A stretch of 64,000 nucleotides of DNA from Tubulanus polymorphus (Eukaryota; Animalia; Nemertea), in assembly GCF_964204645.1 (NCBI RefSeq), contig NC_134025.1, positions 25,090,299 to 25,154,298 on the forward strand, read 5' to 3'. Shown here in pieces: positions 1 through 64,000 of this stretch (position 1 is its first letter; the number at the start of each line of letters is the position of its first letter). The notes under the pieces are model-generated. The model was given only the letters and a program-made list of their open reading frames with translations. It had not been told where the DNA came from and searched no databases. The position numbers were made by a program, and so were the translations under genes.

Positions 1-3000
1 GGAGTGGAAACCTAAACGGCCGCCAAGAGCAAAAAGAAGTAAGAATATTTCGAATCAAAGCATTGCACTTATCTATTCTTTAGTAGTAAATTTCACATCA
101 ATTTTATGTTTCAGTGTCTATCGTGCGAGGTTTACAAGCAAATAAAGTCAAGCCAGCATCTTCATCCGGTGTAAACTTACTGGAACAACAGACTTTGCCT
201 TCAGGCGGCAACATATTCCAAGTGAGAGGCGAGGAATCTGCAGTTTCTAACGGCTATGAACTTTCCGGACTTTTGAACCCAAATCAAATACAAGCTGTAA
301 AGTTACGACGATTATCGTTGAAGATGTTTTTAGGGTAGGAAATATGCTTAGTATTTCTAAATCTTAGGCTCAGTATATGATGTGTCAATTTTGCCATGTC
401 CAACCTTATAGAACTGTCTGCTGTATGAATAATATACCGATATCCTTGTATCCTCGTCACATCAAAAGTGAGACTGAAAAATTAGAATGTAACTTTATGA
501 AGCGATTAATTTGTGTCAGTAGTTATCAGGTAGTAAGTAAATTCGTATAAAGTTTTACTACTATGAATATTGTTTGAATAGTTTCATATCACCTGAAGAG
601 TTGCCAGAAGATATGTCTAGCTCAACATCAGTGGACATGGAAGAGGTTTTAGCCGATATCGACCTGAGGGCTTGCGAATGCGATAAAGTGTTAGCGTCTG
701 TTTATCCTCAGCTTGTTCGTCATTGGCGTTCAGCTGGTAATGTCGGCAGGACTGTGCACTTCATGTCGGAGGCAGGTGCAGCAGCAATAGCCACATTCAA
801 CAATCTTCAGGTACTGTTTATTTCATAGTTGAGCGTATTATTTACAAACAGGCGCTTTCAAACTGGGATGGAAACAACTATATGTTTCATCACATATGGA
901 TTCTCAATTTAAGAAAAAAAGCTTTAAATCTCATCAACCATTGAAGGCAGTATTGAATTCTATAACTGAATGATTTGTGTTTGATCCCTGTATAGTGAAA
1001 TCTTCATTTAAGGCTAAATCCTATGTAGAAGAAGCTCATAAAATCATTGAAGCCGTGAAAGCTGGTGACAATCCATTTGTTACAGAAGTTTCGGAAGTCA
1101 CTGAAACTCAGATAACTCTTGAGGAAAGAGCGCGGCTTGCTATCCTGACTGGACAGGTTGGTTTTAGATTATTGCTGATTTATCGGGTAGTGGTAGATTA
1201 GAGATGCTACCTCTCTTGATTTCTTGGGTGAATCCCTGGAAATGATAAACTGTCACTGTATTTTCAAATTTAGACGTTAATATCTTTTCTTCCATTCAAA
1301 GGCATTCCTAAACATGGGTCAGTATGCAGAGGCTAAAGAGAACTGTCTTAAAGCGTTAGAATTGATGCAGAACAGTCAACCGAATAACAACGCTAAAGTT
1401 CTCGGTCGTATTATCAAAGAAGGAGTAAAACAGATCATACGCCGAATCAAAGGCAGGGAGCCAGATATTGACTTGATTAGGTTTGTATGCCATAGGATCA
1501 GGGGAGAAGGTATGCCATAGGGACCCTAAAATCGAAAAATCTGTAAAAACATATTGGTTGCATTCAGAGTTGATGAGAGGGCTCTACATTTAAAAAAGAG
1601 AATTTATAAAAAAATGTTTACTGACTTAATAAGACTCAAGCTAAGATGAAGCTAAGATTGACTGAGTTAAAATCAGTCTTGGCTACTTAGCATGTAGGAT
1701 GTTTTGGTTTTAATGGCTCATAATTCTTTGTATGAAGGGATTTTGAACAGAAAGAACGAGTAGTTGAACAAGTTCGATGTCTTCATCTACTCTACAAAAC
1801 CTACCGATTACAAAATCAACCTTTGAACTCGATGATGGTTGCTCTTCAGCAAGTGAACCTCGCTGAATTAGTGGGCGACATAGTGAGAGAGGTATTGAAA
1901 TTGAAAAAACTTTTTTACAAAAAGAACAGCTTTTTAAAAGATGACTGAAAGGAATTCTTAAACTTGAATTCGTGTCTACGATTTCATCTGATGAAATTTT
2001 TTTTTGTCTCCAAACAAACTATAGCAAATTCTAGCATACACAGCTCTAATGGAAGCTTGTCAATGGCTGAGATGGACAAACCTCTCGCGTAAATATGAAG
2101 CCATTGCACTACGAAGGTACTACGGTAAATTGTTTGTAGCTCTGAGTTATTTCATTTTCATTTGTTTCATTCAACGTATTTTCATTGTTTCAGATGTATG
2201 AACACTTTAGATGATTTCACCCCCGATGATTTGTCCGCTGTTGCAAATCTGCACGCTGTTTGTTGTATAAATCATTTGGTACTGGGTGAACTGCAGAAGG
2301 CATGCGAGTCTGGTAAGAACAAGGGTTGGTGTACATTTGCAAGGAGCAGAAGAGTGTTTCAAGTTGATTTCTCCTTTTTACATGAGATTTGTTCACCAAA
2401 AGGAAACATGTTCTAATCAAGAAGATTAATATCGTAGTGTGTTTTTATAATATTTCAGGGTACAACGTTGAGAGAATCAGTCGCAAAGTTCATGACAATG
2501 AAACCCGTCTGAAAGCTCTCCCTATGTTGGTTAGGTCACTTCTACTCAGTGGAAAGTATGCATTATTATCATCTTATTTGAACGAATTCAAGGGCGGATT
2601 CAGGGTTATTTCCAGACAGTATTTGAAGGAAAAATAAGGGCATTTCCACTTTCAAAGGGCACCTGTATAACAAAGTGGACACGATCCCTGCCTTTGTGAC
2701 ACCAATGGCACAAAGCGGATGAGGAGTTGGGGCCAAAGAAATTTCGAGAATTTCATTCAAATTTTGTGAATTCTGGTGTATTTCTCATTACCATTTTTCC
2801 CCCTAAGCAGAGATATGGTGCCAACGGGTGGATCAACAGAATTTCAAACTAACCTTTGAAAGGGCATCAAAAATTCAAACAATATTTGAAAATACAGTCT
2901 GGATCTGCCCCTGAAAGTATTGAACATAGAATAATTTGAACATTCTTCCAGATGAGGGTTGTTCGGTATCATTTAAAAGGTTTAAACTTGTGGGTTGTAA

Positions 3001-4453
3001 GTTTTAGATTTGTGATTTTAGGACAACTGACGTCGTGGAAGTTTTAGAACAGCTGAAATATATAGCAGAAGAGGCTAATGATCGCCTTGGATTGGCAAAC
3101 TACTACTGCTGCTGTCTCGATCTACTCTTAGAAGCAGGTTTTACATAAAGTTCCATCCCGATATGTCCAAAGAAATCACTTAACCTATATTCCATTTTTT
3201 CAATATCAACATCTCTTATTTCAGGCTTCCAGCTGGAAAGTTTTGAGGATTGTCTGAATTTTGCCACGGAAGCTATGAATGACCCGACATTAGCAAATGA
3301 TCCACTCGTCAAATTCTACCTAGCATCAGCGATATGTTTATGGTATTTATCTTTTAACTTTCAAAAATATTTTCATCTATCAATAAGTGTCAGATTAAAA
3401 GCTTGATTCTAACTTCTGTTTGCTTTGTAGGTACTCACGAACGAGTTCTTCGACTGAATCGACTGAATTTTGGTATAAGATGGCCAATCTGTATATGATG
3501 GACTCATTTGAGCGTTTGACCACCGTGCACGGCTTCATCAAAATCATAGAATGTCAGTTGCTTCGATTGAGTCAGTTTATCGCTCTCAATAGTAACGACG
3601 CCACCCTCAATCAGTGGAAGACAATATGTTTACATGTAAGCTGATATACAGTGTATTTATATTCACGACTTGCCCGTGATGTGACCAAAGTTCTTAGATT
3701 TGTTTGGATTGGAGTGTTGTATAATACACACTATTTGAAATACACATTTTGTAAACTATTTTGAAGTTATGATGTTTTTGACATCAAAAGTAAATTTAAA
3801 ACCCTTGGTTCATATTTATTTTATTTAGCTTCCCATTGAACGCCTAATTTGGCTTGAAACTGAAATCTTCTTAATTCCTTTGAAATTCTCTTTTGAAATA
3901 TATGGGCCTCTTCTAGATATGAAAGGTTCGTTATAAGTAAAATTTCGATTTTTTCCTATAATTTCAGTTGATGGAGAAATTGCGAATAATCTGCCAGCGA
4001 TTCACCGTATTTCAACCGCGTATGTACCTGCTTCGTTCGTATTACCACATGATCACCGGTTTTACCGGCATCGCGAAGGCGTACCTACTACGCTCGATAA
4101 ACCGCAGCAAAAAAACCGGCAACGTCCTCGACGAAGAATGGGCCGAGCACTGCAAACAGGTGTGGTTCGACCCGGAACACGATCTCGTGCAGCATTCGTT
4201 CTGGATGATGTACAACGATAGCGGTATGGTCGATCACCACGTGGCTCAGAGCATCCCCGGTTCGTTGATCAAATACTCGTTGCCTCTGCCGCACTGGTTC
4301 GACGTCAGCGGCAGTAAACGCTACAACGTCAGTAAAGATGCGACCAACGCCAAAAGTAACATCGATTCGATCAAAGAAGATGACGAAGAAAACGAGGGTA
4401 TCGACGAGGAAGATTATCGCGAGGTTGAATTGAACACCGAAACGTACGCTTAA
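1..4453 (+). CDS. ADCY10: Soluble adenylate cyclase type 10-like protein, C-terminal helical/TPR-like region (5'-partial, multi-exon)
   Basis: Phase-consistent GT-AG exons: <1-38, 115-334, 582-810, 1013-1156, 1302-1480, 1738-1891, 2025-2116, 2194-2312, 2459-2555, 3022-3137, 3225-3342, 3431-3635, 3968-4453 (TAA). The peptides DLRACECDKVLASVYPQLVRHWRSAGN..EAGAAAIATFNNLQA.SY, EQVRCL, YYCCCLDLLLEAGF and F.VFQPRMYLLRSY resemble invertebrate ADCY10-like C-termini (recognised from memory). The catalytic domains would lie upstream of the window. AATAAA occurs near 4598 and 4748. Confidence 0.75.
2589..2913. mobile_element. hAT-like non-autonomous element (MITE) in an ADCY10 intron
   Basis: The termini CAAGGGCGGATTCAG and CTGGATCTGCCCCTG are imperfect inverted repeats. 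The flanks AACGAATT and AAAGTATT match at 6 of 8 positions, consistent with a decayed 8-bp TSD. Confidence 0.6.
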
Positions 4454-5728
4454 ATCGAAGCTGTATCCGAAGTATTTTGTTTTGTCAAGATCAATGACAT
4501 AATTCTATTTGAATAACAATTTACTAGTTTACGTATGCGCATGTATGTATTCATGAAGATAAAAAGCTCATTATTTTACGGATAGATGTTAACTGTCAAT
4601 AAAGTTGTTTTTAAGTTCACTGATTTTACCTATCTACATATTTTTATTTATTAATTAAAAGTGTGCCGCTCAATTTGATAACTGGCACAACATGTTTATT
4701 TTCTAATTGTTATTTGTTATCGTTATTTCTGTTGTTTTTGTCGAAGAAATAAAAAGTATTTTTAGAGCAATTGATATGTTTAAGTAATATTGATTCACGG
4801 GTCTATCATCATTCTGAGGAAAATAATGCAGGTATCTAGAAAATCTACTCTGACGCGATGAAGGGATTGAATGATCATGAGGGCTAGAAAAATCTGTAAT
4901 CCGTTTGACTGTTGAACTTGAGATAAAGAGTTTTGCTCGCGTATTTTCTGTTGAAATTCGTGGTATTCATCATTGTCTTAAAGAGATAGTTCAGCCTCTT
5001 CTAAACTATGTTTTTACGGTCCGTATTTTTATGGTTTCTACATAATATGCCTTAGTAACCTGTCTGTGGGGTAGTTTCACGATCGGATATTTAGTATAAA
5101 TCCATCCGATTATTAAAGCTTACCACCAACGACATTAGGTAGTAGGCACCCACTTTATTCGGTAAAGTTTGGATCCTTCAAATTCGATGAGTAACTGTGA
5201 TGTCTTCACCCGTATTGAAAATAAACAGACAATCTCGACTTATTGGCACGAAGTTGAACCCAGCATGTCTGATCTCTATTTGACCAGTATTGCCCTGGAC
5301 AATTTTCGTTATTTTGCGAAGAATGAAGGTCGAGATGTTAAAAATGGTGATTCATTAAAATCGAGTTCACTGGTGTTCGTCACAGTATTGAAAATCGGTC
5401 CGAACCAGTGTTTCACAAATCAAATTATACTTATCAGTTTTATATTAAGGTTGTAGATATTGCCTATTAGAAGGTCAAACATATCAACTCTTGTCAGTAC
5501 GAAAGGACTCAAAGGTTTACTTAACAGTCAGCAATGCTGAAACCGGAATTATCTGGACACTGTGAGAGTGAATTGTGCAAAACGCTTACCGATAACATGA
5601 TTCTGGCAACTCTCCCACTTTAGGACAGTTGCCAAGATCACGAGTATTTAACGATGTATTCAGCTTTTGGATAAACATAATTCATTAGACTTGTCAACGA
5701 AACAGATCGCTCAGCGTAGAAAGTTACG

Positions 5729-7781
5729 ATGATGATGGGCATGGACGACGGCGATCCCGGTGAACCGAGAGATCATTTGAATCGTCTACTCGGCGGACAG
5801 TTGCCGCCGTTCACCAATAAACTGAAACCCGCGTTCAGAGGAAAGCGACAGACTTTAACAAACATCAAACGAAATATTGGTATGTATCAAAATCTTATCT
5901 TAAGAAATCATTAAGGGGTGTGTGTTTTGCTATTGAACGAACAAAATGGGCGTCCAGCCATCAAACTAAACTTCTGTAATTGCCGGATTCTTTATTTCAA
6001 ATTTTATTTCAATTCTTACTTTTTATGTGTAGGCTTACTATGTCGTCATTTGTATCCTATATGTATGTTTTTTGTTCATATGACCTGGTTATTTTATTCT
6101 AGATGGTTTTGGCTTTGATCCAGAGTCCGTTGAGCAGGGCATTCCTCAGCAAGATGTGACTGTTGATTTTATGGGGACTGATTTGCAATTCACGAGGTAA
6201 TTATTATGACCTTGAATTTTTTGAAAACCATTTGTTATCTGGACGATCTACATACGTAACATTTCATTTGGAAATGAAGATTCAGAGTTCTAGTCGTAAC
6301 ACGCATTCTAGCACACGCATGGCACACGTCCAATGACGCGCGTGAAAATAAATTAACACAATTAACTTATCACGTGATTGCTTATCGTGTAATACATATT
6401 GGAGATCGATATTTCTCATGGTTAAAGTGCAAAAGATAAGACAATTGTGTGAAGTGATAAAGTTATGTAACTTTGACCAAATCCGGTTCAATCTGATCAT
6501 ATTCCGGAAAAAAATCCTTTATCTTTTTAGGTAACCTCCCTTCTGTAGAACTGGTATTTTTCTTAATCTTAATTAATCTGTTGATGTTTTAATTTTTTCT
6601 TCTTATTCAGAAATGGTTTAACAACTCGCTTTTCTTTGAAAAATGTCAAGACCCTTGCCACACTGGTCGATGAAGGTTGGAACTTGAAGTTAGAGAAGAA
6701 ACGACTCGTGCAATATCCAAAAGCCAGCGTCGCCGTAACAGCCACGCATCCTGACTATTGCAGCAAAAATAAATCCTTGCCTTTAATCGATAACATGGTT
6801 TCAGTGGTTTTGCTGATGGACCTGGAGACTGAATCTCTTTGCGGGGATCTCGAAATTCCTAGAAAAGGAAACGTCGCTTTGAATGAAAAGTTAGTCGGAT
6901 TTCAGCTGCTGGGTTTAGATTTGAGTCCGGATCAGTCAATTTTAGCCGTGTCGTGGAAGCTACTCGACCCCGACACGTGGAACTTGAATCGATGCGTCGA
7001 TAATACTGCATTTATTTATTTTTACGACGTGTCCGGTGATTTCTGTTCTGCGCCGATTCATTGCATCACGAAAAACTACGAAGAGGACTGCGGCGATCCG
7101 AGTATAGCGTTCGACCCGAGCAGTGGTCATTCGTGTTTCACATTGACTTTCCCGAAGAGAATTGAAACAGTTACGATACGACTTCCCATGGAACGATACC
7201 GTTTCGATCACGTGCCCGTCATCGAAACTGGACTTATGAATCTAGACAAACAGCGCGGAATCTCTGTCACGGATTCCACAACTCTGCTCGATGCCAAATT
7301 CGAATCGCTGTTCAGCAAACAGCAAAAACTCCGGTACACTCCAGATGGACGATATATAGTATACCTGAATTCGTACAGTACCAGAGGCGGCTTCGGGATG
7401 TATTACGGCGGGAAAATGAAAATGGAAGTCGTGATTTTGGACGCCGCTGACGTCAATCATGTTATCGGGCGACACAAATTTCAGTGGAAACCCGACCAAA
7501 TGGAACCGGAATCGAACGTCGACTGGTTCACTATAGATAACGTGGTTCACTTTTCGAAATATTCAGAAAGCGTTTTGATCATCGAAAATGTGTCAAAGAC
7601 CGCCGATAGCTCGCTGCTAGTAGACTATATGGTCGTACAACTACCCCAGAAATTAAATCTACAAGACATTTGCCGTAAGATTATTCGGAAATCAGCTGCT
7701 GGTTCAGACGACAGTATTGCTCGTCTGCCATTACCGTCGATCTTGAAGAACTACCTTAATTACAAACACACTTCCCGTTAA
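5729..7781 (+). CDS. SOCS-box protein with a probable divergent beta-propeller/WD40-like body (about 471 aa)
   Basis: Exons 5729-5879, 6103-6196 and 6611-7781 join in frame (1416 nt). The C-terminal KLNLQDICRKIIRK...IARLPLPSILKNYLNY is a clear SOCS box. Repeated beta-strand/turn motifs (LDLSPDQSILAV, IAFDPSSG, LRYTPDGRYIV, VHFSKYSESVL) suggest a propeller. Confidence 0.8.
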
Positions 7782-9456
7782 TTGATTGTTTTCATCCAAA
7801 ATGTTTATGTTTTAATTTAATGAATATGAAAAAAATATAATAATGATTAGAACAATATAACGATAAAAAAAATTCGGTCGTCTCATTATATTTGTATAGA
7901 CCTTTCGTCTCGAGTATGCCACGTCTTTAATTTCATTTCCGATGTAAAGAGAAAAAACAAAGAACACAAAATATTCAATTCATCATCGTTAATTTTATTT
8001 TTTTCATACGTTTAACTTTTTTAAGAATCTCATTTACCATTTACATCGAAGTAGAATAATAGTTTTTTTTATCTAAATGTCGAAGTCGATAAAGGTTCAA
8101 ACAATCCAATGCAGTCGTGTACGGTAACGGGCTGTGCGTTTTCTGTATTCCATTGGATATATATTTCATTAATAGTCCATCAAATTCATACATTCATTAA
8201 TTACATTTAAATGAAAAACTACACCGTATAACACCTAAAAATCAAAGTTACTCGTCGCCCATATAAATGTATTGTATTACATCCGAGAGGTCCATTCGTT
8301 CAATTTTGCAAAATATTTTAGTATCGCTGGTTTACCTATACAAGTGTGTGAGGAAATACCTGCGTAGATTTATATATTTAAATTATGTCGCGAGAACAGT
8401 TTGCCATCTCCATAAATGCCCTCTAAGATCATTCATTGAAAATCTTCCATCCAGTTTCTAATAAGGAAACATGGCGATTAATAGTTAGATATCACCTTGA
8501 ATTTGAGGATGGCATGAGGAGATTGTAAGCAAACATCAAGCTCGGAAGTCCTAAACAAGAATTTTTTTTGAACAAAATGGCATTGTATCAATTCATAAGT
8601 ACATATTTCATGGGCGACCTTTATGGATTTGATTGATTTTATTTCTCATTCTCATAGTTTGCACTGTTTCTTTGTGGTATATACACATTTAACCGACATA
8701 AATGGTTAATAATGATAATATATCAACTCCGTTAAAAATGTTATCTATAAATATTAACTATTATTAACAAAAAGCCTAATCCTCCAAAACTAAATCATTA
8801 GGCGTATAATATATTATTCATATCATATAAATCGTGATAGTAATTTTCAGACAGAAATGACACAAGTTATATCATAAGGCAGATTGCTAGATCACTAATT
8901 ATTTCAATAAAATGAGTGTTGATACATTTCAAGAGGGAGCAAGGTGTAAGGCTGAAACTAAACTGACGCAATACAACCTGTTTTAACAAACGTACTCTAT
9001 AAAGCTTAGCTTACTATTCTTTAGATACTCTCTTCTACGTCTATTTCATTATTTACAAATTCTAAATGCAATCATGGGATATATATTCGGATATGCGCCA
9101 AGCAAGATTTTCAAGCTTACGGAATCAAACTTTTTCTCATTGAATGCCGTTTCAAAATTATAGTCAAAGCCCTGCACGGAAATAGAAAAAAGCGTTTCAA
9201 CTTTTGCAAAAGGCTATGAATCGTCCAACTTTTTGAATTTTCTTTCGATTATATATTCTATAAGGATATAGAACTCGGCTGAAATTAAGGCACACGCCGA
9301 GTTATGAATATATCTATAGGAAAAGAGATTTTTAGGGTGTATAAAGTGTAATTTACAAAAATAACAAGACATTCACGACAACAACAAATTTCAATTCGTA
9401 TCTTCTCTCACAATTTACATTCCAATTACGTTTCCATAACTGTGCTACGTTTTCCT

Positions 9457-9589
9457 CACCCTAGCTTGCCAGGGTTTGATTGCTGCCGCCGAAGCTCACG
9501 CCAACGCAAACCCTGGCCAGGGTCTGCGGCCAGGGTTTGTGTTGGCACGAGCATGGGCGGTGACAATCGATCCCTGGCAAGCGAGGATA
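9457..9589. mobile_element. Fold-back MITE, Mutator-like, in the 3' UTR of the Ig-domain gene
   Basis: Two inverted arms of about 59 nt (9460-9518 and 9528-9586, about 11 mismatches) surround a 9-nt loop. The element is flanked by the direct repeat CGTTTTCCT (9448-9456 and 9590-9598), extendable to TACGTTTTCCT. Confidence 0.75.
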
Positions 9590-9661
9590 CGTTTTCCTTC
9601 GCATATCGATAAGGAATGATATTTCCGCTTTTTCCTGTTGATTCCTCCTCGTTAACCCGGC

Positions 9662-12600
9662 TCATACGGGCACAACATTCGTAGTTCGGACGATGTGATT
9701 TGTATCGGTATTCGTTTCTTTCCGTTGGATAATCGGTGTGGGCGGAGAAATATCTTCCGGTCCAAGACGCCGCCTAGTGGTCCGCGACTGAACCCGTCGT
9801 TTATTCTCCCGCGGTGGACGTTTCGATCGTTTTCGTTCGCAAAAAATAAGCATCCTCTCGAAAGCATTGAACAAGCGTTCGATCGCGCCATCCGGTTTTT
9901 CTTGAGTTTTTATGAAAGCCATAATGCTGTAAAATGATACGATGAACATATTTCAATAGACATAGTCCGTGGGATATATATGATGAAAAACAATATTACA
10001 CGATTGATATACTAAGTAATCAAATGACATGATTTCTTCAATAGCGATCTTACTAACATATTCGATTTGATGACATACATTAATTTTTTTTCCTGATCGA
10101 AGCTCGAAACAGCATTACATATACTTTTCAAGAGTGAATAGCTATTTTTATGTAGGATTTATTAGTTTTTAAGTATAAAATCCACGCATTACACGACTTA
10201 TTCATACTGAAATGGTGTAACAATACACTGAAACTACATCATCGCATTTTTTCAATAATTTACGCGTGATTATTTACAATCATGTTTCACGACTTCCAAA
10301 AATAAAATCTATGTCATTTATCTAAGTTGTTGTGTATAATACCGTGATCATGTAATGCCCGGAAAAAATTCAACATATTATTTTCATTATATTATTATGC
10401 ATAGCATGGATATTAAAATACATACATTAATGGAAGGTTATGAGCTTTACAAATTTTATAGATGGTTACATGATTTGAAGCATGGCATATATATCATGTA
10501 TGTTACAATATGCGTGAATAAGCATGCGCAGTTTTATCTAAGGCCTGGGTATGCCCAAGTGTCAGGCGCCATTTTTTGTGATTTTTGAAAAAAATGCTTT
10601 GCTCTTTTCTCGGAGCTTTAGTCTTAAAAATTCCCAAAGATCTTTTTTCATTAGATCAGATTAGAATGGGTTGAGATTCTGGTCTTATTCTTAACCTTGA
10701 CCTTCTTGTCCAGACCTTTAAGTCAGTGATGAGTTTTTTTATAGCGGTTTTACATCCAGAGATCTTGTTCATCTCTGTGTTTGGTGATCTATCCATTCGC
10801 GAGATTGTGATTGTTTGGAAGCTTTTACTCTGAAGTCTACTTTTTCAGATTCATTGCCGTAACGACAATTATACACGGGTTCAATGCCTTTCGTTGAGAA
10901 CAATTCCCTGGGTTCGTATGCAGTGAGCTTTTTCGAGTCAAGAACTTTGCGACACAGATAGTTCGTGCCTCTTCTGATTTCGCAAAATAAACAATTGATG
11001 AACTAATTTCAAAGCTGTTTAAAGCTTAAAAACGAGATACGGTGATTTCAGTTTGTAGCATTCACAAGCGGTGCAGCGACCCGGCAACTAGTAGATAATA
11101 TAGCACCGGAAGTAGAGTAGTATTAGAAAACGATGTATCGTTTCGCAAATCCCATGCTCAAGTGATTATAAATATACATACGATGAGTATTGTTTCGGAT
11201 TGCATGCTGTTGAAAATCATAAAAATATGTTTTTACTTAATGGCGCACGAAAAAATTGATAAAATACATATGGCGACTACACTCAGCAGAATTATGGATT
11301 TGACCACAGGTTGAATTTTCGGAGCAGAGGCTGAAAAATAAAAAACAACAATAATTAAGTGGCAAATTTTGTATACCAATTCTTGGGAAAAACTAATCAG
11401 AATCTAAATTGAGGTGTACATGATAACCCAAACATCAAATTTACATGAATCCAATAGAGGAAAAATATCTTCATACATATTCAAATATTTTAGACCGATT
11501 TTTAAGATAACTCATGAACAAACCTGTGTAAAGCTCTGGAGAAATGATAACTATTTCTGATCTTAAGATATCTTTATTGCGGTAACGTACAATACATCTG
11601 TACTCGGCCGAAGCCTCGTTTTCGCTGATAGTTATCTCGAGGGTACTGGATACTGTGCCGTCGTATAAACTCACAGTAGCGCCACCTATTATCCGCGGTG
11701 CATATTCAGCAGGCGGCCACTTGCGCCAGATAATGTCAATAACGCTCGGATGGCTGGTTTTGTCCGTTTGGCAGCGCAGTAAAACTTTGTCGACATTTTT
11801 TGAAACAGGTAAATTACTAAACGATCTGTACTCTTCCAACGGCATCGACGGCGATGAAAGAACTACCGTTGAAGGGGGATCTGAAAGATAAAAAGTGAAA
11901 AGAGTGAAATTTAAAAACCCAACAAATATCCTTTTGTTTATCGGAATTTTTAAATTTAACTTACAATTAACTTGGATGGTAACTGCAGGTGACGATTTGC
12001 CCACCGATTCGGCCGCTTTACACCAGAGAGCGTGGTTGTTCGCGTCTTTATGAACGACCGTTGAATATACGAAATAGCTATCGTCGAGCGAGTAGTTGAC
12101 GGATCTGAATTTGAAAGGTCCGTCTGGCAAGAGAACAGGCGGCGGATTTCCGTTTTCAGCTGTACACGTGATAATCAGAATTTCACCCTCGTCTATCGGG
12201 TTCTTGTTCAAATTGATTTTAACCGCGATCGGTTTTAGATAGTTACCTATCAAAAACAGAATACACGTATATCACTGACAATGAACCAAACTTACATCAA
12301 TCTTTTTCTCGTGCTTTAGAGCACTCAGTGCATCCAGATATTCGACTTACCAAGTATGTCTATTTGCACCGGATCGCTTTCGATCGAGCCGTATCTGTTT
12401 GCGGCTTGACAAATGAATCTACCACTCCTACCGCCTAAAGTTGTTTTTGAAACCTCTGACGCTGGTAAACCAGAACTGCCAGCCTTGGAAACCTCGTCTC
12501 GGAACACCTGGAACGGTTGACCGTCATTGGATAGCCGTGACCACGTATACGTTATGGGAAGTACTGGCCAATTCAGTCCGGTCTTCTTGTAGGCATTGCA

Positions 12601-14982
12601 GACGATACGGTCGTAATGATTAAGTAGAACTCGAATGATTGGAATTCTTGGAGTGATAGATCCAAGTAAATCCCCAAATGCTTCATTGTACATGTATGGC
12701 TTGGCCGGAGGACAACACACTGCAAACGAAAATACATTCATCATGTTCGTATTTCACATTTTGTGAAAAATATTCTAGTAATTAATTAATAAACGTTCAC
12801 ATGATTAGTCTAGATAAATTCTGTTATCATTCGATGAATTCTTTAATTGAATCAAATATTCGCTGGTTTTATGGACGAAGTTTGGCATTATGAAGGGCAT
12901 AGTTCTCAAAAACGCTGGACCTATTATTGCCTGGTGATTGTTCTTTTTCTAATTTAGCACCTAACAATTTTTTCAGCATGCGGTCCAGACACCAATCTCA
13001 GCATATATACATATACATATATATATGTACGGCAATTCACGTGTCGAATTGATTTACATTATGTGGCACTTTTAGTGTGATTACGTGTCGGATAAATGCA
13101 ACTGTGGATAATTGAGAGAAGTTAGTTTACGGGGCACTGTGGACAATTTTGACAAAGTATGGATTGTCGAACAACAGTATATACTTATTGTATAGAGTGT
13201 CGTTGACATAAATAAAACACTCATGTCAGATAATCGTATGTACTTGTTAATTAGTGATCAAAATAATTAGTATTTATGTTATGATATATAAGCGATCTCA
13301 GAGCAGTTTCCCGGCTCGATGTCAGTAGTGAGAGCGTAAGATATGATAAACATACCAATCTTGATTGCACTCGAACGCGTTGTACCAAGGACTCTTTTCG
13401 TTTTAAATATGATTTAGAAGAATTTATGATATATGATTTATGATTTAGAAGAATTCTTTCAGATTCTTTCTTTCATTGAAATCTCTGAATAATTCCAAAT
13501 AAAGGGTATGGTTCTAATTTGCTTACCTGATAATTTTTTGACGCTGCTGAAGACCTGCGCGCCAGTTCCGCAGGACCAGGTACCGGAATGCTCATACGCG
13601 TTCAGGTAGTAGATGTAAAGCCTGTAAAGCGAGTCTCCGACGCATTCAACTTTCAGACGACTTTCATCGTAGATATTCGATTTATCGAAGCTACACGACT
13701 CCGAATCGACGTTGATCGTCAAATTGTGATCGTGATTTTTCCAGTAAACGTTCGAATCGCAAACACTCGGCGTCCGAGATTTGATCGTGCATGTTATGAT
13801 AACGGTAGAGCCCTGAGTTTGCGTACTGTTGTTGATCTCCACCTTAGAGTGACTACTTAAACATTTCACCGCGAACAAACCTGAAATGATAAGATTCATG
13901 GGGAATTTTGAATATTGTAGAAAAAAACCGACAGGAACAAATAAATTGACTATAAAAAAGCAAACATTTCTTAAGATTGATTCAGAAAGAATACATCGGT
14001 TTGAGAATTTTGGAAAGTGAAAAGTGGGACAAGTTTCCATTTTTTACATTGCTTATATTGGTGCCTACTCTACTTTTACCCCTGTGCGTGGTGATAAGAC
14101 AAGAACGATACCATACTGTGTCTTAAGATCTGTGTCGATCATAAACCTTTTAGACAGAGAATCTATCTCCGGGACACAATGTCTAGATGTTTCATCTTCT
14201 TTCGTTTCTCACAATGAGCTGCACTGATCACAAAATGTCAGCTCCTATACCGCCTAACCGAAGCTCCGATGCCTTCACGGACAAATAAGCATTCAGCTCA
14301 AAGTCACGTCATTAATTACAACAGCGTGACACCTCATTAACGTTCTGCTGGCGACTGCTGTTTGTTCTAGGGTTTGTGTGGTTTCGAATTTAAACATGAT
14401 CATATATCGATTTCAAATCGGAATTGTCGCGCGTTTCCAAAAGCCGACAAGAGCTTCAAAACAAACATCACGTAGTATTGGTTTATCGTGAAGGTTTATT
14501 GAAATCTTACAGTAAACGAATCATCGCCGGTATAACGGCTCTATATACGCAACCAGACGAGTTGCCTCCATTTCAGCATCCTGTATCACGTTGCGATTAT
14601 TATTCGGCTTAGAATCTGCGCCTGTCTCATCAGATAGACTGACGAGAGTTCATGCGAAAAATCCGCTGAGATCGCCGTGATCGCGGATAGATGTTTCCGG
14701 AAATATGAATATAATATATACATGTATATGCATAAATAAATGTATGCATTTTTGCCGCGTTTCGAGCTATCGGGCGTCGCGTGTAAGACTTGAGCGTTCG
14801 TGTAAATCTACGATCGAGATTTTGAAATATTTACCTCGTAGTCGAAGACAGATTAGTATTGTTAGAACAACACCGATACTGGCAACTTTAACCTGTAAAA
14901 TACGAATAAAAACAAATGCATTCCAGGTGAAAACGGGATTAAGTTAATTAACTACGAGTTGTCTGTAAAATGAAGATACCAT
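9662..14982 (-). CDS. Immunoglobulin-superfamily single-pass membrane protein (signal peptide, 4 Ig-like domains, TM, basic cytoplasmic tail; about 593 aa)
   Basis: Minus-strand exons: 14980-14982 (ATG|gtatct), 14835-14892 (signal VKVASIGVVLTILICL), 13527-13880, 12351-12719, 11965-12246, 11524-11880, 11237-11330 (TM), 9662-9926. The total of 1782 nt is in frame. The four Ig exons are phase 1-1 with motifs ITCT..VYW..SGTWSC, YTW..FICQAAN.YG, ITCTAENGNPPP..LWCKA and LRCQT..IIW..AEYRC. The identity of the first exon is uncertain. Confidence 0.8.
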
Positions 14983-17900
14983 TGATTTTTCACAACTGTT
15001 GTTCGCTTATTCTTTAGTTCTGCCACTTTCGCAATAGATTTCTAAACTATTTCGGTTTACTCGATTCAACATGCGTACAAATATACATAGATAAAAACAA
15101 AACGTATGAAAATTCGAAAAGATTTATGACGTTTCAATTTGTAATTAAAAATGACATAATGTCCACGGAAAAAAAATCGATCATAATTCAATTGGGATTT
15201 TATGCATATATATATATTCATGATATTAAGTGGCTACGAACAACATTTCCCGTTGACATTTATCAACTGGGCCTAACCCTGTATAAATACATTTTCTGCA
15301 ATATTTACGTTTATTTTGGGCCATCACATCCGAGTTATTTATACGCGGCCTTAATAACATGGTCAACAGTCTACCGGGTAGATTTATATGGCGTTCCCTG
15401 TACGTCAAGAGACACTTGAAAAAAATCCCCGCCATATTGACAGTAACGATGCACATGTATAACAATAAGTGATATTATACGTATATGTTCGCTTCCCGAC
15501 ATGAAGTACAATATTCATATTTATGTACTAGTCACAGTAACAACATGTTCTAATGTGTCAGTCACAGGGTGAACCATTACCGAAAAATGCTGTCGAGCTA
15601 ATTTGTGGTGGCAAAGTTCGTGGAATCCTCGAAATAGCTTTCCAATAGGTTCTGTTGCCGCTATTTGATACTTGACTACTGTCGGAAACCGCTTTCAAAT
15701 ATACACACTTCCTGTTGGCCACATTTTAAAGTGGAAGGCAAAGTACGTCACAAAAATGCATCTTAATGCTAAATATATGGCATAAAAAGTACTTGTTTAT
15801 GCTTTGGCTGAGATTTTGATATTTTAAAAATGAAATACATGAGATATGTAAATGTATTCATCATAATCTATATGATATATTGGAATAACTAAATGCAATA
15901 CTGAAATTTCAAGATATATTTTCTAACACTTTTGCAAGAACGAAAAAAGAACAATATCAAGTTACAGAAGTGCACATTATTTTCTTCGAAAAGATACGAA
16001 ATAAACGCCATACTTGACAACTTTCATATTTCATATTGTAAGTGACTACATACGTCTACAAATGTATAAAAAAAAACTATTGAATGTATGTTTTGGCAAT
16101 TTTCCACAAATTCTTTCGCTTCTTTCGGCACAGATCGATTCGTTCGTCATCTTTGCTTCAATCACGATATCGGGGACAGAGTTTTGTGCAATCCGTGATT
16201 ATTTTCGTTTTTACGACCTATCGCTGCCACTGATTGAGTTGTTTGCTGGAACCGGCTCGGGTTTCTCGTTCGAAAATTATCATCGGTCAATCAATTCAGG
16301 CAGCTCAATAAACACTTGGACTGAATTCGATCGGATATACTCAGTCACAATACATATATATCATATATATGTATTACGAATATTTTTTTCAAAATCCAGA
16401 AATTTATTTTCGATACGAAGTTCAGGATAAAAGATCAAATATAGAAATTTTTACCAAACAATAAGTGCATTTGTTAATGGAGTTCGTTAGAGTGAAGGGG
16501 CTGGAATGTTTGATGATTACGGAAACGTATTTGGAAATCGTGCCATTCCTTATATGAATCAAATTCAAATGTCATTTCAAACCATTAAACGCAAGTATTT
16601 AATACATTCTCTAAACCTTTAGGATATTCCATTTGATGATACAGAATGTAAAAATTTGTTATCAATATTCAAAGTACGTCCTAGCTTTATAAAATACCGT
16701 TGCATTACCGAGATGAGTATATGCTTTATATACATATATGAGATGCTTTATCGATATTGACGCCGATATTACGATGTAAACGAAGTTATAACAAATCAAT
16801 CGCTTGCTAAATCGATACCAGACGTAGCTATAAGAATTATACAGTTATGAATAAAAACATTACCGGATGAGTAAAACATCTAAGTCTCTGTTTTCGCTCT
16901 CAATCGAGGTTTTTGAATATAGTGCCGTTTACTGTTATAATTCTTGTAATGTGTATTTCGTAATTTGCAACATGTTTCAAATACTTTCATATTCTCGGCA
17001 AAAATCAAGTTCGTCCAAATCATTTGTCGCGCGATATAACAAAATGATTAATCTAAATAAATATAAATTAATCTAAATATATATTTAGACTCCTGAGTCA
17101 TTTCGACTCAGGATTTTCAACTTCACGGTTGTGAAAACCCCCTTGAGTTGAAAGAGTACATTTTTAGAGGCAGATAATCTAGCGAAAAGGCGTTAGATCT
17201 TGCGACCGTCCCAAAGGATGCATTCCCTCGTACTCAGCATCACGACATTTAGATCTTTATACAAGCATTAAGCCGTATGAATGACTCGTAACGAACGCCA
17301 TAGTAAAGCGATAAATATTCTTTTATTTCTCAGAGAATGAATGTGTCTTTTATCGTAAATTTGCCTCCGCCAAATAGAAATCACGGCAATGAAAAGGATT
17401 GGCAGGAAACGCCTTCAAACTACGTTTAGACTTTAGTCAAAATCTATAGCCATTGATTGGTATTCCATGTAAGAATATTTCCAACTAAAACGTTTTTTAT
17501 CTTCTTAACATTTTAACAGCCTACTGCTAAATCTATACTTCAGCTCGATGGAATGTTCAGACAAATTCAAACAAAGCACTCCCCATTATAGACGTTGTTT
17601 AGTGTTTAGAACTATTTGATATCCTACGTGCTGCAGGGCGGTGTCTATTGCGATCAAATGAATGTGGATATTGTTATGTCATCATTTATTAAATTCCAAT
17701 TCATCCGCGGTAACAAAATATCGTCGGCGTGCTATTTATAAAACAAGTTGAAGGTGATATCTTTGTCTCGAAGCCTTCAAGGTTTGATGTTATATCGTTT
17801 ATTTCCAGATTAAATTCTAATAAGGGATCCCGTGCGCGGAGAAAACAATTTCATTTATAACTTTTGTTCAATAATCTTTCCAGCAGTCGAGACTTGCTCG

Positions 17901-19217
17901 TTGCCCAGGTCGCGCGTTTCAGGACTGCATTATACCTGGACAAAACAGTTCTACGTTGTATCCATAGTAACGGGAAAAGCCTGTGGGAATTTTATGTTCG
18001 TTTGAATACAGCGGGAGGACTGTTGCGCCGGATTGATGTATGAATGCGTTGTTACCGATTTGATGGCAGTTTTATGGTTATGCCTATAATTGATGATTCT
18101 CAGTTAGGGCAATGACTCGAGTCTATCGGGGCACCTGATATGATACTAACCACGAAAAACGTCCGTAGCTTGATATTCGTGGGTATTGATCCTCTTGATG
18201 CGGTTTCCTTGACATTCATCTCTCCAGTCTGACCGGGTATCCGCGTGTAAATATTTAAAATGTCACTAATCGTTAATCTATTGTTTGATAAACCATTACC
18301 GCTCTAAATCCAATTCATTCGTCATCCTGATAATAGCGAGACCGTCAAGACGTTTGATAGCATTATAACGTCTTGCCATTGATTCTTGCCACAATTTTCC
18401 GAACAAACGTTTTAACGATCACTTATTCCGAAAATGCATTTTTGCTTTATTTATTCTTGATGATTAATTAGGGTTGATCATGGTTTTTCACTGGTGACAC
18501 AACAGTAAATCTTATTCAAATCATGGACTCTAAAATGAAGTTCGTGTTCAAATTAATTTCCCTTGTCTTTCGCTCCCAATTCCTGCGCGAAATGCCGTTT
18601 TGGATGGGATTGGCCAAAAGGATGACGTTGTGATAAGTAGAACAAAACTTGGCGCCATGCAAGGTTAACTTTGTCCACTTTAAGTGAGAGAAAATAGGTA
18701 TCGAATTACTCTAATTTCAGATAATAGTTCACGCGTCGGGTCATTACGAACTGTTGACACTTTGTAGTGGTAAATAGTACAATTGTCGCCTTCAAGGAAT
18801 TGCAAAGGCCACTTACTCATGAAACCTTGCGAGATGATAGTACTTTAATAGATGGGAATATTCGATTATGCTAGTCTGGTGTTTTATCGCAAATTTACTC
18901 GAAAAGCAAATCGATGACCAGCCGTCACCAGAATTCATAGCAAAACGTTGTTTCCATAACGACAAGATCAGGATCTAAAAATTGGTTTACTACGCTTGCT
19001 CAGATCTGGTACCCAATAACCCGGCCTCGTTCGGTCGACTTGAGACTTAGAAAGAAATGCAGAAAATGCAAACGTTAACATCTATTTTCGTACGCGGAAT
19101 TAAAGCTAATTTGTTCAAGGTAAAACGCGAATATCGAACGCGCAGGAAGCCATAATAAGAACGAAGGCGCAAATGGGAGCTCACAGAAACATGCACAGTT
19201 TCGCATATTGTGAGTAG

Positions 19218-19231
19218 GTTTCTATAGCAAC
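19218..19231. promoter_or_regulatory. RFX X-box-like motif GTTTCTATAGCAAC
   Basis: Matches the 14-bp X-box consensus GTYNCY-AT-RGNAAC. Function is not shown. Confidence 0.35.
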
Positions 19232-22200
19232 CATGGGTACAGATCGCCTAGCAGTACCGATGGAAATTGCAGCTCACACGCGGACAAAATCCATCAGATC
19301 CTGTAACCAAAACAACCAAAGGACAAATATCGGATTGTCAATTAGGCACCCATCTATTCAACGACCACCTTACGACGTACTTTTTCATTTATGGAGTTTT
19401 TTAATTACAAAGTATAGATATCGATAAACCACGAGGTATCTAAATTCCTAGAGAATCTTCAGAAATTAAGAATAGAGACCACGCCCTGGATACGCGTTGT
19501 GAATAGTGCACTGCTCGACCGACTTCCAAGCGTTTCCGCTGTCAAAATGGTGCGGAACCGGAGACATCCTGAAGATGACATTTCACATTATCCGAAAAAC
19601 CATACTACAGACAAAGAATAGATTTTGGCTGTGGTTCAAAGGTCAACGTAATGTCAGAAATCTTAGTTTGTTATAACTTCGCCGCAGGCTCCTTTGAGAA
19701 CTGATGTGATAATCTGCTATGTAGTCATCGCATCCACCGTTAATAACATACCGCTCTATTCTATTAAGACTCGAGTGGGTCTTATTTTTGTCCGTCTTTC
19801 TGTCATTTATTTGCAGACTATACGAAGTCTTCTGAAATGACTAGCGAGACGATGAATACAAAACAGGCTGGAGCAGTGCTAATTTACTCGATGCGCTAAA
19901 ACCTGCAATAATAGTTCCTTGATTACGAGCTAGAGCAAACCATTGTGACGACTCGAATGGCTGGGATATTAATTAATCAAGATGGCTTCGTTTCAGAATT
20001 CTTGCGTAACATGGTAAATTTAAGTAGTTGCTTCAGGGCACAGGTTTAATGGTCGAAGGTTACGATGCTTGTACTGCGTAACACTGTGACATTTCCCTTG
20101 AGTGTGCGTATGCATTTTGTGCCTTCGACGCTTATGACGCGTTATTAATGCACACAGATATTACGTCTCGCAATTCCTCATGCGATTCAATTCCTGAAAA
20201 TGATACGTAGTTTCATCATTACCATTCAATACTTTATTGAATAAATTTATGAGTTTTTATTTGTATTTACAAAGCTAAAAGATATCTTGAAATACAATTT
20301 CCTTTTCGATCTTAGGTCGATCTTAGTCCATGTTGAATGCGTTTTACTTGAAATAGCACGTATTTTAAACACATTAATAACTTCAAACTCGAATCTAGCG
20401 TCGGGTGGAGCGTTGCAGCAACATGCTTTTAGCATTAATTGACGACGGACATGAAAAATTAATAGCTTTTATGATTAATGTACCGAGCACTTCTGTGCAG
20501 TCTTAAATGGTCAGGTCTGGAGCAGGGTTATCAGGTGTGAAACAAGAAACACGAGTGGAAATAAAGATCAGAATTCTCCGCCGCTTGTCATTTTTATGAG
20601 CAGCATTAGATTCTTTCGAGCGGGGCCACTTTGAACCAGCATGGTGACGTTGAGATAATGTCCCATGGTAGATCCTCCTGGCAGTGGTCCAGTCAACGAC
20701 GTCCTGGGAAACGCGAGAATCGATGGTCTACAGGGACGTTGTCATATTTGAGAGCTCAGGATTGATTTCCACCATTAAACTACGGGATCCTGGGACGACG
20801 CGCATCGTGAAGTCAACAAACATGTCGGCCAGTTACATCGTCTGCGTAGCACAAACCATGCTCAGGTTACCGTCCAGGCACACCCAGACCTTGGAATTTG
20901 ATGTACATTTCAGATGTCATTGAATGTAGTCGGGCATTGATTATGAGTCACGAAATTGTCTACTAAATTATTATATATATTATATAAGCTTCTACATTAT
21001 GGTCCATGCCAATTCGTCAACCCTAACCTCAGCATGGGTTCTGGGACTTCATTTTTATGTTTGGTCCACTGGGGCGCCAGTTTTATGGGCATATTCGTGC
21101 TACGAGTAACCATATCTGATTCACAATTTCCATTCGACGCCAACTGATTTATCCGTTCACGTTATGTTAGAGATGTCGAAGTTTTCTATCGATTGGAACC
21201 CCTTAGTCACTAGTAGTAGTAGTAAGATCGGTGCGAAGTTCGGTGCATCGGGCCGATACCAGTGGCATCAATTACCATCCAATGCTATCGTCGGATGCAT
21301 CTTGTCAAATAACCAGCCACCATATAAAACGACGATTCAGATTTTGCGGTGGCTTACCATGAGTCACTTTGAAACAGTAAACTGACCGCGTCGTTTTCGG
21401 TACTTTCCTTAATCCATCTTCAAACATGACGTATATAATCTTCTTCAGACGAGTCATAAAATTTCGATTCCGCGGTGACCTGAGGGAATCGACAGTCAGA
21501 GGTAGCCATTCCAAGAAATCGGAATTTGTCATCTCGGATAAAAATCAAAACGTGAAATCATAAATCATAAGGGGGATCCCTGGGAGTTTTTTTGGTCAAT
21601 AATTGTCTCAGGTTTTCGTCCCGAGGTGGAAAATCACCAGACCTCATTATAGGTGCGGACTAACACCAACCCTTGATTGCTTGCAGTCGTTTACAAATCT
21701 GAGGGATCAGTTGGAATTAATTTCGTCAGCTTTGAATGATCACCCGTTAGCGTTAGCATCTAATGGCCTCTGCATCGATTTGAAACTCGAAGACAAAGTG
21801 AAGTATTATGCACCCTTACAGATTTACCAGTTCAATTGTGATTTTCAGGACGACTAGATTCGTGTCACATCGGTGAGAAAATGTCACCTAGATAAGGGTC
21901 AAATTGATGTCACACTCGGAGCTAATGGTGGAAAAGAGTGCAGAAAATTTGTCGAGTGAGTCATATTATGAATGGACGAAGATGCACTCCATCGATTCTA
22001 CACTTTGACAGAAGCCGTATATTTCAAGGTCTCCGCCATTTAGGACAGAATCCAATTATAGTACCGAACCTTATTCAACGCCGTATAATTACATTCAATT
22101 TGATTAGACACAGGACTCGCGGTTTAAATATCAATTTTGATCAACGAGTTAGTTGGAAAAGGATGTTACCAGCAATGCTTTAATACATAGCGAGAATACG

Positions 22201-23549
22201 CGCATCTTGCACCTTATAGGGAGCTGGTGACATGTAACCCATTAAATCAAGTCCGGTAGTACCGGTGATATCCATAATACTGACTTATAAATATGGATTA
22301 ATTGAGTTCGCAGCTATACATACAATGTAGTTAGGACCTGCAGACCTCATCAGTAAATCACTCTATCAAATATAAGTAGCTAAATGACATGGGCAAACAC
22401 ATAAACCTCTAATGGACAGGGACCGAACCACTTTCGCGTCATTGGCCATTCCAGACATCGCTGTCGACTACTTACTGAGATAAGCAAAATTAGATTTAAA
22501 TGAAAATCAAAACATTAAAGGACTTAGTATTTGATTACGGATTGCAGATCTATTTGTACGGATGGCTTCGTAGAAGTCTTCCAATTCGGCTGCTTATATT
22601 TTTTTTATTTTGCCGTGTACCAAACATCCGGTCATTCGTGATACCAATTCCTTTTGGATATGAAACTATGTTTGCAATGTCGTTTAATATCTAGATTGTT
22701 TTTGAAGAGCGCAGACAACGTATCTGTTTTATTTTACATCAGAATCAATATATCGTTGTAATTTTGTCGTTAAACGCATAGCCGTCATGAATAAAACACA
22801 ATCCACGCTACTACAGCCTATACGCGCAATACGAGAAGCATCGCTTCTCTCTGGTTATCGTGATCATGATTATTGTCGATGAAAATCTTTATAAAGAACG
22901 AAGCCTGTTGGAAATAATCCGTTCTGTAAAGTCTGGCGTATATTGTATCGTGTGACTTATTGTTCATCGTTACATAAAGGGGACAACTGCAGTTCACGCA
23001 TTTTCAATGCCTTTGTCGCCAAGTTTTTTATTCTCTGATAGGGAATTATTTCGATATTTCCACCCGCATGATATTTCCTGTTGATATGCAGACGCATCCC
23101 TCGACAATATATAAAAATTAGCGGAAAATCAACAACGCCGAGCCACTTTACAGAAATAGATCATTGAAGTGTTTAGATTTTATCGAAAAGAGAAACTGGT
23201 TGAAGAATTGCTACAGGGGACATTTCTAAGTTGGAAAGCTTCGGAGGAAATGAATAATGCGGGTTTTTATTCACCATGTATCTCGGTCAGCCCCCGCCTT
23301 CTAAACAAGGGGCCCTTTCTCAATATGAATAATGCATCAGTAATCTGCCAAGGCCGCCGTATATCACAAGATAAAAATACTAAACGAAAAAACGTTCCAG
23401 GGAAAATTAATGCGTATATCTAGGTTATCAGGTTTAGACAGAAGAAATTATACTTGATTTAGCTTAGCTAGAGCATTTATAGATTCCATGGGATATTATA
23501 CTGCATCTTTTTGCTATTGCGTTGTACCTTTCGAACTCATGATACTCAC

Positions 23550-23870
23550 CATGTCACACGTCTATTCTGATGATATCGTAGTAATCCAGGTTCCTCTTGC
23601 AGCTCGTACGCGCAAAATAAATCCACGCTGATTGCAAAGATATTCCGGAAATTTCTGTCGACGAATGCAAATCATTCCAGATTAATTTCCAAAACGAAAT
23701 TACATAGTTTTTCGAGAGAAGATTTTTATCGCCACGCGCGCGAAACGACTGTAAATCAGAAACGAGACATCGGAGTCGATTGATGAAGCGCGCGAAAAAT
23801 CGACGAAGACTCGGCAGAACGGCAAGAGCAGATGCGGAGAGAGAAACAGATGAAACCGAGCGGGTAATAG
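23550..23870 (-). other. Candidate upstream first exon (5' UTR plus ATG only) of the Ig-domain gene
   Basis: The minus strand reads ...GTGTGAC ATG|GTGAGT, a consensus phase-0 donor, with an in-frame TAG four codons upstream of the ATG. The phase matches the acceptor at 14892. The upstream sequence is CpG- and pyrimidine-rich. The 5' boundary is approximate. Confidence 0.5.
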
Positions 23871-24301
23871 TGCTGCTACCTATTCACAGCAGAAACATTC
23901 AATTGTAGGTCAATTGTTGACGAATGGGCAAATACTAGCAAAATAATCACGTTTGATTACTACTGGCAAGGTTTGTGCCGTGGTAATTATCAATTCTTCG
24001 AAAATGATACGTTTTTGTATGGGGGTTGCGTTGGTGCTTTATTGATAAACGGCGGTGGTGACATTCATGATGATCTGTTGGCATAAACCTAAATCAAATA
24101 GCTTGTCACTTCCATTTATGATTGATAAAAAAGAAGTCGTTGCGTAGTTGATAGATACCACGTCGATGATGTAGTCGATATTTTAGTAATAAATGTTTTC
24201 AGGGCTCCTGTCGTTTTTTTTTTGCGGGAAACTTACCTCGGTATTTTGTCTAATCCTCGGACAACGGAGTCAAGTACAATTCTTCTGTAAAATTGTTTGT
24301 A

Positions 24302-24431
24302 CAGTAAACCTCGCTTTATACTCGGACACAGCCAACACGGCTAATTTGGACGAAAACGAAATCATCCTATCCTGAACTCGGACTTCGGACCTATTTTACC
24401 GGTCCCAGTTCGTGTAAAGCGAGGTTTACAG
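24302..24431. mobile_element. Tc1/mariner-pogo (Tigger-like) MITE, 130 bp
   Basis: TA|CAGTAAACCTCGCTTTA ... TAAAGCGAGGTTTACAG|TA: a 17-bp TIR with one mismatch and a TA target duplication. Confidence 0.8.
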
Positions 24432-26121
24432 TATCAGATTCTTATTTTCTGAATTTATGAATCATTTTGACCTTTCCCCTCATTGATGTGACCGAAGGTA
24501 TGCGGACTATTTTTGCGTCAACCGCAAAATAAGTTGTTTCCGCCTTTATCCAAATTATGGGTCGTATTATAGTTATACCTCATTTGTGCAGTCGTTTTCA
24601 GCAAGAAATCGGCACAGCGGGTGCGAATTCCATTAATTTTCTAATTTTTACCAGTCCAGTACAGATGGAAGTGTCACGGATGCAATTCATCAAGAGCTTA
24701 CTTAGACTTTTCTTCGAAATGTTTTATTATTCATAACAGGCAGGCCCATGCCGAGCTATTTTTCGGGGCAACGACTCTCCTTCAGCGCGAAAAGACACTT
24801 TCCTTTGAAAAAGGACAGATATGATTTTTTCGATAAGCTAAACTTTAACGTGCCATTTATGATCGAATTTTTAATATTCATTTGCGATATTCAAAAGTAA
24901 CATACTGTATTTACAAACAATTTTGCCGAATGATTACTTTTTAAATTCCAAAAAACAGAAATTGTATCCAAATTTCGAAAAATCTTGACACTAATTTACT
25001 AGCACTGACTTTTTGAAGGGCACCACTACTCGCTACCCCAGAAACCCCCTTCAAGGCCTGAAAGGCTCAATTCTGGAAAAGCCTCAAATATCCATGTTTC
25101 GAAAAATCCTCTACAGCTTTCAGAGACAAAAAGCTTATAACGAATATATTCAATGTTTTAACATCAACCTTTTATTGGGGTTCTTTAAGACCTAAACAAG
25201 TGAAACATCGATACAAAAATAGTAAACTACAAATTCGTCTCAATTTGTATAGGAAACCCTTTGCCCTGCTATAAGAATATAGCTTAGTCATCAAAATCTT
25301 GAGTTCAAAAAGAATTTCTATACGAGAGATAAAATCGTAAAAATCATTCAATGAATCGTCAATTTTTTTCTTTAAATATTAAGTTCATTGGTGTCTTAAA
25401 TGGCATTCATTTTCCATTCCATTACAAAATGAACTTTTCTAAATATATAAATATAAACGTGCATTCCATGCATTGTATCGCTAAGTATCTGAACTGGCCA
25501 TGAAAATACTGCATGCGCGTCGACACTGTGCTGCCATCTATCTATCAGATCCAAAAGTTTGCAACGGTGTTTCTGACACATCACCACATCTATCATCGCC
25601 GCACCACAACTTGGCAGTGAAATATAATTTACATAATAGTAAACCGAATATACATAGACAATCAATATATACACACGGCTTTACAGGTTGTTCAGTAACC
25701 TCTCTAGGCTATATATAAATAATCCAGAAATATCATATGACACAAATGATGAGGAGGAATCTATCAATACGAAAAACAAGACAACTTCTCAATCCACATA
25801 AATAATTCTCAGACAAGAATAAACTAGTTCGATTTCATATAGCATACCGGTAGTACATCAAAGGTCTACTTTTCCCCTGGAAACATTTTTTTCACACCCG
25901 GAATCTATGCAAGCGGTAAATTGAAAAAGAAAAAAAGTTATTCATCTGAGCAAAAGAATATCAGCATATTCATACGTAACATGATGAAATCATTCCACCG
26001 TTAAACTGAAAAAACAACCATAAAATTGCATCCTTCTTGTAAGCTAATAAACATAATGCTTTACATTCTAATGAACTATGCACCATGAAAACTAAGTCAT
26101 GGTAAATTAATGCTCGGTCAT

Positions 26122-29100
26122 TTAAATATCGGTATCGAGATCAAACATGATCGAATTGGAGAATTCGATCGGGCATTCCATCTTTTCCACTGGTGTTGGT
26201 TCATCCCAGCTCAACATGGTTTCCACTTCGCTCGTTTTAATACGTTCCGCAGTATTATTAACTTGCTCGGTGTTGTCAGCTGACGGCTCATCGACGTTAG
26301 ACTTGTCATCGCTGTCTACTTCATCACTCGGTTTATCATTCGGGGCGGTCAAGTTGTTATTGTTATTACACGTGGCCTTTTTTCGTTTCGATTTCGATCG
26401 CTTGTTCGGTTTCTTGCCGGTATTCTTCGCGTTGTTCTCCTCTTCGAATTTACTCGTTTCGTCCGCGTCGACCATGCTCTCGTCGACGCGACGGCTTTCG
26501 TCCATTTTCGTCGTCGCGCAATTTTCGACCTTCGTCGATAACTCGTCGACGGCCGCCGGTTTGCCCGGGACCGGACTCGCCTCATGGATCGTATCGAAAG
26601 AACACGCGCTGTTTATATCGCTCGTCCGTTCGTCCGGTAAAAACGTGTCGTCTTTCTCCGAATCGCTGGCTGCCTGATTCGCGTTGTTATCGTCGCCGTG
26701 GTCGTCGCTACTGTACTCGGAGCTGCTGTGGCGGCGTTGGCGACCTGAGATTTTCGCTTCGCGTTTTCGCATGCGGCGTCGTTTACTTTTCAGCGTCGTT
26801 TTCATCGAATTGACGGCGGCGTTCGGCTTGAAACGAGTCGTGTCGATGTGATCGTTAAACGACACCGATTTGCGTATACCGCACTCGTCGGACTCGTTAC
26901 CGGTGCGCGGACTGTCCGACGAATACGACGGCATACTCTGCGAACGCACGTATTTATTTCCCTGAGCGTTCGCTTCGTCGCTCGATTCCGACATGCTTAA
27001 ACTGCGCGGTTTTAATATTCCGTGCAAAGACGGAGACTTTTTATCATGGATCACTTGAATATCGGGCGACTTTATTGGTGATTCTGGATCATCTAGCACA
27101 TCGTCATCAGACTGACTCTGAAAAGTAAAATCATTCGTTATCGAACATTATCTGTTTATCTCATTCCCTCAAGCCACAAAATTCAGGGAACCAATAAATT
27201 CTGCCAACAAGGATTCCAGAAACCAGTGGCCAATTGATCAGTAAAGGCTTTAAGCCTTATTTGGTTCAATAGCTTATCTTACAACTTAATCCAGGCTAAT
27301 AATGACTAGTCATGAATTAAGACCATATTTGGAATGACACATCAGGTACATCAGGACTGTACAACTTGGGCACTGCACCACAACTAATCATTGACATGCT
27401 ATACCAAGCATTCCTCCCAAAAACATGGCTTCAAAATCTACGAACCCCGATGCGAAAAGTAAGCTTCTTTTCGTTCATTTTCGTGACGTGAAGGTGCGGT
27501 AACGTCACATTATCTTTCGTCGACTGGGAATGTTGTTTCGCATCGGCCTCTAGTTCATCCAGACTTTTACTGAGGCTGGCGTCAGTGAGGAAGAGTTTCT
27601 CCTGGAAAATTTAACAATGTAACAATCAATGTTGGTGAGAGTGGGGACATATGAGATCTAGACAATACAGCTAGTCTATAGATTAGATACCTGCTGATGA
27701 AAGGTAACTAATTAAGAGAACTAGTGTTCAAGCTGTATCATCATCCTTAATCATTAAAGATGGATTCATTTCCTAGGTAACATTGATACCTCGAAAGATG
27801 ATCATAGATAATATCGCAGCTGCGAATAGAAATACAGCTGTTCGCGAAATAGATTCTCGTGTATAAGAGAAGAACTAGGCGTTTTACACAAAAAAATAAA
27901 AGGCGTAATGTAACATTCATATAGATACAAGTTCTAGTAAAAATACATGTACTGGTAAACGCCCTCATAGAGCAACATAAACCTGTAATCAATATACAGT
28001 AATAATGTAACTGAGCTACTAGATATTTTCATAAAGCCTATCAACCTCTTATCAAGGGTACTAACGTAAGATATGGATATATTTGTAATGTCAATTTGCA
28101 GGGACAGGTCACTATCGCACCAAATTCAAACACCTTATTTATCCCTGCATAATGGGAACAGTTGTTCGCATATTAAGAAATCTTGTCCCAATACCCCGAT
28201 TAATAACTCTTAAATTTAAATTTTAAGATCTAAACTTCAGCGCTGCTCACCTTATTTACTGGTGCCATACTTATAATATTTTGCACTCTTCGAAAAAACT
28301 AGATTATTTCCAGTAGGTTCTCAATGTTTCTATCTAGATTCTAGAGTGTCGGTATTGAAACCGCTCTCGTGTCTGATGTAATTCTGATCGATAATGTCAT
28401 CAGCTTATATTTTCAACGTGTTGTATGTATATAGATTCGAACGATGGGCAACAGGTTTCAGTAATGCCCGGCGTCGTTCACCGGCACTAACGGCTGCGAT
28501 AAGAGCAAATTCTTTTGAAAATGATAAATGAATCTTACTTCTTTTTCGACGAATCAGTTCCTTACATTTTATCCACTTCAGTTTATATCCATAACCAACA
28601 CAACAATTAAACCCACCCTCACTACCTATCTGAACCAATAGATCAAAAGTTTTTGAACAGTTTTAACTCTTCTTAGTGATTAGAACGATCTAAAAACTTG
28701 CGTCAACAGTGAATCTTAACCTTGGCCTACTTACCCACATTGGAAATAATAAGTTTCTCCAAAATATCACCACAATCTCAACAAATAAAGCCCTGATAAA
28801 CCTGAACTGATATCGAGTCATGGACCAAACTTTTGCTGATGATAAAGCCATGCTAAAAACTTATCAAGAGTTCACATATACGCTAACACTTCTAACGCTC
28901 GAGTGTTTACTACATTGAATACTAGCATACTGTCATCTTTGTCCTATCCATTATTTAGCTCAACTCCGGCAATGTTGTCATTCATAGCTCCTGACTGGTT
29001 TTACGACGATAAAAGAAATCTAACTCGCTATTTCAAAACGTCTAAACCACTCGAAAATTCAACTACAAAAGGACGGACTTTTAAGCAAAAATATAGATAT

Positions 29101-31701
29101 CTTTGTTTTCAGCTCTCTGCTTCGTTTCTACTGTGTGCAGTTCGCAGATGCTGAGTAGACAGCAGCTACGCCTATGAAATCTAGATTTCTGTGAGGAGCG
29201 CGAGCGTGCGCAGGTAGTGTAGCAAGCTGTACTACAATAACAACAGACCAGGTAGATGAGAGAGAGAACTGATTCTAACTACGTATTGATCATCCAATCA
29301 GCCGAACACACATCATAATAGTTCTTGACAACTGCATTTATAATATCCTAGTAACAGAATATTGCTATACGACGATACAGATCTAAAATACTGATATTTT
29401 CTAAATTTATATCGATAGATGTGCGTCTGGTTTGATGCAGGTTGTGAATAGACTTTTACATAATCGATTGATAACTTCCCTGTTGTGCCTAGATATTGTG
29501 TCAGATGACACTGAAAAAAAAATACATCCGGCTTATGACAGCTAAGCAAAATCTTATGAAAGATTTCTAGATAAATTGATATTAAATGGCGAAATAGAAA
29601 ATTAAGAATTCTGAATTCTTTTTTCATCACACAAATATATTTAAGTAAAAATTTGCAGCTCCCTTGTTTGAAAAAGTAAAATGCACTATTTCAATCGTTG
29701 ATTTTCCAACTTAACTGATTTTCACCCACTTTCGCTGACTACACTAAACAATTATTGCCCTAAAGTTGCTAATCTAAAGTTAGTTGAAGATAACCGGCAA
29801 ATAAATGGCAGATAAATGCATTGAAGTTTTAGTTATCACAATGTCAACTATCCACTGGTTAACTCTAACCAACTTTTGAGCAACTGGTACCCTTATCTTT
29901 TACAAATCTACCAGATCTTCAGACTCAATGAAAGATTTTTCACGATACATTTTTAATAAGCCTATAGGTCATAGGATATTAAGATCAATTTTCCTACCTC
30001 GAGTTTGTCAAGATTCGAGCCAACTTCGTACGAGTTCCACGTGTTGCGACAGTTTCTATCTTTCAACAGCAACACGGCCACGTTCTCATTTGACAGATCG
30101 ACGCTGCATTGATCGGGAACGACGCGACAATTCTCGGCGAACCTCGCGCAGAAGCTGTAATAGACGGGGAAACCCCCGGAACCGATCGAAACAAATTTGA
30201 TCGTTATCGTCGAGCGTTTTTCCGTTTGATCGAACGTTTTCGTCACCGAATCGCGATCGACGTTTTTCACGTGTAAAACATAACTGACCGTTTGTAAATC
30301 CTGATTACAATCGAAACCGGGAAACGAGTAACGGATAACGGCGGTACTAGAAACATCAGCATCGCCCCAGATATCTTTACTGGTCGCAGGAGCATGAGAT
30401 TCGATCGTCGTTAAATTTGATTTCTCCGCGACAATTTCGTTCTCAGTCGTACCGTTAATACGACTAACAGGAGCAGGGGATGGTTCCGAAACTTGTTCCG
30501 AAGAACTTAGAACTTCGATAAGAGGTGCCGGGACAGGTTGATCTTGTACAATCGCTTCATCACTGTTTGTTTCGGCAGTTGAAGAAGATGAAAGGTCATG
30601 GTTCGAAAGTGGAATCACGGGTAAAGTGACCGCTAGTCGTTTCTTTGACTTGTCGAATTTAGCGGTGCCGCTGTTCTCATCGATCGCGTACGGAAGTTTC
30701 AAATCGAGCTTGTACCAAGCGGGCGATTCGATCTCCAGGACGAGACGTTTCTCGAAAATATCCAAGTCGACGCCGGCCGCAGATTTCAACAGCGGAAGTT
30801 CGATGTAAACGACGAGTTCTTTCGGACGAATATCGCGTTTACCGAGGGGTTCGTTACAAAACTCGTGCATTTCGATACCCGACCGATGAACGATGGAATA
30901 TTTCGGAGTGATAGCACCGCCATTTTCTTTCGATGTTTCGGTATTTCCTTTAATTTTCTCTGTCTCTTCGCGTTTTGCCGCTTTTTCAGCGGTTGTCAAC
31001 TCGTCGTAAGGATACGGAAAAAGATTGTCCTTTTTCGCGGTAGGTTCTGGATCAGCGTTCACTTCACCGTTGGCCGATCTGCTGCGTATAACAGTTGCCT
31101 GCGGAGTACCTTTATACTTCATTTTAGGAGATTTTACATTTTTCGGGTCGAGTTTGATACCGAACTGTCGTTGGATGCCTTCGATCGCGATGTCCTCGCA
31201 CATTTTTTTGAAACTTGCGTTCGATTCCGCCATACGCATCACGTCCGGGTTGAACACGATATCGATGACTTGACATTTCTGATTCGAAGAATCGAGGTCT
31301 TCGCGGGGCGGTGCGAATGAATGAGGGACGGACCACTGCAGTCCGTAGTTTCCTTTCGGGTCTCGTTGTTTCGAAGCGGTCGGTTTATCGATGTCTTTAT
31401 TTCTACAAATATTGATGAAAATCTTCTGAGTTCCGTCGTTACATTTCAACACGTAACAAGGATCCGGGTGTATGAACTTGACGTCCATGCCCCGGTCTCT
31501 TTCCATTTCGGCAATTTCTTCTTCATATTTACGCTTGTTGACAGGGTCGGATATTTCTTCCGCGTATTCGGCAAAAAGCTTACGAAACTCTTCGTTTTTG
31601 AAAGCGTCAGTTAGTTTTTGAATTTCACCCGATGACAAGTCGAGTTTCTCTAAATTACTGAACGGTTTTTCGTTGTTGGGCATGCTTTGCGTTGACGCCA
31701 T
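26122..31701 (-). CDS. DNAAF2: Protein kintoun / dynein axonemal assembly factor 2 (PIH1 plus CS domains), about 951 aa
   Basis: Three phase-0 exons: 29998-31701, 27446-27601, 26122-27117. Hallmarks are FRKLFAEYAEEISDP.NKRKYEEEI..MERDRG.DVKFIHP, KIFINIC, WSVPHS..PPREDLD, KYKG, LDLKLPY.IDE..G.AKFDKSK..L.VTLPV, then GILKPRS.S.SES, RKSVSFN and the terminal FSNSIMFDLD. Confidence 0.93.
28735..28851 (-). other. Candidate coding first exon nested in DNAAF2 intron 1
   Basis: A short ORF MALSSAKVWSMTRYQFRFIRALFVEIVVIFWRNLLFPMW ends at a perfect phase-0 donor TGG|GTAAGT. Promoter-like CT/CG-rich sequence lies upstream at about 29130-29290. Confidence 0.3.
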
Positions 31702-31910
31702 GTCGCTGTTTATCTCTGGTATTTATTATTTTGACTAGAACTAGAACATTCTCCAGACTCGGCGAGATATCACTTCCGGGTTTACGTGGTGTAATAAAGC
31801 TACTTGAATTTGCATTTGGTAAATTGAACACTGATTGCCGAATCGACGAAAATTGCGCACTTTCGGCCGCGATTGAACGATATTTTCTTTCGTTTGAAAA
31901 GGTCAGTGCC
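31702..31910. promoter_or_regulatory. DNAAF2 promoter region, possibly bidirectional
   Basis: An ETS-type motif ACTTCCGG lies at 31772-31779, just upstream of the ATG. A plus-strand donor AAG|GTCAGT at 31901/31902 suggests a divergent non-coding first exon. Confidence 0.35.
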
Positions 31911-32082
31911 TGTTAGGTGAAATTATAGAAACAATTTCAATACTTGTTTTTATTTACCTGTTTCATGTATATCGATATGAAATGAAAACGGATCCAAGTT
32001 CTTCAGTAGACTCTTGTGAACTTGTGGCTAATGAAACATCGCATGCTAAAGCTTTTTGACTTTTTCGATTAAACTGGGTAGT

Positions 32083-32140
32083 TTTGTGCGGTAATTTTCG
32101 TTTTTGCGCCGCGCAAAAAAACGAAAATCACCGCACAGAA
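32083..32140. repeat. Short palindrome/hairpin
   Basis: TGTGCGGTAATTTTCGTTTTTGCG-CCG-CGCAAAAAAACGAAAATCACCGCACA forms nearly perfect inverted arms. Confidence 0.7.
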
Positions 32141-32702
32141 ACGGACGGAAAAAACGAAGTTAGTTTTTTGCGACATGATTTTTGCGTGCGTATTGCATGG
32201 GTTCTTTTACTTGGTTCCAATCAGACACCACACATAAATGCTGCTGAGATTCAATTTATTGAAACTGTTCGTGCGTTTATCAGTGTATTGTCACTTAGAG
32301 GTGAAGGAACATGATTAATCTATCCGACGAAAATTTAGCTTGTGGGGGTGCGTGGGTGGAAGAAATGTTTGTTCCGAAGATCGAGAGAACTAAGTTTGCG
32401 ATCGTACGCCATCTGTACTGAAACGCGAAACTTTTCGATCATCGACCGCTTACCACGATCAGTGGTGGAGCGCCATATGCGCCTCGCTGCAAGTTTAAAA
32501 TCAATTCATACGTCATTAAAGAGTTGAATCTGAAATCCAAGTGTAGTAGACCTACGATCCGCAGTTTGGTGGATATGGAACGGCTTCGCCATAACTACGG
32601 TTTAATTATGAATCTATCTCACCGGTTCGTATATCTATCCTATTCAATGAGCATTTTCACGTCTTAACTTTTATAAGATCAGTTAAGTTACTTCATGAAA
32701 GA

Positions 32703-32707
<5 letters not shown>

Positions 32708-32775
<68 letters not shown>
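32708..32775. repeat. (TA)n microsatellite, about 34 units
   Basis: Uninterrupted TA run seen directly. Confidence 0.97.
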
Positions 32776-32779
<4 letters not shown>

Positions 32780-35700
32780 TTATAGATTTTCATTGTATTA
32801 TTATTATATTATTTCAATATTGTTAGATATGCGTTATGCGCCTTAGAATATGTGTAGAACAAATTTTCCAGCCGCATGATAGTTGATGGCTTATAACTAT
32901 GACACTTGGTGTATCAACGCTCATAGTTCAGGCCACTTCAAATGCTTTCATCTCGTGGTGTTCATAATACAGCAAAGATACAGCGGGCGATTTTCTAATA
33001 TCTCTGTACAAAAATTGAGATATCGAGCGCGATCTCATTCCATCCAATATATTACATCGGCTCTCGAATTTCTGGTTCAATTGTACTTCAGACGTAGTTT
33101 GGTTGCGTCGGCTCTTTAGAACGAAAGGACGAGATGGCTCGGACATTTTCCTATCATTCGATTTCGGCGAAGAGCCTACTCGTCCAAATCAACAGAAAAT
33201 TGCCGCTGTAACCACTATGTTTTTTCGTCGCTTCTTATCAATATACCAAGTTATGACACGACTCGATCTGATAAAAAGTGATTATCGAACTTTTCTGACA
33301 TTTTTTTCACGTACAATCCAATATACCAAACTTGTTACTACTTCTAATTCCCGGTACTGTATTTGAGCGCACATAGCATTTATTTTGTCCATGCTCTCAG
33401 CCCAAAGGAGATTATTTATCCGTTTTTAGCCATGATATTTATAAGTTTATCCCCTATTGGGATTTAGTATTTTGTTTTTAATCCACAGAGAATGAAATGG
33501 TTGTAATCAGCATCACTAGCTAAAAGCTGTTGAGTCCTGTTTTTACATTTTAGTTAGGTTAATGGCAGGGTCCAACTTTTGATGAACTTTCCAAACTTCG
33601 TCAGAAGAATTAAAACTAATAAAAGCAATCGAACATTGTCGAGTTGTATCAAGCAAATAAAACGACAAATATTAGACTCGACCTGCTTTAGTTTCAACTG
33701 CAACATGCATATTCTTGATCAATTTGTTCTCCAGATTTCTATCAATTAAACAGCCGAGTGACTGCATTGTTTGATTTCGTTTTATGCATTTGCGAATTTC
33801 AATGTATAAAAACACGCGTTTTGGATTCTTAAAATGCCGAGCCGAAATGCGATAGGCTGATACATATTTAATGCGGTTGCCATCATTCCAAATCCAAATT
33901 GGCATTATTAATTGAAAGAAGGGATTTCGAAGGCTGACGTATATATGCATGTATATGTAGCGGATGCAATGGGATTTGCTGTATATGCACATGTATATAA
34001 TAAATCAAATAACACGTAATGCAACATAGCATAATTCATGTCAATAACGCTAGTCGATTTGCAATGAAGTTAGTTTGGATAGGCGCAATCACATTTCAGG
34101 ACAACAATAATGTCAACTGACGCAACTTGAGTGCTACGAACGTTATCATGGAGACTCTTGATACTAACAGAGACGTCACAGTATAGTTTTTATGTCACAA
34201 AACGATCACTTAATCTGATCATTTAAGCTTTTAAACATGGATCTCTCGACTAAGCAATGATCTCAGGTCGTTATACGACTATAACATTCACTATGATATA
34301 AACTAGACTCAGCGAGCATTATGATAGTTACGAGTACGTCTCTCAATTATGATTGCTAATTAGAAAAATTGATGTCATGTGGCCGACAATAGATACATCA
34401 TTTTTCGTGCCGGTTGAAACTTCAGCGGTTACTCTCGCTGAAAATGCATGCATACACGTTCTTGTAATTTTTTCAAATTGGCGCGAATTTGGCCGTTTCT
34501 CGACATTTTTGGTCGGAACTGTATACAATTTGTCTTTGAATAAAGCTGTTCATATGAAATTACATCATTGATGGTATTAGATGACATATCTTATACACGT
34601 GTAGTCTAACATATAATATTTTTGAGGTTAATAGCATATATCTAAGTGAATCTTATAAGGGCTAATGTTATAAATAATTTGTTGAATGGAAGCGGACGAA
34701 ATTAGCACCGCGGTTGTTCCCCGCTGGTTAATTTCCTACTTTCCTGCATCTGCATCTTAAGGCACGTGTAAAAGTCACGGCACCAATTCGCTGAGGATGC
34801 GACAACTGACTTGGAACCATCAATTTACCTAATGCGTTCCCCCATAAGACGAAATTGGAAGCCGAAGGCATTGATCATTACACACGCCGCACAAGGGGTG
34901 CAGGCGACGTTCGGGAAATTGTAAATGCCGTTGTATCGGTATAGTATATGTGCATTATATGAACGTTAATTGTTTCAGCATCCTGAACCTCGTTAACATT
35001 AACAACTAGTGACGAATAGCACGAAAACAGCAAAACAAAAACAAATTGGCGAAAACGAATCTATACATATACATATACACACGGCTATAAACCGATCATT
35101 CGCATCATCAAACTATTGACCAAGTTTTGCTTCCTATTTGCATTGTACTTCAAGACCACATTCATATATGTATAACTTCACTTGACAAGCCAAAATATGG
35201 CCGGGTAAATTACCGTGTTGGCGTTAGTAAATCTGACATTTTATGCCATGTGATCAGACTTAAGCTACAACTTGTACTCTTGAAAACGTATTGGGGCCGA
35301 TGACTCGAAAATAGCGTAACTGTCTGTCACCAAGTAAACTGTTTGTTCTGAAATATTTGCCTTCATCGCTCAGGGAATTTAGGTACCGGGTGTTGCCGAT
35401 TTATCAACACTTGTAAGCAAGCTGGCGTACTGCGCATCGTGTCGGGGTCTTCGAGACCTATGGGCGCGGGTCGATGCAGCAAACAATAAACAGTACGTAC
35501 GTCTTCGTCAACTACTGGACAAACGAACTGCGCTCCACCCATCAATGAAACTTGGACAATGGCTGAATATTTAATAAGTACATATTGTGTTGCGCCATTA
35601 GCAGTCGAAGTTAACGTTGGATGCTGTTATCGATTCTCGAATGCTTCGATAGTCGTTCTGTCACGACCCACACGATTACAGTTTCAGTTGAATAAGTACC

Positions 35701-38700
35701 ACTAGTTTGGGTGAAGCTGATCGTCGAGTTTTCACTGCGGCAGCAATTCAAGTCTGCAGCCATTACGCATAGCGATACGTCTGTCAACGGTAATAAAACT
35801 CATTCTATCGTGTAATGACTCGATAAAGGGGCGACTATAGCCTTCGATGACACGATATCAAGTGACTGGCTACCCATAATTCCAATTGCAAGGAGCGTTA
35901 TTCCGGCTGAAAATCAATCGTTCAGTGTAACTGCTGAAGGAGCAGAGAAAGTTGCTCATCTTATAACGCCGTCGCCCTTATCTTCGACGCAGTGGTCGAT
36001 CAGTGGTATTTGAATCTGTGACTGAACGCACTTCGTCGTCGTCGTCGTCACCAGTCGAGTATGCAGTATTAGAGTGCAGTAGAAATATTAATTCACGAAT
36101 TGAAAATTGGAACGCAGTAAAAACAATAATTAGATAATTCGCTGAAGATTTTTACCGCGAATTATGTTGTAAAAACAGTGAGGATTAGTTTAGAAACTAT
36201 CGAGAGGATTAATTGCAATATAAAGGTATGTGAATTATAGTATAAACAACGTAACAGATGATCGTGCAGCCGTTTGTCAAATTAAATACGTATTATTTAT
36301 CGCTCTCTGTATGCTGTCGTATTGGTAAAATAACACATATTCCAACCATCAATTCTGAGCAATTACTAGTCCACTGATACGCAGATCAGTGATGGATGGT
36401 GTCATATTTATCCCTAGTGACTAGTAATGAAATTGTTAAACGATTAAAGATATCTCACGTCGGCTATCACTCATACAAAAGATTAGTCAATACTCTTGCG
36501 AGAGAGGGAGAGAGAATTTGCGTTTCAGATGACCAAGTAAGAATTTGGGGATTTAGATTCTCGCCGTTTCATTGCAGTCATAGTTTTATATCATGTACAT
36601 CTCTTGGATATATCGCTAATTTACTGCCTATTTGTTTTATTAAACCGAATCGGAAGTTCTACATTCATGGTTATCAAAGTGTGGTCTCAAAACGATTATT
36701 TTGTTCACTTGATTTTTATTTCATTGTATCATATAAAATTGCAGACTTTTTCGCACTTTTTCATAAGTATCTGAGTTGGATAATCATCAATGTTATCTAG
36801 AAAGCTGTTGATAATCAATTTCTATTTCAGCCCTTAAATCTACATTTGAAAAGCCTAATTATGATTTAGTAGTATTTATTTCTGTCAAAGTTGTTTACAA
36901 AGTTAAATGCCGATATTTTTCTCATTGTTAAGCCTTTAATTGGTAAGGTCTATTGGACTTACTCAACATCTATTTCGATGATGACGAACTTAGTTTTAAG
37001 TCAGGCTCACTGTACCCGTGTTTGCCTGTTGTTTTAATTTGTACACCTCCGATATGAACGCAGCGGCGATTCTTTCAGAATATTATTCAAAAATCAAATC
37101 CCTAATGAACAATGGCATTTTATAACACAAAATACGATGCATAATTAATTGCATATTCGTTTTCCGGTTAGGGTCTCCATTACGGTTATACCATAAACGG
37201 TGTATTGATTTTACGAGTAAAAGTGACATACACACGGAAATTTTTTACCGCCAAGTATACGCGTTGGGTAGAACGTTTGTATGCATTTTTTACATTTGAA
37301 GAAAAAACCTGGATGTGCTTTCGAGCCATTTTACCACCTTTCCCATCGCGTTTAATATACATATTATTTTTTAACCGGTCTCGTGGAAAATTGTAAACAG
37401 CTCTTGTTGCGTCATCTGCCGTGATACCCCAGGGGACGAATTCGTATAGAATACAGACTGTCATAATTTAATAAATCAGCTATATCCCGCATAGATGTTT
37501 TTAAATACGTAGAACTACAGCGCTACGCTATGCATTCTGAATTAAAAATCTGCATCGCATTCAGTACGGATTCTAGTACGAAATGATCTATTACCAAATC
37601 CTAATCATCACAGCTGCCCCGGCGGGGATAAGAATCTTGTATTGTATCCGTGTATCTCTTTCACCGACTCTCAAAACGCAAGACTTTAATTGAATATCAT
37701 AGAAAAACGAAATTCTGGAGGCAATAAATGCTTCTCAAAATGTCTCTCAAAGCGAAGTGAGAAACATATCCGCGTGAATTAATAACGCGCATGCGCACGC
37801 GGTGTATTACCGCCGGTTTGACATTTAAGCAAACATGAAAACTGATAGAAACGAAATGAGTAAATATACTCATCAATAGATGAAATATCATCCGAAAATA
37901 CTGTTCTATTTTCATAGCTAACTAAACATCAACCATATCGACATTTCATACATTTATTTCCAATCGTTCTTAAGTGGGTAATTATATAGAACTGAGATGA
38001 TTTTTTTCGATGCGCTCGTCTTTTTACGAGGGCATAAAATGCTTTCAACGCATCGGGTGTTTTTTCAGCGCCGCACAAACGCTAATGATCGCTTCTGAAT
38101 TGGAGAAAACGTCTTCGCCAATATCCGGCTATTATTTTTGCACGACTGGATACTCTGGCAATAAAATTACCCGTCGGTCGCGAATACTCGGGCGAAATCT
38201 ACCAGTTATTAATTGCTCCGTCGATCATTCGCAGTCGGATAAGATACACTTTCATTCAGCTTCCTCTTTACAGTAATACGAAGAGGCCACCCGTTAATTA
38301 TAGAATGATGATATAATGTAGCTTTTTCCCCCAACTCGGCGTGTTTCGATATTTCGAGGGGGCATTTTAGTGCTTGTATTTTTCAGACTAAGTTCATTTT
38401 CGTATGTCGGTACACACGCGGCAACTTTCGCAATAGTTTCGGTAAATGTGTCGTTAATTTGCGATTTAACGCCTTTTATGGCTTGAAATAGTAGTTACCC
38501 GGGTGGATTGAAACGAAGGCGCTGACTCTCGTGGCTCTACCAGTGCGTATCGTTATACGACCGGCTTTCACGGCGTTGCGGTAAACGGAATAAACCGCTG
38601 GGTACAATAATAATCACCCTCGTGGCTGGAGAGACGTGTTATTATTTTCTCGAATGTTACGTTCGGGTTTTTAGGGAAAGAAATAAACAACGTCTCATTC

Positions 38701-40378
38701 ATAAATCTTCTCGTACGAAACGTATGGATGTGACTGCTTCTATTAATGTCCTATGTTTGGAACACATTTTGTTATTGCTAGCGAAACTACACGGGACTTC
38801 GCGGTAGCATCTATTATTCATATTTTGCCACGCACGTTCCAATAATGACATTTTGGATTTATGAGTTGTTAATGCATTGTTTAAACGGCCAATTTCGCGG
38901 CTATGCAAGATTTATAAAGATTCTTGACTCAAACACGAATATCCGAAAAGTCTTCCTTATACATTACCTTTATTACCTTATACATATCGGATCTTCAATG
39001 AAATTAATCAGCCTTCATACATATTAGATTAGGAAATGATATTCATCCGGCCTAGGAAATCATAAGTACAAGTACTTTTTGATGCGAGTGTCGTGGCCGT
39101 TGTTCTGATGATAATTTTGATCTAATGAGTTTTCACCATTGACTAAAAGAATACGTTCGAATCGATATGGATAATTTTATAGGCAGAGATGCGCGTAATC
39201 TGATAATATTGTGTTCGCAACATAATGAAAAGCCCGAAGAAAATGTATTTTTAGCCTTTAAAGATCATTATTTCAAAGGCATGAATACAAAAACGATCGT
39301 CGAAGGCAAATAGCGCGACGACAAGAACATATTTCCTTTCAAAGAGATGGGTTTATAGGAGGTTATCCGTGTATTCATTACACGCGTTTTCATCAGCAGA
39401 TTTAATTTCTGGCGTGGCTTTTGAGAATTCGCCAAGTCGTCTGAGTTGCGTCAGCAATGAATATATTGCGAATGTAAGGTTTTAAGACGAGTTGCTTGCT
39501 TTCCATCCATCAACAAGATAAATTTCTCCATGTCTAAAAAAGCTTGTCGTCGAGATACCTGACGCGACGGATTAGCTAATTAATATTAACGAATCTACAC
39601 GACAAGTCTATTAGATTATACAAGACATTCGCGTTTCTGGAGTTCTGCGTCCAGATGCGCACCTGAATGATTCCCTGGTGCTCGTGTCCTACTTTTATGA
39701 CGACTGTCTACGGATCTTCGTCTGTGGTGCCAGAAAATAACCATTTTGAATCAACTATAAATGCACGAAGATATGTGAGGATATCTAAACTTAAAAATAA
39801 AGAAGTGCTCGACAAAAAGTATTAAAACCTAGCATGATATCCTCTCATATGACAATACTTGAATCACGAATCTCTAATGGATCGCAAAAACTATAATGTC
39901 GTCGGGCTTTTAAGTGACGTAAAATTTGACGATAGAAATCTTCATTTCACCGCACTTGAACCCGTTTCGAGTGTGCTGAATTATGGATCCATCGTGTGTG
40001 TATGATCGGAGTTAAAGTCGTGTGTGACTGTGTATGGTATCCTATAAGTGAGAGAGTATCGACGGACCTTCCGTTTAATCCGCCATCCAACTTCACATTT
40101 GAACGACATCTGTGCAAATATACATATATTCCACTGTTGGATTTTCGAGCGCCAGCGAAATATTCGCGCCTCATACAATTATGTCATCATATCGTATGTA
40201 GGATGAGATTAATAAAGGTAAATATGGGATATTCATTTGCACATCTGGCTTCAGGAGATTTCATTTCATGTCATGGAGTGTCCAAATTAACACGTGGCTT
40301 TTTCCTTGGTGAATATAAATCGTCATTTTCATCTTTTTAGAAATCTTAAAATAGGGATTGACCGTGTTATTTATTTGA

Positions 40379-40532
40379 TTGGTAGATTTGGTTTGATTTG
40401 TTTTGATTTGGTGTCCCTTACAAACCCACCACACCTGCCGGGATCGAAACAGGGCGTTTGATTTTGAAATCGGAAATCGAAGTATACATAGTTGCGTGAT
40501 CGGCGGTCGATACAAAATTTTTTGTTCAAATC
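40379..40532 (+). repeat. Dispersed repeat copy A
   Basis: Similar to 47843-47985. Shared blocks are TTGGTAG.TTTGGTTTGATTTGTTTTGA, AAACC.ACC.CA.CTGCC, GTTTGATTTT, GTTG.GTGATCGGCGGTCGA and AATTTTTTGTT. Confidence 0.75.
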
Positions 40533-43500
40533 TAACTATATTAACAAATAACTATATTACAAATATGTGTTGTCATTTTCATCTTTTAACCAAAGCGAGA
40601 TCTCCAAAAATTGGAAAACGTATTTTGTGGTTAATTCCGACCAGAACGATCACTCAAATTTGCATGGCAGCTACGTTTTGCAATTTACAACTTTACCAAT
40701 CGCAGTACTTGTAGTAGTTATACGTAAATTTTAAACTACCGCTGAAATGGAATTAGTTTCTTGTATAATACGATCAAAATACGTAAGAAATTTCGTACGC
40801 ACACGTGAATATTCATGAGTTTGGAGGCCAATAACGAACTCATTTAGTCTATATTTGCTTATCGACGAACGCCCAAGGACAGCAAACTTACCATTAAAAT
40901 CACTGAAGCCAGATGTCTGAATACAGAAGTTTATACCGAAACCTCTTGATCGGCAAATTTAAGATCGATGTATTTCCTTCACTTCTAACTTGCCTCAAGC
41001 GGTAAACGCGTTGGCAATCCTCTTATACAGAGTATATGCTGTACATGGCGACGTCTGATAGTTGAAAATCTGTCGCGGTAAATCTTCTCTAAGATTTTCA
41101 TTTTAGGGCGTTTTGGCGATTGATACAAACAAGTTCCGGTTACTAGAATTGATTTCAGGAATATGGCCATTGGTTTTCAAATTCTGTTAAAGAAACCATT
41201 CGTTTCTATCGGAATACGAACCTGTGATATCTTGTTATTTTCCCCGATCAAGAAGTCAATGTCCTTGAACAGTAAGGAGTTTCTGAAGAGTGAATCTGAA
41301 TAATACACTGTTGTGTGTTGGTATACACATCATTCACAGAGCGAATCTGTTCGATAACGAACGTTTAAAGCATTCCTCTCGGAGTCCTCTTGAATTCGCT
41401 GCTTTCCTATTTTAGTGACATTGATAGCCGATTGAGCGATATTGATGAGCCGCCGTATAAATTGAACGGCGAATTCCCGCGATCTTTCGGGTTGCTGACA
41501 AACTCCGACGAGGCGCGAGCAAACTCGGCGCGTTTCGAATTACCTCAAGATTTTTCAATCGAATATTTTAGAATTCCGATGAGCGCCGCGCTTTTCGACA
41601 AAATCGACGCCGATATTGCCGGGGAAATAAATCAGCAGGCGAGCTTGATACTCGATACGAAACAAGATTTCTAATCGTTTAGATATCACCGCATCTCCCA
41701 CCTTTCTAATTACGGAAAATTGTTCCACCCGCGCGTTAGTGCAGAGACCAAAAGCAGTCACAGAATTTGTGAAACATACCTCACATCAGGATGTATGGCT
41801 GCCTCTGTGTAAAATCCCCTGCGATATATACCACTAATTATTGTAGTGACATCTAATTAATTGTCAATTAGATTCCCCCTTCTAACTGAGCTTATAACTA
41901 ATGAATAGCGTCACTTGGCAATTTGATGACGTCATATGAGCGTTAATGGAGGCAGCCATCTTTTCTGCAAGGCCCGATGATATGCGTTTGAGCTGTATTC
42001 TCATTATCACCAGTTAACAAAGCATATTTACTTTTGATGGAAGCTGAAATTAACAAACAGACAGCACGTATTGGATTGTAAATCAGTTGCACAGTCGATG
42101 TTAAACCAGGTACATTTGATAAGCAAATACTCAAAATCTCTCATAATTTGACATCTGATATTTACGGCCGATGTCACGAAGGTATAAACTCATACTCGAT
42201 AACGATGATTTCCCCGTGAAACTAACGTGTCACGAGAATGCTAACTAACATAAGAAACATCAGTTATAGAAAACGATGGCGCAAGTTTCATAAACGTATA
42301 TCCAATTACTGTTTTCTCGGAGCTTGATAACTGGTACTTACGTGGGTTAAATATAATGTTTTTTTCTGAGAAAAGTAGAAAACTCTCCCATTGCCGAAGC
42401 TTCGTAATGTTTATTTCGTTCGCAAAAGACGTTTCAAAGCGTAGGCGTACGTTTTCATCATGGGACGTTTTTAGATATTTTGTTCAAAGCGTACCGAAAC
42501 AGACAACCCTGATTCTGGTGAATGGCAACAATATTTGCGAGTACCGCTTTAAACTCAGAGAAGCCTTAAGAATATTGATGATTAAATTTGAAGCGAATAA
42601 TGTTCCATGAGTATCGTAAACGAAGGGTGAGCCGTAGAAGATCATACAATCAATCCAGAATGAAAAAATGTTCTGTTAGAAGTGAATATATTCTTTATAC
42701 AAGCTATACTGAAGGAAACTTGCTAATGTCTGACTTTTCAACTGGAATCGGACACAAATCTATCACGTGGTATTGAGCGATGACTGTGCTGAAAGTAAAT
42801 CTCTACTTTACTTATCAATTTTCCCCATTAATGAAATTTTCATAAATGAAGTTTTAATTCCTAACAAGTTCGTAATAACCAACTTAGTCAGTAAACCTAT
42901 AATATTGACCAACTCTGTAGATCGAACGTATTAACGAATATTAATGCTGTTTATTAATCAACTATTGCCATGGTCGTGATGTGATTCAGTTTGCTTTGAT
43001 AAAGTGAATTATTTATATATACGTATCTCCGGTCGCACGTAAACATAAAGTGGACAATGATGTTGAATCTAATCGTGTTGAATATCATTCATCGTCGGTT
43101 GCTGTAACCACGTTCATTCCCATTTACCAAACAGCGCTGGGTTTAAGATTATTTATCTATTTTCCTCCTTCCATGATCTCACCAGGGTAAAATCACTAAT
43201 TCTACCATGTTGGAGACTTCAAATTAAGCCGCGATCACACGGAAACGATTTGGCCCGGGTCAGGATCGAGCCAAATTTGGCCCGTGCCTAATTAGAGAGC
43301 GCGCTCACACGCAAACCATTTTCCATCCGCCTTCAGTGTCGGCTTGTGCGGGTAAATCATAACCAAGGATGCAACATGTTGAAAAGTATGGAAACAGTCA
43401 TATTTTCTATCTTACCACTCAAAGAGTGCACATTCCTGAAAGCTGGACAATTGGCTTCGACGAATAGATAAGTTGATAAAATTTCGGCTTCCTATAGGCC

Positions 43501-45143
43501 TATCTATAGTGGCGTGACGTCACCTGCGTGTTTCGTCGACATTCGCGATCAATTGGAAGAAAAAATCGACTATCAAGTATCGATGTAAATGGGTTAACAA
43601 ATATTTCTAATGAATCAATCGATCGAACAATATAGGAATACGGAATAAAACATGATAATTCCACGCTCCCGAGCGCAGCTGCAATGATGTTGATAGGAGC
43701 AAATTATCATTCTTGTTCTTGTGTTCGCGGAGACAGCTGTCAGAGCGCGGATTTTGCTGATAAGCGAAAAACTACAACGCAGGGGTTCTTACATGATTCA
43801 TGAATATCAATGCTCCACCCAAAATTTTTAAGTGGACTTATGAAAGGAGAATTAAATGTAATGAATTCTCGTTGGCAATAACGGTAAATATGATATACGC
43901 TTGTCTATAGAAATAAGGGGTCATGGTAATTTTCAAAAAATCGAAATGAAGTTGTTTGGGGTGAGCTAGAAATCACTCTATTTATATATTTGGCCCTGGC
44001 TACTGTCTGAAAAGAACCGCAAAGGATGTTAATAAATAGCGCTTGGTTAATCAACAGGCAAAATCAGAAATATGGTTTTAGTTGTGCTCATTTTCCGGTG
44101 CAGGGAATCTTCGATCAACCAGTGAAGGTCGTGGGGAGTTCAGCAAGTCTGCGGTTTCTTGATAAACAATCGCCTTTGGATATATCTATTTTCTTAGAAG
44201 AATCGTTTCAAATATGTCTGTTATGACGGAAAACTAATAATTAATCGTTTTACTAGTGGTCGAATATCAAGTTTGAAACGACCGTTTGATCAAATGGATT
44301 TGCTCTTAACGCGTATAAAAATGACGAATTGAGATCGTCGCCGACATGAAATTAATTTGTTCGAATGATTAACAAGCAGCTGTATTTTCAATAAAGCCTG
44401 CTAGATCTAGAAAACGGTATACACTAATCACAGCTATTGACTGATCGAGAATTATATCTTCAATGCACGCATTCACCGAGCGTGGGTAGAAATCATCAGC
44501 TTTTCAGTATGAATCTGAAACTAGAGGGGATTTCAATAATGAAATGATGATTTTATTTAAGCGCATTCGAAAGAAATCTTTGGTCCGATTAATCGGCGCC
44601 AGCATTTTATCGGCGATCAATAAGTGCATTTCATCCGATTTAAGGATGTCCGATTTTATCTGTTGAAAGTTCTGTCAATAGTTTGAAGAAAAGAACACAG
44701 AACTTTGGATTAATTTCGAAGTACAAGCCCCACTTCAACGTCGACGTTGTTGTCGTTTAGATTATGATATTGTGGTTATCGATTTTGAAAGAGAAAATAG
44801 AACGTGATGAAAATATCGACGAGAATTCTGAAATCAATGTCACTGTCATCATCACTACAGGCTTGTGAGAAAGCTTTTCGAAATATAAAAAATTGATCAT
44901 TTCACCACCAATGAAAATCAACATCTTCTTCTATAACTGTGGATTAACGAAGCCGAGACTCTGCAGCGCTTTCTAATTAATTTCATATTTTTATCATCGA
45001 TCCGAAAATCGTGGCTGATTATTTTCTAGATAAGTTTCTGTATATTATTTCAGCTGCAAATTCAAAACTGATATAGATATAGGCAATGACCCAATTAAGT
45101 AAAAAGTAACGACTTTGGGCATAGGTTTCCCGGGTAGGATCTA

Positions 45144-45385
45144 TAGGGTCTGATTCAGGGAGGGGTGCACCCCAAAATAGGGCATATCATATAATTAAAA
45201 AGGGTACTCCGAAGAAAGCTCATCGGAAATTATTAACTCAATTTTGAAAATACAGAAAACAAGCTTATGAATTTAAACATTGTTAGGTATCAATTTAATA
45301 TTGTTCATTTTCACGTGAAATTTCAGGGCAATTTGACAGTTTAAGGCGAATGTTCCCCTGCTCCCTCCCCTTGGATCTGCGCCTG
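45144..45385. mobile_element. Degenerate hAT-like MITE related to 2589-2913
   Basis: The termini TAGGGTCTGATTCAGGG and TTGGATCTGCGCCTG resemble those of the 2589-2913 element, and both contain an internal AAAATA(A)GGGCAT. No clear TSD. Confidence 0.45.
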
Positions 45386-47842
45386 GTTTCTCTATGTATT
45401 GGCATCCTACTGCTTATATGGCGGAGCTCTACGACTCGATCATAGATTTCGCCGTTACATATTCGGCTCAACTAACATCGAAAATCATCCTCCCCATAAT
45501 CATAATCCTGAAATATGTCAGACCCAGCTTTCGTGAATAAGTTGTGCCTAATCGTCTTTGGTTGTAACCGACTCGACGGCTGATTCAGTTTCCCTGTTCA
45601 TTATTGACACACGCGCGCTCCGAACCAGGAATTCGATTGCAGAATGAGCGCCATTAAGACCTCAAAATAAAACTAGATTTTGCAAGATTATTTTTGAATA
45701 GCTTTCTTCCATTCCCGGGAAAACACTTCATTTGTAATTGTGAAAATTTAATTTATTCAGAACTTTTTTTTGTGACATGCTTAGATATACTAGCCGTATA
45801 GATAACAAATCTCTCATCAGCTATACTTTCCAAATACTTCGGAGCTGTTTCTTTATTCTTTTTATCAAGAAACTGTAATGCATATGCCATATAAGCCCTT
45901 TCAGTTCATCGGGAAGCCTTTAGAATTAGATGTAACATATGGTTTTGCCACCTTAAACTCCGATAAATCATCTTATTTGAAATATATACACCATGAAATA
46001 TGTTTTCAATAGACTGCTTAAAATGAGATATCGTAGCAATATAACGAGATGACTTGAACGCGGAAATTATAGAACATTTCTATTTGGCTTGTAACACAAA
46101 ACCGATACGTTCCATGTATGATATGTATATACCAGAAAAATTACAAGTAGCTGCGGTGATTTCAATACGAGTTCCGACTCCTACTACCATGTACTACTAC
46201 TACGTACTACTGCTACGTTTATGAAAGAATTTCTCTGAAATCGGATAATTGTATATACGTTATATACTATATCATTATGTACAGAAAATAAATGTCCGCA
46301 ATTCAGTCTGAAAATATGCACATATATCTTACGCCATAATTTTGTGATATGATATTCAGCCGCTCGGTATGACGTCACGAGTTACCGGTAACATCAGTTG
46401 GTTATGCTTGGTCGTAAATCAGGTTAGGTAAAGCAGGGAGGCTGGGTTGAGTTAGGTAGGTCAGGTAAATCCCGGTTTCTCGGGTTTACACACCTGAACA
46501 CACGCCCATATACAACTATAAACAGACAATATCGCGAAATATTTTGCTCGGGATTCTTTAATTTTTTTCTTTTTCATTTGACTATATTTCTCTTAGTTTT
46601 TTAAGATGGCCCTTCGATATGAATTAATTAATCATTTTATTTTTGCCAACCCCTTACCCCGAAAGGGTATATAGTTGACTACGCATTTAGCGCGGAGTTG
46701 AGAGTATTTTGGCGTTAGGCAAATTGAATCACGATAGAGCGAGATACTTAAGTAGAGCGCGTAGGGGCAATCTTATCATGACTTTTGACAGGTTACGCGT
46801 ACAACGAAAAAATATCGTTAATTCAGCGTGTATACGGGGTACCAGCGATGTCAACATTATTTATCGTCTGGTAATAATGTCATCGATACAAACGATGATG
46901 GGATTTTCGGATATTCAACGATCGAACACATTATTACACTAGAGTTGAAACGTGTATCAGCCGTTACCTTCGAAACCAGTTATAAATCGTGACATATATG
47001 CTTCGATCTATCGCAATTTCAGACTCGATTCGCAGATGAAATTGTACTCATATCACGTATATATGTATGTTTATGACGACCTTCCCTCATTAATTTGTCA
47101 AGTTTGCCCGAATAGCCGATAATAACGCTGGTGAATCAGTTGTGGCGAAAATCGTTATGTTAGTCGTTGTGCTTCATGCCGTATCAAATCCTCCACCACT
47201 ACAGTCATCAGGTCTACCTTTCACACTAGGGGCAACATGCTAAAAACGCCACTCAAAATGAAAGTTCATCAGCGCTGCGAGCAATCTAAACAGCGTTGGT
47301 TTTCATCAAGCGACTTTCAAAAATACATAGCCAAAACAATGAAAAAATATATTGTCAGAACGTATTGTTAAAAAACTCAATTATGCTTTGAAAATTAACT
47401 ATTTTCTGATAATTCCATTGAATTACTACTTGATCCGACAATGTTGGACTTTTATTTTCAATTGATGAAACACACCGTTCAGCGAGCTCGATTGTGCTGG
47501 GTTTAATTAGCTCTCAGACGTCGTTAAGAGTAGGCGTTTGTTGATTAAACCACCAAACGAACCCCGTCACTGGCACCTGCTACCCTGCCTTTCGTTCTGT
47601 TTATATCTGTAACATTCGATCGTTAGATAAGACAACAAACTATCAAATTAGAAAATATCGAAAATATAATTACTGTTTTTGAAATGCGAAAATAACCAAC
47701 TGTTTCTGCGTGGAAAAACTTCTTAGTTTCATTCTATATTCTTTCTGTTATACCCTTTCTGTTTGTTTACCAGTTCAAATAGCAATTATTTTTTACCCTT
47801 TTCTTTACTTAATATAGGGATTGTCCATATTATTTATTTGCT

Positions 47843-47985
47843 TGGTAGGTTTGGTTTGATTTGTTTTGAGTCCATTTCCCTCATAAACCAACCTCATCTG
47901 CCAAGAGCGGAGCAGGGGGTTTGATTTTAGATTTTAGAGTTGTGTGATCGGCGGTCGAATTTACAGAATTTTTTGTTTGAATCGA
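47843..47985 (+). repeat. Dispersed repeat copy B
   Basis: Same-orientation similarity to 40379-40532. Confidence 0.75.
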
Positions 47986-49035
47986 AGTACATAATTAGGA
48001 ATTTCGTTTTTTGCTGTTTCTTCTTTTATATAACCCAAATAATGGAGCATATGATTATATGTATCATGCATTTCCGCCAAGGAAATAGATTTGATGCAGC
48101 GATTTTTGCCTGGTACGGTACATCTTTTACACTCGCCGATTAGGCTTAATACGGTACCCTGACGTTTGATCTTGCGCCAGGTTCACTTAATACCACTGCC
48201 TGATGACATGTACTACCCAAAGATGATTATGGAATTTAATCTAGGAATTGTGTTAAGGGAGAGGAAATATACGAAATATCTGTTCACAGATGTAACCATG
48301 TAGCTGTTCTTCGATGAAAAGATCGAAATAACTTACAAACTGACCATCTTTATTGTGTCATAAATGTTGACACTAGATTGAATAAACTGAAATGAACTTT
48401 AAATTCTTATTCTTTAAGTTAAACCTAACGATAAATAGGTCTAGGTGTTGCATTGGGAACAGTATTGCATATGCATACGTTATTTCTACCTGGCATCTTG
48501 AACGTGGTATATATGGCAAGGGTGATGGAAGCTCACACTCACTGAGCAATATTTCTTGCGTGCGTGTGTGTGTGTTTGTCCTTTCGTCACAGCGTATTCT
48601 CCGTTTGACAGAAGAACGCCATAAAAGAGGTTAAATAATTAACGAATGCAGCGAACTAAAAGCAAAGAAGATAAAGGATTATCTTGTGCTTCGTAATGCA
48701 AAGACAATGACCGAATGACTTATAGATATGCGTATGTCTGGATCGTGGATTATACATATAGTACACTCTATAAGTTTACAAAGATCGAAAATCTGTTCGA
48801 TATTCATTAGTCGTCACCCCAAGACCCATGCCAATAGAAAGTCTTTCCATTGATTGATATATCGACAGCTAAAATGACCTTTGAGTTCGACTTCAAAATA
48901 AAAGATGAAATTCAACTGAAGAAATAACCAAAAGGCACAATTTTAATACAATAATTTCTAATAGTATTTTGTGTCATATCTTTTCAGGGCAACGAACAGT
49001 AGCCTGGTGTTCACGACTACTTAATGTGATTGAAA

Positions 49036-50475
49036 ATGAGTACTATCATAGAAGACCCCGGAATTCCGTTGGTAGCTGCCAACGGCGGCTTCAAGAAGTA
49101 CACAGAAGCTGCGGAGGATGAGGAAACTGCGGTCGGGCATCCACCGGCCATCTCGACTCCGGCGCCGTCACGTTTCGCTCGGCGGCGCAAGAACAAGAAA
49201 AACCGCTTCGAAAATGTCGGCCTCCGTTTAGCCAAACGTAAACAGCTATTCGTAAAGCGGAGACTAGTTTGCGATTTGGCGCTCGGCTTTGCGCTCGGCG
49301 GAATAGCTCTAATGATGTTGGAAACGGAACTGTGTTTGGCCAGTAGAAATCAGTCAGAGTACAAATCTAGCATTGTTTCATTAATGCTGAAGTCTTTCAT
49401 TACTATTTCGACGGCTATATTAATCGGCTTTGTAGGTTGGTACCATTACCTCGACATTCGGCTCTACATGGTCGACAATAGCATGGACGATTGGAAACTG
49501 GCGATCAGCTCATCGCGAGTATTCAAGATCATTTTTGAGATGCTGATATGTTGCATTCATCCGTTACCTGGTAATTATGACGTAGTCGTCACGGTGACGA
49601 ACCCTATTACGAAACTGAAATCATATCAGTATGTCGAGGTTGACGTCATGTTCTCGCTACCGATGTTTTTGCGGTGTTAATGGGTTTGCCGTGGTATCAT
49701 GTTAAACAGCAAGCTGTACACCGACGCTTCTTCGCAAAGTTTGGGCGCTTTGAATCGTATTAACTTCAACTTTCGGTTCATCTTCAAATCTCTGATGACT
49801 CTATACCCAGAATACGTACTCACTATTATCATTGTTGTTCTCTTCCTGTTGGCTAGTTGGGCTCTGCGCGTCTGCGAAATGCCAGATCCACTGCATACAA
49901 ACTTTCTAAACGCTATGTGGATAATCGCGATCACCTTCCTATCGGTCGGGTACGGTGACATCGTACCGAATTCAAACTGCGGCCGAGGTATTGCGGTACT
50001 CACCGGAATCTTCGGCGCCGGTTGCACGGCACTGGTGGTGGCCGTCTTGACTCGCAAACTTGAACTCTCCCGTGCCGAGAAATACGTCCATAATTTTGTC
50101 ATCGATGTCGAATTAGACAAGAAGCAGAAACACGCCGCGGCAAATATCGTCAAACAAGGATGGCTGATTTACAAACACAAGAAATACGGCACCGCCGACG
50201 AAAAAAGAATTCGCTATCATCAACGAAAATTGATCAAATCTATCCACGTTATTAGGGAGGTAAAAACTCAACAACGTCGCCTCATGGACAGTGCTGTAAC
50301 CATGGTCGAAATGGCACGCAGCCAGCATAGTACGCATCAGATAATGGCGAACATGATGCAAAAAAATTCTGAAATGAACAATAGAGTCAATCAAATGGAT
50401 CAAAACATCAAACTCATTGACAGCAAGCTTAATGAACTCCATAGAATTATGACGGCTTCGCAACGAAAACCTTAA
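49036..50475 (+). CDS. KCNN: Small-conductance Ca2+-activated K+ channel (SK/KCNN family), single coding exon, with an in-frame TAA at 49678-49680 (nonsense allele, sequencing error, pseudogene or recoding)
   Basis: ORFs 49030-49680 and 49699-50475 are in the same frame. SK hallmarks are NVGLRLAKRKQLF.KRRLVCD.AL..AL.GI.LM..ETEL, MVDNSMDDWKLA, CCIHPLPG, SLPMFLR, SKLYTDASSQSLGALN, the selectivity filter ITFLSVGYGDIVP, GAGCTALVVAV..RKLELSRAEKYVHNF and the CaM-binding AAANIV..W..YKH..HQRK. Splice acceptor TTTTCAG ends at 48987, and an in-frame TGA precedes the ATG. Confidence 0.92.
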
Positions 50476-51168
50476 TTAAAATCTTAAAGGGAATCACATA
50501 AAATACTATCTCACGCAGGATACCAGTGAACTTCGTCTCATTAGTTTATCAACCGTGTAAAGTTCAAAAGCTGTTTCATGGCATTCGCATTAGATTATAG
50601 CTCTGGGAAACCTTATATTGGTTTTTAGCAGTATTAGTGTAGATAATTTAGATTAAATGATAGTGGACGATGAATGCGGATCTCATCATGTTTCTGCGTG
50701 CGAAAAGTGACAGCTCGGTTTTCGAGAAGTTCACTCTCTTCGTCTGTATAGTGTCTGAATCTGACCGCTCCACTGTTCAGGTGGATAAGAATATACCAAA
50801 CTAAATCCTTAGGAATCTGTACGGGGCAGTATTCGCTATAGTGCGTGCGCGCTTTAATATATGAAATATATAGATACATTTAGATCCGTTTGACATATTA
50901 CAGTCGTCGCATACTTTATCTTACCATGATTTCATTTCCAGGAAAAGCATTATTTTTGATATATTAACGAAACCAGTCGTCAGAGGCAAAATATACTAGA
51001 CGATAAGTTATAATTGCGTTTATCCGAAAGATTGTTGAATTTTTAATTTCACACTTCCTATTTACATCCACATTCAAATATATATATACTATTGTCAGTA
51101 CAATGCGATACACGTTGAACAAGAATAACCCAATCGAAGTGACAACAAAATGGAACATGTTCGTTCCT

Positions 51169-51182
51169 GTCACCATGGCAAC
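51169..51182. promoter_or_regulatory. RFX X-box motif GTCACCATGGCAAC
   Basis: Near-perfect palindromic X-box. A second looser site GTTGCCAAGATAC lies at 51695-51707. Confidence 0.4.
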
Positions 51183-52006
51183 TGGGTCTCTTCCGCAACA
51201 ACTGCATCATTTCGCACGGAAGTTTCACTCACTAAAACGGGAGCTGAACTATTGGCTGGCAAATTGTCGCTGTTAGACAAAAACAACCCAGCGTAACTTC
51301 CCCGGTGCCCGCCCGGGGCCCATCGTTCAAATATTCTGTCACTGAATGCCGCGATAGCGGATAAGCTGGATTCATTATTTGGTATCGTTTGTAACCAATT
51401 GGAATTAAATTCGCATTCCGGCCGTTACAAAAACTAGTTGATCTCTAATATTTCCTTGGCTGTCAAATGATGTAATATTTCATAATAAACATCAATAAAT
51501 TCAGAAGGTTTAGAAATGCAGAATTACTTCGAATGAAACGAACCCATATTTCATAGACAACTCTAAAACCTCCGGGGAGGGTTTTATGTCGGTTTGTGGG
51601 CTTATTTACGAACGCGGTTTATGAATAGAAAATTGAATATGATGCGTTCGCTTGCTCGTCGCAAGAAGAATCATAATTTTTCTGCGCGGCCGACGTTGCC
51701 AAGATACACATTTCCTAATTAAGGAAATCAAATTATGGCGAACGAACGTACGGGAAGGGAAAGCGGTGATCCGGGATAGGAAATAAAATTGTTTTTACAT
51801 ATCATGCTGAACTCTAATAATCACATATAGGCAACTCATTAATGATGGTACAATGTTATATTGACCGCTGGTCAATACATTCGATTCATTTTCTTCTGGT
51901 TGCTCATTACTTCGAAAAGTCAGCTATGATTATCAAAGCATTGTTAATACGCTCGAATATAGATTATAGTCTTCTATAACTAAATGCATAGTATCTATAC
52001 TTCCGG

Positions 52007-52083
52007 GGCCGCGGTTTCGCGAAAAAGTTTAACTTCACTATAATTCAGTTTATGACCGTTTAATTTCTTTGCGAAACTAGGCC
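52007..52083. mobile_element. Small MITE-like inverted repeat
   Basis: GGCCGCGGTTTCGCGAAAAAGTTTAAC and GTTTAATTTCTTTGCGAAACTAGGCC form imperfect TIRs. Confidence 0.5.
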
Positions 52084-52971
52084 TTCACCGAAATACATGT
52101 ACAATCAAGAGTTTAAATCAGAAAATTCTATCGCAGTATCATATTTTCTTCTCTTCCGAAAATACCTCATTTCTGATCAGAGTACCGGTAAGAAATTCCA
52201 AAATGTAATACCAAACTCGCTGTAAAATGCTCAATTTAACGATTTTTCTCAGGTTGATTTCTATTTGTTTCCCTTGCACGTTGCCAACAATTTTCGATTG
52301 ATAATTCACGCTGTTCATGGATCGGATAATTGATTGATAATTGATTTAAGTGATGTGACGATCCAGTGAAAAAAGTTGATATCGACGCGTGCTTTAGGGT
52401 CTTAATATGGTAGTATTCGAATGAATCAATAAAGTAACAGTGAATAACTACATACTAATATACAACACTCATACAAAATCGACGTGTGCCCAGAAATCTT
52501 ACAAAACCAGATCAAAAGTTGAGACTTGATAACACCAACCGTGGATAAGTTGTGTCCAAAATCTGAGTTTTGACCATAATAAGATTTTAGACTCTTGAAC
52601 CAGACCCCAAGTTGTGTTCATCGTTGTGTTTGGTTGACCATTTAGTCGCATCATCGAAATATCGTAACGTCACGAAACAAATGTTGTTAATGTATAATAT
52701 ATATATTGTTGGTATCATAACGCATGCGAAGTCCACCGTCATGCTATAAGATTCCATCGTCATCACAAAACCTATTCCATCCTAACTAATTATGATAAAG
52801 AGAGTAAAATATAATCAGTGTTGATTCGTGTTTTGGGTGTTACAGGTAATTATTGTGTTATACGCAAATATTCATAAATATTGAGAGATTATTAACAATT
52901 ATCTTCGCAAAAAAAGATCAGATGCGTTATTAGAAAAGAACGTTTTGTCGATAATATTCGCATATATCGTT

Positions 52972-53288
52972 AAGCCTGTGACAGACGAAGGGATTTTACT
53001 CGGCGGATTGATTTTCGCCCAATTTTGCAACAAAGTGTGTCGAGGGACGCAAACTTTCTAGACGTGCTAGTAAGATCATCGCCGAAATTCAATCGTTGCC
53101 AAATTCGCCCAGTGTGTCACCTCCACCGAATAAATCCGGCAAAAAATACGTACTGAATCATATTGGGATCATTTGAACGGCGAGTGCGACTTGGCACAGA
53201 ATTCGCCTAAATGCGTCAACCTTGGTCTGACGAATCAAATCGCAGGCGATTTATGCGGTGAATGATTCGCCTAGTCTGTCACAGGCTT
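52972..53288. mobile_element. MITE with 15-bp perfect TIRs (possibly PIF/Harbinger-like)
   Basis: AAGCCTGTGACAGAC ... GTCTGTCACAGGCTT, with internal (A/T)TTCGCC repeats. The TSD is not clear. Confidence 0.7.
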
Positions 53289-55919
53289 GTAGTCATAAAA
53301 TATACACAAATTCGGGTTGTACATGGTTGGCATTACATTGTAGAGTGTTTTTGTGTATACCCAATATTAAGCTACATATATACATGTATAACATATTTGA
53401 GAAATAAAGGGTTGATGGAATTGTATATGGGATAAGCCTATTCCTATTGCGAGTGCATTTCCTCGAATGTCGAATAAGCTTATATAGATTATCATAGAAA
53501 GATTTTAGCGATACTCTAAATGAAAAGAACAAACAAAACATGGTCAGGAAAAGGTTACAATGGTCTCTGGTGTAGAATACATACGTATTGAGATTTAGCT
53601 ATATCATTTTAAATGGATGTTTAAAAGTCCAATTAAACGGAAGAAAAAACTATATAGCAGCGGTAAAATAGTGCAAGTTTAACCAACGCTTGTGATAATA
53701 TTTGGTGAATTTAATTTTTGTTGTTAATTGCGTTTAGAATTAGATGGAAATATATTTAACAGTTTGTTGTGTATAATGTTTTTCGAGTTCATATATATAG
53801 TATGAAATAATGCGATGGTGTTTGACAGTTTTATCAGAATCAGTCACATGAACGTACGTCTTTTCTTTGTTTCCGTATTGTAAATCAATGATGTCAGACA
53901 TTTTCTTCGTTTTGTTTTTCTATTTAATCTATCAATTAATTTCGATTGAAAGCGAAAGCTAGACGATTAATGAGAAATACAGCGTGGTCGGTGAACTGTG
54001 AATGACAGCTGCGGTATTTTTGTACGTCCGTTGTCTTTTCAACATCTGATTAACGATGTACTTAATCAGCTGTGAAATACTCAATGAAACTGTAAAATTA
54101 TTTTGACTGAATGCTTACAGGACGATATCTCGATAATGTGTTGTTTACGTTCGCGTTAGTTTGAATGATTTCCGGCGTTTTCAAATGTTTCAAAGATGTC
54201 ATTATTTGCAATGCGTTTCCCCGATTAATCATATAATATCCATTCGATATGTTGTACGGTAAAACATTTGCCTTGGCAAATGTGCACCAGTGTGATAAAC
54301 TGATAGCAAGTATACCATAAAGTCTTGTGCGTCCTGGTACATATTTTGAAGACACTAATAAATAGTGTCTACCTTGTAAAATGATATCGTCCTGTGGGCT
54401 TTTTGCAACTATAAGTTCAAATTATGTAGACGCGTTTTTGCTTGTCCACCGTCAATGATGACAACCAATAATACTCTGTGAATACCATATGATATGTTTA
54501 TTTTATTTCAACGAATAAAAGAATGGATATAGGGTTGAATATTGGTGACTAGTCATCTCACTTTTACATGGCGTTCGTATATATTGTATATAATTCCACG
54601 GTTTTGATTTTACACATTTTTTTAAAAAGAAATTGAATTTGACGGAACGGCTCAGCAAAATTAAGTTAGATTCGCCTGTTGTTGTGGTTCCTTGACTTGA
54701 TCAGTAACGTTTGTCATCCGAGTCTAGTTAGATTCGATTGGATGCTTACATTAGTTCAATTAATGAAATGTACACACAAATCACGACAAGACACATTATT
54801 TCAAGTAGACGCATTCAGGCAAAATCAACATCTCTCAATTGAACATGGTCGCTGTATGTCTCACTATAAAGTGTATCGGTTAACTTAATTTCCACATACC
54901 AATCTTCTAGAAGCCGCATAAAGAGTTTAAACAGCCTAAAATCAATTAACATTTGTCCAATGTCGATTCGGTTATGCCTTCTACTTAATTAAAGTAGCTA
55001 TATGACTAACTAGCGAAGTTCGATCGAGGATACGAAGCATCCAAAACTGCAATTTTGTACACATCCCTCTCTTTATCATTTCTGTTTGTTTTTCATTTTT
55101 CACTCGTATCTGCCTCTCACTCGGCGAGAGCAATATCTTGGCTTTCACTGTATTATTAATTCTGGACGCGTGTATTCTCATAGCTCTATAATTCCACACG
55201 AAAGAAGTAGATACATATATAAGACATCTTTTGGTAGCGTAAAAATAATCTAATTACTATATAAGATATGAGAGAGAATATGAAAAACTTCCCGGCGATC
55301 GCACTTGGGGATATGAACCAATATTTCTGTTCATAGCGCACGATGAATTGAGGACGAAGATGAAAATGCGATCACAAGCTAATAAGATATATATCTTATA
55401 TTCTACTTCGCCGTTTCTGAAAGTTGGCGCGCTTTCATTAATTACTTTACACGGTAAGCTACATTATACGCGTTTAAGCCTAAATTACACGAGGCAAAAA
55501 TTGCTAGTGTTCTATTATCATTGTGACTGACATTTTTGTCACGCACAACAGTGAAAATCTATTAGGTTTTTTATCGTCGATACCTGCAGACGAAGGTCGT
55601 CGATCGGTCAACATCCTGACGGCAAACGCGGCGACGGGGTATCGGGGTAATACAGGCCTATACTGCTGTACATAAGCCGGAATGGTGACTCGACAGTTGA
55701 CGATATAGAATAGTAACATTCTATTTTGAATGTGAAAGATAATGATGATAGAAGATGAACAAAATTTCAAAACTTTTTCTTATTCTTATACGAAAATCGT
55801 TATGATCAAACAAAAATGATGATATTTGTTCAGGGTATGGAAGGAGATTCAACGTGTTCTCGGGTCCGGTTGAGGTTTTGCCCGATTTAAAAAGAAACGA
55901 CATAGGCGTTTGTCATCTG

Positions 55920-56040
55920 GGCCCCGTTGCACAGCCATTGCTTAGATCTAAAAACAGAAGACCAACTGAGTTCTATAGTTAATCTATCTCGTCTTAAGAT
56001 TTAAGACCATGAACTTAAGTCATAACTGTGCAACTGGGCT
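55920..56040. mobile_element. Short MITE
   Basis: TIRs GGCCCCGTTGCACAG and CTGTGCAACTGGGCT. A similar terminus (TTGAGCAACTGGTAC) occurs near 29880. Confidence 0.55.
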
Positions 56041-56580
56041 GGAGACTCTGTGATGAGACAACACTTGACGTCGTGGCGTCAGAATGATTACTCGTCGTTC
56101 TGTAGAAAAATCGATTGAGGCAGGCTACAGGAACAACCGTAATGATTTTCCCAAATGATAAGTCCCGTTGCGACGTTTTGTTAAATATCGCTTCATTTGC
56201 TTTAACACTTATATCGACATATCTGTCGAGTCCACGTACTGAGACTAAAAACAACGTCAGCGGAAATAATGTGTGACTAGGCAGAATAAAAGCAGCTTGA
56301 ACGCAGAAGTCACTCGTTGTTTAATGCGTTTCGTACGTTAAAGCGTGGGAGCTGGGGAGGCTGATAGAGACACTACAGTCGATAAATAAATGATATCCGG
56401 ATGAAAAATATCGAAGTGCTTGCCCTTTGGATAATCTGTTGTGCTGATGCGGTAAAATCATTGTTGAAGCCACTCCACTGAGTCAGCGTTATCAAATAGC
56501 CTACTTTTCTAGCCAGTCCGAGACTATGGGAGATGAATATTTGAAAAAAAAACTAAAAGTTTGCACTAGGCCTCTTTGTA

Positions 56581-56895
56581 TGGTGGCTGATTCGGGTCAT
56601 ACTAAAAAAATTTTCTGTACGGCTAAAGCAACGATAACAAATTTTTCACATTGGCCCATTTTTTGGTTTTCTCGCGCGAGAATTCAAAACATTTTGGTTT
56701 GAAAAATTTTTCTGACTGGCTAGATGCTGGATAAAAATTTTTTACAATGGCCCATTTTTTGTTTTCTCGCGCGAGAAAACCAAACTTTTTGAATTCTCGC
56801 GCGCGAAAACCAAAAAACCGGCCAATGTGGACATCTTTTTATCGTCGCTTTAGCCGTACAGAAAATTCTTTTAGTATGGCCCGAATCAGCCACCA
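56581..56895. mobile_element. Long fold-back element (about 120-bp inverted arms) upstream of OSCP1
   Basis: TGGTGGCTGATTCGGGTCATACTAAAAAAATTTTCTGTACGGCTAAAGC... (56581 to about 56700) pairs with ...GCTTTAGCCGTACAGAAAATTCTTTTAGTATGGCCCGAATCAGCCACCA (about 56777-56895). There is an internal duplicate of TGGCCCATTTTTTG(G)TTTTCTCGCGCGAGAA. Confidence 0.85.
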
Positions 56896-57258
56896 AATAT
56901 GTTTGAATCACGAACTAGGTATCATTACCGGTGTCCTCTTATTTCAGTTTTGATAGGGTCCGGGGCCAATCTACTAAAAAACCAAAACTGAAACATACAT
57001 TTTAATGATCTTACTAAAGATTCCCAAAACATTTGTTTCGAGTGAAACCATCGTCGATTTCGTCCGCGAATCTTGCCGCGCCAAATGAAATCGTCGCGCC
57101 ACTATTTGGAATTTTCATTTTATGTTTCAATGCAGACTGCGTTACGGAGACTACGGCGGCTGTAGCTCCGTCATCTACAGAATTCGCCTCTTGTTACTAC
57201 AACCATCATTATTCATTTCCGGGTTCGAAAAATCTATTTCAAAACTCAAAAAGCAACC

Positions 57259-60200
57259 ATGTCTTTGAAAACGCTTCCACTTCTTTTCATCAATCTCGGT
57301 GGTGAGATGATGTACATTTTGGATCAAAGGCTGCGAGCTCAAAATATTCCCGGTGAAAAGGCCACAAGAGGTGATCATTCGTATTTTTTAATGAAAATAG
57401 ATCTTTTTTGACAGGAGGCCTTGATGGAATGGAAGGAAGTTCCCTTTTGACTTGATTAGCTAAAAAAAAAGTTTAAAAACTTAAGTTGGTGGTTTTAGCT
57501 ATTAAATTCAATGAGAACCATGAAAAGGAATCACCCATTGACAATTACTAAATGCTGACATCAGATACTGCAATAATGTAAAATTACAGATAACAGGAAT
57601 GAGAAATCTGAAAAGCTCAGCCTGATCTGACTTGGGAAGAAACAGGCATCTGAACTTCAATGTAAAATTTGTGGTTCTTTATACATGCCCTTTTATATTA
57701 CCAATTTCAGTAATGCATGATATTGTTAGTACCATGTTCAGTAAGCGTTTTATGGAAGAACTATTTAAACCTCAAGAACTTTACTCGAAGAAGGCATTGA
57801 GAACAGTATTTGACAGACTTGCTCATGCATCTATAATGCGTCTTAATTCTGCCAGTATGGACAAGGTCTGCATTTCAAAAACTCGCTAAACTTATATTCG
57901 CTTGAAAATTCCAGTTTAATCACTGAATTTCAATTTGCAGTTATATGACCTGATGACAATGGCTTTCAAATATCAAGTTTCGTTGTGTCTGCAACCGAAA
58001 GAGATTTTGCTCGTAACTTTGAACCACATGGATTCGATTCGTGCTTTTGTGAATGATTCGCACAACATTCGACAACAAGTTGAAAATGTGTACAGGCTTC
58101 TTATTCAGGTAATAAACCGTCGAAATAGCTACCTGATATTAGAAAAATGCGTGCTAGGGTCTTCAAGGTGATCCATGAGATGTTCAAGATTGGATTTAAT
58201 GAAATGTGTGACCATAAACAAAATTTCAAACCGTCCATGAATGAATTAGACCTATGTAAAGAACAAAAATAATCTTCGGTCACGTTTAGTCTTAACCCAA
58301 AACCGAGTTTTATAAGGACCACCGGGTGCTTAGGTTAACCAGACCAGACTAATAGACGTTTTTGTTTTTTATAATAGAATTATGCTTCCCTCTCGTCCGG
58401 TGATTTCCAGCTTATTCGACAGACTCTTCTTAGCTTCTTCCAAGATATGCATATTCGGGTAAGCAAGTTGAAAATAAAGCGGCAAGGCAATTCTGTGCAT
58501 GATCAATTCCATTGGAGACTTCATGTTACTAATTATCTTTTAGGTGTCTATTTTCTTAAAAGATAAAGTTCAAAATGCAAATGGACGTTTTGTTTTACCT
58601 ACTAGCGGTTTAGTGCCACCGGGCACAGAAATTCCTGGTACCATTAGGTATGCATAGCTGTTTATATCCTAAGGCTAAAAAATGATACCTGGTTTCTCCT
58701 AATTGGCCAGATCATTTTATAAATCCCAATAAGAATTTGTAATCAGTTCATTTCTATAGCTGCCAGGTCTGTTATTGTTAGCTTGATCACAATTTTTAAC
58801 ATCTGCAGAGTAGATAGGCCAGCCAGGTCAACTTTTAAGCTCAGCAGAAATGAGAAACAAGGTTTCACTTTTTAGCTTAAAGCTACATGTATCTATAGAG
58901 AATCATAGAGCACATTTGTTTGTCTGTTGGAACCAGTTCCTCATACTTTCAGGAAAATGATTACAGTAACTTCTTATCGAATTAAGAAAAACCAAATAAA
59001 TGAAGAAATGAAATTAACCTTGGAGTTTGATATTTTTGTGACACTGAGTTACATTTTTAAACTTGCGATTTTCAGATATTTTGTTTCTCTCTCCTAGGTT
59101 ATTCAATGATAATGGCGATGTCTGTACAGTGCCATTTTCATCTGGTGGAAACTATGTGAACTCATCGAGCGAAGGCTCGTATGACATCAGCGGAGATCGA
59201 GTCACAAAATTAGGAACAAACATGTATGAACTGAATACATAAGAGACGATTCATTTTGCATAATAAATTAATGGTCCCTAAATATATCAAATCAAATATG
59301 CTGAAACAGCAACATGAAATATTAATGGCGTTGGATACGCGATGTCAATGTCATTGAAGCTGTGTGAATATTTTATCCCCAAATGCCAAATTGCATTCAT
59401 TATGTAGTGAGAGCATATAACATATCAACTTATTGAATTCATGGCAGGAAGTATGTTTTCAGGTACAATGTTGTGAGACAAGTTGAAACGATGCTTTCTG
59501 GGCCTGCCAATACCAAAGTTGTGTCACAAATCTCGGATATGGTATGTTAGTTATTTTGTAGTAAAAGTTTAGCTAAAGAACACGATCATTTTGATCTGAG
59601 ATACGAAGTGTATACTGATTAGATTCAAAATACATGTAGATGATAATTCTTGATCCCTTGATTTGATTTCTCAAATGATCGGAATTTCATGCGTTCACTC
59701 TACTATATGTGTATTAACTCTTGAGGTGAAAATTTGATTTTCTATTCATAAAGGAAGCAAACACTCCAAATCCTCTTGCCAAGGCCCAGCTAGATCTATT
59801 GTCTCATTTAATCGGTGGTGGAGACAAACGTAGTAGTCGAACAGAATTCCGTCTGAATCTTTTTAGTACAGATGAAGAAGAAGAGTACGTGTAATGAATC
59901 AATTTTAGATCAAATCATTGAAAATCATCATCGGGAATAAGTCCTACAAGTTAATAGTCAAAATGATGTAAATCTGAGTTCGTCTTCAAAACGATTATCT
60001 CAATATTAACCTTTATTTCAGAAATGCAGTTTCATTCGCTGCGTCGGCGTCACCTACTGTAGAAGAAGCATCCGGAGTGATACGGATCAACGCTCAAATG
60101 GTCAGCAATTCTTTTAATTCAATAATGCACTTGATTGTTGTATCTGTAGTTATGTAGTTACACGGTATTGTATTGTAAAGCATGTTGCTGCCCTGAAGAC

Positions 60201-60344
60201 ACTAATTCTCTGATTCCCATTTTGTCTTTACATTATCAGGTACAAAATCAAGAGTTGAACAGAATTATGGGTGAACTAGCCGTCGATGATGACAATAGCG
60301 AACAAAAAGACGATGATCTGTTGGACTTGTTGGATAAAGCTTAA
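57259..60344 (+). CDS. OSCP1: Organic solute carrier partner 1 (OSCP1/NOR1), 379 aa
   Basis: Ten in-frame exons totalling 1140 nt: 57259-57370, 57711-57865, 57941-58108, 58378-58458, 58544-58647, 59098-59223, 59463-59541, 59754-59884, 60022-60100, 60240-60344. Diagnostic peptides are MSLKTLPLLFINLGGEMMYILDQRLRAQNI, FMEELFKPQELYSKKALRTVFDRLAHASIMRLN.ASMDKLYDLMTMAFKYQV, GDRVTKLGTNMY and DDLLDLLD. Confidence 0.95.
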
Positions 60345-62065
60345 AATTGCATCTAAATCTAAATGAAAATATGTGTGTTTCTCTGTTTTCTGCCCTCATG
60401 CCTGGATCTCGTTTTCTTATCTATGACAACGTAGTACATGATTATGTGAAATATCTTGTAAAACGATGTTAACTTTTTCATGTTACTGTATGCGGTGTAT
60501 AAAATGTAGTACGACTGGATATTAGAAAATATAGAACAGGGTCTATTCCTACCCCCCTGGTCAACGATGATATTGCAAACAGGTGATCGCAAATGGCTCG
60601 GGTCATCGACAAGACCTCAGCTCCAGCGTTTCATCTTGCACTCGTCCTTCAATTTTAGAATTACATTTACATGTTCTACATATGTACGACTAATGCATAA
60701 GTCAAATTGTAAATGTAATAAACTATTATTTTCTAGAGTCCATTGTTTTGATAATAGGTTTACATAGATATTAGACGACATTTGAAAATGAATGTTTAAA
60801 TTTGACCCTTGGATGTTAAAATGTTCTAGATTGCATATTTGGTGCTTAGAAGATGCCACCTTTTTCCACCGCTAATCTCCCGTCTAATGTGGTGTACTAA
60901 CAATTCTAACTGATTATGGTTCAATTTACGAAAAGGAACCTGCATTTATCTTATTTCGAATTGTATGTGTTTAGATACATGTTCATGCATCCCGGGCAGC
61001 GTCTGGTCAGCTGTAATTGGTTGATGCTTGATGTGGTGTAAAGTTTCAGTTTTCATTACTCGAACGCTTGAGATATTACATTCATAACAATCAAAAACTC
61101 CGTCCAAACCTTTCAATTTTGCTGGTTGATTCTTTGGGGAAACGAAGCGAGATTCTTTCCAATCGTCCAAACGGAATTTGCTAAAACATGACAATGGTTC
61201 GACGATTCTGTCAACATCTTTATTGTGATCAGTTTATTATAGAATGTGTATGTGTAACTGTTGATTCTGTATGAACTTGCACCTTGAATTGTTTGTTATA
61301 AGTTACGAAGATTTTAGAACACGTATTTTGTTGTAAATACTAATATCAGTCTTCATTTTTGATCTTTTTTTCGCAAAATCGATTTTTGCATTGTAAAGAA
61401 TTTCGGAGTTCAGCTCGTTGAATCTCTTCGAGGATTATTGAATGTTTGAAGGGGTCGGCTAACTGCAGGAAAATGAGAAGGGATACGCGACAGAGATAGA
61501 ATCCTATGGACCATACCATCTTCCATCAAGTTTAAATATGTATGAACATCTCTGGTTTACCTCGGCTATAGATATGATTTTCTATTATCGGTAATTTTTG
61601 AAGAAGTGCTCTACGTACCAGATATTTTAATTTCGGAGTAAAGACTAAATGTGTATAATACGGTATATATTTATTCAAAATAGGTTGACATCTGTGTCCC
61701 AACTGTCGCATTCTATATATATGCTATTTTCGTAACCCGTATACATTATACAAGTACATGTACATTAACTGTACATGCAGCATTCTATGCCTTTAGTGTC
61801 CAATATTATGCTAATGATTTCGACTTATTTTCTATCACCGACTCAATGAGTTTCTACACGTATATGATTATATTTTATTCTACATATTTCTAATAAAGCT
61901 TTCTATTAAATAACCAAAACTAAAATTCAAAACATATAGGCTACGTACTAGCTACAAATAAATAATGAAAACTATTTGAAATCAAACCACCGAAATGGAG
62001 GTTAAATGTCGTATAAAAACTGACCATTGAACCCTTTGATAGTAGTATAATATGATATAATTTGT

Positions 62066-63466
62066 TTATTTCAGCATATCTTTCAAGTACTGGCGGGCGA
62101 CTAATCTCTGTTTATGAAACAAATTCATGACGTCTTCAGCAAACTTAGATGGCATCTGATCATATTCGGTGTCGACCTCTGTCAGCCTTTCGACGGCCGC
62201 TTCTTTATCGAATTTCTGACAGACCTCATTATTGTAAACGTCCATCGCTTTTCCCTTCAATCCCTTGCGTTTACACAACTCAAAAGCTAATCTGGACTCG
62301 TCTATCTGACCGACACACTCGAACGCGTTGTGCTTTCCTAAACCCAGCATTTGGCGATAGTACACTTGATTTTCAGGCAGGTCCAGCAGGTTTTCCTTGA
62401 ATATCGAGTCGACCAGATTTGTCGGCAGGTATGCCATATATTCTAGCCAAACGTAGGCGCACTTTGCGCATCTTTTGCACCATGGTTTCACCACGTTACA
62501 CGAATGAGTATAAGGCAGGTGAACAGCACCAAACGAATTCAGCATAGTAAATATCAATACATCATTAATTGGTTTGAGAATACTGAAATATTTGAAGTTA
62601 GAAATCAGGTTATCTCTAATGTAAGAATCAAACATCATCTCTTCTTCCTGACTCTTGCAATATTGATGATTAATGGGTAGTCCATTCTTCTCCCAAATCA
62701 AATTCGGGTGTTCGGCGCTCTTTTCGTGGCCCAAGTTCATGTAGCGATATCGATATTGAAGAATGACTGGCAGCGATCCAAACACCGCACGAAGCGTTTC
62801 ATCTTCTTGCAAGGTTTTTATACCCACATCATTCATGTGGACAATCGGACAATCTAAGAAGTCATCGTACATCGATATTTGATGATGTTTGCGCGATTTG
62901 GTGCAATTATTTACTTGATCGCGAATAAGTCGAAGTTGTAAAGGTGAAGTGCCATAAATAGTGCCGCTATAACCAAGCGTGCCGTACTCGACTCCAACTT
63001 TTTCTAAAATGGTAGTGCACATCAGACTATCTTTACCTCCACCGTTCAAAGACAGCATCTCGGGCCCATCAGGTGGTGACATCTCAACGGGCACAGGAGA
63101 GCAACCACTTGGTTTATTCAAAAATGTTGGGCCTTTATAATCAGGGAGATCATTCTCGTACAACCATTGGGAATACGCACCCATGAAATGTTTTAGCCAC
63201 ATTTTCTCGAATGCTACCGTATGGTAGTGTTCATAACAACCCAGGTCGATTAACTTCGGTTTTAAACTTTGCAGTTTGCTCATCTCAAACGCAGCGATAT
63301 GGAAATACACCCTATCCATGTATTCTTTTCCGTACGTATCTTCCAGTTCGTAGAAATTGACATCGTGGTACCACAGTGATGTTGTAAATTGTAGATCACC
63401 AACACCATACACCATACTAATTTGGTGTTTGGCGCGGTTGTAACACTTCAACAAAACAACGGCCAT
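62066..63466 (-). CDS. murL: MurL-like protein (UDP-MurNAc-L-Ala-L-Glu epimerase family; PP-loop ATP-dependent adenylating fold), 466 aa, intronless CDS
   Basis: Ordered motifs NGGGKDS (PP-loop), GHEKSA, INHQYCKS, FSILKP, HSCN, WCKRCAKC and AFECVG correspond to the MurL motifs GGGKDS, SNERSA, NHQ(W/Y)SKS, FSLLRP, SCN, WCGxCPKC and PFECVG (recalled from memory). The acceptor ATATTTCAG ends 4 nt before the ATG. AATAAA lies on the minus strand at about 61874-61879. Confidence 0.75.
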   Translation of the reverse strand: MAVVLLKCYNRAKHQISMVYGVGDLQFTTSLWYHDVNFYELEDTYGKEYMDRVYFHIAAFEMSKLQSLKPKLIDLGCYEHYHTVAFEKMWLKHFMGAYSQWLYENDLPDYKGPTFLNKPSGCSPVPVEMSPPDGPEMLSLNGGGKDSLMCTTILEKVGVEYGTLGYSGTIYGTSPLQLRLIRDQVNNCTKSRKHHQISMYDDFLDCPIVHMNDVGIKTLQEDETLRAVFGSLPVILQYRYRYMNLGHEKSAEHPNLIWEKNGLPINHQYCKSQEEEMMFDSYIRDNLISNFKYFSILKPINDVLIFTMLNSFGAVHLPYTHSCNVVKPWCKRCAKCAYVWLEYMAYLPTNLVDSIFKENLLDLPENQVYYRQMLGLGKHNAFECVGQIDESRLAFELCKRKGLKGKAMDVYNNEVCQKFDKEAAVERLTEVDTEYDQMPSKFAEDVMNLFHKQRLVARQYLKDMLK

Positions 63467-63908
63467 GATACTGAAATATAAAATCCAGATTTCATGAATT
63501 CATGTTCTGTGATATATACCTTTGACGATAAAAACGGTATTCACACCAACATATATAATTGTACATATTGTAGTGTCAACCCTCACTATCTGCCACATCG
63601 GCCTTCTGCCAAATATGTTGAGTTGCCAGGTTTGGAAAATTTAGTTCATCGTACGTCTGTTAATTATATGGATCGTACTGCCCAATATGCGTCAAGCCTC
63701 CCAAATCCATATGGATTGATTGACATATCAAATGAAATCCATCTGTAAATTACTTGTATTCATTCATGTCCTTATTACATGAAATAACACACATATACAA
63801 CGCATGTATAGAGCATAGCCTAACGATCCAAGTAAACCCATTACGGCTAGAAATGACAAGACCATTTATCGGCCATCTTGAATCTGGTTGACCCACTTGC
63901 GTTTTTTA

Positions 63909-63996
63909 TACATCCAGGGATGAAAAGTTACCTCAACGACTTGAATACAATGGAAAGGTTAGGGTTTCGGGAGGTAACCTTTCGTTCCTGGATATA
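63909..63996. mobile_element. Small inverted-repeat MITE
   Basis: TACATCCAGGGATGAAAAGTTACCTC and GAGGTAACCTTTCGTTCCTGGATATA are 26-nt arms with about 4 mismatches. Confidence 0.65.
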
Positions 63997-64000
63997 CCAT

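Follow-up and report, generated by a model that had tools for sequence, protein, structure and literature searches.

MurL has been reviewed as the first epimerase with ATP as co-substrate; it converts one ATP into AMP, works from L to D only, and has an N-acylated C-terminal residue as its known substrate, for which its authors proposed alpha-carboxylate adenylation, epimerisation, and hydrolysis (PMC8788868). A second described system is the QueC family (PF06508; QueC, Cap9, and QatC), of which an SGGxDS-like loop and a C-x(n)-CxxCxxC zinc motif are two QueC hallmarks (PMC13329287, in the part available). The name MurL has been spread by databases to every relative, including animal proteins. 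From the gene neighbourhoods it is clear that one large branch of this family serves another function, which is connected with ergothioneine. This antioxidant has been studied widely and reaches animals through the diet, and work on the branch might bring to light a new derivative or stereoisomer of it. The member dealt with here, from a ribbon worm, represents a likely transfer from bacteria to an animal, in which the gene was retained, behind an intron, and duplicated. In the literature searched, mostly without subscription journals, no paper was found on an animal MurL-like gene, on a link between MurL and ergothioneine, on D-ergothioneine together with an epimerase, on ergothioneine or EgtD together with QueC and a gene cluster, or on ovothiol or OvoA in Nemertea. 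Similarly, no published description of the egt-linked branch was found in this literature, the name 'MurL-like' being already present in RefSeq by automatic transfer. The term 'epimer' is absent from the available parts of two ergothioneine reviews (PMC13547098 and PMC10903977), and these parts, as well as the available part of the paper on MES (PMC9516567), contain no ATP-dependent epimerase or MurL-like gene.

The window analysed, a stretch of 64 kb of Tubulanus polymorphus DNA with 0 N, carries on its minus strand an ORF of 466 codons that is intact from its ATG (63466) to its stop codon (62066). It forms a single coding exon (62066..63466, minus strand) for a protein of 466 aa with the domains PF26299 and PF26298, which, from homology, the structural model, and branch-specific residues, is probably a QueC-fold ATP-pyrophosphatase of the ergothioneine-linked branch. 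The earlier note on this DNA had reported the intact ORF and seven ordered motifs, and both were confirmed by the sequence, each motif occurring once and in the same order. These are, all on the minus strand, GGGKDS (aa 142-147; 63026..63043), the PP-loop and equivalent of the QueC SGGxDS loop in sequence and fold; HEKSA (aa 247-251; 62714..62728), of which E248, S250, and A251 are common to MurL in the column comparison; NHQYCKS (aa 266-272; 62651..62671), of which N266, H267, Q268, and K271 are common to MurL in the same comparison; FSILKP (from aa 294); SCN (from aa 322); WCKRCAKC (from aa 329); and FECVG (aa 382-386; 62309..62323), of which C384, kept in MurL and in the egt-linked branch, is a candidate catalytic cysteine. 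The series C323-x6-C330-xx-C333-xx-C336 (62459..62500, minus strand) is a predicted zinc site of the QueC type, based on the motif match. The window protein had 560 homologs at E ≤ 1e-3, with bacterial full-length matches at E of approximately 1e-150. Precomputed annotation of the identical protein gave PF26299 (MurL_N) and PF26298 (MurL_epimerase_C), domains that were also present in all 120 homologs among the matches listed, and the Atlas matches had a score of 0.96. A local Pfam scan gave 0 families for the 466-aa ORF, probably because the local copy is older than PF26299 and PF26298. Given the homolog matches, the Pfam domains, and the confidence of the model, the ORF lies far beyond chance.

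An AlphaFold model of the window protein, built from an alignment of 40 rows, had a pLDDT of 93 and a pTM of 0.91. In this predicted model, residues ~135-350 matched Cap9 (Z 13.3, rmsd 2.5, 176 residues aligned) and QueC (Z 13.2, rmsd 3.9, 190 residues aligned), the next structure rows being at Z 9.5; the top three Foldseek matches were QatC, QueC, and Cap9, and no MurL structure occurred among the structural matches. A QueC/Cap9-type ATP-pyrophosphatase fold with a four-cysteine zinc motif is thus predicted. Indeed, GGGKDS at 142-147 and C323, C330, C333, and C336 correspond to the two QueC hallmarks, and the latter residues would bind a metal. As to the MurL homology claimed in the earlier note, the best structure matches (QueC, Cap9, and QatC) are partly at odds with it, but the PP-loop and cysteine motifs of the window protein recur in the MurL-type proteins. 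The likeness to the QueC family in predicted fold (residues ~135-350), PP-loop, and zinc-type cysteine motif contrasts with an identity of 13-15% and with the lack of a PF06508 match to the window protein in the local Pfam scan. Also, the window protein differs from QueC by an extra N-terminal domain and by a C-terminal helical extension that holds C384, and the QueC catalytic motifs YxQxHxxE, VPxRN, and YPDC (PMC13329287, in the part available) were not evident in it by eye. Furthermore, deazaguanine genes were absent among the recurrent neighbours of its bacterial relatives. The N-terminal domain (~aa 1-130, the MurL_N region; 63077..63466, minus strand) was without a clear structural relative in the structure comparison, the best value for this domain alone being VIA Z 6.1, with 0 Foldseek matches at E ≤ 0.001. 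A sequence search of the PDB with the window protein gave no match at E ≤ 0.001, with weak ones to an alpha-amylase (single sequence) and to the PP-loop protein TtuA (profile).

The window protein resembles MurL by full-length homology and by the PP-loop, E-x-SA, NHQ-x-x-K, S-x-L-x-P, four-cysteine, and F-x-C-x-G motifs. In contrast, it scored only 89.6 bits on the MurL equivalog NF041275 (cut-off 700 bits; E 1.5e-25), over residues 242-446 only, and its homologs P0002 and P0003 scored 91 and 97 bits, respectively. It was compared with a MurL-type set of five loci from a class sample of 300 genomes, of which two exceeded the NF041275 cut-off; its identity to these proteins was 26-31%, in the core only, and murD adjoined four of the five loci (control). 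The genomes G001 and G005 contained a MurL-type gene plus a member of the branch of the window protein. Among 15 columns separating MurL from the egt-linked proteins, the window protein had the egt state in nine, the MurL state in none, and neither in six. Judged from the score, the identity, and these residues, it is not MurL proper but a member of a separate branch. The assignment as MurL homolog hence held at the level of the family (PF26298/PF26299 and NF041275 at E 1.5e-25) and was not supported for a MurL-like substrate (0/15 MurL columns and an egt-linked branch). A further 40 columns, including H267, Q268, K271, C384, and E390, hardly vary in either MurL or the egt branch, and the window protein has retained 36 of these; C384 and E390 lie past the stretch aligned to QueC and Cap9. 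As for the 85 columns conserved in the egt branch, 64 are kept, including E223, where MurL has a His, and 21 are changed, including R102L, A221E, and A222D. The predicted specificity loop (aa 221-225; 62792..62806, minus strand), whose pocket role follows from the alignment, reads EDETL, versus AAETP in the egt-linked bacteria, so that the egt-linked core of AAETP loop, R102, and W269 is replaced by EDETL, L102, and Y269. Indeed, Tyr269 stands where both bacterial groups conserve Trp, and the window protein departs likewise from V149, P225, and P381, all kept by both groups. These changes suggest that the substrate may have moved or that the activity may have weakened. Lastly, unlike MurL, the window protein has no murD partner and its gene sits in an animal, which makes no peptidoglycan.

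Gene neighbourhoods of the bacterial relatives were sampled as the best 80 of 310 genome loci and counted in six frames. These 80 loci contained egtD in 24 cases, egtB in 20, an OpuAC-permease importer in 15 (any of these in 28), and radical SAM genes in nine, with murD in none. An egt gene was present in 19 of the 49 loci having at least 5 kb on both sides, and no egt gene occurred within 8 kb in 52 of the best 80 loci, or in 30 of the 49 with full flanks. If one egtD were placed at random per genome, approximately 0.17 loci with egtD would be expected versus 24 seen, a Poisson figure that overstates the linkage, as the loci are related. The egtD-linked loci came from at least five phyla and differed in gene order. 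ORF clustering combined with Pfam retrieved DinB/FGE-sulfatase, Methyltransf_33, OpuAC-permease fusions with ABC ATPases, and radical SAM proteins as recurrent neighbours. All EgtD proteins tested (7/7) exceeded the TIGR03438 cut-off, and 11 of the 17 EgtB-like proteins exceeded that of TIGR03440, the other six being best as OvoA-like. Two loci (L002 and L003) carried a molybdopterin oxidoreductase-desulfurase fusion, which is the MES architecture (PMC9516567, in the part available); in four loci (L061, L065, L073, and L078), the stretch examined contained the importer and neither egtB nor egtD. The importers belonged to the betaine family, one scoring with EgtUC as high as with any match and the other best with ProX. 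A second sample consisted of metagenome loci, seeded with P0110 and partly redundant. Here, branch loci had egt genes in 20 of 45 cases (16/22 at ≥6 kb) and murD in 0 of 45, whereas among the 13 most distant loci, murD was present at 11 and egt genes at none. The loop motif of the P0110 group was absent from all loci of this metagenome scan. The branch is therefore tied to ergothioneine genes, not to murD, and its recurrent neighbours are those of ergothioneine pathways (EgtD with type I EgtB or OvoA-like EgtB, MES, and EgtU-type importers). In contrast, tblastn with two MurD domains and with proteins of the egt clusters retrieved nothing in the 64-kb window beyond the ORF itself, so the worm window holds none of these pathway genes and no murD2 flanks the ORF, as the earlier note had stated. 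One of the 13 most distant metagenome rows (L145) is, by motif, a fragment of a branch member.

At the genome level, EgtD over the cut-off was found in 38 of 50 carrier genomes, versus 47 of 151 genomes in a control sample drawn from the class of G004, the control being a single class, unmatched for phylum and genome size, with one of the 47 resting on the unpublished G089. The 50 carriers included 25 with MurI, two with a MurL-type gene, and eight with a Dat-like protein above 200 bits but below the cut-off; 15 had no MurI, MurL-type protein, or Dat-like protein above 200 bits, these being incomplete MAGs, one with a MurI-like match below the cut-off. Other contexts were found as well. In L037, a branch member occupies the position of ectA, with ectB and ectC on either side, and the genome has no EctA over the cut-off. 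Behind ectC lies an ORF that we read as GNAT-like (no NCBIfam match at 1e-15) and that could replace EctA. Oxidases of the DAO family occurred beside or fused to some members (L044 and L057, both with a DAO-X-PhyH arrangement, and P0189), sbnA/sbnB were found downstream in L011, a carboxynorspermidine-synthase-like gene upstream in L068, a B12-binding gene in three loci, and a BCCT carrier in L016. The ect, DAO-PhyH, B12, sbnAB, and BCCT contexts suggest that the branch handles more than one small amino-acid derivative.

In the worm genome, the ORF is positioned tail to tail with a spliced OSCP1 gene, which has an exon at 57935-58105 (Pfam match) and for which run X3 shows nine GT-AG joins. 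Among the remaining long ORFs of the window are those of a PIH1-domain protein, an SK channel, a SOCS-box protein, and Ig domains; the flanking genes are animal genes. The GC and GC3 contents of the ORF (0.42 and 0.47) are in the range of six neighbouring ORFs (0.42-0.51 and 0.44-0.61, respectively). A pyrimidine-rich tract with AG as its end, 4 nt before the ATG (63471..63490, minus strand), resembles the OSCP1 acceptors and is a likely splice acceptor, which makes a further exon upstream likely, one that was not found within the window. Neither this tract nor the presence of several copies of the gene had been mentioned in the earlier note. The best matches of the window protein were three Tubulanus polymorphus paralogs, followed by bacterial proteins with 45-50% identity over the full length. 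One paralog (P0121) shares a 90% cluster with the window protein, the two others are 68% and 52% identical to it, and all three bear the automatic RefSeq name 'MurL-like'. The paralogs vary most around residues 161-170 and 209-220, and none of the four has a signal-peptide-like or membrane stretch by hydropathy. Similarity of the paralogs to the window DNA ends a few bases from the ends of the ORF. Four sequencing runs, all from one study, were available. In the genomic-looking run X1, a contig runs without a mismatch from the ORF across its 5' edge into the region upstream, another enters the 3' end by 26 nt only, and several differing contigs are stacked inside the ORF; these fit several close copies, contig depth not being equal to copy number. 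Run X3 was taken as RNA-like because of its GT-AG joins and not from the record type; here, a contig of 2105 nt spans the ORF completely (90 differences in 1408 nt), departs from the window sequence at 63469, and continues with 212 unrelated nt. The 40 differences listed amount to 35 codons, of which 34 agree with P0121 and 21 are synonymous. The closest paralog (P0121) is thus transcribed, and its transcript is likely spliced at the equivalent acceptor, as judged from the point of departure. As to expression, which the earlier note had proposed to check, a transcript of the closest paralog was found, whereas X3, a single assembled run, had no full-length contig of this exact copy, which is not evidence of silence. 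In one assembled run, close copies may collapse together.

Five trees in all, of 290, 44, and 30 rows, were built from rows trimmed to the profile match, after exclusion of 33 near-duplicates and 52 fragmentary, over-long, or unmatched rows from 375. The four worm proteins form one clade (100/100 in the careful tree), with a stem of 0.5 substitutions per site, and this clade falls on the non-murD side in five out of five trees, the murD-linked and non-murD groups being separated by a branch of approximately 1.5 substitutions per site to either side of the root (100/100). The bacterial sister of the worm clade varies by tree, being the P0110 group, a cyanobacterial group, or an egt-linked acidobacterial gene, none of them starred, and the five trees do not fix the donor lineage. 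An AU test did not reject the joining of the worm clade to the murD-linked outgroup at the base (p = 0.129). The phylogeny asked for in the earlier note hence places the worm clade on the bacterial non-murD side, with an unstable sister and a basal placement not rejected (p = 0.129). The family comprises 2397 representatives at E ≤ 0.001; the genome loci carry bacterial titles only, the collection being prokaryote-only. A search with a profile of the four paralogs among proteins of 256-832 aa revealed, apart from Adineta, no other named animal ortholog in the best 120 of 565 matches, most of which are unnamed; below the worm proteins, scores fell from 900 to 602 bits. The gene was likely acquired from bacteria, and likely once, a transfer deduced from the distribution of the family and not from nesting in the trees. 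The horizontal acquisition by an animal put forward earlier is, with this distribution and the animal flanks, likely. The D222-E223 pair occurs in only one other protein of the 291-row alignment, a tandem paralog beside a methyltransferase gene and egtD in L112. As this second copy groups with Thiotrichaceae, its A222D change is convergent.

Concerning function, the window protein may act in the cytosol as an ATP-dependent epimerase: it would activate ergothioneine, hercynine, or a related thiohistidine by adenylation of the carboxylate and turn the compound into its D-form. This tentative assignment has somewhat less than an even chance of being correct. ATP would be converted to AMP and PPi via an acyl-adenylate, as proposed for MurL, after which the alpha-proton of the activated betaine would be removed and returned on the opposite face, with the conserved set H267, C384, and E248 as the likely catalysts. 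The 40 common near-invariant columns favour a chemistry common to MurL and the egt branch, the DAO-family oxidases next to or fused with some members likewise speak for an epimerase, and Glu instead of the MurL His at column 223 would suit a cationic substrate. Furthermore, an alpha-trimethylammonium group eases the removal of the alpha-proton of an acyl-adenylate, which makes a betaine a plausible substrate. The bacterial substrate would be hercynine or ergothioneine and not the EgtB intermediate, which is disfavoured because the gene accompanies a type I EgtB, an OvoA-like EgtB, the unrelated MES, or the importer alone (four loci). The worm enzymes would act, with an altered pocket, on a dietary or endogenous relative of the bacterial substrate, candidates including a less-methylated thiohistidine, for instance an ovothiol. 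Loss of Trp269 together with the acids at 221-222 could point to a less-methylated amine such as ovothiol, a compound reported from marine invertebrates (PMC10903977, in the part available). Enzymes and transporters specific for the L-form would likely be unable to degrade or carry a D-form; that this escape serves to let the cell keep its antioxidant is speculation. Among the roles suggested earlier, a small-metabolite epimerase is favoured through the linkage to ergothioneine genes. Action on bacterial wall fragments lost ground, as no signal-peptide-like stretch is present and the branch has no murD linkage. More broadly, many bacteria might use ATP to epimerise ergothioneine through an as yet undescribed enzyme, the D-ergothioneine or D-hercynine formed being an antioxidant of their own that resists degradation and enters by a dedicated importer, and the worm might have captured the gene, expanded it to at least four copies, and retuned the pocket, thereby having its own enzymes inverting thiohistidine antioxidants; this larger picture is, as a whole, rather doubtful.

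Compared with epimerisation, a different fate of the same acyl-adenylate is conceivable, namely its capture by an amine, which would give an ergothioneine or hercynine amide or conjugate from the same origin and substrate class. This is a possibility to be held with clear reserve. It draws on the nearest solved folds being Cap9, QueC, and QatC, on the QueC reaction, which passes through an amide (PMC13329287, in the part available), on the ectB-X-ectC order of L037 without EctA over the cut-off, which fits a ligase, and on the sbnA/sbnB genes of L011 and the carboxynorspermidine-synthase-like gene of L068. However, the full-length homology and the 40 common columns indicate MurL and not QueC, no amine-making family recurs at egt-linked loci in the neighbour clustering, and the GNAT-like ORF of L037 could do the job of EctA. 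Ammonia, a diamino acid, a polyamine, or a protein N-terminus may be listed as candidate amines for such a ligation (cf. QueC, Cap9, and QatC). Alternatively, the worm enzymes may have shifted after the transfer to an unrelated substrate, such as the C-termini of cytosolic peptides, N-acyl amino acids, or another betaine or alkaloid. The long stem of the worm clade (0.5 substitutions per site), the concerted changes at predicted pocket positions, the peaks of paralog divergence at residues 161-170 and 209-220, and the N-acylated C-terminal residue that is the substrate of MurL itself (PMC8788868) would agree with such a shift. It is nevertheless unlikely, as 64 of the 85 egt-branch columns are kept, including E223, with the MurL state in 0 of 15, and A222D recurs in the L112 tandem paralog inside an egtD cluster. 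In addition, secreted neuropeptides or toxins, which the earlier note had offered as targets, receive little support from four paralogs without a signal-peptide-like stretch, although an N-terminal extension from an upstream exon is possible.

Another reading grants that the family is functional but takes the present copy for a duplicate of the expressed P0121 gene that is recent, silent, or decaying. In its favour, the sole full-length contig in X3 fits the paralog (90 differences in 1408 nt) and paralog similarity halts near the ORF ends. Yet, all 466 codons are intact, the core motifs are all kept, the acceptor-like site is retained, and 21 of the 35 codon changes examined are synonymous, whereas one assembled run, in which close copies may collapse, cannot show silence; a duplicate of this kind is hence quite improbable. 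Far less credible still is a true MurL or a contaminant. The MurL Pfam domains, the RefSeq label, and the 15 of 50 carriers, incomplete MAGs, without MurI, a MurL-type protein, or a Dat-like protein above 200 bits would be in line with a true MurL, but the NF041275 score (89.6 versus 700 bits), the lack of murD at 80 and 45 branch loci (0/80 and 0/45), and MurI in 25 of the 50 carriers contradict it. Contamination is opposed by paralogs on records of 32, 16, and 14 Mb, by a genomic-type contig crossing the 5' edge of the ORF into the flank, and by GC and GC3 values (0.42/0.47) inside the range of neighbouring host ORFs.

The annotated invertebrate homologs that the earlier note had suspected do exist, in the form of automatic RefSeq labels in Tubulanus and a UniRef label in the bdelloid rotifer Adineta ricciae. 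The Adineta homolog (P0112/P0122) belongs to the same bacterial branch; unlike the worm genes, it has retained the AAETP loop, and its partner in the tree is a Sericytochromatia bacterium (100/100). An AU test rejected its grouping with the worm proteins (p = 8e-5), and it lies on contigs of 3-6 kb; it is a separate transfer or a contaminant. Furthermore, a diatom protein (P0246) is a distant member of the family, and MurL orthologs of 'fungus and amoeba' are mentioned in the available part of PMC5808125. Eukaryotes thus hold scattered distant members of this family.

In the bacterial branch in which MurL-like genes are linked to ergothioneine genes, locus L112 (L112:1-4412) contained a tandem pair of MurL-like genes together with a SAM methyltransferase gene and egtD; the second MurL-like copy had an altered predicted specificity loop, resembling that of the four T. 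polymorphus paralogs. In Thiotrichaceae, among other bacteria, a radical SAM protein (about 500 amino acids) and a P-type ATPase were encoded repeatedly next to egtD and the MurL-like gene (L002:2241-11957, L006:5998-13330, and L058:4723-12323), possibly indicating additional tailoring of ergothioneine. The radical SAM protein of L058 displayed a weak B12-binding match. In L011:9626-14483, the genes egtB, egtD, and the MurL-like gene were followed by a sulfotransferase-like gene, sbnA, sbnB, and a gene for a second PLP enzyme.

A cyanobacterium-like locus (L037:6475-10319) had the gene order ectB - MurL-like - ectC, and no EctA exceeding the profile cut-off was retrieved from the genome bearing it. 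The product of this locus may be an ectoine analogue or stereoisomer. In two cyanobacterial loci (L044 and L057:6402-12936), a gene of the DAO/glycine-oxidase family was located immediately 5' of the MurL-like gene, and PhyH dioxygenases were encoded downstream. Among the homologous proteins, P0189 was a fusion of an oxidase of the same family with a MurL-like C-terminal part. In P0249, P0254, and P0272, which made up a MurL-like clade at greater distance, the MurL-like part was fused to a flavin-dependent oxidoreductase, whose best NCBIfam match, under the cut-off, was the MSMEG_0569 family. The homologue of Adineta ricciae (P0112/P0122), 67% identical to a Sericytochromatia protein, represents either a separate transfer or a contaminant.

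As to the window itself, a 315-nt element (56581-56895) is likely a MITE within an intron of OSCP1: its inverted arms of 120 nt were 88% complementary, and its contig depth in the genomic-looking run X1 was very high. Further high-depth repeats occurred near 58700-58870 and 63900-63965. In one X1 contig, position 63500 was connected backwards to position 62126; this junction may stem from an assembly artefact or from a tandem copy, partial in extent, at another site. Finally, a gene with PIH1 and PIH1_CS domains, presumably DNAAF2/kintoun, was present on the reverse strand (26122-31722), its downstream exon being of low complexity.
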